A program made the translations under genes and the position numbers. Below are positions 1 to 64,000 of a stretch of DNA of 64,000 nt, in pieces; positions within the stretch are counted from its first letter, which is position 1, and every line of letters begins with the position of its first letter. The DNA is taken from contig JAHDYR010000016.1 of NCBI GenBank assembly GCA_019828565.1, forward strand, positions 211,053-275,052, read 5' to 3'. The DNA is from Carpediemonas membranifera BICM. Its lineage: Eukaryota; Protista; Fornicata. The notes under the pieces were generated by a model. That model was not told the origin of the DNA. It worked only from the letters and a program-made list of their open reading frames with translations, and searched no databases.

Positions 1-751
1 TGCGCTGAGCCTGGCCCTTGTTCGCCTTCATCACGAGCATGGCGTCGTGCAAGTTCTCTATGTGTGACCCGAGCGACCCGAGTCTGAGGTTGGTGGGGTC
101 GACGACCTCAGCCGGTGTCTGTGGGAAGAGCGTTGTGGGGACTACCCGGCCGATGCTCTGCTCCAGGGCAACCACGGAGCGGGCGAGGTAGGCGCGGGCG
201 TGGGCCTGGATGACGACGTCGCCGATGCCACGGCAGGAGGTGCGGATACGACGTATGACATCGTTCATCTCGTTCAGAGGGATCAGGAACCTGTATGTAG
301 CGAGCAGGGCGAGCTCGATGTAGATTCTGGGGACCAGCTCGCGGATGGAGGAGATCTTCATGATCCAGTTGCGGCACGTCGACTTCACTTCTTCGTTGAT
401 CTCAGAGCAATCAAACTCGGCTGTCAGCTGTGGGTTAGCGGCGTAGGCACGGTCGCGAAGGCGTCTGTAGACCTTCTCGCCGAAGGAATCAAGAACACGG
501 ATGGCTTCGTGCCACGTCCTGGAGTAGAATGAGGCGACGGAGGCGTCGGCAAGGTACTTGCATGCCTGAATAGTGGCCTTGAGTGCAGCAATCTTCTCAT
601 CCTGAGCCCAGCTGCGCTCAAGCGACTGAAGCAGCTCGCGAATTCCGGCGGTGATCTGCTTGCGCGTAGATCCCTTGATGGAACCGAGTTCGTCTGTCAT
701 AAGAATGACAGGGAAGGATTGCTCGATGGCGTCGATGTCTATATCCGCCAT
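1..751 (-). CDS. VPS35L: VPS35-like Retriever subunit (C16orf62), 5' part; runs off the window edge
   Basis: Not in the ORF track because it has no stop in the window. Manual translation from the ATG at 751 gives MADIDIDAIEQ...LERSWAQDEKIAALKATIQACKYLADASVASFY...LDSFGEKVYRR...TCRNWIMKISSIRELVPRIYIE, matching VPS35L motifs (W..D.KV.ALK..IQ..K.L.D; TC.NW..KI.SIREL.PR.Y.E). Confidence 0.85.
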   Translation of the reverse strand, partial: MADIDIDAIEQSFPVILMTDELGSIKGSTRKQITAGIRELLQSLERSWAQDEKIAALKATIQACKYLADASVASFYSRTWHEAIRVLDSFGEKVYRRLRDRAYAANPQLTAEFDCSEINEEVKSTCRNWIMKISSIRELVPRIYIELALLATYRFLIPLNEMNDVIRRIRTSCRGIGDVVIQAHARAYLARSVVALEQSIGRVVPTTLFPQTPAEVVDPTNLRLGSLGSHIENLHDAMLVMKANKGQAQR

Positions 752-998
752 TCTTGTTGGGTCGTTTGTCTGCTCCGACTGGATGAAAGTCGTTTGCAAA
801 TGCAGAGGAGAGATGAAGTGTGGTTAACAAGGGTGAGGGAATAAAAAGGGATGAAGTGTGTGGCTGGGCCACGAAACAGAGCGTCTTCTTCATGCCCGTT
901 TGATGTTCCTCTCGTCGGGCCGGCAGAGGTCTCGGACACTCAGAAAGAAGTGATGCTATTTAGTAATCTCCAAACGTCAACATGACATCCCCACAAGC

Positions 999-1454
999 CT
1001 ACAAGATCTCATCCAACGCCAGCGTCTTCCCGCTCTCCTCGATGATCTTGAAAGCCGTCTCCCTCGGCACTGACGACATGATCATCTTGTTGAACACCTG
1101 CACTGTCGGAATACCCACCTTGAGCTGCCTATAGTACATGGCGTACTCGGGGTTGGACTGAAGGCCGCTGGGTGCGGCGGTGGCGGCCTCGGGTTGTGCC
1201 ACGGCGCTTGTGCTCGCTTGCGCTGGTGCTTGTTCAACAGCCGCGGCGGGCATGTTCTCGGGCTCATCGGGAACCGTACTAAGCTTTGATTCTAACATGC
1301 ATATGATCTCATTTGTGCGTGTGAGCGTCTTGTCGGCTTCGTCCAGCTTCGAATGACACGTCCGCGCGAATTCATCGATAAAATATGTCGTTGAGATGAT
1401 AAAGGCGTTGATTGCAGCCAACGTACGTTCTCTATCAAGCGGCGCTGTCGACAT
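999..1454 (-). CDS. WASHC3: WASH complex subunit 3 (CCDC53)
   Basis: LDRERTLAAINAFIIST..F...C..KL...LESKLSTVP N-terminus and C-terminal PEYAMYYRQLKVGIP...NKM motif. Confidence 0.85.
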   Translation of the reverse strand: MSTAPLDRERTLAAINAFIISTTYFIDEFARTCHSKLDEADKTLTRTNEIICMLESKLSTVPDEPENMPAAAVEQAPAQASTSAVAQPEAATAAPSGLQSNPEYAMYYRQLKVGIPTVQVFNKMIMSSVPRETAFKIIEESGKTLALDEIL

Positions 1455-1605
1455 CAGTACTCAGTGGGTTAAACTGCGTTTTTCTTCAAATGGGGCACGA
1501 GTCCGATAAGGAGTCTATAAGGGGCATATAAGACCCCATGCTTGTGTTTCTAGCAAACACGCTCGTCTTTACAAATGATCTCGTCATCTGACCCACGACC
1601 AGGGA

Positions 1606-2242
1606 TCAGGGCTGCTCGGTGGCTTCAGCCTCTGGATCTTGCTGGGGCTCGTCTACAACCTCCTCTTCGGGCGCTGGCTCTGCTTCCTTGATCTGCTCTG
1701 AGTCCTCCGGAGCAGCAGCTTCAGCCTCAGCCTCAGGCTCGGCAGCGTCTTCACTAACAATGGGCTCGGCCGGAGCATCGGATGGCGTCTCCGGGATGCC
1801 GTCCGCGGTGACTGCCGCCAGGGCGGCCATGGCCTCGCCGTTGCCGACCTTAAGCTGATCAACCTCGCCCGACAGTTCCTCGAGCGCGTGCTTCTCCCGC
1901 TCGACCATGTCGTGTACCTGCCTATGCATCTTACCCACGCGTTGCTGGACGGTGAGGACCTTGCCGCTGAGCTTGGTCACGCGCTTGTTGGCCGTCCGGA
2001 GCTTGTTGGAGTATTCGTCGAGTGGGACAACAGTGGCCACTTCCTTGAAGTCCTCAAGGGCTGAATAATGCATTAAAGTTGTACAAACTCTTCATGAGGT
2101 CACCAATCCGACTGAGGAGCTCGGCCTGGTTCGTCTGGATCGAGGAAATGGACGTCATGATACTCTCCACGCCAGGCTTCAAGAATGACTGAATCTCAGT
2201 CGATAGAGTCTCCTGAAACGCAGTCTGCTCGCTTCCAGACAT
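1606..2242 (-). CDS. SNAPIN: SNAPIN / BLOC-1 subunit 7-like, 2 exons
   Basis: A 28-nt GT-AG intron at 2061-2088 joins ORF 2054..2242 to ORF 1606..2073. The spliced protein has NQAELL...LDEYSNKLRTANKRVTKLSGKVLTVQQRV, resembling the Snapin coiled coil, plus an acidic tail. Confidence 0.65.
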
Positions 2243-2352
2243 TGTTTTAGTAGTTTTAGTATGCTGACTTCCGGACTATTTGACAAGATCCTTAACCTGC
2301 GAATTATTCTCACATGTGACTCTCCTGCGACCCCAGCCAAACTATACACCGT

Positions 2353-4062
2353 TTAAATCTGATCGACCTGCCGGACCTCCGTAACCCGCGCCCTGACGCC
2401 GTCCGTCGTCGGGTTCAGCATCAGCACGCACGTCTTCTGGCCCCCAAGCTCGCTGTTGTCCTTCACCGCTGCTGCGAGTGACGCCTCGCGGTCTCTGGAC
2501 AGCCAGCCCCTGTTCTTGCGGGTCTCGGGCTCCACGACGTACGTCCTCCCCGCCATCTCTGCCCGGGGCTCCGTCCTGGCGTCCTCAGCGTGCTGTGCGA
2601 AGGGGTGGAGCTCCTCGTCGTCGGCCAGCTCACCCAGCCGTCTCATGTCGTCCGGGTGGCGGGCACAGCGGACGATGCGGCCGCCCTGCTTCGAGTAGAG
2701 CACGCCGTACCAGTCGACGGTGCGTTTGGCCACGGTTGACACGGCGAAGGTGGGGGCGGCGACCATGTAGATGATGGCACCCGCGACGAAGCCCCACTTC
2801 TTGAACATGAAGGGCTCGCCCCGCTCCTTGCCCTGCTGGCCGGCCACCACGTCTACGAGCACCGTAAGCGTCCACTTGTTGACAACAATGGCGAGGTACG
2901 CGGCGATGAGGATGAGAGTGAGCATGAGTGCGTCGAGGGCGAGGTAGGGCGAGGGCGGGGTCCTGTCCGAGACGTACTGGTACAGCGACCACACTGCCCA
3001 GGGGCCGATGGACGCGAGCTGGGCGATCACGGAGAGGGTGGGGATGAGGATCACGGGCAGGGCCAGGGCTGCGAGGGTGACCTGCAGTCTGTTCTGGAGC
3101 CAGTCTGCCCTGGTGAAGTACGTGTCGAGCGTGACGAACTGGCGCTGGACGAAGTTGAACGTCTTTTTGACGGGCTCGACCACGCGGAGGTCGCCTCTGA
3201 AGAGCACGCGCGGGTCGGCCACGATCCTCTTGCCCGTCTGGTGGGCGATGTTGCTGACGGCCATGTCGTCCGAGTAGCCGCCGTCGCGCCAGATGTCCAG
3301 AATGCCGTGCCGGTTGGCCCTCAGGTCGGCCGTGCGGATCATGAAGCAGCCGCCCCAGGCGAAGGGGCAGTACTTGTTGGCAAACGACGAGAGGTTGATG
3401 ATGCGGTAGAGCGACAGGAAGTGAGACATCAGAGTCGACTTCGTCTCGGGCGGGGGCACCTCCACGATGTAGCCCGTGCTGATCCAGTTCTTAGGCTTCT
3501 CGTCCTCGTCGTCGGGGTTGGCCATGCCTTCCTCAATCGCCCTGACGAGGATCTCGATGGTGTTGGGGTTCGTCCCGAGGTCGTCGTCGAGGAAGAGGGT
3601 GTAGCGGGAGTCGGGGTTGGACGCCTGGGTGCCGGCGATCATGTTGTGAATCTTCTGGGCGTTATGCCAGGAGAGGCCAGAGATGACCTGCTTGCACTCG
3701 ATGTGGCGGCTGTCAGACGGGCTGCGGTTGGCGTAGAACTCCCTGAGGAAGTCCTCGATGTGCTCAGTGGCGGGGTCGTTCTTACTCTCCGTCACGAAGA
3801 CGAACTCGACGTTTTGGTAGGATGTGGACGTCTGTGCGCGCCAGAAGTTGAGCTTCTCTGGGTTAAAGCCCTTGATGGGCATAACTACGGAGACGAGAGG
3901 CATCGTACGCTCCTCGTTCACGGCATCAGGGCAATTGTTCCTAACTCCGCGCAGCTTGTACCGAGAGATGGCAAGGATCGCCCAGAATGATGTGAAAGCC
4001 ACGATAGTGACGAATGCTTCCGCGTTAAAGACGCATAGCAGGAGGAATACCAGGTTCAACAT
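2353..4062 (-). CDS. Glucosylceramide synthase-like glycosyltransferase (GT21/GT2)
   Basis: VSVVMPIKG, QKIHN, FLDDD, AWGGC, GGYSDDM and RQ motifs with N- and C-terminal TM segments, as in plant-type ceramide glucosyltransferase. Start uncertain; MLNLV chosen. Confidence 0.8.
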   Translation of the reverse strand: MLNLVFLLLCVFNAEAFVTIVAFTSFWAILAISRYKLRGVRNNCPDAVNEERTMPLVSVVMPIKGFNPEKLNFWRAQTSTSYQNVEFVFVTESKNDPATEHIEDFLREFYANRSPSDSRHIECKQVISGLSWHNAQKIHNMIAGTQASNPDSRYTLFLDDDLGTNPNTIEILVRAIEEGMANPDDEDEKPKNWISTGYIVEVPPPETKSTLMSHFLSLYRIINLSSFANKYCPFAWGGCFMIRTADLRANRHGILDIWRDGGYSDDMAVSNIAHQTGKRIVADPRVLFRGDLRVVEPVKKTFNFVQRQFVTLDTYFTRADWLQNRLQVTLAALALPVILIPTLSVIAQLASIGPWAVWSLYQYVSDRTPPSPYLALDALMLTLILIAAYLAIVVNKWTLTVLVDVVAGQQGKERGEPFMFKKWGFVAGAIIYMVAAPTFAVSTVAKRTVDWYGVLYSKQGGRIVRCARHPDDMRRLGELADDEELHPFAQHAEDARTEPRAEMAGRTYVVEPETRKNRGWLSRDREASLAAAVKDNSELGGQKTCVLMLNPTTDGVRARVTEVRQVDQI

Positions 4063-4327
4063 CCTCCAGCAGCGGGAACCTAAACCTGCTCGCGGGGCCA
4101 GGCTGACTGTGACCGGGGTGAGGCGGACGAGTTCTGTCTGAGTACAGCTATAGCATGTTTGCATCAATTACCGCGCGTTTCCAGCTTTCGGTTGAGCCGC
4201 CGCTCCTTGCTATCATCCTGTCCTGCTCCAGCTCTCAGATCCAGCACGCCGTCACCCCAGCGACTGATTTACCTGATTTACCTATACTATGTACTGCGCC
4301 ATCCTTGTACTGTTACACAGCCATCTT

Positions 4328-4825
4328 CTAGCTGCTCGGGAACGGCGATGCGGCCAGGCTGCTGATATCGCTCATGGTTCCGGCGACCGAAGCGCGTGCT
4401 TTCCTGTGCAGCTGGGAGGTCCGCTCGAGCTGTGATCTGGCCGACCCGAGCGCGGTCTGCAGACGAACAACAACGCTCTTAAGCGCCGCGTTTTCACTCT
4501 TGAGCTCTGTATTCTCCTGTCTCAGAGCCTTGTTCTCGCTCTTTAGCCTTTCTTCGTCCTCAGCGGTGAAGCGGGGCACGACATTGTCTTCCGGGTCCAG
4601 CTCGTAGGGCAAGAGAATCTGACCATCAGCTAATTCGGCCGCAATGAAATCTAATTGTGTTGCTAAATGCTGAATTTCGGTTTCGTCGGCAACACCTTGC
4701 CAGGTACGTGGCGAGGATTCGAAATCGTTTTTCATGGTTTCTACCCAGTTGAGCACTCGTGAAAAGCGATCGAAGTGAATCGCATGATCCGACTGATCGG
4801 ATTGGGATAGCTCATCCAGCTCCAT
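4328..4825 (-). CDS. Hypothetical coiled-coil protein
   Basis: Open frame with heptad repeats (LKSENKALRQENTELKSENAALK). Start taken at the first ATG (MELDEL). Confidence 0.55.
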   Translation of the reverse strand: MELDELSQSDQSDHAIHFDRFSRVLNWVETMKNDFESSPRTWQGVADETEIQHLATQLDFIAAELADGQILLPYELDPEDNVVPRFTAEDEERLKSENKALRQENTELKSENAALKSVVVRLQTALGSARSQLERTSQLHRKARASVAGTMSDISSLAASPFPSS

Positions 4826-5037
4826 CGGTCGAATTGCAAGCGTGCGATTATGAAGCGACCTCGGGCTAAACTGCACCGACTGTCCAAGCTCCTATGAGCT
4901 CGGCCAGGGGCTAGCGGGGCCATGGATGGAGTAGGATAAGTCTCCGCTACATATTCTCTAGCATAAATCTGAGAATTTCGCCGGTGACACGTCATTTAAA
5001 CTTCCGGACAAATTTATGTACGCCTTGCAAGCCTCTC

Positions 5038-6597
5038 CTACGCCAGCACTGCACCTACCGACACAGTCCATGGCTCCTCGAACTCGAGTTCGGTGATCCC
5101 CCGTTCAATCTCCGGGTCGGGCACGGCATGACACTCGGGGTCGCTGATCATATCAGCACTGGGCTCTGTGTCCTCGGTCACCATCGCTGCATCCGGCTCT
5201 GCTTCATCATCTTCCTCGGCCTCGTCTCCGGCCCCGGCCCCGGCCTCTGTCTCCAGGACACAGAAGTCCAGCGGGATGGCAAGAGTCAGCCCGCCCTCGC
5301 CGTCGTCCTCAACAATGGTCTTCTCCTCCATGGCCTCCTCATCCTCATCCGCCTCGGGGTCCGAGTCGAACTGCTCCTCGACGACACCTGGACAGTCGCT
5401 CTCAACATCATCCTCCTCGGGTTCCGCAGCAACATTCTCCGTTGACGCAGCGACACACAAGTCCTTGCCGGTTGGTGCCGACGGGGGTGACGGCTGTGCC
5501 GACTTCGATGCGTCATACAGGGGCGATGCCGTACACACAAACGGCTGGCCGACCACAGCGTCCCGACCAAACATCACCGAGCCGAGGCTGATGGCGCACC
5601 GCTGCTGCTCGATCCGCTTCTTGATGAGATACGCCGCCATCGATGCCTTGCCCTGCGCCACTGCCAGGTCGGCCGGAGTCTGCCCCTGCGTCGTCCGGAT
5701 AGTATAGCTCGCCCCGTGTGAGTCCAGGATATCTACGGCCTTCACCTTGCCCACCACGGCGGCAACATGCAGCGGGGTGACCCCGTCCCGAGTGGCTGCG
5801 TTGACGTCGGCTCCATGTGCGATGAGCAGCTGGGCCACGGTTGAACGGCGTTTCTGGATAGCAACGTGTAGCGGTGACACACCAGAGAACGATAGAATAG
5901 TCGGGTCTGCGCCGAACGCCAGCAGCAGCTTCACAGCCCCCTTGGAGCCCTCCATGACGAGTCGGAACAAGGGTGTCCTACCCCGCCTGTCCCTATAGTT
6001 GATACAGTCGGGCGCCTTCATCAGCATCCGCATGAGGGGGTAGTTATCCTTAGCCCCAGAGCGCACTAGGAGCTCGGCTCGATAAATCGCCCAGCTCTCG
6101 GTGAAAATCGCGTCCATCGTCTCGCTGTTGTTTGTCTCTGTGGCCTTGGTGAGCGCAGAGATCTTGCCCACCGTCGGATCGGCTCCAGCTCTGAGTAGCG
6201 CCACGACGGCGGGGAGCCATGCTTTCTTGACGGCAAGGCAGAGGGCGGTGCATTGGTTCTCGGCGAGCCGGTTGACATTGATGTTGAAGCTGGCGAGCAG
6301 TGGAATCGCATTGAGCCTGTTCATCTTCACTGCGAGGTATGCGAGCGGCATCGTGGTCGTGTCAAAGGCATAGTAAGGCAGAAGCGTCGCCAGGAAGTCG
6401 GGGCGGTTGTGGATGATGGCGCTTCCGAGGAGATCCATGCCCTTTGTGTTGTGCTTTCCAATGAATGCCGCAGAATTGTCTCTGCGGCGCAAAAGTTCGG
6501 CGAGCTTCGTATGGAAGCTGACAATCGATGTTTCTGGATTCCGAATTAGATCACGGAGCGCCTTATTGGCCTCAATGACGCCAATTGTGGCTTTCAT
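5038..6597 (-). CDS. Ankyrin-repeat protein with acidic C-terminus
   Basis: GRTPLF, GVSPLHVA, GVTPLHVAA, GQTPADLA and LL..GAD repeats. Confidence 0.9.
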   Translation of the reverse strand: MKATIGVIEANKALRDLIRNPETSIVSFHTKLAELLRRRDNSAAFIGKHNTKGMDLLGSAIIHNRPDFLATLLPYYAFDTTTMPLAYLAVKMNRLNAIPLLASFNINVNRLAENQCTALCLAVKKAWLPAVVALLRAGADPTVGKISALTKATETNNSETMDAIFTESWAIYRAELLVRSGAKDNYPLMRMLMKAPDCINYRDRRGRTPLFRLVMEGSKGAVKLLLAFGADPTILSFSGVSPLHVAIQKRRSTVAQLLIAHGADVNAATRDGVTPLHVAAVVGKVKAVDILDSHGASYTIRTTQGQTPADLAVAQGKASMAAYLIKKRIEQQRCAISLGSVMFGRDAVVGQPFVCTASPLYDASKSAQPSPPSAPTGKDLCVAASTENVAAEPEEDDVESDCPGVVEEQFDSDPEADEDEEAMEEKTIVEDDGEGGLTLAIPLDFCVLETEAGAGAGDEAEEDDEAEPDAAMVTEDTEPSADMISDPECHAVPDPEIERGITELEFEEPWTVSVGAVLA

Positions 6598-6776
6598 GTG
6601 TGGAGTGGTTGTGTCACGGCATACTACGGCTCAGAGTGCGAACTGACGCTTGACACGCCAGAATTTAAGAAATTGTTAAATTCGGTCCAACCCAGGTTGT
6701 CGGCCAACCACCAGTTCGCCGGCTCGTCTCATTGGTCAGTTTACATTGGCGCAGGCGTGTCATGTATCACCCCACC

Positions 6777-7719
6777 TCAGGCGCTCTCCGCCGTCGTCCC
6801 CGCGTGGGGCACCTCGCCCTCGCCCTCCGCCAGGACGACGGCCTTGGGTTTCTCGTGCTCAATGGCCTTGCCGTCCTCGTGATATTCGATCAAATTGTCA
6901 ATCAAACGATGGCACGCGGTGACTGATCTCACGAGCGACGAGATGAAGAGCGAGAGGTAGAAGTCATTCATCCGCTCGTTCACGGCTGTGATGAGCTGCT
7001 TATCCTCGCTGTTGGGCAGGATACAGAAGATCTCCTGGATCATCATGTTAATCTGTTGATTGAGTGGCAGCTTGCCCTCCACGACGAGATTCATGTATTC
7101 CAGCACCTCATGCATGCACCGCTTGAACGCGTCGAGTGCGGACACCTTCTTCTCGACCTGTGCGGCCATGGGAAGGTGCTTGAACTGGAGGATGTCTCGA
7201 AGAAGATGCTCCACGCCGATGGCCTCGGCCTCGAGGTAACCTATGTTGTAGTTAACGTGCTTGAACACTTTCTCACCGTCGTTGTTGCGGCATACGTAGG
7301 CCGAGAGGGGCAGGAACGGCGAGCCGCTCTGGATGTCGACCAAGAGGTAGAGGGGGTCGCTCGCATCGTGCGTGAAGAGGTCATGGATGCGCATGTCATG
7401 TGCCAGGAGCGAGCTGCCCGTGCTGTACCATCCGACGAAGTGCTCGCGGGACGATACGCGGTGGAAGAGCTGTAGCATCTCCCGGTGGAAGAGGTCATCG
7501 AGGAACCAGATCTGGTTGTCCTCGGCGTCCTCGTCATAGGGGACTGTGTGATGGATAAGTGCATGGGAACGTACTAGCATAGCAATTGGTGACCTCCAGC
7601 TTGTTCCCGACCTTTTCTCCGAGAAGGGCGCCTACTACGCGCTTGTTCGTCTGACTAGCTATTCTGTTATAGTGATCTACAATGGATAGAAGCACAATAG
7701 GGTGCACAGAAACCTCCAT
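6777..7719 (-). CDS. RPN8: 26S proteasome lid subunit Rpn8 (PSMD7), 2 exons
   Basis: [15 protein letters not shown]...KRVVGALLG...VTNCYA joined by a 31-nt intron (7544-7574) to PYDED...IWFLD...VGWYSTG...[14 protein letters not shown]. Confidence 0.95.
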
Positions 7720-7866
7720 TGTGTTATTGATCACTGATCGTTGTCGCGCTGCAAGAAAAACATTCTCGGCATGACATGTTGCCCAACACAGCTGGCACCA
7801 GCCCAGTAGACCCAACCCAGCATCTCGCCAACCAAACCGCCCCTCTGATCCGCATTTATAAACTGA

Positions 7867-9930
7867 CTATCTAGTCTTGGGCTTGTACTTCCGACGCTGC
7901 CAGTCGGCGTGCTTGTCTGCCACAAGCCGCTTCACCCGGGCCGACCTGAACTGCTTGTTCTTAACCCGCTCGCTGTGTGCGATCATCACCTGGTTCTTGT
8001 TCTTGGTCTTGACCTGGTTAGACGACCCACCGCCCTTGTTCTTGCCCCGAGAGCTCCCGTGCTCAGTAGGCAGGTTGTCCTTGCTGTGGGCCACCATCTC
8101 CTCCTTGCTCATACGGACGTGCTTGGCGTTCGCCAGCAGCCGCTCGGGATCGACCTCCACGCCGACGGACTTGCCGAGCTCCATCACCGTCCGCTGCGCC
8201 TTGATCTCGTCCAGACGCCGGAAGTCGTCGTCGGTCAAGATTCTGACCGTATCAGCCCGGGGCCCGGTCTCCTCGGCCTCGCCCCTCTGCCGCGCGGCCT
8301 CCTGCTCGGCCTCGTACGCCTTGACGTCCTCCTCGTCGGGCGCCTCCTCGACCCAGACGTCGGAGTCGGAGTCGGAGTCGGAGTACACGCCCCAGCCGGC
8401 CCCCTCGCCGGCCTCCTCGGGCTTCTCGGGGTCAAGCATGTCTGCGCCCTCGAGGCTGGTTGCGGGCTTAGCCATGCGGCCGAACTGCACGCCCTCGATC
8501 ATGCCGTGGCGCTCCTCGAATGCGGCCTGTCTGCCGCGCATGTTGCCGGGCAGGATCGCGGGGTTGACCATGCGATAGAACGAGAGCAGCCCGCCCGCCG
8601 CGGACGACACACCCTTGTCCTTGTGTCTGCGGTACTCCACGAGCTCCTGCAGCAGCTCCTTGTTGTCCTCGTCGAACACCAGCGGCTGCCTGCTGGCGAT
8701 CTCCCGGATGGTGTTCAGCCCGATGGTCGGGAACTCCGTCCGCATGCCCTCCTGGATGAACTCGTTGGCGATCTTCCGCACGATCGGCTGCAGGGCGGCG
8801 GGGGGCACCTCGGGGTTCACGGCCTGCGACAGGACGGCCATGACCATCGTCACCTCGCTCTGACGGGCCTTGACGTACCTCTCGATGTACACGAAGAACT
8901 CCTCGATGAACAGGCCGTCCTGGGCGATCACCAGCGACAGCAGACGCAGTGTTGCCAGCCGCGTCTTCAGCTTCAACTTGCTCCTGGCCAGGGTGACCGT
9001 GACGAGACGCTCGGCGAAGGACTCGCTGTCCCGTAGGAGGGCGATGGCGTTGTTTGTGTGGCGGATGGTCTCGTCCGTCTCCTGGGGGTTGGCCGTCCGC
9101 TTCTTCCGCTCGAGCTGGGCCTGCATCGCCTCAATCTTCCTCTCGCGCTTCTTCTTGTTCTTCGTAGCCTTCTGGATGGTCAGCATCTCGCGCTGGATCT
9201 GGTGGGCGAGGCCCGTGATGCCCCGCTCGATGTCGAGCGTGTCCTTCTCCTCCGCGAGCTTGTCCTGGTCGCTAAAGAACGCCAGCGCCTCCCTCACCAT
9301 CACCTCCTCGCGGTGGAAGCAGGCCTCGGCGATGGCGTTGACCAGGTTGGCGAGGCGGTTGCCCTCGTACACCTTCTTCTTGTAGAGGTCAATGAGGAGG
9401 CGGATCGACGTGCGGGCGATGCTGAGCTCGTCCCGGTTGACACTGTGGATGACATGGGTCAGTACAGCCGTGGAGTTGCTGTACTTGCGCTGGATGCGGC
9501 GAAGAATGAAGTTGTAGGTCGCCTGGCGGAGGCCCTTGTCCTCGATGGCGTAGAGATCGAAGAAGTGGGGCATCAGCGTCAGAAAATCGTCCTGGGTCAG
9601 GCACTCGCGGTTGTGGATGAGGCCGAGGGACTGGACGATGGCTAGGCGCACGTCGGGGTGCATCGTCTGGCTGCGTTCAGTCGAGAGGGACAGCAACGCG
9701 TCATAGATCTCGCGGGTGTACTCCTTGTACACCGTAGCCATCTGAGCGATGAAGCGGACGAGGTTGATGAGGTCTGAGGAGGTGTGTTGGTCATTTGCCT
9801 TGAACAGCTCCACACGCGCCTCGAAATGGGACTTCTGCGCTAGGAACTCCTCCTTATACCCATCGGGATCCTGCTTGGCGAACCTCTGAAGGTCATGCAG
9901 ATCTAGAATCGTCGGTTCGGCGTCCTCCAT
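7867..9930 (-). CDS. SDA1: SDA1 60S ribosome biogenesis factor
   Basis: DLQ..AKQDPDGYKEEF, GLNTIREI..RQPL, KDKGV..AA..L...YR.VNP..L...RGR, RILTDDDF and K.KNKN..M motifs. Confidence 0.92.
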   Translation of the reverse strand: MEDAEPTILDLHDLQRFAKQDPDGYKEEFLAQKSHFEARVELFKANDQHTSSDLINLVRFIAQMATVYKEYTREIYDALLSLSTERSQTMHPDVRLAIVQSLGLIHNRECLTQDDFLTLMPHFFDLYAIEDKGLRQATYNFILRRIQRKYSNSTAVLTHVIHSVNRDELSIARTSIRLLIDLYKKKVYEGNRLANLVNAIAEACFHREEVMVREALAFFSDQDKLAEEKDTLDIERGITGLAHQIQREMLTIQKATKNKKKRERKIEAMQAQLERKKRTANPQETDETIRHTNNAIALLRDSESFAERLVTVTLARSKLKLKTRLATLRLLSLVIAQDGLFIEEFFVYIERYVKARQSEVTMVMAVLSQAVNPEVPPAALQPIVRKIANEFIQEGMRTEFPTIGLNTIREIASRQPLVFDEDNKELLQELVEYRRHKDKGVSSAAGGLLSFYRMVNPAILPGNMRGRQAAFEERHGMIEGVQFGRMAKPATSLEGADMLDPEKPEEAGEGAGWGVYSDSDSDSDVWVEEAPDEEDVKAYEAEQEAARQRGEAEETGPRADTVRILTDDDFRRLDEIKAQRTVMELGKSVGVEVDPERLLANAKHVRMSKEEMVAHSKDNLPTEHGSSRGKNKGGGSSNQVKTKNKNQVMIAHSERVKNKQFRSARVKRLVADKHADWQRRKYKPKTR

Positions 9931-10181
9931 CGCTTGAGCAAGAGGCAGGATAAGGCTCTACCGCTTTGGACCAGACAGGGTCCGGACGGTGCAACGAGAC
10001 GCCTCTACCGCCAATTACCGTCGGCCCAGGCAATCGGCCCGTTGGCCAAAGTCAGTCCGGCTGAGTCCAGTATTATGAGACGGTCGAGCCCCCCTTGAAC
10101 GCCCGCCAGCTGGCGTACACAGCACACCTCGCCCCATAGTCCGCCGCCGTAGCCATGCATATTTACAAAGCCGCCGTCCGC

Positions 10182-11123
10182 TCAGGCGTCCATCTCACTG
10201 CCGCCCAGGGCCTCTGTGGCCGTGTTCGACTGGCCGCTGTCAGACATCTCGCTCTCGGACGCCTCGCTGGTCCAGATACTGTCTGCCGGGTTAATCAGGT
10301 GCTCGGAACGGTTCTTGCGTCTGCGGATACGGCGGTGGGTAGGGAAGATGCAGAACGTCAGAATGCCCTGGATCACACCGCAAGCGCTGTTGAACAGGGC
10401 CGGGGAGGCTGTGATGATGGCTTCCCTGCAATGCAGCGCCTTTACGACCCTGTACCAGTAGAGCGGCAGCTGGAAGGGCAGCGTCGACAGGAGCACGAAG
10501 GCCACGGGGAGGAAGCCGGCCAAGCAGTTCCTCTTGGCTTTGATACACGAGGACAGGGCGTGTCCGAGGGAGATGAGGCTGAATCCGATGGTGACAGTGA
10601 GGACGATGAAATAAAACGGGAAAAAGACAGCCATGCCAGGCCACGAAATGTCTTGGAAGAAGCGCTTGGGGTTGCCGAAGAAGACGGTAACAGGGGTTGC
10701 GAGTACAACAACAGCAGCGGCCAGCGCGTGGACGAAAACTAGCCAAGCGACGACGACAAAGTGAACAGTGCGCTTCTGAACATTGAAAATGGAGTGAAGC
10801 ACGCTGAACATGACGAATACGGCTGTATGCCCCAGGAGTTCGATGTCAGCGGCCTCCCAATAGATGACGCCAATGACTCTGGTTACAGGCAGGTAATCAG
10901 GTAAGAATTGACGGAGAGATGAAAGTGCCTGAACCAGTGCCAGCATGGTCAGATAGCCATATGGAGCTACCTCTCGGAAATCTTTCTTATAATGCTCGGG
11001 TAAGCGCTTTTGCTTGAATAATGCTGCAATCGAAATGCTGAACATTATAAACGCACCAATGAGCCCCACTATACCGCCAAAGAAGCCTAGCGCGTCAATT
11101 GTCCAGAATGTTTTGTATACCAT
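10182..11123 (-). CDS. Multi-pass membrane protein, about 7 TM, GPCR-like
   Basis: About seven hydrophobic segments by eye. The last is LFNSACGVIQGILTFCIF, followed by a basic and Ser-rich tail. Confidence 0.6.
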   Translation of the reverse strand: MVYKTFWTIDALGFFGGIVGLIGAFIMFSISIAALFKQKRLPEHYKKDFREVAPYGYLTMLALVQALSSLRQFLPDYLPVTRVIGVIYWEAADIELLGHTAVFVMFSVLHSIFNVQKRTVHFVVVAWLVFVHALAAAVVVLATPVTVFFGNPKRFFQDISWPGMAVFFPFYFIVLTVTIGFSLISLGHALSSCIKAKRNCLAGFLPVAFVLLSTLPFQLPLYWYRVVKALHCREAIITASPALFNSACGVIQGILTFCIFPTHRRIRRRKNRSEHLINPADSIWTSEASESEMSDSGQSNTATEALGGSEMDA

Positions 11124-11424
11124 CGCCGTTGCTCAATATTAAAGATGAGATGACGAACTTCCCAGGCTAAGCTGCACATCTTTCATTGCCGGGCGCGGTG
11201 ATCAGTGGCGAGATGCAGTGCGAATGTGTGTGAATGTGCAGGTGTGAGACGTGAATACCGGACCCCAGTGCGCTGCAGATTGGCTCGACTTTGGCGAGGC
11301 TGATTCATCGAGACGAGACCAAGGGTCAGGGTGATTGTGAAAAGGAAAGCCCTTCTTTCAATGCCGCTGAATGGCTGTGGCTGCCAACTCACACCCGTCG
11401 TGAAACAATTCACATGCAGAGAAT

Positions 11425-12747
11425 TTACTTCTTTGCCTTCTTGCCCTCAGCCTTGAACTCGACGGCCTTGATGACACCGACAGCAACGGTCTGGCGCATA
11501 TCACGGACGGCGAAACGGCCGAGAGGGGGGTACTCAGTGAAGGACTCGACGCACATGGGCTTGGAGGGGAGCATGCGGGCGATGACGGAGTCACCGGTCT
11601 TGACCATCTTGGGGTTCTCCTCCTGGACCTTACCGGTACGGCGGTCGATCTTCTGAAGAAGCTCAGAGAACTTGACGGCGATGTGAGCAGTGTGGCAATC
11701 AAGAACGGGGGTGTAGCCGGCGTGGATCTGGCCGGGGTGGTTCATGATCATGACCTGGGCGTCGAAGGTGGCGCACTCGCAGGCGGGGTGGTCCTTGTCG
11801 TTGGAAGCAACCATGCCGCGCTTGACATCCTTGACGGAGACGTTCTTGACGTTGAAGCCAACGTTGTCGCCGGGGACGGCCTCGGCGAGCTGCTCGTGAT
11901 GCATCTCGACGGACTTGCACTCAGTGCGGACCATAGCGGGGGCGAAGCAGATGGTCATGCCGGGCTTGATGACACCGGTCTCAACACGGCCAACGGGCAC
12001 AGTGCCGATGCCACCGATCTTGTAGACGTCCTGGAGGGGGAGGCGGAGGGGCTTGTCAACGGGGCGCACCGGGGGCTTGACGAGGTCGAGGGCCTCGATA
12101 AGGGTGGGGCCCTTGTACCAGGGCATGTTGGAGGAGCGCTCGAGCATGTTGTCGCCGTTCCAGCCGGAGATGGGGACGAAGGGAGTGTCCTCGGGCTTGT
12201 AGCCAACGCGCTTGATGAAGGAAGAAACCTCCTTGGAGATCTCCTTGTAGCGGGACTCGGCGAACTTGACGGACTCGGAATCCATCTTGTTGATGCCGAT
12301 GATCATCTGCTTAACGCCAAGGGTGGAGGCGAGAAGAGCGTGCTCGCGGGTCTGGCCGTCCTTGGAGATGCCAGCCTCGAACTCACCCTGGCCAGCGGCG
12401 ACGATGAGGAGAGCGACATCGGCCTGGGAGGTGCCGGTGATCATGTTCTTGATGAAATCACGGTGGCCGGGAGCATCGATGATGGTGAAGTGGTACTTGC
12501 CAGTCTCGAACTTCCAGAGGGCGATATCGATGGTGATACCACGCTCACGCTCGGCCTTGAGCTTGTCAAGAACCCAGGCGTACTTGAAAGAGCCCTTGCC
12601 CATCTCGGAGGCCTCCTTCTCGAACTTCTCGATAGTACGCTTGTCGATACCGCCGCACTTGTAGATAAGGTGGCCGGTAGTGGTGGACTTGCCAACATCG
12701 ACGTGACCGATAACAACGAGGTTAACGTGAGCCTTCTCCTTGCCCAT
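11425..12747 (-). CDS. EEF1A: Translation elongation factor EF-1 alpha
   Basis: [56 protein letters not shown] and [10 protein letters not shown]; strong codon bias. Confidence 0.99.
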
Positions 12748-13103
12748 TTCTAGACCTGTTTCTGTCTCGCTCAAAACAAGATTCCTTCTGGATGGGCAAA
12801 AATGGTTTTTACTAATTTATACAAGGTAGAGTGGAAGAAGAGGGCTCATAACCACTTCATGGAAGTTCTATAGCGATTGAAGCCTGGTGTCTGCTTTTTA
12901 TGCAAAAAATCGACGAAGTCAGGACAACCCGCACCGACTGTCTGGTCCGAGATCATCGACTCGTCGACTCGAATCCTGTGTCTCTTCGTCACAAGTAGCA
13001 CTACTCTCTGAACGACTACGGCTGGCGTGTAGGGATCGATCCATCGCACTCCAGCGTTCAGGGCCACGACATCCCTGTCAACCACACTACTTTACAAAAC
13101 GGA

Positions 13104-13772
13104 CTACTCCTGGAAAACAACCTCCCAAGACTCTGGTTCGCGCCATGGAGCCTTCTCTACAGGCATGGGGATCGCGTCGAGGAACGCTCTCGCAATAGCA
13201 CGATTGTCGCCTTCGCCCGCGAACGAGAAGAATGCGTCGCACTCAAGCTCAGCCTCCGCAAAAGCAGCCACCATCCGGGCAGTGTTGCCTGTCCCAACAA
13301 CCTTCTTGATGTCAGCAGTATTCTCAGAGGCTGCAAGCTGCTCAAGTCGCCTGATCTTGCCGCCGTTCTTCCCCACATGACGGATGGGGTTGCTCTCCTC
13401 AAGCTGCGAGTCCGTCCGTGCAAACCGGTCGACACTCGACCAGACATTCACTGTACGCACACCGACTTGCTTCAGCCATGCCGCGAGGTCAGCCGACCAG
13501 GGCCCTTGGTGAAGCACTGGCCCCCTCATCTGTATGACAACCACATCGTCCTGGACGAAGACCTCGGTTACGGTGGAAAGAGGATGCGCCTCAAGCGGCT
13601 GTACCGTGATTGTTGACGCCACATGGTCGCTGAGCAGCCGGCCTGCGAGCTGGAAGCCGAGAGTGGTCACAAGCATGTCAATAGCAAGCTGTGCGCTACC
13701 ACCGTGAGCGATGGCGGGAATAATGCACGTGTGTACGCCATTAAGCCGACTGTTATCTCCGTAAAATTGCAT
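13104..13772 (-). CDS. PSMG2: Proteasome assembly chaperone 2 (PAC2)
   Basis: IIPAIAHGGSAQLAIDMLV, VVIQMRGP, EGDN and W.EPESW..VF motifs. Confidence 0.8.
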   Translation of the reverse strand: MQFYGDNSRLNGVHTCIIPAIAHGGSAQLAIDMLVTTLGFQLAGRLLSDHVASTITVQPLEAHPLSTVTEVFVQDDVVVIQMRGPVLHQGPWSADLAAWLKQVGVRTVNVWSSVDRFARTDSQLEESNPIRHVGKNGGKIRRLEQLAASENTADIKKVVGTGNTARMVAAFAEAELECDAFFSFAGEGDNRAIARAFLDAIPMPVEKAPWREPESWEVVFQE

Positions 13773-13987
13773 ACAGGCGTGTTTCTTGGCAAGCACGATC
13801 GTGATCAATCAGCTGATGACAGGCTGCGGGTTGGGTGCTGACAGCGGCGGTAGGCGGAGTGTACATGTCGTATGCTACCGTGCCAATGAATGGAATAGCC
13901 CATAGGATTGTAGCTGTTCTACCTCGGGCAGCTGGGGCCATCCTCACAAAGAGCAACGCGATACGATCACCCGGAAGACTTTATTGC

Positions 13988-14427
13988 TTACTCCTGGACA
14001 ATGTCGAGGATGTCAGAGTCACCCTGGTCAAGGATGGCCATGGTGCCGATACGGAAGTAGCGGCCGCAGGCGGTGCCGAGGTCGGTGTTGGTGCCAGTGT
14101 AGTGCTCAACGGGGACACGAGCGAGCATGCCGTAGTACTCGAGCTCAGACTTGCGGAGAGCGGGGCAGTTGGCAGCGACGATAACGAGCTTAGCCTCACC
14201 AGCGCGCATGGCCTTAAGGGTCTGCTTGTAGCCAAGGGCGAACTTGCCGCTCTTAGTAACGAGCTGGAGGCGGGAGTTGATGGACTCAAGGGTCTTCTTG
14301 GTGGACTATGTTAGATGATGCGCATTGCACCAAAACTGGCACGGGCTTCATGCAAATTGGGGTATTGATGTGATTCCCAACACGGCTCACGACGAATTTT
14401 GATGTTTCATTAACGTACAGTGGACAT
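13988..14427 (-). CDS. RPL30: 60S ribosomal protein eL30, 2 exons
   Basis: ATG TCC ACT, then a 113-nt intron (14306-14418, GTACGT...CTAACATAG), then [31 protein letters not shown]...RKSELEYY...[10 protein letters not shown]...GDSDI. Confidence 0.95.
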
Positions 14428-14739
14428 TGGTCTTTGTTCTGGGATGAACTCACAACGTGCTCAACAGACCATTTTTGCCCCCATCGGGTTCAAACCCGAT
14501 CGAACGTAACCGCGTGAATTAGGCCGGGATGGGGACACTCTCCATGGATGAGCACACTAGATCGCCTGTAAGTCGATAACTGCGGGCTGAGCAGAGTTCG
14601 CCAACTGGAGTCGGCAGAGTCTTGTGTCGGGTTGACAGCACACCGAGCTGGCTCAGCTTCCATTCCATGATGAGACAAGCCAATGAACATCTAAACAACG
14701 TATTAGACCACCGGAGGCTTAGTTTATGAATGTCATAAA

Positions 14740-15091
14740 TTAACCAAGGATGATGGCAGACTTCTTCTGCTTGCGCTCAGCGCCGAGCTCGAAGTGCTTC
14801 GCGCGCTTGAGGACAACGAAGTGGCGGTGCTTGCACTTGCTGCACTCAAGACGGAGAAGGATCTTCTTGGTAGTCTTGGCCTTGTTGTGCTGAACGGGCT
14901 TGGTCTGGCCACCAAAACCACGCTGCTTGCGCACATAACGGCGCTGGCCAAGAGCGGTATCGCGACGGGCACCAGACTTGCACTGAGTGACCTTGTGGAC
15001 AGTGTGAGCGTTGTCGACGGTGCAGTGGGTCTATATGAGCAGAAAGAAACGAAAATGGACATACACGGCGAGTCTTAGGGATGTTAACCAT
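14740..15091 (-). CDS. RPL44: 60S ribosomal protein eL42 (L44/L36a), 2 exons
   Basis: MVNIPKTRR, a 34-nt intron (15031-15064), then THC...HKVTQ...[28 protein letters not shown]...KRAKHFELG. Confidence 0.95.
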
Positions 15092-15369
15092 TAACTGAGT
15101 GATAAATGTGGTTCGAATGCGACATACGGCGAGGACCAAGCAGCGTGTGACTTTTTTCGTAAAAAAAAAAGTTGCCCACTCAAACTTTTTAAAAAATTAA
15201 AACGATGGGTATTATGAGTGTTTGTCCTGGATCTCGGCGAAGGTACCACCTTCGCAGTTTAAAAGAAGAGAATGACTTGTGCCTTCAAAGTTCTTCAACA
15301 AACTGACCAATTTTTGAGAGTAGTTTAACTTGATAGTGAGATCATAGCAAAAGGAACCAATATGCACAC

Positions 15370-17562
15370 CTACGTCGCACCCTCTGGGTCGCGTCCGAAG
15401 CTGAGCACATACTCCTTGCTGTTGAGCTCGGCCACGTGCTGCTGCTCCAGCCAAGTGCACTCCTCCTGCAAACTCCGGCACTTTGCCAAGCTCACACTTG
15501 TGCTGTCACCGCTCCTGGTAATCATTCGGGCAGGCTCCCCGGGCGGGCCGGCAGGGGCGATGAGTCTGATCGTGTGGAGCACTGGATGGTCCAGATCACC
15601 GGTCAGCGGGTTCGGGGGGACACTATTGAGGGGGGTCGACCCGACACCGCCGACAGGCTCGGCCACTAGTGAAATGCCGAGCATGCCAAGCTGGCCGGAC
15701 AAGTCTTCGAGCACGGTCGGGGTGAAGTCTCTGATGGACTCGACCCCCGCCTCCGCCGTCCTGGTCCCGTTGCTTGTGAGAGCGGCGTTCCACTTCGACA
15801 ACGCGAGCAGGCTGGCCCAATATGTATTCCGGTCTGTCTGCTGGCGCCTTCTCTCCGGCAGCTGCCTCGCCTTGGCCGCGAGTGTGCGGATCTTGGCCTG
15901 GTTGCCGTGCCCCTCGTCCTTGGGCCCGGCCTCGAGCTCGGCCTGCTGGCCTCTCAGCGCTAGGTAGACCGCGTGGTCTGCGAGGAGCTTGTGGAGGTGC
16001 GAGGTGTGCTTCTTGTCGCCGACGACATCACCCACATCCGCTGACCGCTGCATGACGTCCTCGGCGTCCTTCTCGACCCGTTTCTTCTCCATGCTCTCCT
16101 TGAGATCGGCCACAAACATCTCAGCCGCCCTCTTGAAGATCTTGGCAGGCACGTTTTCTCTACTATGTTTCCGCACCTCCCGCACGAACGCGCTAAGAGG
16201 CCCGTGGACGTCGCTCGACCGGAGTATCGACTCCCCCGTCAGGTCCAGTAGCTGGGCGTCAGCACGACGGTCCCGCCCGTGGTCTCGCCCCCCATGGTCT
16301 TCCTTGCTGCCGACGACCTCAGCCACTAGCCGCTCAGCCGCAGTCGCCCTCCCAGACCGAGGCGAGTCGATACTGTAGTCGAAGTCGCCGTCGCTGTCCT
16401 CTGTCGGCGTGTACGTCCCGGTGAGTCTGCCGAGCTGCTTCTCGATATGGTCGGCCCGCTTCTTCTCGTGGTAGTCCGGTCCTAGCTCTGGCACGTCCAG
16501 CCAGCCGTCGGGGACCTCTAACGACGGAATGAGACCCTCATGGACCCAGTCCGCGGCCAGTATGACCTTCTCCCTTGTGAGCAGGTCCTCGGGCCGGGGG
16601 CGGGGCTCGGTCGACTCGAACAAGTCGATGTCTTGCTCCGTGATTGTCGAGACAAGGGGAGCCAGCTGCCGCCAGTAGTCGAGCTCCTCCTTGGCCTGAA
16701 GGGCCGCCTCGTCTTCGATGTCACTCATACTATCGTCCTTGCCCGCGGCACGGACGGCGGCGCGCTGGGTCGGCCGGGCACGCATGCCCCCGCCTCGCCC
16801 GGCCCGGCCAAAGCGTCTCTTGGCGAGTATGTCACGCTTGGCACGCCTGGCTTCGCGGGCTACTCTGCTCCGCTCGTCCCTGGCACGATCCATCTCCTTC
16901 ATTGCCCGCTTCTTCGCGGACTCGGCCTCCATCTGCTCCCGGAGGAGAGGCATGGGTGCCACTGCAAAGCCCGTGCCGCAGTGGCCGCAGACAAGCTCGG
17001 AGAACATGCGCTGCTCGCTCTGGAGAATGGTGTTCTTCGCGCCGGGGCTGGTGGTCTCCAGGGAGGCCTGGATGAAGACGTAGAGGGCCTCGAGCAGGGC
17101 GGCGCGGATGTCGGGACGCCCCTCGATGAGCGTGTTCAGGGCTGTGTCGGCAAGGAGCTTAGTGCGCACGGCGTCGATCTGCTTGGGTATAATAGGGATC
17201 TGCGCGACGTTGCGGAAGGGGAGGAGGATCTGCTCGAGGAAGATGTTGAAGTGGCGCAAGCGGGTGGGACTCAAGTCAATAGTAGGATCAATGAACATGA
17301 ACAGATCCAAGAAATCCTCAGTAAGCTTCTCCTTGGCGACGAGAATGCCGCTTTGTGGCCCTTTGGGACTTTTCGTATCATACACGGCTGTGTGCCTGCC
17401 CAGAATGGAGAATCTACTGCTTTCAGCATGTACTGAACCATACTTGATCCTAATAACACGTGGATCGAGCTCCATGCGGTACTTCTGTGATTCGCGCGCA
17501 GCTGCTTCGTTGAACTCGTCAACTCTCGAATCAACTGAGTGGCTGGGACGCACATTCGGCAA
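15370..17562 (-). CDS. Hypothetical protein, about 730 aa; true start may lie upstream
   Basis: Long ORF with host-like codon usage and no recognised domain. The 5' end is unresolved; ORF 17531..17989 may be an upstream exon. Confidence 0.65.
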   Translation of the reverse strand: MPNVRPSHSVDSRVDEFNEAAARESQKYRMELDPRVIRIKYGSVHAESSRFSILGRHTAVYDTKSPKGPQSGILVAKEKLTEDFLDLFMFIDPTIDLSPTRLRHFNIFLEQILLPFRNVAQIPIIPKQIDAVRTKLLADTALNTLIEGRPDIRAALLEALYVFIQASLETTSPGAKNTILQSEQRMFSELVCGHCGTGFAVAPMPLLREQMEAESAKKRAMKEMDRARDERSRVAREARRAKRDILAKRRFGRAGRGGGMRARPTQRAAVRAAGKDDSMSDIEDEAALQAKEELDYWRQLAPLVSTITEQDIDLFESTEPRPRPEDLLTREKVILAADWVHEGLIPSLEVPDGWLDVPELGPDYHEKKRADHIEKQLGRLTGTYTPTEDSDGDFDYSIDSPRSGRATAAERLVAEVVGSKEDHGGRDHGRDRRADAQLLDLTGESILRSSDVHGPLSAFVREVRKHSRENVPAKIFKRAAEMFVADLKESMEKKRVEKDAEDVMQRSADVGDVVGDKKHTSHLHKLLADHAVYLALRGQQAELEAGPKDEGHGNQAKIRTLAAKARQLPERRRQQTDRNTYWASLLALSKWNAALTSNGTRTAEAGVESIRDFTPTVLEDLSGQLGMLGISLVAEPVGGVGSTPLNSVPPNPLTGDLDHPVLHTIRLIAPAGPPGEPARMITRSGDSTSVSLAKCRSLQEECTWLEQQHVAELNSKEYVLSFGRDPEGAT

Positions 17563-18290
17563 GCCTTTGGTAGGCCCTAGATGCCATGGGTGCCCTTTCG
17601 GCTGGTTTTGTCAGACGCATATTATCTTTCTGACTCCGGCAGAGTTCGAGTTGAACACCTTCAGGTGCACGACAGGTGGACCAAATGGGCCAAACGTCAA
17701 GAAAGAACGTATAGGCATGGAAACCTGACATATGACGTGGTTTTCCAACATTTGCCTGAGGCTCGAACGAACCGACATGTCCATCACCGCTCAGTGCCAT
17801 TCCGTGCTGAATCACGCCGTTTTCAGACACTATCATCTTCACCAGGTCGTTATATGTCGCGGAAGCGGGTCGCTTTGCCCACCGCTCTCCGCCATTGAGG
17901 CCTCCCTGCAAGATGGTCAGACGGCCGTTGAAACCGCGACGGAACGGGTGCATGATGATAGTAAACAACGATAGTAGCCAGCAGAACACTATTCATTCAA
18001 TTAATTTGCCCGGGACCCCTTCCTCTCGCCTCAGCCTCGCCCTTTCTCACGGTCGTCGGCCCCAGCCCCTGCTTGCCGTGAGCTAAACACTGTGGCCTCA
18101 TTTACGTCGCAGTAGTGGTCATTTATGAAGCATGGTCGGCTTGACTGGAGTACCCAGGACACATCAGATGCTGGCACCCCAGTGACACGGCAGAGTCGGT
18201 CAACCTGGCCTCAGGGTCTACCGGCACAGGCCTGACGACAGATGACTGGCTACAGTTGTAGCTACCCGTGTTCCCATCCCCAAGCCCCCC

Positions 18291-18998
18291 TCAGACCCAC
18301 TGTACCAGGGGTGAGAGCACAGAGGCCGTCTCCACCAGTAACCGGGCCCCGTCCTCGGGTTGTGTGGGTGAAAGCGCCGTCAGCTCAATCAGCACAGTGC
18401 CTGGGTCCAGCAGCACCCTGTCCCTGGCGGCCATGGCCGCGGTCATGAGCACAGTGTCGTCCGGCTGAGTCGGTGAAGTTATGGACGTCGGTGGCGAAAG
18501 GACCATGTTTGGTGTGGGGGCGTCTGGTCTGAGTGTGAAGAGGTGGGTGATCAGCCGGCAGAGCACACCGCCCGGGAGTTCAAACTGGTGGCCCTGGGCA
18601 TACGTTACAATCGCCAAGGGACGGTCGGTGGGGGCGTTCTCAGGAAGAGGGGTGGTCATTGCGTCGATCTTGACTGGTCTGCAGGTCACCGCTCCCAGCT
18701 TCTTCGGCTTCTTGAGGTCGTACCGGGTGCCGTGGACTGTGGTCCCTCCAAACTGGGAAAGACGGAGACGAGTGGCGAAGTTCTCAACAGACTGGCCGTA
18801 TACCGCCTCATAGGCATGGAATTTGGATCGGACATGTGACATATCGTGGAGTATGTTGAAAAGCTCCTGGCCCGTTGAGATCCAGGACATGCTGTCGGCG
18901 GCATCGGCAAACATCACCTCTGTGTTGATCTCATTAGTACCATGGCGCAGTATACCTCGCAAATTGCACTCATATACCACTCCTTGCGGCGCATTCAT
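18291..18998 (-). CDS. Hypothetical protein, weakly Mediator Med18-like
   Basis: N-terminal YECNLRG and internal YAQGHQF loosely resemble Med18/CYTH-like motifs. The assignment is tentative. Confidence 0.4.
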   Translation of the reverse strand: MNAPQGVVYECNLRGILRHGTNEINTEVMFADAADSMSWISTGQELFNILHDMSHVRSKFHAYEAVYGQSVENFATRLRLSQFGGTTVHGTRYDLKKPKKLGAVTCRPVKIDAMTTPLPENAPTDRPLAIVTYAQGHQFELPGGVLCRLITHLFTLRPDAPTPNMVLSPPTSITSPTQPDDTVLMTAAMAARDRVLLDPGTVLIELTALSPTQPEDGARLLVETASVLSPLVQWV

Positions 18999-19130
18999 CG
19001 TCAATGTGGTCAAAACTGGCAAAACAAAGAATGCACCTGGCTGCGCTTAATAGAGCCCAGGCAGGTGATGTAGTTCATCCCAGGGGACCTCACCACCCAC
19101 CTATCCATCCCTTAACCGCATATTTAAAAG

Positions 19131-22100
19131 TTACTCCCGGCCGAACTGCTCGTTTGTCATGTACAGGCTGGGCTGGCACACGACGCCACGCCACACGAGG
19201 CCCCTCGCCTCCTCGAACTTCGCCTTAAGGTCGTCCATGCCCCCGATCTTGGAGCACCCTTTGACCATCTGCTGTAGCAGGATCGCCAGCCGCCGGAGGA
19301 CCCTGACGAGCCCGCCGGGGAACGCCTCAGGGTCCACGAGCATCGTCTTGGCAAGCGTGCTGCCGTTGGCCCAGGCGTGTATGAGGGGCACGACCCCCAG
19401 TCGGACGGCCTCCTGCCTGTACTCCTCGCCAGTGGTCTCGACCCCCACTCGGGCCATGGTGTCTCCGATGTCCTTAGCCCGCTCCCTGGCAGTCTCGATG
19501 GCTGCTGCGAGTGCATCAGAGGGCAGCTTAGGCTCCTCCTCAGCCTTGGTCTCGTCAATGAGAGCCCCCAGCAGACCACAGACGTCGACCGGGGACAGTG
19601 TTGTGAACACAGAGGTCGTCACCAGAAGCTCGGTCACGAGCAGCTCGTTGGCAGTGTTCACCTCTGCTGCAAACGTCCCCAGCTTGCTCAAGACTCCGTC
19701 CGAGTCGATGTAGCCCCGTTCGGTCAGAACTTGGGTCATTCTCTCCATCTCCCCGGTCAGAACGGTCTCGTCGCTGAGGGCATGGAGCTCGGCGCCCAGT
19801 GCGGCCAGTTCGGCCTGGATGAGGTCTCTGCTCCACACCCGAGCGAAGACTCGGTCGAAGTCGGGCTGAGACGCTGTTGTTGTGCGGATTTCAGCAAGTC
19901 TAGATACAGTGCTGACGAAGTCGGCCTTGGCTCGGGTGTACTCGTCAGACAGGTCCTTGTCGAGGAAGCTGTGTAGCGAGGCCGCCATCTTACCGACCAG
20001 CAGACAGCCGTCATCGTCACCAGGCAAGGGGTCGCCCCCAGCTCCGCGCTCAGCGTCGAGCCTGCTCTCCACCAGCTCCGCATACCGCAGCCGGTCGTAG
20101 TCTGGTGCCGAGCTGTCCGCGCTTACTACACCGCTGACGTGCCCGCCGAGCACGCTGATGGCCGCCACCCCCACGGACACCACCGTGCATGTCCCAGGGG
20201 CCCCGGGCACCGCCGGGCCGACCCCCTCCTCGTCAGTCCGCACGAGGACCTGCACGGTTCGGCCCGTGGTGCGGTCGGTCGGCTCGCCGAGGACTAGGCC
20301 CCAGCCGTAGCAGGCATCGCCCTCATCGATGAACACCAGACGCTTGGTCAGGAACGTCTGAGGTGTGGCTGCGGCAGGGGCCTTCTGTGCCCTCCGTCGG
20401 GACCGGGCAGTCCCTCTGCCCGCCGCCTTGTCCAGCTGGGCCGCGATAAATGCCTGAGTCGCACGCCTAAACACGCCGTGTCTGAGGACTGTCAGCTGCC
20501 GCAGCAACCGGGTGTACTCGCCCACCTCTGCCACGACAGCGTCACCCTCGCCTTCGAGCCCGGTCGACCCCAGCTCGAGTAGCTTGGCGTTGATACTGTC
20601 GATAAGCGGCGGGACGCGGCACTGCTGCTGGTACTGCAGGAATGACTTTCCGAGCATCTCAGCGGCCTCCTCGCCGTCACCCTGCCGCAGCATCTTGAGG
20701 AGCATGTTGTAGCTGAGATGGAAGGCTGAGTGCAGGTCCTCCGCCCCCCGCTCCACCATGATACGGAACTCCTGCCGGTCCAGCCTGTCTGACGCCATGA
20801 TGATGACGTTGCCCGTCTTATCGGCGTTCCGTCGACCGGCCCTGCCCGCCATCTGGGTGTACTCGCCGCTCGAGAGGATGCGACGCCCCTCGCCGTCCCA
20901 CTTCGTCACAGAGGAGAAGATCACCGTCCTCGCCGGCATGTTCAGTCCCATAGCGAACGTCTCGGTGGCAAAGAGCACCTTAAGGAGACCCAACCCGAAG
21001 AGCATCTCCGTGATCTCCTTCATCGTGGGGAGCAGCCCGCTGTGATGCACGCCAAGACCCATTCTGAGCAGCGGGAGGGCGGCGTCCATGGCCGACCGGT
21101 CCTCCTCGTTGATTGTATCGCGTGCTTTGTTAAACAGGAAGTTGATACGCGTGACATCATCCGGAGTAGTCCATGACCGTCCGTTCGATGACATCGCCTT
21201 CATCATGTCATCAGCGTAGCCCTGGATCTCCCGTTTGCCGAATCCGAAGACGATGACAGGGCCGAAAGTAGTCGGACCGCCATCGCCTATGAGGGTCACC
21301 AGCAGCGTCTTGAGCTGCTCTATCGTCCCGTTCCTACCCTGCGGCGTCTGCGCGAGGTCTGTCATCGCGCTGTTGAAAGAAGCAGCGTTCATGGCTGCGT
21401 CACCCTCCTTGATGAGGCGTAGGAAGCCATTAGACGTGGCAGTCTTGGGCTTAGGGATGAATACGCTGAGCGGTGTGGGTCTGTACTCCGTGTATATCAC
21501 GTGACACGGCTCATTACGGAGCTGGGCGATCCAACCCGCGAACTGGGGGGCGTTGGGAATGGTGGCCGAGAGGAAGACGCACTTGACCCCCGGCCTGAGC
21601 TTGATCATGGTCTCCTCCCACACCACACCACGCTCAGAGTCTCTCATGTAGTGTACCTCATCGAAAATGACCCACTTCATCTCCCGCATGAGCTCGGAGC
21701 CCGAGTACAGCTGCTCGCGGAGAATCTCGGTTGTCATCACGAGGATCGGCGCGTGGGGTGCGATGGTGGTGTCGCCGGTCATCAGGCCGACCTCGACGAA
21801 CCGGTCGGGGTCCTCGGGGGTGGGGAACATGCCGCTCAGGTCGTGGAACTTCTGGTTCGACAGCGCCTTGATGGGGGAGGTGTATACGATCTTCTGCCCC
21901 TTGGCAAGGGCATGGGCGATCGCGTACTCGGCTACAACGGTCTTGCCCGCGCTAGTGTGGGCAGAGACGAGCACAGACTCCTCCCGGTCAACCGCACTCA
22001 CCGCCTGGACCTGGAAGGGGTCCAGCTCGAATGGGTATGTCTGAGCCATGGTCTCCGGCCTCGGCAGTGTGAATACGGCGTCGTCGGCTTCAAGCTGCTC

Positions 22101-22373
22101 GACGATCGGCCGCATGGACGAGGGAAACGCCACCTGATGCTTGCACACCTTGGTCTTGTCGCAAATTTCCTTGCCTTTGGAATTAACGTACTTCCCTTGC
22201 AGAACATCGCGTATGATCGGCATACTCATGCAGAGTGACGCTACGGTGGCTTGCAGATCCTCTGGAGAGTTGATAGCAGTCGATGCGACATTATCGCGCT
22301 TCTCTTCAACGCTAGGCAGCGGCGCTTTGCGCACCACAGGGCCTAGAACGTCTAAAAGGTCGAAGTCGTCCAT
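19131..22373 (-). CDS. MTR4: Ski2-like exosome RNA helicase Mtr4
   Basis: YPFELDPFQ, AHTSAGKT, YTSPIKALSNQK, DEVHYM, FLSATIPN, TETFAMGLNMPART and QMAGRAGRR; C-terminal SLY. Confidence 0.93.
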   Translation of the reverse strand: MDDFDLLDVLGPVVRKAPLPSVEEKRDNVASTAINSPEDLQATVASLCMSMPIIRDVLQGKYVNSKGKEICDKTKVCKHQVAFPSSMRPIVEQLEADDAVFTLPRPETMAQTYPFELDPFQVQAVSAVDREESVLVSAHTSAGKTVVAEYAIAHALAKGQKIVYTSPIKALSNQKFHDLSGMFPTPEDPDRFVEVGLMTGDTTIAPHAPILVMTTEILREQLYSGSELMREMKWVIFDEVHYMRDSERGVVWEETMIKLRPGVKCVFLSATIPNAPQFAGWIAQLRNEPCHVIYTEYRPTPLSVFIPKPKTATSNGFLRLIKEGDAAMNAASFNSAMTDLAQTPQGRNGTIEQLKTLLVTLIGDGGPTTFGPVIVFGFGKREIQGYADDMMKAMSSNGRSWTTPDDVTRINFLFNKARDTINEEDRSAMDAALPLLRMGLGVHHSGLLPTMKEITEMLFGLGLLKVLFATETFAMGLNMPARTVIFSSVTKWDGEGRRILSSGEYTQMAGRAGRRNADKTGNVIIMASDRLDRQEFRIMVERGAEDLHSAFHLSYNMLLKMLRQGDGEEAAEMLGKSFLQYQQQCRVPPLIDSINAKLLELGSTGLEGEGDAVVAEVGEYTRLLRQLTVLRHGVFRRATQAFIAAQLDKAAGRGTARSRRRAQKAPAAATPQTFLTKRLVFIDEGDACYGWGLVLGEPTDRTTGRTVQVLVRTDEEGVGPAVPGAPGTCTVVSVGVAAISVLGGHVSGVVSADSSAPDYDRLRYAELVESRLDAERGAGGDPLPGDDDGCLLVGKMAASLHSFLDKDLSDEYTRAKADFVSTVSRLAEIRTTTASQPDFDRVFARVWSRDLIQAELAALGAELHALSDETVLTGEMERMTQVLTERGYIDSDGVLSKLGTFAAEVNTANELLVTELLVTTSVFTTLSPVDVCGLLGALIDETKAEEEPKLPSDALAAAIETARERAKDIGDTMARVGVETTGEEYRQEAVRLGVVPLIHAWANGSTLAKTMLVDPEAFPGGLVRVLRRLAILLQQMVKGCSKIGGMDDLKAKFEEARGLVWRGVVCQPSLYMTNEQFGRE

Positions 22374-22502
22374 CGAAACGGCGTATCCTGCACCAGACTA
22401 AACTCGGCGTCGGATGGCCACAGGGCTCCAGGCAGAGCATACACACACCCAGATAATGCCATCCAAGCCCTGTCTTTATTCCATTAAAAGGTTGCTCCCC
22501 AG

Positions 22503-23483
22503 TCACTCGAACTCACCCTCCACATTTGTCCAATATCCACTGTGAATTGGGTCCATCTTTGCCAAAGTCTGACAGAGCCCCTTGCCCTCCGCCTTGTCTT
22601 CCGGCCCGAGCTCCGTCCTGTCCTGCAGCAACCCGACTCTCAGGGCCAGAGCGGGGACAGCGGTGAGCCCCTCCCCGTCGACGGCCCCGTACTCGGCCAG
22701 CAGACCTACTGTGGCCGGGTGGGACTGGAGGGTTTGGTCGATGTCTATGAGGCCCCTGATGAAAGTCCACGGGCACTCGTTGTTGGGCGCCGTCCTGGCC
22801 ATGGTGGCTGCGTACTCGAGGGCGTCGACCAGGTCATCGCGGGCTGTCCCCGTGTGTTTGGTGGCCTCCATCATAAATGACCAAGCGCTGTTGTTTCGCA
22901 CATCCATGGCAATGAGGTCCGAGGCCACAGCGCTTAGTCTGGACCACATCTGCTGGGTGGAGACAATGTGGTGCAGGTAGGACCAGGCGTGGTAGTTCTT
23001 GGCGTCCACCGTGAGCACGGTGTCGATAATGAAGTCCAGTTCCGCATCAATGAAGGATGCGGGGTCCTCCATCGACACGTGGGCGACGACCTTGTCGAAG
23101 ACACGCTCGCGGTGGTTCCATGTTTGATATATCTTTGGGATCTTGCGTAGGAGCGCGTTGAGCAGATCGGTCTCGGCTCCGAGCGTTGCTTCGAATGAGG
23201 CTGTTTCGTCAAGCAATGGGAATATGCAGCGCCGCCGAACGGCCCATGCCGAGTAATGAGCAGGATTCTTCATGATAATAGCGGTTGAGAGGTCAAGGAC
23301 GCGCTTACTGGCCTCATCTGTGTCGACTATGGCCGCAAACAGCTCCACCATCTCTTTGTACTCTGCTGGATGGCGGATGTTGCATACAGAGGGAACTATC
23401 TCTATTTCAACGGGAGTTACGTCGCTCCAATCGTGCTCCTTCCAGGCTGCTGACGCCATGTCTTTGTCTAGGAAGAAATACAT
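22503..23483 (-). CDS. FNTA: Protein farnesyltransferase/GGTase-I alpha subunit
   Basis: WSDVTP and PPTA repeats NPAHYSAW..RR, PKIYQTWNHR, DAKNYHAWSY, DVRNNSAW, PNNECPW; C-terminal DPIH..YW. Confidence 0.92.
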   Translation of the reverse strand: MYFFLDKDMASAAWKEHDWSDVTPVEIEIVPSVCNIRHPAEYKEMVELFAAIVDTDEASKRVLDLSTAIIMKNPAHYSAWAVRRRCIFPLLDETASFEATLGAETDLLNALLRKIPKIYQTWNHRERVFDKVVAHVSMEDPASFIDAELDFIIDTVLTVDAKNYHAWSYLHHIVSTQQMWSRLSAVASDLIAMDVRNNSAWSFMMEATKHTGTARDDLVDALEYAATMARTAPNNECPWTFIRGLIDIDQTLQSHPATVGLLAEYGAVDGEGLTAVPALALRVGLLQDRTELGPEDKAEGKGLCQTLAKMDPIHSGYWTNVEGEFE

Positions 23484-24605
23484 GGCTCACGTAACTCTGA
23501 TAAATGGTCCCGATCTGAGTGGTAGCCAGTGAAGGCAAGGGACTAGATTTAATCATTCTAGCAGGACTGAGGCGAGATCAATGAGGGCGATGGTCCTAAG
23601 CAAAGAAGTGAGAGGCCGAAAGAAGCAGTGATCTACGCGATGGGTATGGCAGGGTGCAAGGCGATGCAGAGCGCCTCAAAGCTACATTAGTTGCATCACT
23701 CCTCGTCCGCGTCTTCGGTGGGCATTGCATTGAATTGTGCTTTGATGTTGGTTACTGAAAAGAGTGGCCCTCGTTGTGTTATCCGCCCTGAAGTCCAGGA
23801 GGATGGTTGAATGACTGTAGAACACGACTAGTTCTGGATTGCAGCTGATCGCTAGCCCGGGAGGACATCATCGCCGGCCGCTTCACCAAAAGTGTCCCAT
23901 ACTTGCATATGAAACGGCAGTTGCTGCCTCTACGTCCGAGGAACTTCCCCATGGCCGAAACCACGACTTCAACCCTTTCTGCAGAAAAAGCTGCATGAAA
24001 AAAAAAAAGAACCAATCATCGGTCACGAGCTCAACAGGCCAAAACAGAAACACAAGAGGATGTTTAAAAGCGATCATCTGCTCTTCTTCGGCTTCTGGGA
24101 GGATGAAGCCCTCAAGCTACGCTCAACCTAAAACTGCTCGAGGCCATTGAGCCGCTTTGGGCCGCCGTCCCGCCTGAGATCCAGGGTGATTTTCGACTGG
24201 GTCGTGACGTGAGAGCGGCCACGCCGGGACCACGCTTTTCCGGAAGAGACCCGGCGTCGCACCTATGACTGCATGTTCGGCGGATACACGGAGCATAGAT
24301 GATTCTCATGGACACTTTCGAGACCCCCTCAGCAGAGCAGTAACAGACTAGTCGAGTAGCAGCTGTTTGCCAGAGTCCATAGTGTGCGGGCAGGGTGTGA
24401 AACCCCTGCCAGACCCGTATCGATCAAATAGAGGTCGCATGCCGGCCATCATTGGTTCATGTTACACGGCAGAGAGATGTTGCAGATTTTCTCAGTCAGA
24501 CATTCAAGTCACACGGGTTTCCGACAGCAATCAATGACAAGTCCGACCGATCCATGAGCCATCACCAAGCACTATGACCCGTTTATATACACAACCCCGA
24601 GGCCC

Positions 24606-27600
24606 TCACTCATGGCGATCACACATGCCGTACCTCGTGTCATCACCGCACAGCGAGGTCGGCAGCGGCCAGCTCGAGATCCCCCAGAGTTCGGCGTACT
24701 CGGACGCAGCCCTGTCGCTGCTGAACTTGGCCACAGACGCGGTGAGGCGGATGGCCTCGGAGGCCCACTTGACCTGGTCCCTGTAGAGCGAGTCAACCCG
24801 CTGCTGGCCGCGGAGGTAGTCCTCGAAGTCGCGGTAGATGAGGTAGTAGTCGTTGCGGCGGGAGAGCTCGGCAACGATCGGCTCGAACTGGCCCTCGTCC
24901 TTAAATATTCCTGTTGAGATCTGCCTGACAACGCTGTCGAGCTCCAGGCAAGGCGGCTCCTGCTCGCCCTGGGCATAGCCGGCGCGGATCTCCTCGACCT
25001 CGGCCTCGGTGGAGATGCCGAAGGTGACGACGCCATGGCCGTTGCTCTCCTCATTGATCTCGATGGTGGCGCCGTCGAGTGTGCCGAGAATCAGGGCCGA
25101 GTTGAGCACAAACTTCATGTTAGACGTACCACTGTGTAAAACTGCGCGACTGTACTTACGAGGCCTCTGTGCCCGTTGTCGAGATGTGCTGCGACACGTC
25201 CGTCGCTGGGATGATGACCTCCGCGAGACTGACGTTGTAGTCCGGTAAGAACACCACCGTGAGCCAGCGCCGCGTCTCCGGATCCTCGTTGACGATGTCC
25301 GCGACGACGTTAATGAGGTTGATGATGAGCTTGGCCCTGGCGTATGCGGCTGCGGACTTGCCGCCGAATATGGTGCAGCGGGGGACCGTGTTCTCGCGCT
25401 GCTCGGGAGACATGCGCTTGAGGACAAGGTAGCGGTAGATGACGCTCAGGACGTTGAGCAGCTGGCGCTTGTACTCATGGATTCGCTTGACGTGGACGTC
25501 GAAGAGGGCCTGCGGACTGACGGCGACGCCCGTCAGCCGCTGGATGTGGGCCACCAGTCGCTCCTTATTGAGCCGCTTGACGGCCATCCACTCCTGCTGG
25601 AAGCCCCGTTCATCGGCGAACTCCTCGAGCTGGCGGAGGACGGAGAGGTCCTTGACCCAGGCGTCTGTGCCGAGCTTCCTCGTGATGAGGGCCGAGAGCT
25701 GCGGGTTGGCGACCTTGAGCCAGCGGCGGGAGGTGATTCCGTTGGTCTTGTTGCAGAACTTCTCAGGGTAGAGCTCGTGGAACTGCTTGAACGTGCGGGA
25801 CTTCAGGATGCTTGTGTGGAGCTCGGCCACGCCGTTCACCGCACCGGACATGACGATGGCGAGGTTGGCCATGCGAACGTGCTTCTCGGGGTGCTCGCCG
25901 ATGATCGAGACGGCCCTGAGGAAGTCCTCGTCGTGGTCGGCCCGGATCGACTCGAGGAACTCCCAGTTGATGTCGTAGATCAGCTGCATGTGTCTGGGGA
26001 GCAGGGCGGCCATGAGGGAGACGGGCCACCGCTCCAGGGCCTCGGGCAGCACAGTGTGGTTCGTGAAGAAGAACACACGGCGGCTGATGGAGAGCGCCGC
26101 TTCGAATGGCATACCGTGCTCGTCCACGAGGAGGCGGATGAGCTCTACCACAGAGATGGTCGGGTGAGTGTCGTTGAGCTGGATCGCGACAAAGTCGGGC
26201 AGCTCCTCGAAAGCATGGCCCTCCATCACGAAGCGGGCAAGAATGTCCTGGAGCGAGGCGCTGGAGAAGAAGTACTGCTGCTTCAGCCTCAGCTCGAGCC
26301 CGGCCTGCGTGCTGTCATCAGGGTACAGCACGGACGTGATCGCCTCAGCCTCCTGCCGCCACCGCAGCGCTGAAGAGTAGTCGCCCTTGTTGAAGCTGAC
26401 GAGGTCGAACTCCTCGGACGGCTGGCTCGACCAAAGCCGCAGGTTAAGGCACGTCGTGGTGTCGTATCCGGGGACGGGCGTGTCATACGCCTTGGCGCAG
26501 ACGGTCTGGCCCGCGTGCCACTTGAACTTGGGATGGTCGCCCTCAGTGGCCTCGACGACGCCGTAGAAGCCCACTGTGTACATCACGTCGTTCCTCTCGA
26601 TCTCCCACGGCGTCCCCTCAGCCAGCCAGAAGTCGGGAAGCTCCCGCTGCCGCTTGTTGATGATCTCCTGCCGGAACATACCGTACTTGTATCTAATCCC
26701 GTAGCCCCAGACGGGGTAGTTGAGAGTCGCCATCGAGTCGAGATAACAGGCCGCCAGACGACCCAGCCCGCCGTTGCCGAGGCCCGCGTCATGCTCAAGC
26801 TGCACGATCTCCTCCATGCGAGTGCCCAGCTCGGCCAACACGCCGCGGAACTCTGACTCGAGCCGCATGTTGGTGACTGCGTTGCTAAAGCTGCGGCCGA
26901 TGAGGAACTCGATGCTCATGTAGTATGCCCGCTTGGCCGACATCGCCGTGAAGTACACGTTTGAGTCGTTGAGGTACTCGATGAGCCGGTCTCTTATGGC
27001 GAGGGAGGCAGCCCGGAACATGTTGTTGGGCGAGCCACAGTATCGGCTGCATGCGATGGTGTGTTCGAGGTGGTGGATAATCTGCTGGCGGATAGTCTCC
27101 TTGTTGCGGGCAGTGTACTTGGGCAGCATCTGCCAGAGGGCGTCGTCAGGGTTTGCCTCGACACTGAGCTCGGCTGACAGACGCGTCCGCACCTTATACT
27201 CCTCGATCGTGGAGGCGTAAAGCGACCGGACTTGGCTCAAAGGCATGAGAGTTGCTGCCTCGAGGAAGCTCTGGAGCGCGTGGGCCGGGAGTAATCTGAA
27301 CTTGCTGGCCTCGGGCTCGGAGTCCAGCGTGGCAGCCCGCATGGGCTCGAGCGAGTGCCGACGCTGACGACGGAGCGGTGCAGGCTTGGACATGGTCATC
27401 GGCATGGTCAGCGGGGAGGCGCGGCGCTGCCGGCTGATGCGGATGGACTCAAGCTCGTGGTAGAGCTTCAGGTTGGGGCGGGCTTCCACTGGTCGCTCGT
27501 AAACGTGACTAAGGAAGTCGCGTTCGATTATTTCTGTCTCATGATACTCTTCAGATTCGCCAGCAATGCCTGCAGCAGAATCTGTGGGCTGCTTCTCGTG

Positions 27601-27660
27601 TTCCGACTGTTTGTGGCCTGTTTGGGCAGAACTTGGCCTTCCTTCGGATGCTTCCTCCAT
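24606..27660 (-). CDS. Glycogen/alpha-glucan phosphorylase, 2 exons
   Basis: DAGLGNGGLGRLAAC, QLNDTHP, TNHTVLPEALE, NKTNGI and KRIHEYKRQ. The PLP motif EASGTSNMK is split by a 28-nt intron at 25132-25159. Confidence 0.97.
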
Positions 27661-27789
27661 ATTTGTCTATTTCAATGCTTGCCAGTTAGCACGAAATCTG
27701 CTGTAGCATTGTACTGTCGTTCTACGGTGTCGTCCAAAACTAAACTGCACCAAAGAAGAGCACCCAAAATGACGCCCACAAGCCCTTTA

Positions 27790-30700
27790 TCACGCCAACA
27801 GCTCCCTCAGCTTCCGTTCGTACTCCTCGTCGATCGGGTCGTCATCCAGCAGCGTGCTTCCCAGTCCCACAGGGTCCCTGAGCTTTGTCTGGCCAGACCC
27901 GAGCGGGGTCCGGAAGACGTTGAGCGGCTGCGACTCAAACACACCGAACTCTGTGATGACATGCCGCTTGCGGGGGCTGATTTTCTCCACGGGTGCAACT
28001 CCGTGAGACTTGAATGGGTCGACCTGCGCGTCCCTCATATACCGGGCAGAGGCGGCGTAGTCTACGGCCACGGTGTCCGGGTCAATCTCAACTGCTCCGG
28101 ACTCGGGCCCGGGTGTCGCGAGGACTGCGGAGGCCGGCCGGACCTGGGCCTCGGGCTGGGCGGGCTCGGGCTCGGGAACATCGGGGATCTCTCCAAGATC
28201 GTAGCCTACCAAGCGGGCCACAGCCTGTCCGAAATTGCCCATTGTGAGAGCTCCTATGGCGTCATTGATTTGATGCCGCAGCCGACCACGGCCGGCGCCA
28301 AATACCGTTGACAGCATGCCCGGTAGCGTCTCCTGTGCTGCCTGCAGCCGTTTTGCCAGATTTGCTCTCGCGATGGCCTCCTCGGCATATCTCCGCCGCC
28401 GCATGACAGGTTCAAGCTCCTCGAGCACGGCAGCGTACAACATGTGCGGGTCCGGCTTCGGCATCGGTGGTGGTGTCGGCGGCCTAGGCGGCTTCCACGA
28501 GCTCACGATGTCCCTGGGTGGTCCTGCGTCAGCGTCATGGAGCCGCATGGCCGCGGACTCGGTCATGGTCCTGGACAGCCGATGGAGGGCGTCTATGCAC
28601 GCTTCCAGCTCGTCATCAGGCATCGCCCAGAGCGCCTCGGCCACGTTTGTCGGGTCAGTATCGGGCTCAGTCTCGTCGGGCCACTGCCCTTCGGCCAATC
28701 GGCGCTCCCGCTCGGCCTGGAGGGTGGCGTACAGCAACTGGGCCGCCCTAGCATGAAGGGCAGCGTCTCTGGCGTCCACGTACGCATCGAGACTAGCTGC
28801 GACGGCACGGAGCTCGTCTTCGAGCGCCACCGCGGGCCCGAACACATTGATCGACGGCCCCATCGCCGCGTCCTCTACCAAGCTGAGCGCAGTGTCCCTC
28901 AGCGTCAGAGCCCACTCCCGCTCGAGATCCTCGGCCCCACCCACGCTGCAAGAGGTCAAACTGAGCATGGAGCCCAGCAGCTGGTCGGGCGTCATCTGTC
29001 TGACGTCTACTGAGAGCTTGGGCAGGGTGGGAGGCGTGTCCTCGGCGGCGGGGGCAAGCATCTGCTCGACCAGATCCATCCAGTCCTGCGTGACCTCTTC
29101 TCCAAGGTGGGCCTTGAACGCGTTGATGTGCAGGAAGTAGGCAATCAATTGATCGGTACGGGCCTCCGTAAAGACTGCCTCGACCTCCTCCTCGGCCATG
29201 CCGTACTGGGTGAACGCTGAGGGGTCGAAGCCGGCGTCGGGGTCGGCTTGGATCTCGGCATCATCAATGATACCACTGATCGCCAACCATCTTTTCCGGT
29301 ATTCCGGAGTTGCTTCCGGGGTCAGCTTCCCCGTTCTCCGGATGTCCGGCATAGACGCCCGCCTGACCTCCCTGGGTTTCACGGAAAACATGTCAATAAC
29401 ATCCGCACTAGTCTCAAACTCAGGCTCGGCAGTCGAGGCGCCGTGCCACTCCTTCGCCAGGCCCCGGACGGCCAACATGTCAATGTCGCAGCACTTGTAC
29501 GTGGCATATCGCCCAAACACAGTCGAGATCCACAGCGCAACGTTGTCATACCGCTCTCGCCAGAACTCGTCGCGCAGGATAGCCGCCTCAACCTCACTGA
29601 TCGCCTCATCCGGCGGGGGCGGGAGGTCGACCGGGAGATCGTGGAAGGACTCCGGCATCTCTGAAAGCTCGGTCTTGCCGTCAGTCAGGTCAAACGCACT
29701 AGCTTGCCGTGGGATTGTCATCGCTGACGCCGTGTGCGATCTGGACCGTCGTGTGTGCTCTGACACTAGGGTTGGGTCGTCGTAGTCGGTGCTGAGGCCG
29801 CACTCTTCCGGCCCGACTGTCTCAGTGTCGTGATCGCTAGATTCTGATACAAATCCTGTGAGATCGTGAATAGATTTGATTGCATCTTGGGCAGACCATA
29901 TCCTACTTTGTTCGGCCTCCGTGAGATCGCGCACAGACAGCACCATCTGGGACATCTCGTTGGACACGGAGTAGTCTGACGTGTACGACGAATACGACTC
30001 GGTCTCGGTCTCCTCGCTGGCCACAGACGGGGACTGCTCGGTCTCGGAAGCCTCAGACTCGACGTTCATGGTGGTTGAGATCATCAACCCGTTGCCCGAT
30101 CTGGGTGATCGGGTGGTGGGTCTGTTCCCGGCAGACTCCCTCGACTCTGACCGGTGCAGTTGTCTCAGATGGGGCTTGGACGGCGCCCTGGTGAGCGTAG
30201 GGGTTGCTGGGCTGGGTAGGTCGGGCAGGTCGAATGAGAACGACGCGCTCCCGGTCGACATCTGCCTCTGGTGTGCCTTCTTGGCTGCCAGCGCGCTAGT
30301 TGGCTTAGTCGGTGACTTTCTCTGAGTCGGCGGGGGTCTTGCACTGCGGGCCTTGGCGGGCTCCTCCGGCAGACTCGGGAGCCACGGGAAGGCGGTGCCC
30401 GTCTGCTCCTGGGCGGTGGCGACGAGCCCGTTCAGCTTGCCCATGAGGTTCATGGTCCGGAAGCCGGAGAATCCCTTCCTCCCGTCCTGGTCGGCGTCCT
30501 TGAAGTCGTCCCCGAGGGACAGTGTGGCGCCGTGGGCCGCCTTGTGGGCGACAGAGTGGTCGATGGACCTACGTCTGCCCTGTGACGAACCGCTGAACCG
30601 GCGCTTCATCACTGTCGACGGCATTCCAACGAATCCAGACCGCTCTGACCGAGCGGTGGTGGGAATCTGGCCAAATCTGGCAGTTCCAAGGGGCGACGTT

Positions 30701-33210
30701 GCCCCTGACGTCAACGACTCCCGCCGACTCCCCAGAGGAAGCTTTTTGAGGTTAGCGGTGAGGTCCTCAACATGGGCCTTTGTCTGCACGGTCGTCCTCC
30801 GCTGGTACTCCTCCATGAGAGCCTTGGCCGCCTCCTCAGCGTCCCAGACGTGCTTCGACATCGTCGCCTGCAGCTTGGTGGTCCTTACCAGCCGCGGCCC
30901 GTCGCCCTCTACCGCTGTACCCAGGACACCGTCGAAGTTGTCCAGAGAATGACCGCCGAACATCTGCCGGCGGCTCAGATCATCGCCCACACGACTGAGG
31001 AAGCTGGCGTCGAAGTGGGTCAACCCTACCGAAGCCTGCGGGCCGCGTGTGGTCTTACTGGCGAGGGCGCGGTACCTCTGGGCGGGTGTCATCGTCCGCT
31101 GGTACGTCAGGGCTTTGCCCGTGATCATGGGGCCCTTGGCCTTGTCCAGGGGCACGGAGGCGTTCTTACGGATCTTGAGACGCATCAACCTGTGTCGTAT
31201 GAGCTGGGAATACGATGAGTAGTTACCCAAGAACGCCTGCATCACCCTTCGCTGTCGGGCTGACTTGCGTGGTGAGGCTAGCTTCAGTATGCTCTCCCCA
31301 GTTCTTCTGGCCGTCTGGTCTGGGACAATGGCCTTTGACAGAGTTATAGGTGTCGCCAGGGCCGACTGTACCGGAGTCGTGGCGTGGTATCCGGCCCGGC
31401 CAGACGACCCCCGCGTGTCAGTGTCGATGTAGCCCGGGGGCTCTGTAGGGACGCCGGCGGGGGCTGTGTCTACCTCACTGAGGTCGAACGGGGTCGGGGC
31501 TGGCACCATGTGGACGTCCTCGTCCCATAGTTCGGCGTCCCCGGCCATTGCCACGCTCAGTCCGGGGTGTGACCCTGGCCTGGGCGATGGCTCGGCGCTG
31601 GGGGCCAGCTCCTCGTCAGAAACAGCTTCTGCAGTCTCCGTGCCTTGGATCGAGTCACCCAGATCCATGTCGTCCAGGGCCGGGGCGAGAGGTATATCGC
31701 GTGTCCAACTGTCCTCGGCCGCACGGTCGAGCACATCAGTTGATGGAATCCTATCGACGCTGCTCCAGGGCCCATGACCGGTCTGTGACTCCGACCTCGT
31801 GCGGTGCTCGGACCCGGCCAGACTTGCGGCCGAAGGAATGGAGGGCATCGGCGGCAGGGGGTCCCTCTGCCCCTGGCCGCCCTTGAGTCGGACGGTGAGG
31901 ATGTCCGCATGGTCGATTGCTAGCACCGCGTCCCGCTGCTTGCAGTAGTGGTGGACGAAAGCTCCGGCGGGGGACTGAGGGCGGTGGAGCGGGAGGGCGT
32001 CTGTGAGCTCTCGCTGGATGATTAGCTCGAGAGGGAGTTGCTTGATTTCAATAGTTCCTGACCCGACCGCTCCAGACGACTTTCGCCTGACACGTGACAC
32101 AGGAACTTCTGGAACATGCTTGAAAAGAGTGGTCGACTCTACCGGCACCTCTTCCTGTTGCTGAAGCAGGAAATCTGGCACAATAAGCGATGCGATAAAG
32201 AAGTTACCACTGTCTACACCACCAAACAAAATGGCAGTCCCCAGGTGAAGTATCTGTGTAGCAAACTCATTCAGACTCATCGACGGCACCAGGGCATCGG
32301 TCACCCCTGGTTCAAGCAAGAACACAGCCATCGAGCCCACTGCGACCATAACCCTGAATGGCTGGGCCTGAATGGCTGGGCAGAGGGTCAACCCGAGCAC
32401 TCGGCTGCGGGATACACGGCAGCAGAAAATGGGCCGGGCCACGGGAGGGGGATTCCTGTCATGGTCGGCCGCGAAAGCCCAGACCTCGACGTGACCGGTT
32501 CCGTATCCGACCACGACGAGAGGATCTGTCGCTGGATCGGGGGCCAAGTGCTGGGTGACCGCCGTGTGGACGATACTGGGGGTCCCGATCAGTGTGAATG
32601 CTGTGATGACACGCCACGAGATTAAGGAAAGGACTGTTGCGGTCGAACCGCTAACAGCAAATATTCGGTCACGGTGGGCGCCGAATAGTGCCAAATGGGC
32701 CACAGGCTGAGTTCCTACGCGTGCTAGGCCGATGGGCTCGAGCGAGTTCATGTCCCACATTCGAACGACGCCGTCAGAGCAACCGGCGATGATGACCGTG
32801 AGGGGGTATGTTGATGGGATCCGGCGCTGGGCATCCCTGGTCATGAGCTGGCCGCTCATGGCGTACTGTGTGTGCATATCTATGGTTAAGTCTGTTACTG
32901 CGAGGGATAGACACGCATAGGCGCCTGAAAGTGGCATTTGGTTTTGAATGATGCCTGAGAAGACATCACGGAAGACTATTTCGTTCTGTAGCGCGGAGAT
33001 CAGTAGTGATTTCTCTATATATACCGCTATGTTCGATCTTGATGCCCCATTGCTGCTGTATGACTTAGATTTGACGCAAGAGACGATGTCCACGACCTCG
33101 AAGGTGTTTCGAGTCTGAACGAGAATATAGCCCGCCGTCATATCGATAATATTGACTACTTGGCTGTCGAAAGACTGCTTGACGAAGGCGTTGGGCGGTA
33201 GTGAGGGCAT
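27790..33210 (-). CDS. Large hypothetical protein with N-terminal WD40-like repeats
   Basis: 1806-aa ORF with AGCSDGVVRMWD and VGYGTGHVEVW WD40-like motifs and a long disordered middle region. Confidence 0.75.
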   Translation of the reverse strand: MPSLPPNAFVKQSFDSQVVNIIDMTAGYILVQTRNTFEVVDIVSCVKSKSYSSNGASRSNIAVYIEKSLLISALQNEIVFRDVFSGIIQNQMPLSGAYACLSLAVTDLTIDMHTQYAMSGQLMTRDAQRRIPSTYPLTVIIAGCSDGVVRMWDMNSLEPIGLARVGTQPVAHLALFGAHRDRIFAVSGSTATVLSLISWRVITAFTLIGTPSIVHTAVTQHLAPDPATDPLVVVGYGTGHVEVWAFAADHDRNPPPVARPIFCCRVSRSRVLGLTLCPAIQAQPFRVMVAVGSMAVFLLEPGVTDALVPSMSLNEFATQILHLGTAILFGGVDSGNFFIASLIVPDFLLQQQEEVPVESTTLFKHVPEVPVSRVRRKSSGAVGSGTIEIKQLPLELIIQRELTDALPLHRPQSPAGAFVHHYCKQRDAVLAIDHADILTVRLKGGQGQRDPLPPMPSIPSAASLAGSEHRTRSESQTGHGPWSSVDRIPSTDVLDRAAEDSWTRDIPLAPALDDMDLGDSIQGTETAEAVSDEELAPSAEPSPRPGSHPGLSVAMAGDAELWDEDVHMVPAPTPFDLSEVDTAPAGVPTEPPGYIDTDTRGSSGRAGYHATTPVQSALATPITLSKAIVPDQTARRTGESILKLASPRKSARQRRVMQAFLGNYSSYSQLIRHRLMRLKIRKNASVPLDKAKGPMITGKALTYQRTMTPAQRYRALASKTTRGPQASVGLTHFDASFLSRVGDDLSRRQMFGGHSLDNFDGVLGTAVEGDGPRLVRTTKLQATMSKHVWDAEEAAKALMEEYQRRTTVQTKAHVEDLTANLKKLPLGSRRESLTSGATSPLGTARFGQIPTTARSERSGFVGMPSTVMKRRFSGSSQGRRRSIDHSVAHKAAHGATLSLGDDFKDADQDGRKGFSGFRTMNLMGKLNGLVATAQEQTGTAFPWLPSLPEEPAKARSARPPPTQRKSPTKPTSALAAKKAHQRQMSTGSASFSFDLPDLPSPATPTLTRAPSKPHLRQLHRSESRESAGNRPTTRSPRSGNGLMISTTMNVESEASETEQSPSVASEETETESYSSYTSDYSVSNEMSQMVLSVRDLTEAEQSRIWSAQDAIKSIHDLTGFVSESSDHDTETVGPEECGLSTDYDDPTLVSEHTRRSRSHTASAMTIPRQASAFDLTDGKTELSEMPESFHDLPVDLPPPPDEAISEVEAAILRDEFWRERYDNVALWISTVFGRYATYKCCDIDMLAVRGLAKEWHGASTAEPEFETSADVIDMFSVKPREVRRASMPDIRRTGKLTPEATPEYRKRWLAISGIIDDAEIQADPDAGFDPSAFTQYGMAEEEVEAVFTEARTDQLIAYFLHINAFKAHLGEEVTQDWMDLVEQMLAPAAEDTPPTLPKLSVDVRQMTPDQLLGSMLSLTSCSVGGAEDLEREWALTLRDTALSLVEDAAMGPSINVFGPAVALEDELRAVAASLDAYVDARDAALHARAAQLLYATLQAERERRLAEGQWPDETEPDTDPTNVAEALWAMPDDELEACIDALHRLSRTMTESAAMRLHDADAGPPRDIVSSWKPPRPPTPPPMPKPDPHMLYAAVLEELEPVMRRRRYAEEAIARANLAKRLQAAQETLPGMLSTVFGAGRGRLRHQINDAIGALTMGNFGQAVARLVGYDLGEIPDVPEPEPAQPEAQVRPASAVLATPGPESGAVEIDPDTVAVDYAASARYMRDAQVDPFKSHGVAPVEKISPRKRHVITEFGVFESQPLNVFRTPLGSGQTKLRDPVGLGSTLLDDDPIDEEYERKLRELLA

Positions 33211-33216
33211 CGATAA

Positions 33217-33318
33217 TGTGCAGGTTTAGGCACACGCTACTGTGCTATTGAAGCAGCACAGTACAGTGTGCTTTTGAAGGGTCAAACAATGTGTTTATTA
33301 TTATTATACTGCGCAACA
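33217..33318 (+). ncRNA. Orphan omegaRNA-like scaffold (copy 1)
   Basis: Ends AACAATGTGTTTA(TTATTATTA)TACTGCGCAACA, the same as 35440-35464 apart from a 9-nt TTA insertion. The 5' end TGTGCAGGTTTAGGCAC resembles 35388-35402 and pairs with the 3' end. Internal hairpin TACTGTGCT/AGCACAGTA. Confidence 0.5.
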
Positions 33319-33357
33319 CTGCCCTGTCTCCCTTCTACTCACGTCTTAAGTCGGTAG

Positions 33358-35384
33358 GGAGATCGTCTTCTCCAGGGCTTCCACAAAGCGTCTTCTTCGT
33401 GGACGTCAGCACAGCTGCAAACATCACAATCTCAAGCTCACACGTCGTCTCATTGTCTTCTATTCCACATTAAATTCACTTCTACACTTGTATATGCTGG
33501 TAATGGTGTTCATCGTCGGCTCTTATATGTCATCGGCAACAGGAGAGTGGGGGATTATGCCGCAGCAAAATATCTCTACTCATGCCTGCTGGCCCGGCTC
33601 GCGGTTGAATGCTATGCGCAGCGCCGGCAACTCCCCCTACATGACGCCGACTTCCACAAAGGACTGCTCACTCATCTACGCGGCGGTCATCCGGGTCAGG
33701 CCTACGCGGCCATCGTGCAGTCGCTCGACACTCTGCCGATGTGGCGGGAGACTACCACGCGGGATCTGGTCGCGCAGCTCGAAGGTCGTGCGGAGTCGCA
33801 TGGAGTGAGTCCCAGTCTCCGGAAGTGGTTCATCCGATACGCCAACTCTGTGAAGCTGTGGCTCGCTCGCACGGTGACGACGTACCGTGACAGGCTGCAG
33901 GGCACCCTCGCCCGACTCGAAGAAGCTCTCGCAGGTGTTGGCTCTCCGGCCTTCTTCCAGCAGGAGTTGGCCGGCGTTCACGCCATCCCCGACATGGTCA
34001 ACCCTGAGATCCTCGCGTGTCTCCCCTCGCTGTTCTGGGCGACTCACATGGGTGAGAACGACGGACTCCCAGTCTCCCAGGCTGCCCCACACATTCTCTC
34101 TTGCGTCTGGGCAATTGCTGACGGAGTGTAGACGTTGAGTGGCCTCATCAGCCACTTTAACGGGGAGTACTCGATGTCGCTCCGCCAGCCTCGCCTCGTT
34201 CCGATCATGCCCATGGCCCCCGTCCGACCGGGCTTCATGGCCTACGGTGACACGATGGGCCTACTGAATGATAATTTCTGTCATCGTGTGGGAATTAATC
34301 ACGCACACCCACACGCCACCCACCCCGTTGACAGAAGAGCAGGAGGAACCATACCAGAACAACCCCAGGTCAATGGGCCGTCTGCTCAGCCTGAGCACCG
34401 ATGGGGTCTGTGTGGCGGTGACTATTAAGAGAGGCTTCGGCCACTATCGGCCACAACATGATGCGAGCATGCCTGTTCGAAAGCGAGCGAAAGGGCGGGA
34501 GAAAGAGCGCCCCCGACTCGGGACCAATAATGCCGAGGCTCCGCCCGCGCCGGATCCTGATGCCCACCTCATGGGGTTCGACCCGGGCGCGAGGTCCATC
34601 GGAGGGTATTACATCAGGCACCCCGATGGCACCACCAGCTCCGGCGTCCTCCCAAAGTGCGGATACACTAAGACGCCAAGTTTCGGCTTTGATATGACGG
34701 CCGCGTCGTTCAAGAGCACAAGACTAGTGAGTTTCAACAACTCTATTTGGTTTGTGCTGGACAACGCGAACGACATTTTCGAGGCTGGAATGCGTAAGTC
34801 TTTCCGCCGAGTGCGCTTTGCGAACCACATCCTTCGCCAGAAGCACTTCGCCCGCTGCGGCCAACAGTTGGCTCGGGAGTTGCGGTCGCCACCATCCCAT
34901 CGCCACCCCCATTCGCCTGAAAGCCTTCAACGGGAGCTCGGGATTCACCACGCCTGCTGGTATGTTCATTCCTTGCGCGCCATATCGAAAGTTCGCGAGA
35001 GAGATAGTTCCCCTTCTCAAGAGGTATAACATTGTCGTCGATCTTAACATGGTTAACGAGGATCGCACCACCGTCGTCTGCCCTCACTGCCACGCCCCCT
35101 ACAAGCGAGTTCGTCCGCGTGATGACCAGCACGTTCACCCACATCGTGTGATGCTCTGCGAAAATCCACAGTGCCGTGGTGCTCAGTGGCGCGCAACAGT
35201 TCCTGATGCTCTGAATGTTGATCATCGGGACAAGAGTGCTGCAGAGAACATCCTGTGGCGTTCTCTTGCCACGGAAGATGAGCTCAGTGGCTCTCCGTTC
35301 AGTCGCACCTCGATCTCACGTCTTCAAACATCATTCCAGTATCATCAATTGGCTAACCGCCAACATTCGTCTACGGACGGATGA
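33358..35384 (+). pseudogene. Fanzor1-type RNA-guided nuclease, disrupted copy
   Basis: The assembled frames give VPIMPMAPVRPGFM, STDGVCVAV, RuvC-I GFDPG (D 34580), SFKST, RRVRFANH..RQK, RuvC-II VNEDRTT (E 35058), zinc finger CPHC/CENPQC, RuvC-III HRDKSAAENI (D 35229) and PFSR. There is an in-frame TAG at 34129-34131, two frameshifts (~34270-34330 and ~34890) and no clear ATG. Confidence 0.85.
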
Positions 35385-35464
35385 TGTTGTGCAGTTTGGC
35401 ACTTTGATCGTTCCTTCCAGGCCCTGTCTGGGACTTTCGAACAATGTGTTTATACTGCGCAACA
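35385..35464 (+). ncRNA. Putative Fanzor omegaRNA scaffold (copy 2), starting directly after the stop codon
   Basis: 80-nt nested hairpin rich in G-U pairs: TGTTGTGCAGT/ACTGCGCAACA, GGCAC/GTGTT, TTGaTCG/CGAaCAA, TCCAGGC/GTCTGGG. The position matches known Fanzor omegaRNAs. Confidence 0.65.
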
Positions 35465-35473
35465 GCTACTCGC

Positions 35474-35740
35474 TGCTCCGCTCCTGGGCCTCTATGCCGA
35501 TGCCAACGGCATCCCCTCTAATCCTGCTTGCAGGTAAAACCAATGGGGGGTAGAACATTTACTGGTCGTTTGAGGCTCAAACTGATCGAATGTTCGCCCG
35601 GTTCGGGTTCGGACCGGGCCATGCTGGTACGCACGAAGTAAACTCGTGTTTTCGAGCTTCTGTTCTCGTTCTCTATGCCGGCTGAACACTCAGGTAGACC
35701 TGTAGTGGTGCGACCGGAGCATAACCTGGTGTGCCAGGCC
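35474..35740. ncRNA. Candidate multi-hairpin structured RNA
   Basis: Stems at 35494-35512, 35553-35595, 35596-35619 and 35725-35738, plus a long-range pair TGCTCCG (35474)/CGGAGCA (35715). Confidence 0.4.
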
Positions 35741-35790
35741 TTCAGGTCAGACGACTGCCACGTTACTCTCAGCCACTGCAGCTACGGTAT

Positions 35791-36381
35791 TTACAGGAAG
35801 GGGTTGACGATCCGCTCGACCCCGTCCTCCCGGACAACCTTGATGACGAACTTGTCGAGGGGCTGGTTGATGATGTACCGCTCGGGGATCTCCTTCATGC
35901 AACCCTTGAGCACCTCGATCGCCTCTTCCTCGCCCATGTCAGCCTTCCAGTGCCTGTCGAAGTATGCCAGCGCGTAGTGGCCGAAGTAGCCATGGGCAGC
36001 AAAGTTCAGCTTGGACAGGGAGCCGAGGTAGTCCATCCAGTACAGTTGGGCCCCGGTCCCGTCCACACCGCCGAATAGTATGTTCACGTTGTACGGGTGC
36101 TTGCGGAGAGCCGTCGCCAGCTCGGAGCGGATGAAGTTGACGCTTGCATTAACTGAAAGCGGGCTCTCGTAGCTGATGTCGTACAAATTGAGGTTCTTTT
36201 GGATGTAAGAACCGAAGTGGTCTGTGTCTCCGGCCTCCCCTGTTATCGCCATGGCTCTGTTCTTGCCGAGGGGCATGATCTTATCACTATCGCTCTTAAG
36301 CATCGTGATGGAGTGAATAGACGACGCATCAGCCGCCAATACTACAAATCCATTTCCAGTAAGCCCTAGCAGAGAGTCCAT
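35791..36381 (-). CDS. PSMB2: 20S proteasome beta-4 subunit (PSMB2/PRE1)
   Basis: MDSLLGLTG..FVVLAAD, GEAGDT..F..YIQKN, LA.ALR..PY.VN, LYWMDYLG and AAHGY. Confidence 0.95.
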   Translation of the reverse strand: MDSLLGLTGNGFVVLAADASSIHSITMLKSDSDKIMPLGKNRAMAITGEAGDTDHFGSYIQKNLNLYDISYESPLSVNASVNFIRSELATALRKHPYNVNILFGGVDGTGAQLYWMDYLGSLSKLNFAAHGYFGHYALAYFDRHWKADMGEEEAIEVLKGCMKEIPERYIINQPLDKFVIKVVREDGVERIVNPFL

Positions 36382-36472
36382 AAGCGCTTATTTGTCGAGT
36401 TCTGCCACGGTTGTCAAATTGATGATGACCTTAAACTGCGACAACCGACCACCGCTGTTCTTGAGGTTGCAT

Positions 36473-37441
36473 TTACTCCGTCTGGGGTCCACCCCCGGCG
36501 GCCTGCGCGTCCATGCGCTCCTTGAGTGTCCGGCACAGCTTCTCCAGCGTCTCGTTCTTCTTCAGCAGCGCCTGCACCCCGCCCTCAACTTCCCGCTTCT
36601 CTTTGAGGATCTGGATAAGCTTCTCGCTCACCTCAATGTACTGCTTCTTGGCGTCAGTAAGCTCTGCGTTCAGCTTCGCGTTCGTTGAGTCAGCTCTCGA
36701 CAGCCGTTGCCTCATCTTATCGATGCCCTCATGCGACTCTCGCACCGCGTCTTTCACCCCCTCGAACTCCTTAACGTACTGCATCAGCTGGGCACGAGCC
36801 TCTTCCTCGCCCTTCACAGCGTCTGCTGCACGCTGGGCGTGTCTCTTGATCTCTGCGAACAGCTTCTCCCGGCCTGTCTCGGAGGCGTCGAGTTGCGTGG
36901 CGACGAGCTCGTGCTCTTTGTCGTATAGCTCCTTCTGCTTGGTGATCAAGCCGTCCTTCGCCTCAAGCTGCTCGAGAACCATCTTCAGGTTGGCTCTCAG
37001 CTTCTCATTCTCTTCCCGGAGTTCGGCGTCAACGGCAAACCGAGAGTCAACGTCATCCTTGAACTTGTCAAACGACTCAGTGAACTTCTGGATGGCGGCC
37101 TCTTTGGCCTTGATGATTCCATCACGCTCCTCAAGGATGGTCTTGTATGCCTCCTCGCGGCGGGTCGTCTCTTCACGCAGTTTGTCGTATGCTTCCATCA
37201 GCTTCTTGTTAAGCTCGAACGCCTCGAGGCTCTTCTTTTTCTCCTCAACAACAACAAGTTCGCCAATGCGCTTCTCCTCCGCCAGAGACTTCTGGGCCGC
37301 TTCCGCCTGCGCCTGATAGTGTTTGGCGTCAGCTTGCGACTTCAGGTGCTGCTTCTGCATATCTTGGTATAGCTTACGGAATTTGTCAGATGTAGCTCGC
37401 GCATCGGCCAAAGAGGCCTCCAGTTCAGCCTTGCTGGGCAT
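36473..37441 (-). CDS. Taxilin-family coiled-coil protein
   Basis: Long coiled coil with LREENEKL, QL..Y.KEF and the C-terminal LEKLCRTL motif typical of taxilins. Confidence 0.75.
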   Translation of the reverse strand: MPSKAELEASLADARATSDKFRKLYQDMQKQHLKSQADAKHYQAQAEAAQKSLAEEKRIGELVVVEEKKKSLEAFELNKKLMEAYDKLREETTRREEAYKTILEERDGIIKAKEAAIQKFTESFDKFKDDVDSRFAVDAELREENEKLRANLKMVLEQLEAKDGLITKQKELYDKEHELVATQLDASETGREKLFAEIKRHAQRAADAVKGEEEARAQLMQYVKEFEGVKDAVRESHEGIDKMRQRLSRADSTNAKLNAELTDAKKQYIEVSEKLIQILKEKREVEGGVQALLKKNETLEKLCRTLKERMDAQAAGGGPQTE

Positions 37442-37744
37442 CGCAAATTTCGTTCGTGCAGTTTATGCTGAAGACAATGTGGCATTTAGAGGTTTATGTG
37501 GAGGATTCATGTAAAGGTGACTTAGGCTGTCGACCCCTTGGGATGAACTCCAGAGGACTGAACAGGTTCAGTCTGACGGCCCACCTGTCGTACACCAGAA
37601 AGGTAGCGGACATGAGGGCGTCGGCGATGGTAAGAGCGACGGTTCTGGGCGGGATTTTTAGACTCAAGTATTCTTATCCTGCGTGGCACACTACCTCCAC
37701 TCACCCACTTCAGCCCTCGTCGTACCATCGGGCTTTCGTGCTTT

Positions 37745-37910
37745 CAGTCGTCGGTCTGCACGAAAAGATGCGTCGTCTGTCGTCCATCGTCTGTGTCGAA
37801 CGCTGCTGTCTTCTTTCGCATCTGTGCTCGTCTGTTACGCGCTCATCTGTCGTCCATTGCCGGCGTCTGAAGCTCATGTCGTCGTCGTCGTCGTCATCTT
37901 CGTCTGTTGT
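37745..37910 (+). repeat. Low-complexity CRTCTG/GTC repeat tract
   Basis: About seven C(G/A)TCTG(T) motifs plus a (GTC)6 run, upstream of the second Fanzor. Confidence 0.5.
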
Positions 37911-38025
37911 GAGAGACACTAGTGGTGGAAAGCGGTTGTAGCTAGTAGTAAAGACGCTTTGTGTTGTATGCTGCTGGTTTCTTGTGTTTTGAGGGATGCT
38001 GCTAGCTGATGAACCCTGAAAAGAA

Positions 38026-38985
38026 ATGATCGATGCAGTGCTCTCTGTGAAGACAGACGGGGTCTCTGTTGCTGTGACGGTTTGGGTGGGTCGCGAGAAA
38101 TACCGTGGCGGTCGGGTGGCTGACCGGCCCACGTACAAAAAGGGTAGCAGCAACAAGCGGGCTCAGCTCGGTCAGGATGACGCCGAGGCTACTCCTGCCC
38201 CGGACAGTCGGACTGCTCTCATGGACTTCGACCCTGGTGCTCGGTCACTGGGCGGCTACACGATCCGCCGCCCAGACGGGCAGAGTGTATCTGGCGTACT
38301 CGCTAAGTGTGGCTACACTGCCACCCCCTCTTTCCGCGTGAATATGAGCGCAGCATCGTTCAAAACGACAAGTCTAGAGGCTCTCAAACAGTCGATTAGG
38401 TTTGTCCATGAGAACATCGTTCAGATCATCAACGAGGGGACGAGAAAGTGTTTCCGCCGTGCGACTTTTGCCAATCACCGTCTGCGCCTGAAGCACTTCG
38501 CCCGGGCTGGACGTCAACTCCTGGATGATCTCGGCGGGCGCCCCCCGGAGCCCATTCACCTCAAAGTCGCGTATGGGGCTGCACTGTTCGGTTCCGCCGG
38601 CACTCCGTCCTGTGCTCCGTACCGCCACTTTGCTCGAGCTCTCCCTGGCATCATGCTCCGGCACAACGTCGTCGTGAGTGTCACGATGGTCTCGGAATTC
38701 CGCACTTCCATCGTGTGCCCATACTGCAAAGCACACTTCAGACGTGTGGTGCACACACGCCGCACCATGCTCTGCCAGAATCCCGCGTGCGAGGGAGCTC
38801 CATGGCGCGTTGAACGGCTTCGTCGGCATCCCGAGCAGAGAGACACACTTCTCAATCTCTCTCACCGAGATAAGAGCGCCAGCGAGAACATCCTTTGGTG
38901 CACCTTCGATGCAACTTCAGATCAGATAGAGCAATCTCCTTTCCACTACGACTCCCAGAGAGGTGCTCTTCCTCGCTATCATTAA
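38026..38985 (+). CDS. Fanzor1-type nuclease, intact but N-terminally truncated (319 aa)
   Basis: KTDGVSVAV, RuvC-I DFDPG (D 38230), SFKTT, RRATFANH, VAYG...CAPYR, RuvC-II VSEFRTS (E 38695), CPYC/CQNPAC and RuvC-III HRDKSASENI (D 38869). Collinear with the disrupted copy. Confidence 0.88.
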   Translation: MIDAVLSVKTDGVSVAVTVWVGREKYRGGRVADRPTYKKGSSNKRAQLGQDDAEATPAPDSRTALMDFDPGARSLGGYTIRRPDGQSVSGVLAKCGYTATPSFRVNMSAASFKTTSLEALKQSIRFVHENIVQIINEGTRKCFRRATFANHRLRLKHFARAGRQLLDDLGGRPPEPIHLKVAYGAALFGSAGTPSCAPYRHFARALPGIMLRHNVVVSVTMVSEFRTSIVCPYCKAHFRRVVHTRRTMLCQNPACEGAPWRVERLRRHPEQRDTLLNLSHRDKSASENILWCTFDATSDQIEQSPFHYDSQRGALPRYH

Positions 38986-39026
38986 CTTGCTAAGTTGAGC
39001 AAACACGCGCTGCAGCGCGCGTGATA

Positions 39027-39127
39027 TGCAGCGCACGATTGATAGAGTATGATGAACCACACTGCGATCCTGATGCTGCTTGGATCACTGTGTGTTTTGG
39101 ACTCAACAATTCTAATCCTGCGCAGCA
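39027..39127 (+). ncRNA. Putative Fanzor omegaRNA scaffold (copy 3)
   Basis: Outer stem TGCAGCGCACGATT/AATCCTGCGCAGCA (12 of 14 paired) with inner stems GAGT/ACTC, CACAC/GTGTG and GATCC/GGATC. Ends AACAAT...CTGCGCAGCA like the other two copies and starts about 40 nt after the stop. Confidence 0.55.
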
Positions 39128-39276
39128 CAGACAAGAATGCCCTGGCATGTATACTCTCTTTGACGACCTATCGACGGCCTATACATCGTTACACAGCCAT
39201 GTAGTTCGCTTCCGCGACTCCCACGCTTCGTTGAATGCCCCGCACACTGCAGCCAAATCACATCATTTATCTCAAA

Positions 39277-40050
39277 TTACATCGCCATGCTTCCCAGCTG
39301 GGTCGCTACGTGGTCGTGGGCAATCTTGGGCCAATCTATGGTCTGCCGGGTGATGGGGAGGGCGCGGCGGAGGGCCTTGAACTGGTTCTCGTTGATGTCC
39401 GTCAGGGCCGAGCCGACGGTGCTGATCGACGTCTCCTCGAAGCGGCGGATGGCCCGGACGACCTCAGTGGGGGTGGGGGCGGGGGTCTCAGGCATGGTCT
39501 TGTCAACCTCGCCCTGGACGTTGCCGCCCTCGTAAAAGTGGATTACACCGACCATTGAGCCAGACACGGCGCCATTCGCAACGATGTAGACGTTACGGAG
39601 GGAGCCGGTGTAGAAGTTCTTGGCTGAGATCTTGTCGGACGAGACGACGATCACCTTCTTGTCCTCGAGGTTGTACACGGCTACAGCGGCGGCGGGATAG
39701 CTCTCCTTCGCCATCTTGTACACCTCATCAGCGAGCTCGACGTACTCGGCGTCGTCATCCTCCTCGAGGGGGCGCGCATCGGTAACCTTGTGGGACATGT
39801 GGTCAACCTTGACGATAAGCCCTTCACGAGGGCAGATGTACTCGTTCTCACCTACAGAAGCATACTCGGAAATTACCACTTGCTTGTCCTCATGGGCAAA
39901 GGCAACACAGTGCTTCTCGTTGTACTCCTTGCAAATTTCTGGAAGAACGCTGCTAATCTCAGACCCAGCAAGCTGGCGGATGTCCTTCACAACAGATTCT
40001 ACCTCCGTGGGAGGAGCAAGCATGATCAAAGTCCTGGCACGCTGTTCCAT
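39277..40050 (-). CDS. CAPZA: F-actin capping protein alpha subunit
   Basis: APPTEVESVVKDIR, KNFYTGSLR, IHFYEGGNVQ and FKALRRALPITRQTIDW. Confidence 0.93.
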   Translation of the reverse strand: MEQRARTLIMLAPPTEVESVVKDIRQLAGSEISSVLPEICKEYNEKHCVAFAHEDKQVVISEYASVGENEYICPREGLIVKVDHMSHKVTDARPLEEDDDAEYVELADEVYKMAKESYPAAAVAVYNLEDKKVIVVSSDKISAKNFYTGSLRNVYIVANGAVSGSMVGVIHFYEGGNVQGEVDKTMPETPAPTPTEVVRAIRRFEETSISTVGSALTDINENQFKALRRALPITRQTIDWPKIAHDHVATQLGSMAM

Positions 40051-40758
40051 GGCGCGTATTTGGCTGTGTTTGTGTTTTGACTGTGGTGAAGTCATGCCAG
40101 CTTTATGGCCACAAGAACGCGACAGGTACACTGCAAGAGAAGGATTGGTGGCGTTATCAAGAGTGTTTCATGTCTATACCGCTGAGGCCCCAACTTTGTG
40201 TTTGCCGATCGGGGCCAAAAGTTCACCGCTCTGGTTACGAATTTATCCATGTTACCATCGACTAAACGCGTAAAGGGGAGGAAACTGATAAATGCTGGGG
40301 TTGATAAGACCAGCAAATAACGCCAATAGTCTATGTCTCAGCTGAATTGACAGAAGCTGCGGCGGGCAGACCTGCGGTGGCAACGCAGTGTCAACTGGCA
40401 CTGCGGGTGAGTCAAAGCTTTGGGAGGTGAGCCGCTTAGTGAAGGACTGCAAGCCATGATAACTGCTGACTTGGGTCGACTTGGCGTCATCGTGGTGGGC
40501 TATTCAGAATAGTGTGTGGGTCATTTTTTTGAAGCATTCGGTCAGCCTTCGGGCATACATAGCGTGAACCAGTCGACAGTCTACTGCCACTGGCACCCAG
40601 CCCTGCTGAGAAGTAGTACGCTGCCACGCGTCCTCGCCTCCGCACGAATGGAATGCGACTCATTCACTCGGCAACACCATTAAACATTACAGCCCCATCC
40701 CGGTAATCTATAAAATTTATCATCGAATCGAGTCCAGCAATCTAACCCATCGAGACCG

Positions 40759-42666
40759 TCAAACACTGCCCCCGGCAATCCTGGGTCCTATACTGACGAC
40801 GCCCTCATCCATCTGGTAGAGCTCGTTCATGCACATGCCCTCGTTGAGACTCACCCTCCTCATGCGGTGGTAGTCGCCCTGCAACCCCGACCCGTTGCTG
40901 TACTCGTTCAACACAGCGGCGGAGGGGGGCGCGCTGATTATAAAGGCCTCGGGGACACCCCCCAGGCGCTTGAGTTGCTTCTGTGCGAACGTGAGTCGGC
41001 CCACGAAGTCAGATTTGCCTCTGTTACGGCGGTGAGAGATGGGAAGACAGCCCATGCAGGTTGGGAGCACCAGATTCACCACGAATAATGTGTAAAACGC
41101 GATGACCATGGGCGGGCTCTCGTACCCCTTGTGCCAGAAGAGGAAGTTGAGCTGGGGGATGACCTTGACGTAAGCTAGGACGCCGAAGATCAGGGGGAGC
41201 AGGTAGGTGCAGTGCGTGGCCCCGAGGAAGAGGCAGAGGTACAGGTACGCAACGACTGAAGAGAAGAGGCGGCGGGCACGTTTGGGGAAGAGGAGCAGAG
41301 GCATGTACAGCGGCAGACAGACAATGTTCATGGCGTTCTTGATCCCCCACGGGAACTGGCGCCGACAAGTCATCTGCTCGCCCATAACACTGCTGTTGCC
41401 CGCGGCATGGAAGTCCTCGTCCCATGAAACCGACGGGGCCACGGTGGCGTAGTCGGCGTCGGCCTTGTACGCCAGGCGGATGCAGATTGTGTCGACCCCG
41501 GAACCGTCACGGTCCTCCTCCTCGAACTCGACAGATAGATCGTGTTCGAATATTGTTTTGGATCCTTGATACAGTCTAAATACGCCTTCAGATTTTGAGA
41601 ATCTGTCGCCTGTCACGTAGATCTTGATTACGTATGAATATCCTGCTTTCATGTTAAACGGAGGCTTGTTAAAATAATACTGGGACACAAAGTTGAGGTG
41701 GAGTCGACGGAAGTAATAAAACTTCAAAAACACGTTAACCAGGAGCAGCGAGGTGAAGCAGATGCCGCCCCAAGACCACACAGCGGTCGCCCCGCCCAGG
41801 ATGAGCGGGATCTCAGGGTACATCTCGTACGCCAGGGTGTAGGCACACTCGCCGTCGTACTTCTCCCCGATGTGGAACATCTGGTAGATGTAAGAGCTGG
41901 AACTCTGGCACACCTCCGGGTCACCCGTGATGACGGCCACGGAACACCCGAGGGGGGCGGGAGAGTGAGGGTCAGACACGCATGCGAGGGAAGATGTGTC
42001 GACGCTGAAAGAGTTGCCGGTCGACTGGGTTGAGTCGATGATGCTGTTCAGGAAGTCGTCGCAGTCCGACACTGTCGTGCAAGGGTCCGAGTCTATTAGT
42101 CGCAGGTCGATGGCGACAGTCAACCCCGCGTCGTCGGGCTGGAACTGCCTAATGTCGTCGGGAAGGGTGATCTCGAAAGAGTTCATCACAGTCGATCGCA
42201 TCCTGGGCCCGTGGTACGAGCTGGAGTCGAGGCCGTCGTACTGCGGGTTGAAGTGGATAAAGTTGAGTGAGCGGGCCTGGGTCAGGCCGCAGGAGGCGAC
42301 GGCGCCGTCGAGGAAGGGGTGGGGCACAGTTTCAAGGTCGTTGAAGCCTGAGGGGCAACTCCCGTCAGTCTTATTTGAAAGGAGGCTGACGAACACGTCC
42401 AGGTGGTCGGAATTCGATAGGCCACAGGTCGTGACCAACTGGAGAGACAGATGAGGCGGCTTGAACTGGAAATCAGGAACAAATGGCTTTGTATATGGCT
42501 GTCTTCCAGCGAATAGCGAGAAATATGGCTCAAGGAAAAACGTGGCGGAAAGATAGAGGTCGATGACGACTAAGCACGTGATGACGCAATAAAACGCCAC
42601 ATATTGAGGATATAGAAGCTTGGAAATACCAAGAAGCTTCTTTGTAATGGCTTTCTGCTCGCCCAT
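40759..42666 (-). CDS. Hypothetical membrane protein with Cys-rich luminal region
   Basis: 635-aa ORF with several TM segments; no recognised family. Confidence 0.7.
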   Translation of the reverse strand: MGEQKAITKKLLGISKLLYPQYVAFYCVITCLVVIDLYLSATFFLEPYFSLFAGRQPYTKPFVPDFQFKPPHLSLQLVTTCGLSNSDHLDVFVSLLSNKTDGSCPSGFNDLETVPHPFLDGAVASCGLTQARSLNFIHFNPQYDGLDSSSYHGPRMRSTVMNSFEITLPDDIRQFQPDDAGLTVAIDLRLIDSDPCTTVSDCDDFLNSIIDSTQSTGNSFSVDTSSLACVSDPHSPAPLGCSVAVITGDPEVCQSSSSYIYQMFHIGEKYDGECAYTLAYEMYPEIPLILGGATAVWSWGGICFTSLLLVNVFLKFYYFRRLHLNFVSQYYFNKPPFNMKAGYSYVIKIYVTGDRFSKSEGVFRLYQGSKTIFEHDLSVEFEEEDRDGSGVDTICIRLAYKADADYATVAPSVSWDEDFHAAGNSSVMGEQMTCRRQFPWGIKNAMNIVCLPLYMPLLLFPKRARRLFSSVVAYLYLCLFLGATHCTYLLPLIFGVLAYVKVIPQLNFLFWHKGYESPPMVIAFYTLFVVNLVLPTCMGCLPISHRRNRGKSDFVGRLTFAQKQLKRLGGVPEAFIISAPPSAAVLNEYSNGSGLQGDYHRMRRVSLNEGMCMNELYQMDEGVVSIGPRIAGGSV

Positions 42667-43075
42667 CCGGCACAGATGCTCAGATCCAAAAGCGAAGGCG
42701 TCGGGGCGCTTAACCTGCGAAAATACGAGAATGGATCTGATCCACTGGATACGACGCCTACGACCAGCTGAGCGAGTGAGACGACCACAACAACATGATT
42801 TCCTCGCTGCGGCGCTGACCAGAAGGCCTCAAGGCCAGTATTGCACTCGGCAATTGTTCATCATGTTGCTCAGCCACGCCCCTCGATTGGTCAGATGCGG
42901 TGCATTTAGGGTTTGGAGTCTCGTATTGGGCAAGGATCGCCAGGTTAGGGGTCTGCCGCCAGACTTGAATTTATCATGGTGCCTACAGCCTCGGGTTGGG
43001 GCAACACTTTGCTCATTCCACATATACATGACGATATTTACATTGTCCGAGTGCTCTGTGGTATCAGCGCCCAGC

Positions 43076-44095
43076 CTACTCCATGGACACGTCCCCGTCC
43101 AAATGCCCCATGACGTTCTCAGCGATGTCAATCAGAGCCTTGGGGCCGCCAGTGGGCTTGTCACCCGCGACCTCGGCCCAGGATGAGCCCTTGTCGCACG
43201 CCTCAGTGAGCACGCCGTCGAGGGGGATGGCGCCAAGGAAGGGGACGTCCATGTCGGCGCACATCTTGGCTGCTCCACCGGACGTGGGCTTGAAAATCTG
43301 GTGGACCTTGTCGCAGTTGGGGCAGACAAAGCCAGACATGTTCTCGACCACGCCGATCACGGGGAGGCCGACCTTGTGGCAGAAGTTGATCTCCTTGCGG
43401 ACGTCGGCGAGGGCAACCTCCTGAGGCGTGGTGACGATGATGGCGCCGTCAATGTCGGGGAGGTACTGGACGATGCTCATGTGCTCGTCACTGGTGCCCG
43501 GGGGCGTGTCAACGATGAGGTAATCGAGCTGGGACCAGTACACGTCGCGGAGGAACTGCTTGATCAGCCCGTTCTTCTTGGGACCGCGCCAGATGACAGC
43601 GTCGTTCTTGGAGGGGAGTAGGTAGCCGATGGACATCACGGCGAGGTTCCTGTCGGGCCCGACGTACACGGGCTGCCAGCCCTGGGCCGTGCGCTCGACC
43701 TCTTCGTCCATGGTGCCGGTCAGCGTGGGCACAGAGGGGCCGCAGATGTCGATGTCGAGCAGGCCAACCTGCACATCGGGGTCACGGCTCAGCGTGTATG
43801 CCAGTTGGGTAGAAACAGAGCTTTTGCCGACACCGCCCTTCCCTGACAGGACAAGGATCTTCTTGCCGATGTCCTGGAAGCGCTCAGCGATCACAGCAAT
43901 GTCGGGATCAGGTCCTTGTACCTTTCCAGAGGCACATCTGCTCGCATTAGGGCAACCTGCGCACGCAGAGGCCTTGCCAGCTTCTTCACCGCTCGGACCG
44001 GGGCAAATCTCCTTCTTCTCTTCAGGGGGAACAACAGGAGCACTACCGCAGCTCCCAGCATTTGAACAACCAGCGCATTTTCCGTCGCAGCTCAT
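43076..44095 (-). CDS. NBP35: Cytosolic Fe-S cluster assembly factor Nbp35/NUBP1
   Basis: CPG...[43 protein letters not shown] and [11 protein letters not shown]. Confidence 0.95.
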
Positions 44096-44291
44096 CTCGT
44101 TGGATTTGTGTCAGTTAGGGCCCAAGTTTGCCCTGCCGATCAAATTCTCATTCTGATTACCCCTAACCCTGAGGTCGATATGAACGAATGATAAGCTGTA
44201 CTACTCGTGACTTTGCCTATGCCCCGCCAATCCCACTGTTCATAGTATAAATAGGACTTTAGAGCGTCACATTCCGCCAACTACTCGCCGC

Positions 44292-45329
44292 CTACTGTCC
44301 CGTGACATGCTCTGGTCTAAGCGGCTGCAGGAAGATCTCCCCGACCTTAGCCTGCGGCGCGTACTCGTATCCCTTGTGCCAGTCATACCCCTGGGCGTAC
44401 GCCAGGATGTTCCCCTGAGCATTGATCGCCATGGCCGTGATGGGCTGCCGGTTAGGGGTCTGGAACGAGTGGATCGACTTTGGTTGGTAAATGTCCCAGC
44501 TAGCCCAGCGCCCATCTGACCCGGCCGTGAACATCGTCTTGTGCTGGGTCGGGTGCGCGGCGACACAGTTCACCTGGTACGTGATGGAGGCCTGCATATC
44601 GCGGTGGGATTTGAACGTGAAGCTCTCCTTCCCTTGTGGCTTGCGGGCGAAGTAGCTCGTGGTCTGTCTCGTCGTCACAATGTCCTGAACTCCACACCGG
44701 CCAGTCGAGTTACCGTAGCAGATTTTTTCAGTGTTTGTGTTGATCCCTATGCACGTGATCATCTCGGCCATGGCGCTCTCGAAGTCCTGGAACGGCGTGT
44801 TTGGGTTCCTGATGTCGTACACCATGAAGCGCGACTTGATGTTCACTGCGCGCGGCTCGAGGGCCACCACTACGTAGTTCCCCTTCTGGTCCAGGTCAAC
44901 CACTCGCTGAGGTAGGGTTGTCTTCAGCTGCTGGCGGGATGAGCGCCAGTCCCACAGAGCGAAGCTGCGGTCCCAGGAGCCGGACACCAGGAAGTTGCCC
45001 TCGCTGTACTTGAGGCTAACAACGCCGTCGCCGTGCTGGCCGACGTCGCGGGACTGTTGGGACGCCAGGTCCCAGACCTTGATGGTCTTGTCGGTAGAGC
45101 ATGTGAAAACTTGCGCACCGTCAACAGAGTTGAAGCAAACATCCATAATAGGCTCTGAATGCTTCATTTGGAGGATGCACTGAGTTTGTCCGGTACTATT
45201 CACCATGAAACAGCGCCCTTGCGTGTCCCAGGAGCCAACGCAGAAGTAGTTCTGCGTCGGATGCCAATCAATAGACGTTACGGTATCTGCTGATGGCTGA
45301 GCTACGCGAATAGCAGGGTCAGTCTGCAT
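44292..45329 (-). CDS. RAE1: mRNA export factor Rae1/Gle2 (WD40)
   Basis: WD40 repeats, FTFKSHR, TAGSDG and AYAQGYDWHKG. Confidence 0.9.
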   Translation of the reverse strand: MQTDPAIRVAQPSADTVTSIDWHPTQNYFCVGSWDTQGRCFMVNSTGQTQCILQMKHSEPIMDVCFNSVDGAQVFTCSTDKTIKVWDLASQQSRDVGQHGDGVVSLKYSEGNFLVSGSWDRSFALWDWRSSRQQLKTTLPQRVVDLDQKGNYVVVALEPRAVNIKSRFMVYDIRNPNTPFQDFESAMAEMITCIGINTNTEKICYGNSTGRCGVQDIVTTRQTTSYFARKPQGKESFTFKSHRDMQASITYQVNCVAAHPTQHKTMFTAGSDGRWASWDIYQPKSIHSFQTPNRQPITAMAINAQGNILAYAQGYDWHKGYEYAPQAKVGEIFLQPLRPEHVTGQ

Positions 45330-45437
45330 TTTGGTTGGGGATAATCGTGTTGTCACCAGACAATTCGTGCAGGCTTGGCCCCCAGCCCATTTCACTCCCC
45401 ACACCCGCCCACAGTATCTTTACACCATCGCAGCCCA

Positions 45438-47144
45438 TCAGCGCATCATCACGCGGCAGCATTCGAAGTCCCTCCTGAGTCCCACGAACACGGGCTGTAC
45501 ATCCTCTGGCTTCACCTGCGCTGACCCAACCTGTGCTAGCTTGGACGCACTACCGCATACCCGCACCCATAGCCGCTCCATCTCCGACCCTGCGGCCATG
45601 CCCGCGATGTCTGCGTCACTTCGGCCATCGGTGTTAGCCTGCGTGTTCACGCGGATCATCCCACAGGAGTAATTGATCGCGGACACCAGCAGCAGCGTTG
45701 CCATGGCCTTGAAGTCCCGTTTCCCACTCACGGCGAAGTCGTCGCCACCTCGACGCTCCAGCGCTCGTTCAAACTTATCCGCGGCGGTAAGCAGCGCAGC
45801 ACACTTTTCGAGGGCCCGAGCAAGCTCACTCTGCCGCTCGAACACTGTCTTGGCAGCCGTGCAGTTGAAAATATCAAGATTCGCCACCCAGATCCGCTGA
45901 TAGTGACCAACCACGCGATACCTCAGCTGGTCCGCCACCACGAGCAGCTCCTGATGTCTAAACATCTTCACACCCATCGCTGATGACGAGATCTGCCGTC
46001 TGTCGAGAACCGTGTCCGCCATGATCATGAGGTCGACCTCGTGGTGGGCCAGAGCTGCCGTCAGGTTGACTGTAAAGATGCTTTGCAGCGCCTGTTGGAA
46101 GCTGGCCCGTTTAGAGGGTGGGACTAGCACTGCGAGGGGTCCTTCCAGGGAAAGAGCGCACCGCACTTCCGTGTACAGGGTCTCGGCATTGCTGTTGCGC
46201 TGGGCTGGGGCCAATGAGATCGCAAGACAGTCGATAAGCTCTGTTGGAACCACATGCCCGAGGAAACTGGCGACAGTATCCCGCAGGATCGCCGTCAGCT
46301 CCCTCTCGACCCCGTTCCTCCTCGTTGCAAGCAGCGTGTGCTCCGTAGCCCTGACAAAGTCGTCCATGATCACCCAGCCCTCGTCCAGCCCGAGAAACAC
46401 GGTGGATATGAGCACCCGACACTGGTCGAGGAAGGCCTGGGGCAGCAGCGTGGAGTTCGTAACCCGCACCGCCGCTGAGTAGCAGAAGTCGATCAGCTGG
46501 GGCAGCTGACTCTGGTCCTCGATGATCTTAGAGCACATGGCACTGTACACCTTGCTGGGCTGGACCCCGAAGCGACGGCAAACGTCGTCTTTCACCGGTG
46601 CCTGCTGTGTCATGTCCAGCAGCCGCCACATGCGCCCGGTGTCCCGCAGACGCAGCGCAGTCTGTGGAAGCAATGGTATTCCGAACAGGCTGACAGCTCC
46701 GGCGTCAGACGTGAGCTCTCCGGTCCCGTTGAGGGGGAACTCGGGTTCTGGGTCGGACAGGACGCCGTCGCACAGCCAGTCCAGCAGCTGGATCACTACG
46801 GGGAGTGCTGTAGCGTGAGCAACGTGTAGAATGTGTTTGTTTTGGGTGATTCGCGCCTTGATGAGGGTTTGGTGCACCAGCCGTGAGGGTGGGATCTCAC
46901 TAATGTCTTCTAGAGCCTTGATTGCCGCAATACGGTCGGTAAAATCAGTCATTTGACTTGAATTGCCATTAGTTTTCTGTGTCTCGATGCGCTGCAGGAG
47001 AACGCTGTGCGAAAGCTCATTGACAGCGTTCGAGAAAGACTTGGCGGTTCGTCCGTCGTCCACGGGGACTGAAATTCCTCTAATTGCACGGACTATCTCA
47101 TCGTCTACAGGGTGCTTGTGCTTCCTGGGCGGCGAAGATTCCAT
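45438..47144 (-). CDS. Hypothetical protein
   Basis: Long, mostly helical-looking ORF with no recognised motif. Start taken at the first ATG (MESSPP). Confidence 0.65.
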   Translation of the reverse strand: MESSPPRKHKHPVDDEIVRAIRGISVPVDDGRTAKSFSNAVNELSHSVLLQRIETQKTNGNSSQMTDFTDRIAAIKALEDISEIPPSRLVHQTLIKARITQNKHILHVAHATALPVVIQLLDWLCDGVLSDPEPEFPLNGTGELTSDAGAVSLFGIPLLPQTALRLRDTGRMWRLLDMTQQAPVKDDVCRRFGVQPSKVYSAMCSKIIEDQSQLPQLIDFCYSAAVRVTNSTLLPQAFLDQCRVLISTVFLGLDEGWVIMDDFVRATEHTLLATRRNGVERELTAILRDTVASFLGHVVPTELIDCLAISLAPAQRNSNAETLYTEVRCALSLEGPLAVLVPPSKRASFQQALQSIFTVNLTAALAHHEVDLMIMADTVLDRRQISSSAMGVKMFRHQELLVVADQLRYRVVGHYQRIWVANLDIFNCTAAKTVFERQSELARALEKCAALLTAADKFERALERRGGDDFAVSGKRDFKAMATLLLVSAINYSCGMIRVNTQANTDGRSDADIAGMAAGSEMERLWVRVCGSASKLAQVGSAQVKPEDVQPVFVGLRRDFECCRVMMR

Positions 47145-47298
47145 CGTATTGTGGCGCGTAAAGTGCACATCCCACGAAACGCCTCTGGCAGGGTGAGCCA
47201 CGCCTCATTTCACGCTCATTCAACCCAATACTCGACTCTATCAGCGGACCAAGGGTCAGTTCAGACACCATCTTGCTGTTCGAATTTCACGAATACAA

Positions 47299-49047
47299 AT
47301 GAACGAGCACGAGAAACTGAGGGATTTGGCTTTCACCGCCATCAACTTTGATGGTTCCATTACTTCTTCATCAACTTTAAGCCAAATTTCTGGTGATCGC
47401 ATGCTTAGGATCACCAGAAGGCTGGATTCAATGTCGACTGGTGGTTATCAGGGAGCATTCCGTTACAAGGCCAAAGAATACTATGAGGAGATCCACCAGC
47501 GCATCTGCAACTCGTATCAGACGCTCAATGATCTCATTGGAGCTCTTACTGCTGTCTCCGCGCAACAAGTGGCCATCTCCGACATTGTCACCGACGTTGC
47601 CCTGCACACAACGCCCATCATACCCACCCTGCTTTACACCCGCATGTCAAAGGAGGGCAGCCCGCTACTAGCCCCTTTCCTCGCCGCCTCGATGCAAGTT
47701 TTCTGGGCTAACCTTCGAGAGTGGGTCTGCTTCGGGACCCTGACCAACGACTGCGAGGGTTCGTTCATGGCGTCCATTCCCAACAGGGGTAAGGATGATA
47801 AGCCGCAGTACGACTTGGGTCGAGTTATTGATGTCCACGAGGACCGCGTGCCAGTCTTTCTCAAATCCGTCAGTGAGCTCATAGTAGACGTTGGCAGGAC
47901 CGTGCACATCATCCGCGTGATATGCGGCAAGTCAAGCTTCATCATGGACCGCGCAGTCATATCCTCCCTTGACAAATTCATCGCCCAGACCCGAAAATTC
48001 CTCGACCCGACCGACTGGAACGAGCTCAAGCTACTCAGAGCCCTGCGGCCTATCCTTGAGTCTGCCCGGTCTCACGCCCTCGCCCGTCTCCGCAGCATCC
48101 TCGTCGACGACGAGCGTCTGGCAGCCCACCTCGACTCCCTTTTCAATGTCATGTGTCTTGGTCACAGCGGGTTTGAGGACGTTCTCCACACATGCCTCGA
48201 TACGCTCAGGCCGCAGTGGAACCTGATAGACATCCTCGACAAGGCCCAGGAGGCCTCAGCCGTGATCCTGCCCGCCGGAACCCAGCTCGACACGATCCCA
48301 CACACCAGCAAGAAGGGCGCTATCTTGCCCGCCATGCCCGACCTGGTCTATGGCTACAGAAGAAAGGGCAGGTCCTCGCCGCTGGACCTCATTCTCGGTC
48401 GAGCGACAGTGCCGATGAAGGACGCCCACGGCATTGTCAGGCCCCCATACTCTGTCGTGTGGGAGAGTGTGTGGACTATCGCAGCGGTCAAGCACAAGAT
48501 CGCGGATACGATTGACCTTTTGAGAAGGCGGATAAGCTGTCCAGGGCCCAGGGCCAGTGGAGACAGCACGCTGACCCAGCGCTGCACGGACCTCAAGGAA
48601 TGTCTCAGTCTCCTTCGGGAGATGAACGCAGTCATCAAGGCCGTAGCAGCCCGGGCAAGTCGGGACGTCAGTCACGCATACAGGGCGATGATGTCGGACC
48701 TGGAAGCGGCCGGCGACCTCGAGAGTATTATCAAGATCCACGGCGGATTCGTAGCCGCCATCCAGCCGACAGAGCCGCAGCCACACGGCGGGGCTAGGCG
48801 TGTGGTGGTGCCGGCAGTGTACAAACCTCAACCAAGCGGGGCCCGCGCGGCTCCGACGACCCTCGGAGACCTGTGCAGCGTGGCTGTGGGCTTCTGCGAG
48901 TCCGCCCGGGCGTTTGCCGATGAGACCCGGGTAACTTACGATGAGCGCTTGGCGATGCTGGCGAGACAGGTTAGTGAGTCTCAGGACCGCTGGGACGCGG
49001 CATACGAGCGGTGGGCCGAGCCAGTCTGGGCTGGCGATGAGTCATAA
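47299..49047 (+). CDS. Gamma-tubulin complex component (Spc97/Spc98/GCP family)
   Basis: LREWVCFGTL.ND..G.F, RVPVFL..V...I...GRTV.II, L..HL..L..V..LG.S.F and DL..II..H..F motifs of GRIP domains. Confidence 0.8.
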   Translation: MNEHEKLRDLAFTAINFDGSITSSSTLSQISGDRMLRITRRLDSMSTGGYQGAFRYKAKEYYEEIHQRICNSYQTLNDLIGALTAVSAQQVAISDIVTDVALHTTPIIPTLLYTRMSKEGSPLLAPFLAASMQVFWANLREWVCFGTLTNDCEGSFMASIPNRGKDDKPQYDLGRVIDVHEDRVPVFLKSVSELIVDVGRTVHIIRVICGKSSFIMDRAVISSLDKFIAQTRKFLDPTDWNELKLLRALRPILESARSHALARLRSILVDDERLAAHLDSLFNVMCLGHSGFEDVLHTCLDTLRPQWNLIDILDKAQEASAVILPAGTQLDTIPHTSKKGAILPAMPDLVYGYRRKGRSSPLDLILGRATVPMKDAHGIVRPPYSVVWESVWTIAAVKHKIADTIDLLRRRISCPGPRASGDSTLTQRCTDLKECLSLLREMNAVIKAVAARASRDVSHAYRAMMSDLEAAGDLESIIKIHGGFVAAIQPTEPQPHGGARRVVVPAVYKPQPSGARAAPTTLGDLCSVAVGFCESARAFADETRVTYDERLAMLARQVSESQDRWDAAYERWAEPVWAGDES

Positions 49048-49083
49048 TAATAACACTGGTTAAACTGCTATTTTATACAGATC

Positions 49084-50445
49084 CTACTGCCCCTCCTCGA
49101 GGTACGTCTCGGTCAGCTCCACACGGACCCTGTCCCTGGCCTCCTCCAGCGTCTCCCTGGTCACTGAGATGTCAGTGTCCTCCTCGAAGAAGGGGATACT
49201 GCTCTTGGGGCCGGCCTTGATCTTGTCCAGTAGGAGGTCGATGACACCCGTCCGGAAGACTCTGCTGTTGCTAACCACGGCTGTGGTGTTGGAAAGCATC
49301 AGTCCTGTTCGTTCAAACGCCTTCCCGTCATGCGGCGACTGGTGGCAGAGTTCAATGAGGGGCGGCTGGAACGGGCGGCCTGGGCGATGAGCGAACCGCA
49401 CGGGGCTGTGGATGCTGGCCTGGACAGCCCTGATATACGTTGCGGCGGCGTGTTCCTCCTCGTAAAGCATCGACATATCACCGCGGAGGATGATGGTGCT
49501 GGACAGATGAGTCGCCGTGGTCGAATCGATGTCCGCGAGGGCGGTTTGGCCCTCGAATAGCTGCTGGATGACGTCCTGAGCGTTCGTGATGATGCCAGCC
49601 TCGTCACCGCCGATGGGTGCTTCGTGCGGCACGATAAACTTCCTGAGTGGGTCAACAACCGTCTGTGCCAGCAGCTCCTTCGTGTTACTGGCACCACCCG
49701 AGGCAAACCGCATGCCCGAGGTCATATCACATATCACACGCGCGATGAGGTCGTTCTGCAGGGCAAATCCCTTGGTCGAGTCCCCGTCCGCCCCTGCCCC
49801 GTCCTCGTCCGTGGCCAGTGCGAGCGCGGCGTTGTCGTACACCACTGTCATCGCCGCGTGGTCGATCAGTCTTGCTGTCGTGAAGGCGGCGTTGATGTAA
49901 CCAGTCACGACGTCGCTCTCCTTGCTCGGGAATAGAGTGTGTGTGATGATTGGGACCGAGGGCCACGTCTGGGCCAGCTGCTCGATCACATACGACCCAA
50001 GCCCGCTTCCCGTGCCGCCGATCGCGCTGTGGGTGACGTAAAAGGCATCAGCATCGCCCTGGAAGTATGTGTAGACCCACCGGAGTTGCTTCTCCAACGC
50101 CCTCCATACCTCATTGCCCTTCTTGTACCCTGTGGCCCACTTGTTGCCAGCACCGGCCATGTCGCCTTCGATGCCGTGAAAGAAGCAATCGTTGTCGAAG
50201 ATAGAGTAGTTCGCTGTCAGTCTCTTGAAAAGACCGGGCTCAAGATCAACAAAGAATGCGCGTGGAAGGTATCTGCCGTCGTCTGCAACATCGAAGAAGC
50301 ATTCTCGGCACTCATTGACAGAATTGTCGAGGTCTTCGGCGGTACCATCGGGCCTGATACCGTGTTCACGCATCAAACGTCTCCACATACTAAGACCAAC
50401 TTGTATTCCACACTGACCAACATGGATCGAGATGTGGCGAGACAT
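49084..50445 (-). CDS. Divergent gamma-tubulin
   Basis: HVGQCGIQVG, EHGIRPDG, FFDVADDGRYLPRA..VDLEP, GAGNKWATG, HSAIGGTGSGLGS and SDVV, all gamma-type signatures. Confidence 0.8.
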   Translation of the reverse strand: MSRHISIHVGQCGIQVGLSMWRRLMREHGIRPDGTAEDLDNSVNECRECFFDVADDGRYLPRAFFVDLEPGLFKRLTANYSIFDNDCFFHGIEGDMAGAGNKWATGYKKGNEVWRALEKQLRWVYTYFQGDADAFYVTHSAIGGTGSGLGSYVIEQLAQTWPSVPIITHTLFPSKESDVVTGYINAAFTTARLIDHAAMTVVYDNAALALATDEDGAGADGDSTKGFALQNDLIARVICDMTSGMRFASGGASNTKELLAQTVVDPLRKFIVPHEAPIGGDEAGIITNAQDVIQQLFEGQTALADIDSTTATHLSSTIILRGDMSMLYEEEHAAATYIRAVQASIHSPVRFAHRPGRPFQPPLIELCHQSPHDGKAFERTGLMLSNTTAVVSNSRVFRTGVIDLLLDKIKAGPKSSIPFFEEDTDISVTRETLEEARDRVRVELTETYLEEGQ

Positions 50446-50574
50446 CAGCGTTTTCCGCATATAATGCGAAATGAAGTTGGCGGCCGTTTCAGGCGTGGAG
50501 CATGATCAGAATGGTCCCGATATGAGCACAGAAGGCACCAATGTGTTGCTGCGGCCGTCACGCACGCCCTGCTT

Positions 50575-50584
50575 TAAACTGCAC
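50575..50584 (+). promoter_or_regulatory. Recurring intergenic motif TAAACTGCAC (example 8 nt upstream of an ATG)
   Basis: The same core occurs at 1470, 4867, 15254(rc), 27741, 36432, 37456(rc), 49061 and 59679(rc). Confidence 0.45.
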
Positions 50585-50592
50585 CTACCGCG

Positions 50593-53109
50593 ATGAGCAC
50601 CACTGCAAAGGAGAAGAGGGAGGCGTTGGTGAAAATTGAGAAACTTTTGAGCAGTGGAAGTCAGAAGATTCCCGCCCCTCTCATCTCAGCCCTTGCAGCT
50701 TCCCTTCGCAGTACGCAACCCGTGCTCAAGCTTGAAGCGATCCGAATTGCGCATGCTTTGGCAGATCACCCAGATAGACCTAATTTCTCCAAGGATATAC
50801 TTTCGGCAATGAGCAAAAACGTTACTAGCGGCAAGAAGGAGATCCGAGAATCCGCCAAGGCCGCCCTTCAGACCTGGGCATCGCGCAAACCATCTGAGAT
50901 CCCAGCACCATCAACACAAGTGAAGACACAACCAGTCCCAATGACGCGTGTCACCCCCAAGGTCGCCCGCATGGGTCATGGTCAACGGGCGCAGCAAAGG
51001 ACGCCTGAAATCGCCCCGATGCACCAGTCGAGGCACGCCCCGGTCGACCCGGTCGAAGAGACTATCACTGCAGCAAAGCAAGTGATCCAAGCCGGCCGCA
51101 GTGGCCATTTAACAGTGGAGGACGGCATCCAGGCCTTGACTGACTTCAAAAACTGGAGCGACGAGTTTGTGCTCGAGGACGAGCCATTCCCAGCCCGCCT
51201 AGTGCGGTATCTCGTGCTCATGGTGTACTCAGTGGTCGACAACTGCCAGTTCGCCGAGGCAGACCCCTATCAATGGCAGGAGACCCTCAGCGAGACCCTC
51301 TCGGAACTTTACTGCGGCCTGACCGACCCAGACCTCAAGGCAATCAAAAAGGAGCATCTGATTACCCCCTCCCACCGTGCGATGGACGGCAGCACCGCAC
51401 AGTCGGCCCGGGACATTTACCGCAGTTACCAGCAGACAATCGGCCTCATCCTCGAGCAGGCAGACTGGGGCATCACCCTGCAGACCCTCATAAACCTGAG
51501 GGTCCAGGTCGCCCTCGAGCAAAACAACTCGAGGCCGGCCACGGTTGCCCAGCTGCCTCGGTCTCAGCGGGCCTGGTGCAGCCACGACCAGCTCCGGCTG
51601 ATGGGCAAGGAGATGGACGACACGATCTTCCGCCAGTTCGTCCCCAGCCGCTTCGTACAGCAGCCAGCTGACCTTGAGTTTGGCCTCGACGCCTTCTGCT
51701 CCATGGTTGAGGAGTGCAACAGCTGCCTGGACCCGGAATCGGCCGCCCTCGACAACGTCATGCAGCTCGCTATCCGCATCATTTACCCCCTCGCCCAGGA
51801 AGGGTCGACCCTCCATGTAATCGATGAGTATCTCCGGCAACTACCGGCAGACCACCCCATGGCCGGTGTTTATGAGATGGTCGAGAGCAGTATTAGACCC
51901 CAGTCAGTCCGCCCCCGCCCCACCCGCAGCAGCAGGCCCAGGCCAGTCGAGGAGGCTGACGTCGGGTCAGTCAGACCGAGAACGGCTGAGCGGGCCCCGC
52001 CCTCGCGGAAACAGACCCGCGGCGCCGCCCCCGACACCGGCGCCCAGCTGATCGACCTGGCCCTTATGAAGTATCGCGTACCCGCTTCACTCGCCCCCGC
52101 CCTCGCCGCCGAGGTGAGCACCATCACATCCCGTCCCGTGAGCTCATACGACGAGCTCTTCACTCTGGTCGACAAGGCCGGACTCGCCCCGGACCTGGTG
52201 CCGTTCTTAGGGGCGGCGGGGGTGCCTCCGTACGTGGTAGAGATCATCGCTAGACACCAGCAGACCCAGCCCGAGATGACACCTGTCGTCGGCGGTTATG
52301 AGACTCGGTCCGACGATGACGCCGAGGACGAGGTGCGGTCAATCGCCCAGAGCATGCAGCAGCTGGAGGTAGAGCCCCTGGCGACCAGCCATGTCTCCGG
52401 TCTGCCGCCACGCCAACCCGCGGCACACCCGCCTCCGCCAGCACCCGAGCCTGCGCCCCTCACAGCTGTGCCCGAGTACCCCAGGCCGCCCGCTGTCGCC
52501 AGCCAGGCCCTGCCAACTCCTGCCCTGGTCAGCGCGGCCCAACGGCGGCCCGAGACGCCAATGACCCAGAACACCGAGGTCCCGCGGAGTCAGAGTCAGT
52601 CCAGGCCAGTCCCGCAGTCGGTCGTGCCCCCAGCCCCGGCTAGGCCAGCCAGCAGCCTGTACTCCGTCGACCTGACCGAGGATGACACGACGAAGAACCT
52701 GCTGGCCGTGCCCGTTCTCATGACGAGGAGGCGCCGGCATAGGCAGCCCCGGTCCAAGCGCGAGCCTGTCGACCTGACCAGCCTCAAGATCGAGTCTGTC
52801 GCGTCCATCCGGGAGAAGCTCGCCAACCAGCCCCCGCCCGAGCTCGAGCCGTCCCCCGAGCCATCCCCCGTTGTTGCCGCGATGAACAGGTCTGCCCTTA
52901 AACTGCCGCCCGGTCGCACGAGCCGTGTGGTGCATTCACCAGCGAACGAGGCTCCTCGGAACAAGAACAACCGGTCACCCGTGGTTAAGCCTGCCGACGA
53001 GAACTGGGAGGAGCGTCTGACTTTCCTGCTGACGAAGGGAATGGACATGACCCCTCTGGAGTACGCCGAGTGCGTGGAGCTGAGCAAGAGATTTGGGGCT
53101 TCGTTGTGA
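50593..53109 (+). CDS. HEAT/TOG-like protein resembling the C-terminal part of XMAP215/CKAP5, with a Pro-rich tail
   Basis: N-terminal HEAT-like segments (K.EIRE.A..ALQTW) and IGLILEQADWGITLQTLINL, which recalls the ch-TOG C-terminal domain. Tentative. Confidence 0.45.
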   Translation: MSTTAKEKREALVKIEKLLSSGSQKIPAPLISALAASLRSTQPVLKLEAIRIAHALADHPDRPNFSKDILSAMSKNVTSGKKEIRESAKAALQTWASRKPSEIPAPSTQVKTQPVPMTRVTPKVARMGHGQRAQQRTPEIAPMHQSRHAPVDPVEETITAAKQVIQAGRSGHLTVEDGIQALTDFKNWSDEFVLEDEPFPARLVRYLVLMVYSVVDNCQFAEADPYQWQETLSETLSELYCGLTDPDLKAIKKEHLITPSHRAMDGSTAQSARDIYRSYQQTIGLILEQADWGITLQTLINLRVQVALEQNNSRPATVAQLPRSQRAWCSHDQLRLMGKEMDDTIFRQFVPSRFVQQPADLEFGLDAFCSMVEECNSCLDPESAALDNVMQLAIRIIYPLAQEGSTLHVIDEYLRQLPADHPMAGVYEMVESSIRPQSVRPRPTRSSRPRPVEEADVGSVRPRTAERAPPSRKQTRGAAPDTGAQLIDLALMKYRVPASLAPALAAEVSTITSRPVSSYDELFTLVDKAGLAPDLVPFLGAAGVPPYVVEIIARHQQTQPEMTPVVGGYETRSDDDAEDEVRSIAQSMQQLEVEPLATSHVSGLPPRQPAAHPPPPAPEPAPLTAVPEYPRPPAVASQALPTPALVSAAQRRPETPMTQNTEVPRSQSQSRPVPQSVVPPAPARPASSLYSVDLTEDDTTKNLLAVPVLMTRRRRHRQPRSKREPVDLTSLKIESVASIREKLANQPPPELEPSPEPSPVVAAMNRSALKLPPGRTSRVVHSPANEAPRNKNNRSPVVKPADENWEERLTFLLTKGMDMTPLEYAECVELSKRFGASL

Positions 53110-53398
53110 GAGATAGTGATAGTTCGATTGGATCGTAAATTATCAGTGCGATAGTGCTGTCTGGCCGACCCACGCGCTGGCCGTTTGACCCAGGCTGACT
53201 CGGGCTTGGTACCACGGCATGGTCGTCAGGTGAATTGTCGCCGGCTGACTAAGGATGTGAAATAGTGAGTGGGAGAGTCCATAGCCACCAGAGGCGAGGA
53301 TGGAAGCTGGATTTGATCTCTGTTTCTTCGGGTGTCAAAACCAAAGAACGACATGCACTGGCATTCGTCTGATTTCAGGGTTCTTAACTTCACGTCCA

Positions 53399-54958
53399 AT
53401 GAGTGAAAGCAGCGAACAATCATCAAACGACGATGACTTTCGCTCTAGCCTTCCCCGTTCTGCCGCTATTTCACCTCGTCGCGTTCTCTCCAGAGGAGGA
53501 ACGCCCAACGGGCCAATTCGCGTACCAGGACGCCGACATACAATAGAATCTCTTCCCCGACGGCGCCGTACGATCATACTCTCGCCGATACCCCCCATCC
53601 ACCTCCGAGAACACCGACCCAGCCTCGTCCTCGCCTCAGGCCCAACGCTCGTCGTCAGCACGGTTCCCAATCCACCGCTGCTCATCCTGGGCGGCCGGGC
53701 AATCCTCATTTCAGCCCCGTTCTTTCTTATCTTCGGCACTTTATGGCAGCTGACCGTGTACTATCTGCCCGACCTGATTACCACCCTGGATGTCTACGAC
53801 GACTGGTACAACGATGCTCTGGGCTATTACGTCCTCTTCTCCCTCTTCCAGCTCAACTACTTCCCATGGGGTCTCGGCAAGAACCGGCCGTTCAAGCAGT
53901 TCATCCCAGCTGCCCTGGGGGCGACCAGGCATATCATCAGCTGGCTCTGCTCTTTCATACTGCTTGCCATAGTCGAGCTGATGCTTCTGGCCTTTAATGT
54001 CGACGAGATCAACCGAGACGGCTTTCATTTTGCCTTAAGTACGCCCCCCCACCCAAACTCACGCAGCCGTGAACGGAATCTTTTGGAGCACGATATCCCA
54101 CACGTATTTCGACGGATGGTGGGACTCGTGGATCAAGTGGCGACCGCTGCGGCTGCTCATGTGGGTCCCGCCCGCAGCCGTGACCATTTACATAACATGG
54201 TATCTGTTTCCAGTAAGTCTCCACCCACCCCTCTCTGGCACAGCTTGGGTTCAAGGTCCACATGGACAACTACAACGAGGCTCGGTTTGTCGCCCTCATG
54301 GCCCTGTTACAGGTTCGTTCTTCACCATTTCTTGGCAGTGCTCACGCAGTGGTGGATCGTCGGCGGTCTCTTCATCGGTCTGCACCTAAACGACCTAATT
54401 GTCGACGCACAGCAGCAGGAGGTGATCCCGGCCAGCATGGGTCGCTTCCCCATCGGCTGTCTCAAGCTCGGCATGTCCGTGGGGGCGGGTACCCTGCTGA
54501 ACGGTGTCAGCTATCTCGTGACAAGGCAAGTCTACCCGAACTCAACGTATGTCGAGGCGTGGTTGTACAGTCTTTGTATCGCGTCCTTTTTTTTGTTTCC
54601 GATTATTCAGCTTTCGGTCTATTCCAATAACTTCGCATCTGTGAACTCTCCTGGCTTCAGGCTAACGATGAGAGGTACCGTGGTTCTGCTGATAGCCCTC
54701 TTGTACTGGCTATACGTCGCCGCCCTGTTTGCCACGGGCGTCATGAACCCTGATAAGGAGCCCATTTATAAGCGGATCCCTGCCACCATCCACCTCAACT
54801 TCGTTGTTGGTATCTTTGGGGTGACCCATGAGTTTAGCGGGGCGTGGGGGTTCTACTACCAGCCGAGCGACAGTGAGGAGGTTAACATCATGCCGAACGC
54901 CGACCAGGGCTGGGATTCGTCGCCGGACGTCATCTCCGAGTCGCCCCTGGACTCGTAG
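53399..54958 (+). CDS. Polytopic membrane protein (putative transporter), 4 exons
   Basis: Introns at 54039-54066 (28 nt), 54213-54243 (31 nt) and 54313-54349 (37 nt). Splicing gives continuous hydrophobic TM segments. Confidence 0.7.
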   Translation: MSESSEQSSNDDDFRSSLPRSAAISPRRVLSRGGTPNGPIRVPGRRHTIESLPRRRRTIILSPIPPIHLREHRPSLVLASGPTLVVSTVPNPPLLILGGRAILISAPFFLIFGTLWQLTVYYLPDLITTLDVYDDWYNDALGYYVLFSLFQLNYFPWGLGKNRPFKQFIPAALGATRHIISWLCSFILLAIVELMLLAFNVDEINRDGFHFALSTPPHPNSRSRERNLLEHDIPHVFRRMVGLVDQVATAAAAHVGPARSRDHLHNMVSVSSKSPPTPLWHSLGSRSTWTTTTRLGLSPSWPCYRFVLHHFLAVLTQWWIVGGLFIGLHLNDLIVDAQQQEVIPASMGRFPIGCLKLGMSVGAGTLLNGVSYLVTRQVYPNSTYVEAWLYSLCIASFFLFPIIQLSVYSNNFASVNSPGFRLTMRGTVVLLIALLYWLYVAALFATGVMNPDKEPIYKRIPATIHLNFVVGIFGVTHEFSGAWGFYYQPSDSEEVNIMPNADQGWDSSPDVISESPLDS

Positions 54959-55178
54959 AGTTCAACTATCAAATATTATTTAGCATACTACCTGAGTCAA
55001 CTGTGCCAGGTGTTCTTAAGTGGATGTGGTGAACATCCTGTCCCTGGTAAACAGCGGAGACCTCTCTCTGATTATCCTGTTATGGGCCCACGATTTTTTC
55101 TGGCGATCTTATGTGATTTGATCGCATCTTTTTCTTCACATTTCTTTTCTTCACTTTTTTCACACATCGCACACTCAC

Positions 55179-58100
55179 ATGCGAACGAAGGTTCTATTTG
55201 GCCTTTTGCTTTGTGTGTCCGCAACATTTGCTGCAGCGATAACTGTGACTGAAACGCAGCGCTGGGAGCCTGAAACTGTCGATCCCAACTACACTAAGGA
55301 GGCTCTTTTCAGTGTCGGCCTTGCCATGTCAGGCTCTCTCGCGGTTGTCGGCCAGTATGGGTTCCATGGCTACCGCGGCAAAGCCTTCCTCTACGAGCTG
55401 GTTGGTGGCGTTTGGACGTATTCGCAAGAACTTGCTATAACTGACGCAAATATTGGCTTCGATCTCTTCGGTTTCGACGCGTGCATCAACGGTACGACGG
55501 CAATATACGTCTCTAGCCGTGGTGACGGTTACGCCCCGTCAGACACCTATATCCGTACCGGCGCTATCTTCGTCTTCGAGCCGACTGGTCCCGACTCAAC
55601 TTGGGTTCAAACGGGCAAGATTCTGCCAGATGAACGCGTCAAAGACGCCTCTTTCAGCTATCCCATCGTCATCCATGGCGACATGCTTGTCACTGGGAGC
55701 ACGAATTACAACACTGTCAGAGGCGCCGCCTACGTCTTCAGGCGCTCCGACACGGGCGAGATGACGCAGGAGCAGCTGATCACGTATTCTGATGACAGCG
55801 TGCAGTCTTACTTCGGCTGTTCTGTCTCCATCGACGGCGACTACATGGCAATCGGCGCGTACGCCGCCTCGGCGGGGGCGGTTGGCGGCAATAGCTACGA
55901 GGGCAAGGTTCGCATCTTCCACCGCAACGAGGCAGCCTGGGACCTCGAGACCACGCTATACGCCAGCATTCATGGAACTTCTGCCAGTTTTGGTATGGCA
56001 GTTGGCCTCGTCAACGACACGCTCGTGGTTGGCGCCCCTAACTCATATGATGACATCGACAAGTCGACCCAGCCTGGGGCAGTGTACGTCTTCCAGCGCA
56101 ACGGCACCGACTGGGTCGAGACCGACATTCTGTTTGGCGACGGTGAAGATGATTCGGCATTCGGTCTCCAGCGTGCTCTCGCGTTTGACGGCAGGACTCT
56201 CGTCGTGGGCGCACATCAGTCTGCGGATGATGTCAGACTTAAGGCCGGCAAGACGTTCGTCTACCAACGCTCCCACGACAACTGGATCCAGACGCAGCGC
56301 CTGATGTCCTCAGCCCCACTCACCGGGGCAGGGCAGGGTTACCGCATCGCACTCGACAACGGCCACCTCATCTCCGGGGCGTACCATGAGACGATCACTC
56401 GCGAGAGTGCTGATTATCGTGAAGCTGGTGCAGCCTACTACTTCGACCTCACAGCCGGCTACTGCCCGCCAGGCACGTTCAACGACGCCGGTACATGTAC
56501 CGACTGTCCCGATGGCACATACCAGGCGGACTGGAACCAGCCCTCGTGCAACGACGTCGAGATCGGCTACTACAGCACCGACTGGCTCACACAGACAGCC
56601 TGTAACGACGGCAAGTTCAGCAATGCCACCGGACTGGCCAGCTGCTACTTGGCCGAGCCAGGCTACTTCGTGCCGGCCGACGGTGAGGCCCACACCGAGC
56701 AGCTGCCATGCACTGCTGATGCGGCGTACACCAACACCTCCGGCAACTCCGCCTGCAACACCGCTGAGGCCGGGTACTACGTCGCGGACGAGGACCGCAC
56801 GAAGCAGGTTCCCTGCGACGGCGGCAAGTTCCAGCCCGACGGCGGCCAGACCACATGTGTCGAGACAGCCACCAAGGGCCACTACGTACCCGCTGATGGC
56901 AAGCCGCACACGACCGAGGAGGACTGCCCCGCCGGCCACTACTGCCCCACTACCGGCATGGCCACGCCTGAAGCATGCGCGGCCGGCACGTTCAGCGCTG
57001 ACACCGCGCAGGACACTGTTGACACCTGCGCAGCATGCACCGCCGGGTCCTACTGCGGCGGCGAGGGCCTGGCCGCAACCAGCGGCGACTGCTCTGCTGG
57101 CTACTTCTGCATCTCCGGGGCGACTACGGCGAGCCCCACCGACGGCGACACAGGCGACATCTGCCCGGTTGGCTCGTACTGCCCCGCTGGGTCGACCTCG
57201 AGCACGCCCTGCACTGAGGTGGGCTCGTACACGAACGCCACTGGCAAGGAGGCGTGTGATGTTGCCGACGAGGGGTTCTTCGTGGACCCGACCGACCACA
57301 CCAAGCAGCAGCCGTGCAATGCGGGCAAGTACCAGCCTGCCACCGGCAAGAGCTCTTGTGAGACTGCCACCAAGGGCCACTACGTACCCGCTGATGGCAA
57401 GCCGCACACGACCGAGGAGGACTGCCCCGCCGGCCACTACTGCCCCACTACCGGCATGGCCACGCCTGAAGCATGCGCGGCCGGCACGTTCAGCGCTGAC
57501 ACCGCGCAGGACACTGTTGACACCTGCGCAGCATGCACCGCCGGGTCCTACTGCGGCGGCGAGGGCCTGGCCGCAACCAGCGGCGACTGCTCTGCTGGCT
57601 ACTTCTGCATCTCCGGGGCGACTACGGCGAGCCCCACCGACGGCGACACAGGCGACATCTGCCCGGTTGGCTCGTACTGCCCCGCTGGGTCGACCTCGAG
57701 CACGCCCTGCACTGAGGTGGGCTCGTACACGAACGCCACTGGCAAGGAGGCGTGTGATGTTGCCGACGAGGGGTTCTTCGTGGACCCGACCGACCACACC
57801 AAGCAGCAGCCGTGCAATGCGGGCAAGTACCAGCCTGCCACCGGCAAGAGCTCTTGTGAGACTGCCACCAAGGGCCACTACGTCCCTGAAGGCAGCATTG
57901 GCTACACTGCCCAGCAGAGCTGTGTCGTTGGCACATTCGCGAACGAGACTGCCATGACGGCGTGCATCATTGCTGAGGCCGGCTACTATGTCCCCAGCCC
58001 CGAGGCCACCGATCAGCTCGCCTGCTCTGCCGAGGGCGCCTACACGAACTCCACCGGCAGCAAGAGCTGTGAGACAGCCACGGCCGGCTGGTACGTCAAC

Positions 58101-59126
58101 TCCACCGACCACACGAAGCAGCTCACCTGCGACGGCGGCGAGTACCAGGACGAGACCGGCCGGGGCGAGTGCAAGACATGCCCTGCCCAGCACAGCACTG
58201 CCAACGACGGTCGGCCCCACACGGTCTGCACCGCCTGGGTGAGCCCCGTCGTGGCCGTCAACACGACGACGCCCGTCACCCTCAACCTCACCAACGCTAA
58301 CAGCAACGTCTCCGACGCCACCATCGCCATTGGCGGCGAGACTGCTCCATGCGTTCTCATGCCGGGCCCCGGCTCGGCCCCCACGACAGTCGTGCCCGTC
58401 GTCTCGACCCCGACTGTCGCCGCCGGGACCTACACAATGACGTTCCAGCTTGAGGACGGCTCGACCGAGACGACCTCGATCACTCTGTCCCAGGAGCTCA
58501 CGATCCCCACCGAGGGCGAGGTTTCTTTCTCCGGCACATCTGCGACGAACACGGTCTCGAGCCCCATGTGCCCCTCCAAGATCTCGTCAAAGCATCTCTC
58601 CCCCGCCAGCTTCTCGGGCGCCTCAGTCTCCGGCTCGGATGTGCAGTGTAAGGCTACTCAATCTGTCACTCCGAAGACGATCAAATCATCTTTCATGCCG
58701 TCCTTCAAGCTCCGGCTGCCCGGCATGGCGTCTGCCCTGACGACACCGACGAGCACGGTCCAGGTGTGCGTGGCGCTGACGGACGCCACGTTCTCGAGCA
58801 CAGAGGGCATCAACATCACTGTCTCCGGCACGCCCGCCACTACGGTGTTTGTGGCCGACGGCATGGTGTGCACGCTCGATGTCTACGACGAGGACGTTAT
58901 TGCCACCGACGCCGACACGTTTGTCACCCTCGCCGGCACAACGCTCGTGGCCGCCCCGACAAGTGAGGCCGACTCCAGCACCGCCCTCATCGTGGTTGTT
59001 GCTGTCGGTCTGTTTGTGCTCGCCGCCGTTGCTGTCCTCACGGCCGTGGCGACGTTCTCGGTTTTCATGGTGGTCCGCCAGGTTCAAAAGAAGAAGGCAG
59101 TCGCCACCGCAGCGACTCAAGTTTAA
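55179..59126 (+). CDS. Type I surface protein: signal peptide, FG-GAP beta-propeller, Cys-rich GCC2/GCC3-like repeats, TM and short tail
   Basis: FG.SV.I.G...VGA repeats, C..G.YC/C..G.YQ repeats and a C-terminal hydrophobic helix followed by RQVQKKK. Confidence 0.9.
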   Translation: MRTKVLFGLLLCVSATFAAAITVTETQRWEPETVDPNYTKEALFSVGLAMSGSLAVVGQYGFHGYRGKAFLYELVGGVWTYSQELAITDANIGFDLFGFDACINGTTAIYVSSRGDGYAPSDTYIRTGAIFVFEPTGPDSTWVQTGKILPDERVKDASFSYPIVIHGDMLVTGSTNYNTVRGAAYVFRRSDTGEMTQEQLITYSDDSVQSYFGCSVSIDGDYMAIGAYAASAGAVGGNSYEGKVRIFHRNEAAWDLETTLYASIHGTSASFGMAVGLVNDTLVVGAPNSYDDIDKSTQPGAVYVFQRNGTDWVETDILFGDGEDDSAFGLQRALAFDGRTLVVGAHQSADDVRLKAGKTFVYQRSHDNWIQTQRLMSSAPLTGAGQGYRIALDNGHLISGAYHETITRESADYREAGAAYYFDLTAGYCPPGTFNDAGTCTDCPDGTYQADWNQPSCNDVEIGYYSTDWLTQTACNDGKFSNATGLASCYLAEPGYFVPADGEAHTEQLPCTADAAYTNTSGNSACNTAEAGYYVADEDRTKQVPCDGGKFQPDGGQTTCVETATKGHYVPADGKPHTTEEDCPAGHYCPTTGMATPEACAAGTFSADTAQDTVDTCAACTAGSYCGGEGLAATSGDCSAGYFCISGATTASPTDGDTGDICPVGSYCPAGSTSSTPCTEVGSYTNATGKEACDVADEGFFVDPTDHTKQQPCNAGKYQPATGKSSCETATKGHYVPADGKPHTTEEDCPAGHYCPTTGMATPEACAAGTFSADTAQDTVDTCAACTAGSYCGGEGLAATSGDCSAGYFCISGATTASPTDGDTGDICPVGSYCPAGSTSSTPCTEVGSYTNATGKEACDVADEGFFVDPTDHTKQQPCNAGKYQPATGKSSCETATKGHYVPEGSIGYTAQQSCVVGTFANETAMTACIIAEAGYYVPSPEATDQLACSAEGAYTNSTGSKSCETATAGWYVNSTDHTKQLTCDGGEYQDETGRGECKTCPAQHSTANDGRPHTVCTAWVSPVVAVNTTTPVTLNLTNANSNVSDATIAIGGETAPCVLMPGPGSAPTTVVPVVSTPTVAAGTYTMTFQLEDGSTETTSITLSQELTIPTEGEVSFSGTSATNTVSSPMCPSKISSKHLSPASFSGASVSGSDVQCKATQSVTPKTIKSSFMPSFKLRLPGMASALTTPTSTVQVCVALTDATFSSTEGINITVSGTPATTVFVADGMVCTLDVYDEDVIATDADTFVTLAGTTLVAAPTSEADSSTALIVVVAVGLFVLAAVAVLTAVATFSVFMVVRQVQKKKAVATAATQV
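56868..57883 (+). repeat. Perfect 498-bp tandem duplication within the surface protein CDS
   Basis: GCCACCAAGGGCCACTACGT recurs at 56868, 57366 and 57864. Shadow ORFs 57035/57533 and 57101/57599 are identical and 498 bp apart. Confidence 0.95.
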
Positions 59127-59210
59127 TTGACACGTAAATCTCACATGTGCGTGATATTACGTTAGTTTAGTTATGTGTCAGGATGCCGGCCCCACCGGGG
59201 GTGAGGGGTT

Positions 59211-59638
59211 TCGGCCTTGCCATGTCAGGCTCTCTCGCGGTTGTCGGCCAGTATGGGTTCCATGGCTACCGCGGCAAAGCCTTCCTCTACGAGCTGGTTG
59301 GTGGCGTTTGGACGTATTCGCAAGAACTTGCTATAACTGACGCAAATATTGGCTTCGATCTCTTCGGTTTCGACGCGTGCATCAACGGTACGACGGCAAT
59401 ATACGTCTCTAGCCGTGGTGACGGTTACGCCCCGTCAGACACCTATATCCGTACCGGCGCTATCTTCGTCTTCGAGCCGACTGGTCCCGACTCAACTTGG
59501 GTTCAAACGGGCAAGATTCTGCCAGATGAACGCGTCAAAGACGCCTCTTTCAGCTATCCCATCGTCATCCATGGCGACATGCTTGTCACTGGGAGCACGA
59601 ATTACAACACTGTCAGAGGCGCCGCCTACGTCTTCAGG
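59211..59638 (+). pseudogene. Exact 428-bp copy of 55315-55742 (FG-GAP region)
   Basis: Identical sequence at an offset of 3896 bp, lacking the signal peptide and TM. Confidence 0.9.
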
Positions 59639-59766
59639 TGGAGCAGGACATTGGACAAGGCTCTCTCAATTTCTGACCGTGCAGTTTATGCAGAGTTTCA
59701 TATCACAGATTGCACGTATGCTCAACTTATCCAATCATTACCCACTATGGATTATGGTTTATGAGT

Positions 59767-62241
<2,475 letters not shown>

Positions 62242-62541
62242 TTGGACTTATGCTTTAACTTGATGTTTGACACGGGTGATCGTGTCTGATCGCGACTCAA
62301 GAAAAGTCAACTGCCGGCACGACGAGTAAGAAAGGTGACACCCATGAAGGCCAGATCACGTGGATCCTGGGCTTCATCTTTCTCACCAATGCCCTTTGAC
62401 GTCCTGAGGCTCCATGTCCACCGGTCTGGAGTGAAGCCGAGGAATGCAAAGACTAGAAGCTAAGTACAACGTCATCCGCGTTTGCCTGTACAAATATCGA
62501 GCAATGCCGACTGCCAAAAACTCATTTTACAATTGAAAGCA

Positions 62542-63918
62542 TCACCCGCGCTCCTCACGCATCTTCGCGACCAGCTCGCCCAGTGCAGAGTCGTACGCCG
62601 CCTTGTTGTCCTCCAGCAGCTGCTTAGACAGACGTACCTCGTCCTCCTTGGCGACAAGTTCGTTCTTCAGCGCCCGCACCCGCGCCTCAGCCTGCTGCTT
62701 GGCAGACTCGAGCTCGATTCTCAGCTGAGCGGCGTCGTCCAGGTCACCGCTGCCCTCAGGCTTCTCCTGCATCAGCTTGGCATTCACCGCGTTCGCCTTA
62801 TTGACCTCGAGCTGCAGCTGCTGCCGCTGAGCTACTGCCTCCTCGAGCTGAGACGACAGGTCTGCATTGTGCCGCTTAGTCGATGCCAGCAGCTCCTCCA
62901 GCCTGGCTACCTCTGACGCGAGGGCCTTAGTCTGATGCTCGGACGCGCCCGCCTGGTTGGCTCTGGCGAGCTTGTCCTGCAGTGCTGAGATCATCTCGCC
63001 TCTCTCATCAAGCTCACCCTCGAGCTCCCGTATCCTCGCCGCACATTCCTCCAACTCCTGCGACGATGACGCGTGCTCCTCTTGTGCCCCCGAGGTCGAG
63101 ACGAGCTGCGACTGGGCGATCTGCGGTGTGGGCGGAGTCAGGGTCCTCGGCATCGACTCCTGGCTGAACTTGGGCCGGGGGAGGGCATCACTCGACTCCT
63201 TCTGCCGGAGAGAAGAGATGAGCTCGTCGTCGTGCTTCGCTTTCTGGACCATCATCTTCAGCTTGTTGCGGAGGTCGGCGCTCTGCTTCTCGAGGTAGCC
63301 CACTCTTGAGGATAGGCTGTCATTGTGGCGGCGCAGCTTGCTGTTGTTGTCGCCCTGCACGAGCAGCTGCTCCTCGAGCTCAGCCACCTTCTGGTGCAGG
63401 CTCTCGCGCATCTGGTCGAGATGGTGCTTGTTCTTGACGTCCACATCCGACTTGGCGTCTGAGCGCTCGCCAATCTTTGTGCGAGCTTCCTTGAGCTGCA
63501 CCTTGAGGAGGGCAATCTGTGTTGCTCGACCACGCCAATTTGACGCGCCGTCCAGGAGCTCCTGGGGATCCCACTGCTCGTCGCCCAGCTCCTTGATGAG
63601 TGCCTGACGGTATTTGGCGAGCTCGGCCTTGAGCTTTGTGTTGGACGCCTCGAGGGCACCCACTCTCTTTGTGAAATGGGCCATCATCTTCTTCTCGTCG
63701 GCTGGTGCCCCCTTGATCTTCGCTGGACTGGGTATTGCTGGAGAAGCTGCTGGCATTTTGGACTGTTTCTCCTTCAGCTCCTCCAATTCCTTCTTCAACT
63801 TTCGTGTGTGCTCTTGGGAACTGTTTAGCTCAAGTCTCAATGCCCGATTGGCCTTAGATAGTTCAATTATACGATCGGGAGCGGCCGATTCTTCCTCAAA
63901 CGCTTCAGGCCCACTCAT
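62542..63918 (-). CDS. CCDC13: CCDC13-like coiled-coil protein
   Basis: RIIELSKANR, L.KELG, WRGRATQI..LK and K..HDDELI..L motifs. Confidence 0.75.
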   Translation of the reverse strand: MSGPEAFEEESAAPDRIIELSKANRALRLELNSSQEHTRKLKKELEELKEKQSKMPAASPAIPSPAKIKGAPADEKKMMAHFTKRVGALEASNTKLKAELAKYRQALIKELGDEQWDPQELLDGASNWRGRATQIALLKVQLKEARTKIGERSDAKSDVDVKNKHHLDQMRESLHQKVAELEEQLLVQGDNNSKLRRHNDSLSSRVGYLEKQSADLRNKLKMMVQKAKHDDELISSLRQKESSDALPRPKFSQESMPRTLTPPTPQIAQSQLVSTSGAQEEHASSSQELEECAARIRELEGELDERGEMISALQDKLARANQAGASEHQTKALASEVARLEELLASTKRHNADLSSQLEEAVAQRQQLQLEVNKANAVNAKLMQEKPEGSGDLDDAAQLRIELESAKQQAEARVRALKNELVAKEDEVRLSKQLLEDNKAAYDSALGELVAKMREERG

Positions 63919-64000
63919 GAAAAATTCGAACTGCTTTTAGACATAGCCTGCTCGACCGGCAGCCGACGCCAGAACCGGAGCTGGGCACGACCCACTCATT

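Follow-up and report, generated by a model that had tools for sequence, protein, structure and literature searches.

Within 6 kb of a 64-kb stretch of DNA from Carpediemonas membranifera, a metamonad, hereafter called the window, two plus-strand loci encode proteins bearing the motifs of Fanzor, the eukaryotic RNA-guided nuclease, and three long hairpins end in a common motif, AACAAT..CTGCGCARCA. Do these loci constitute one system of two paralogs served by several guides, as the original prediction proposed for a probable metamonad host, or do they have another origin? The host was correctly anticipated, and the plus strand of the window contains the motif exactly three times, at 33285, 35440 and 39105, and the minus strand never, for 0 expected; genome-wide it is present in 263 copies, versus 0 for a reversed control. 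Instead of a several-guide system, the window contains two independent, now defective insertions, belonging to subfamilies A and B, of a DNA transposon family dispersed in C. membranifera, whose only gene encodes a highly divergent Fanzor1-type (TnpB-family) RuvC nuclease. This reading, in which we have high confidence, covers jointly the insertions, the gene, the ends, the target site duplications (TSDs), the derivatives and the specificity for site and orientation, the omegaRNA role being graded separately. The novelty lies in the TGTG...ACA ends, the 5-bp TSDs, the deletion derivatives and solo ends, and an oriented insertion 13/14 nt past GCAGTTT.

The mobile family comprises 130-plus copies in C. 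membranifera, two broken ones being located in the window. At least 129 protein matches were detected in the 24.2-Mb genome, all annotated as hypothetical proteins, and the database homologues at E<1e-10 are exclusively hypothetical proteins of this organism. The B copies of the genome share 94-96% identity with the one in the window, the A/C-type copies approximately 53%. With copy boundaries set by multi-copy BLAST, the full-length elements measure 2.2-2.6 kb, start with TGTG and finish with ACA, and repeat 30-43 nt of the right-end terminus, in direct orientation, within their left end. Perfect 5-bp TSDs were observed for 13 of 16 left-right end pairs and for three of five solo units, and the family includes numerous internal-deletion derivatives and solo end units. 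The right end is placed at a fixed distance from the stop codon in 33 of 38 ORF ends: the A type terminates 79-80 nt past it (13/14) and the B type approximately 144 nt past it (20/24). Only two types of right end exist in the family, and the sequence CTGCGCAG is a palindrome.

Table. Features of the two insertions, in positions of the window.
Feature	Position	Strand	Description
Host target motif at A	33220..33226	+	GCAGGTT, variant of GCAGTTT; 14 nt upstream of A left end
TSD of A, left copy	33236..33240		GCTAC
Element A	33241..35464	+	2224 bp; defective A-subfamily copy; ~96.5% identical to full-length copy in L061
Left-end unit of A	33241..33318	+	Starts TGTGCTATTG; ends with copy of right-end terminus (AACAAT..CTGCGCAACA)
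Coding region of A	33403..35384	+	Fanzor1-like, decayed
Right end of A	35385..35464	+	80-nt near-perfect hairpin straight after stop codon; ends CTGCGCAACA; candidate omegaRNA scaffold and/or transposition end
TSD of A, right copy	35465..35469		GCTAC
Host target motif at B	37458..37464	+	GCAGTTT, context GCAGTTTATG; 13 nt upstream of B left end
TSD of B, left copy	37473..37477		GACAA
Element B	37478..39129	+	1652 bp; internal-deletion derivative of 2564-bp B-subfamily element
Left-end unit of B	37478..37690	+	Starts TGTGGCATTTAGAGG; ends with variant copy of right-end terminus (..TCCTGCGTGGCACA)
Open ORF of B	38026..38985	+	319 aa; C-terminal WED/RuvC/zinc-finger part only
Right end of B	38986..39129	+	Two small stem-loops, then terminal long hairpin (39027-39127) ending CTGCGCAGCACA; candidate omegaRNA scaffold and/or transposition end
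TSD of B, right copy	39130..39134		GACAA

Neither window copy is able to make a functional nuclease. Locus 1 is not an open gene: it carries a 101-nt N-terminal deletion (33534/33538), an in-frame TAG (34129-34131) and frame changes near 34321 and 34882, the frameshifts hinging on assembly accuracy. It retains the RuvC D, E and D residues, spread over different reading frames, with landmarks at 34577 (RuvC-I FDPGAR), 35055 (RuvC-II NEDRTT), 35079 (zinc finger CPHC) and 35223 (RuvC-III HRDKS). The description given of locus 2 has to be revised as well. Element B lacks positions 526-1502 of the reference L007 (read on the reverse strand), or approximately 977 bp corresponding to the N-terminal half of the protein, with a junction at ~38037/38038; its ORF keeps all three RuvC residues (codons D 38230-32, E 38695-97 and D 38869-71).

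The three hairpins, all interpreted earlier as omegaRNA-like scaffolds, are not equivalent. The second and the third are the right ends of A and B, in the position expected for a scaffold, but the first (33217-33318) results from pairing between the left end of A and the host target motif. Beyond it lies the element interior, conserved across all A copies, and not the unrelated sequence supposed to follow each hairpin. A 26-nt duplication and additional TTA repeats make this left-end unit longer in the window copy. The stability of the hairpins compared with shuffled sequences is highest for the A right end (z -5.0), followed by hairpin 1 (z -3.3) and the B right end (z -2.3). The left end of B, with its variant motif, constitutes a fourth terminal unit, which had been overlooked.

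The relationship between the two proteins was recognized correctly: they are collinear paralogs (identities of 55% across 171 aa and of 44% across 170 aa), and TDGV, FDPGAR (RuvC-I), E-x-R-T (RuvC-II), CxxC...CxxxxC and HRDKSAxENI (RuvC-III) are all confirmed in both loci. In an intact 642-aa B copy, the triad D392/E547/D605 aligns with the DPG, E-F-x-T-S and RD..A..NI columns of outside Fanzor1 proteins and SpuFz1, and the zinc-finger (TNB) insertion between RuvC-II and RuvC-III is formed by C554, C557, C573 and C578, invariant in the family alignment. Judging from sequence, the D-E-D triad and the zinc finger are intact in the full-length copies. The family is too divergent to be found by Pfam and single-sequence searches: PF07282 remains sub-threshold (E 0.008, 16.7 bits versus a cut-off of 26.3), and neither a single protein nor a three-sequence Carpediemonas-only profile produced anything significant against PDB and Pfam. 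The profile link to the solved Fanzor1 structures is transitive. A second Carpediemonas-only profile matches an outside-only profile with an hhalign probability of 98.7% (E 2e-16, 328 columns, limited to residues 262-618), and the latter retrieves from the PDB SpuFz1 over its full length (E 1e-63), PpFz (4e-53), GtFz (8e-46) and then LaTranC (2e-4). Foldseek analysis of AF2 models of low to moderate confidence (pLDDT 45 for the full length, 57.5 for the C-terminal part) placed SpuFz on top, followed by Cas12f/p, PpFz, Fanzor2 and TnpB, at a TM of just 0.2-0.3. A comparison in the ESM Atlas with giant-virus PF07282+PF26935 clusters, in which both sides are predictions, gave a feature score of 0.98 and a TM of 0.59-0.64 over residues 9-635. 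Profile, fold and language-model comparisons support the proposal of a very divergent Fanzor1 lineage.

The insertions occur in a single orientation downstream of GCAGTTT. The left end follows the motif by 14 nt in the A subfamily (26 of 31 sites) and by 13 nt in the B subfamily (19 of 20 sites). A and B have repeatedly targeted the same motif, with reuse of an identical 5-mer (L026/L051, L017), and the GCAGTTTATG variant of the motif is found at nine of 18 independent B sites versus two of 31 A sites. In general, element and host gene are arranged head-to-head, with the motif between them and the ATG of the gene at most a few tens of bases away; a divergent host ORF begins 3-148 nt from the motif at 14 of 20 insertion sites. 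In the window, the motif is 9 nt from the ATG (33210) of a divergent minus-strand gene at A, and 16 nt from that (37441) of a divergent taxilin-like gene at B. The motif is enriched 14- to 100-fold in the genome (GCAGTTTAAGG, 298 occurrences versus 3 in the control; TGCAGTTTA, 1293 versus 91) and is positioned upstream of genes, seven of the ten free sites in the window being 16-115 nt upstream of a same-strand ORF. An adapter-tagged cDNA end was located 13 nt downstream of the motif preceding a proteasome gene. From the position statistics of one 64-kb window and this single tagged end, we infer that GCAGTTTA(A/T)G acts as a core-promoter element of the host. An element would consequently land near a transcription start and be transcribed from a captured host promoter, and the neighboring gene would not be cut off.

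In agreement with the original prediction, which saw no transposase gene in the window, none lies inside the element, and none was linked to the family. Profile searches of the genome with PF01797 (Y1) and PF00239 (serine recombinase) produced no match. Membership of IS200/IS605 or IS607 was rejected, the genome having no TnpA partner and TSDs of 5 bp being present. The family was likewise rejected as non-autonomous Helitron2 members: its TSD is fixed at 5 bp, its target is GCAGTTT, and no end motif was detected in the ~3 kb covered at each of the five Helitron Rep loci of the genome. The Rep locus of contig 1 is, in addition, far from every listed end-motif position of that contig. At least 150 rve matches are present in the genome, none within an element. 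The TGT...ACA ends and the 5-bp TSD, taken by themselves, fit the Tn7-like/retroviral-integrase (rve) pattern.

In TnpB/omegaRNA systems, one expects the scaffold where the 3' end of the gene meets the right end of the element, and the guide in the adjoining flank. If TnpB and Fanzor are taken as models, the structured right end that follows the stop codon is, on balance, probably an omegaRNA scaffold. The guide would be the flank past CTGCGCARCA, beginning with the TSD, and on the same models an intact copy would encode a nuclease that cuts sites left empty or vacated, aiding the persistence of the family. No fixed TAM is evident beside the presumed protospacer at the insertion sites compared, the bases immediately 5' of the TSD being variable, and the hairpin has no Rfam match. 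Both elements are covered by cDNA-like contigs from three runs (assembled contigs only), which extend over the right-end hairpin with no readable RNA ends or strand. Two adapter-tagged ends are located inside right ends, short of the element end (39103, and another in a different A copy); they fit antisense starts better.

There is practically no chance that the loci derive from bacterial TnpB/IS605 contamination or that their motifs arose fortuitously in non-coding DNA. The sub-threshold Pfam match, a Cas12f1-like TNB, might be cited in favor of this explanation, but the loci belong to a 275-kb contig and have eukaryotic neighbors, a proteasome subunit gene and a taxilin gene, their closest relatives are eukaryotic or viral Fanzor1 and not TnpB, and both Y1 and serine recombinases are absent from the genome. 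It is refuted by the copy number (over 129, with TSDs) and by the hhalign and PDB profile matches. More serious, if still rather improbable, is the possibility that the terminal hairpins and their motif are mainly signals for a trans-acting transposase or integrase, the Fanzor gene being cargo and the hairpins not omegaRNA scaffolds. LTR elements have as their hallmark TG..CA ends and a 5-bp TSD, and a retroviral-type integrase from the many LTR elements of the genome is accordingly one candidate enzyme. The TGTG...ACA ends with their 5-bp TSD, the abundance of rve matches and the resemblance of TSD-flanked solo units to solo LTRs agree with it, as do the identical terminal 30-43 nt at both ends, the left copy being unexplained by an omegaRNA role. 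However, the elements with these ends carry only the Fanzor gene (the longest motif pairs seen span 2.2-2.6 kb), the signature of a motif plus a 13/14-nt spacing to the target is found in no other family, and A and B differ in offset and preferred motif variant, which points to an element-encoded specificity. Equally against it, the terminal repeats are direct and not inverted, and PBS and PPT are not evident. Such signals would also be compatible with an omegaRNA role.

It is slightly more doubtful that the conserved termini are promoter mimics, from which transcription would start in antisense at the right end and run outward at the left end, so that the adjacent host gene would again be expressed. 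Their bottom strands, GCGCAGTATAAAC (A) and GCGCAGGATTAGA (B), resemble the host GCAGTTTA motif, but at best at 9/13 bases. The tagged cDNA end at 39103, on the bottom strand, is 12 nt downstream of GCAGGAT, a spacing in line with the 13 nt at the proteasome gene, and a 611-nt contig extends from the B left end into a flank. Against this, the spacing is supported by one tagged end, the second, in an A-type right end, being a misfit, and the adapter orientation is inferred and not documented.

A bolder and unlikely proposal concerns the insertion itself: the element would be transposase-free, its own Fanzor RNP (or its ends) recognizing GCAGTTT and making a staggered cut into which the element is inserted. 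A cut with a 5-nt overhang would be required ~16-21 nt downstream of the motif start, a geometry reportedly matched by the cut pattern of SpuFz1. If true, integration would here be driven naturally by a nuclease and targeted to promoters, and each subfamily would have its own offset (13 versus 14 nt) and motif preference.

The nearest parallel is SpuFz1, the Fanzor1 of Spu-1, a Fanzor-only element of Spizellomyces punctatus (Bao & Jurka 2013, PMC3627910; Saito et al. 2023, PMC10432273). Both families consist of ~2.1-2.6 kb elements with one ~640-aa ORF, a structured non-coding right end immediately 3' of it, many ORF-less 'ghost' copies and no transposase with the same ends anywhere, and the proteins are collinear from the TDGV motif through RuvC-III (PMC3627910, PMC10432273). 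The Carpediemonas protein, however, is only ~15-20% identical to SpuFz1 and is missed by Pfam and single-sequence searches; its host is a metamonad, its terminal repeats are direct and its TSD is 5 bp, where Spu-1 has 33-bp inverted repeats and a TA TSD (PMC3627910, PMC10432273), and its insertion is strict and oriented, 13-14 nt past GCAGTTT. The Helitron2-borne CRe-1/2/3 of Chlamydomonas are likewise non-autonomous Fanzor1 elements with terminal hairpins and TSDs, but with TSDs of 7-19 bp, TTTT as target and frequent 5' truncation (PMC3627910); Carpediemonas has a fixed TSD of 5 bp and, as target, GCAGTTT plus 13/14 nt, and none of its five Rep loci is close to an end-motif position listed for the contig in question. 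With TnpB of IS200/IS605 and IS607 the protein shares a RuvC D-E-D nuclease with a zinc finger, but its long N-terminal half is predicted to be of Fanzor1 type, the genome lacks TnpA (Y1 or serine recombinase) and TSDs are present. Tn7/CAST and Ty3-type targeting offer the same TGT...ACA ends and 5-bp TSD, a single orientation at a fixed distance from a recognized sequence, and an insertion at or near the transcription start that leaves genes undisrupted. The Carpediemonas element differs by having neither TnsABC/TniQ nor integrase, by a far shorter distance from the recognized sequence (13-14 nt) and by an intact RuvC triad, whereas that of Cas12k is dead.

The two related coding remnants of the window proved to be collinear paralogs, 55% identical in one half and 44% in the other, and both carry the RuvC and zinc-finger motifs listed in the original prediction. 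They belong to elements A and B, two defective copies of a mobile Fanzor-carrying family in which subfamilies A and B and a related C type are distinguished. Comparison of multiple copies revealed four defects in copy A: the loss of 101 nt, a TAG at 34129 (G in other copies), and one-base frame changes near 34321 and near 34882, these frameshifts being contingent on the assembly. Copy B is missing 977 bp, and its open frame is therefore reduced to the RuvC half.

Features of the two Fanzor elements and of the interposed host genes (window positions)
Feature	Position	Strand	Remark
Two related coding remnants	33.2-39.2 kb	plus	interrupted by two minus-strand host genes
Element A	33241-35464	plus	GCTAC at each side
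Locus 1 coding remnant	33547-34131, 34268-35029, 34752-35384	plus	three frames
Proteasome beta-type subunit gene	35791-36381	minus	host gene
Motif in front of proteasome gene	36429-36439	minus	
Taxilin-like coiled-coil protein gene	36473-37441	minus	host gene
Element B	37478-39129	plus	GACAA at each side
B left end	37478-37690		variant end motif; missed in the original prediction
Locus 2 open frame	38026-38985	plus	319 aa

What had been described as a local system is a dispersed family. In the C. membranifera genome (24.2 Mb, 69 contigs), where the window corresponds to 211053-275052 of contig 17, the locus-2 protein is matched in at least 129 places. The end motif AACAAT..CTGCGCARCA, whose three plus-strand occurrences in the window were confirmed against an expectation of 0, is found 263 times genome-wide as compared to 0 for a reversed control. 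This motif exists in two versions, one associated with A and C and the other with B. The subfamily B matches are 94-96% identical to the locus-2 protein, and those of subfamily A and the related C type about 53%. The loci sampled here are a subset of the whole family; they include full-length open frames of B (an ATG-initiated frame of 642 aa, L007 on contig 18) and A (674 codons with no early ATG, L061), and a C frame of 600 aa with a truncated C-terminus (L062). All database homologues at E<1e-10 are C. membranifera "hypothetical proteins", save one annotated as a cytosine deaminase (P0041). This name looks wrong, since P0041 shares 97% identity with the B Fanzor protein along 83% of its length, and no Pfam deaminase domain was found in it.

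Fanzors are eukaryotic RNA-guided nucleases, and the divergence of the Carpediemonas lineage goes beyond the reach of standard annotation. A single-sequence search of the 642-aa protein against PDB and Pfam returned no match, the window ORF gave nothing in Pfam other than a sub-threshold Cas12f1-like match to the zinc-finger domain TNB (PF07282), and a three-sequence Carpediemonas-only profile produced no significant match in PDB. A profile search of 1.8 billion representatives retrieved, in addition to Carpediemonas fragments, four outside proteins (E 2e-6 to 5e-4); the Pfam cut-off for the TNB domain is reached by three of them, the fourth, P0036, matching below it. Further relatives were gathered for one of the four and, in order to avoid circularity, a Carpediemonas-only profile was set against a profile built from outside proteins only. 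The two were aligned by hhalign with a probability of 98.7% (E 2e-16) over 328 columns, from the PxLVPxVPMAPVRPGFM block to RuvC-III. The outside-only profile matched solved Fanzor1 structures, SpuFz1 over its full length (E 1e-63), PpFz (4e-53) and GtFz (8e-46), and the next hit was at 2e-4. The structure models are of modest confidence: a first AF2 model from an 8-row alignment was unusable (pLDDT 45), and a C-terminal model reached a pLDDT of 57.5 overall and 70-89 in the RuvC core. With this second model, Foldseek ranked SpuFz best, followed only by Cas12f/p, PpFz, Fanzor2 and TnpB. In the ESM Atlas, the full-length protein led to giant-virus clusters with PF07282 and PF26935 (feature score 0.98; structural TM 0.59-0.64 over residues 9-635), the TnpB clusters scoring about 0.4. 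The intact B protein possesses D392, E547, D605 and the four zinc-finger cysteines, and has no space for an additional transposase domain. As judged from these profiles and models, the protein family is a divergent Fanzor1, as originally predicted, and it extends Fanzor1 to the Metamonada. No paper linking metamonads or Carpediemonas to Fanzor or TnpB was found, and the main text of the main surveys is silent on them.

The sole non-Carpediemonas match of a word-based search, P0067, was set aside as another distant TNB protein. P0035 (646 aa, PF26935 and PF07282), the closest of the outside relatives, is encoded on a gene-dense 58-kb forest-soil metagenome contig, which also bears GIY-YIG and H-lectin genes and comes probably from a giant virus.

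The boundaries of the elements were set by the alignment of many copies. Among the loci sampled, perfect 5-bp target-site duplications (TSD) flank 13 of the 16 pairs of left and right ends and three of five solo units, each with a different 5-mer. The elements start with TGTG (TGTGCTATTGAAGGG in A, TGTGGTATTTAGAGG in B) and end with ..CTGCGCAACA in A and ..CTGCGCAGCACA in B. The terminal 30-43 nt of the right end are repeated directly at the close of the left end, which is the reason why the end motif is also seen "upstream" of locus 1. The hairpin at 33217-33318, previously read as a separate omegaRNA-like scaffold, is the A left end (33241-33318) paired with the adjacent host motif, and the "unrelated sequence" reported after it (CTGCCCTGTCTCC...) is an interior conserved in every A copy. 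The left end of copy A also contains extra TTA repeats within the end motif and a 26-nt duplication of its initial bases that is peculiar to this copy and creates the extra inner palindrome of this hairpin. Many copies are internal-deletion derivatives with differing junctions, the smallest being 43-nt solo units with flanking TSD. A degenerate B-type terminus (TCTAATCCTGC..GCAGG) at 35514-35533, 50 nt beyond the right end of A, may be what remains of an earlier solo unit at this site.

At the loci sampled, GCAGTTT, intact or with one mismatch, stands upstream of every left end and in the same orientation as the ORF. Genome-wide, GCAGTTT-N12-15-TGTG occurs 148 times versus 31 in the control; a hand count among the first 100 matches listed assigned 31 of them to A left ends and 20 to B left ends. 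Among these listed matches, the A spacing is 14 nt in 26 cases, 15 nt in three and 13 or 12 nt in one each, and the B spacing is 13 nt in 19 cases and 12 nt in one; GCAGTTTATG is favoured by B, with 9 of 18 independent sites versus 2 of 31 for A. Some individual motifs have been targeted repeatedly, by A and by B, each time with duplication of the identical 5-mer (L026/L051, L017), as predicted by a ruler-like mechanism anchored on the motif. No other repeat family with this combination of motif and spacing was found, and a third family suspected of sharing the target was rejected, as it came down to 8 unrelated TGTGCG sites. A host ORF begins on the opposite strand, 3-148 nt away from the motif, at 14 of 20 insertion sites, so that element and host gene stand head-to-head across a motif that they share. 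Both window insertions follow this arrangement (host ATGs at 33210 and 37441), which explains the antisense orientation to all neighbours noted originally. This suggests that selection has purged the insertions that would part a gene from its promoter.

The motif itself may be promoter-like. Genome-wide, TGCAGTTTA occurs 1293 times versus 91 in the control and GCAGTTTAAGG 298 times versus 3, and 7 of the 10 free motif sites of the window precede, by 16-115 nt, an ORF of at least 120 aa on the same strand. Contigs from three small cDNA-like runs of uncertain library type cover genes, skip intergenic DNA in part and carry a non-genomic adapter; one of them ends at 36420, which is 39 nt before the proteasome ATG and 13 nt past GCAGTTT, and continues into adapter. 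A spliced leader was considered for such ends, and their 18-mer, absent from the genome, was treated as a library adapter. On the basis of the motif enrichment, its position upstream of ORFs in one window and this one tagged end, GCAGTTTA(A/T)G can be put forward tentatively, as a by-product of this study, as a candidate for a core promoter element in Carpediemonas, with transcription beginning about 13 nt further downstream. A tandem array on contig 2 (~158.4-167.8 kb; at least 9 units, period ~1162 bp), in which each unit contains GCAGTTTAGC... and 14 nt later TGTGGCGGTAGGG, may represent a tandem small gene driven by the same motif. On contig 1 (899.7-911.6 kb), four GCAGTTTAAGG motifs recur with a ~3.94-kb spacing, three of them ~1.05 kb downstream of a match to rve, the retroviral-type integrase; LTR retroelements therefore seem to carry this promoter-like motif as well.

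The insertion signature is very clean, combining single-base precision, one orientation, a 5-bp duplication, subfamily offsets and no partner transposase. Since the offset and the motif preference are subfamily-specific, it can be argued that the insertion specificity is encoded by the elements themselves. The TG..CA ends and the 5-bp TSD are compatible with rve-type or Tn7/Mu-type enzymes, and at least 150 rve matches from LTR elements, with open frames up to ~1550 aa, are scattered across many contigs; they are abundant but unlinked to the Fanzor elements, and no integrase or transposase was found encoded by anything with these ends. The other candidates for an autonomous partner were rejected: none of the five Helitron Rep loci of the genome has the end motif within the ~3 kb examined at each, and the genome contains no Y1 or serine recombinase (resolvase). 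SpuFz1 cuts after bases 16-17 of the non-target strand and 20-21 of the target strand, leaving 5' overhangs (PMC10432273), and a cut of this type, if its distance is measured from the start of GCAGTTT, would enclose precisely the duplicated 5-mer. By analogy, the Fanzor RNP, or the ends, might recognise GCAGTTT and make a staggered cut into which the element would be inserted without transposase, a scheme that is improbable. The role of Fanzors for their transposons and the movement of Fanzor-only elements are open questions (Saito et al. 2023, PMC10432273). If the specificity were set by the nuclease or its RNA, the family would offer a natural model of how a compact TnpB-family protein achieves programmable or site-specific integration; if the responsible enzyme were an integrase of the host or of a retroelement, the gene-dense genome of this protist would provide a new case of promoter-tethered "safe-haven" targeting.

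The right end begins directly after the stop codon and measures 79-80 nt in 13 of 14 A ORF ends and ~144 nt in 20 of 24 B ones. In A it forms an 80-nt near-perfect hairpin whose outermost pairs take in the final nucleotide of the element (z -5.0), and in B two small stems followed by a terminal long hairpin (z -2.3). TnpB and Fanzor scaffolds occupy this very position. The scaffold of other Fanzor1 elements includes the TIR and TSD, and their guide reaches ~15 nt further (Yoon et al. 2023, PMC10711439). The structured right end is, by its position, a candidate omegaRNA scaffold. An Rfam search of 33000-39400 identified no family, and no conserved TAM is visible beside the expected protospacer. 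A built-in fixed guide received no support when full-length A and B were scanned for internal copies of the target motif: in A, the closest likenesses are at the left-end start (3 mismatches) and in the right-end 5' arm (4 mismatches), and B has none. The cDNA-like contigs cover both elements at high summed depth, the contigs carrying neither strand nor RNA ends. The right-end termini may also, or instead, act as promoter-like starts on the bottom strand, yielding antisense transcripts: the CTGCGCARCA terminus, when reverse-complemented, is similar to the promoter motif, and two adapter-tagged contig ends inside right ends stop 20-26 nt short of the element end, which suits bottom-strand starts better. 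One of these ends is in an A-type right end elsewhere, and the other is in B, at 39103 on the bottom strand, 12 nt downstream of GCAGGAT.
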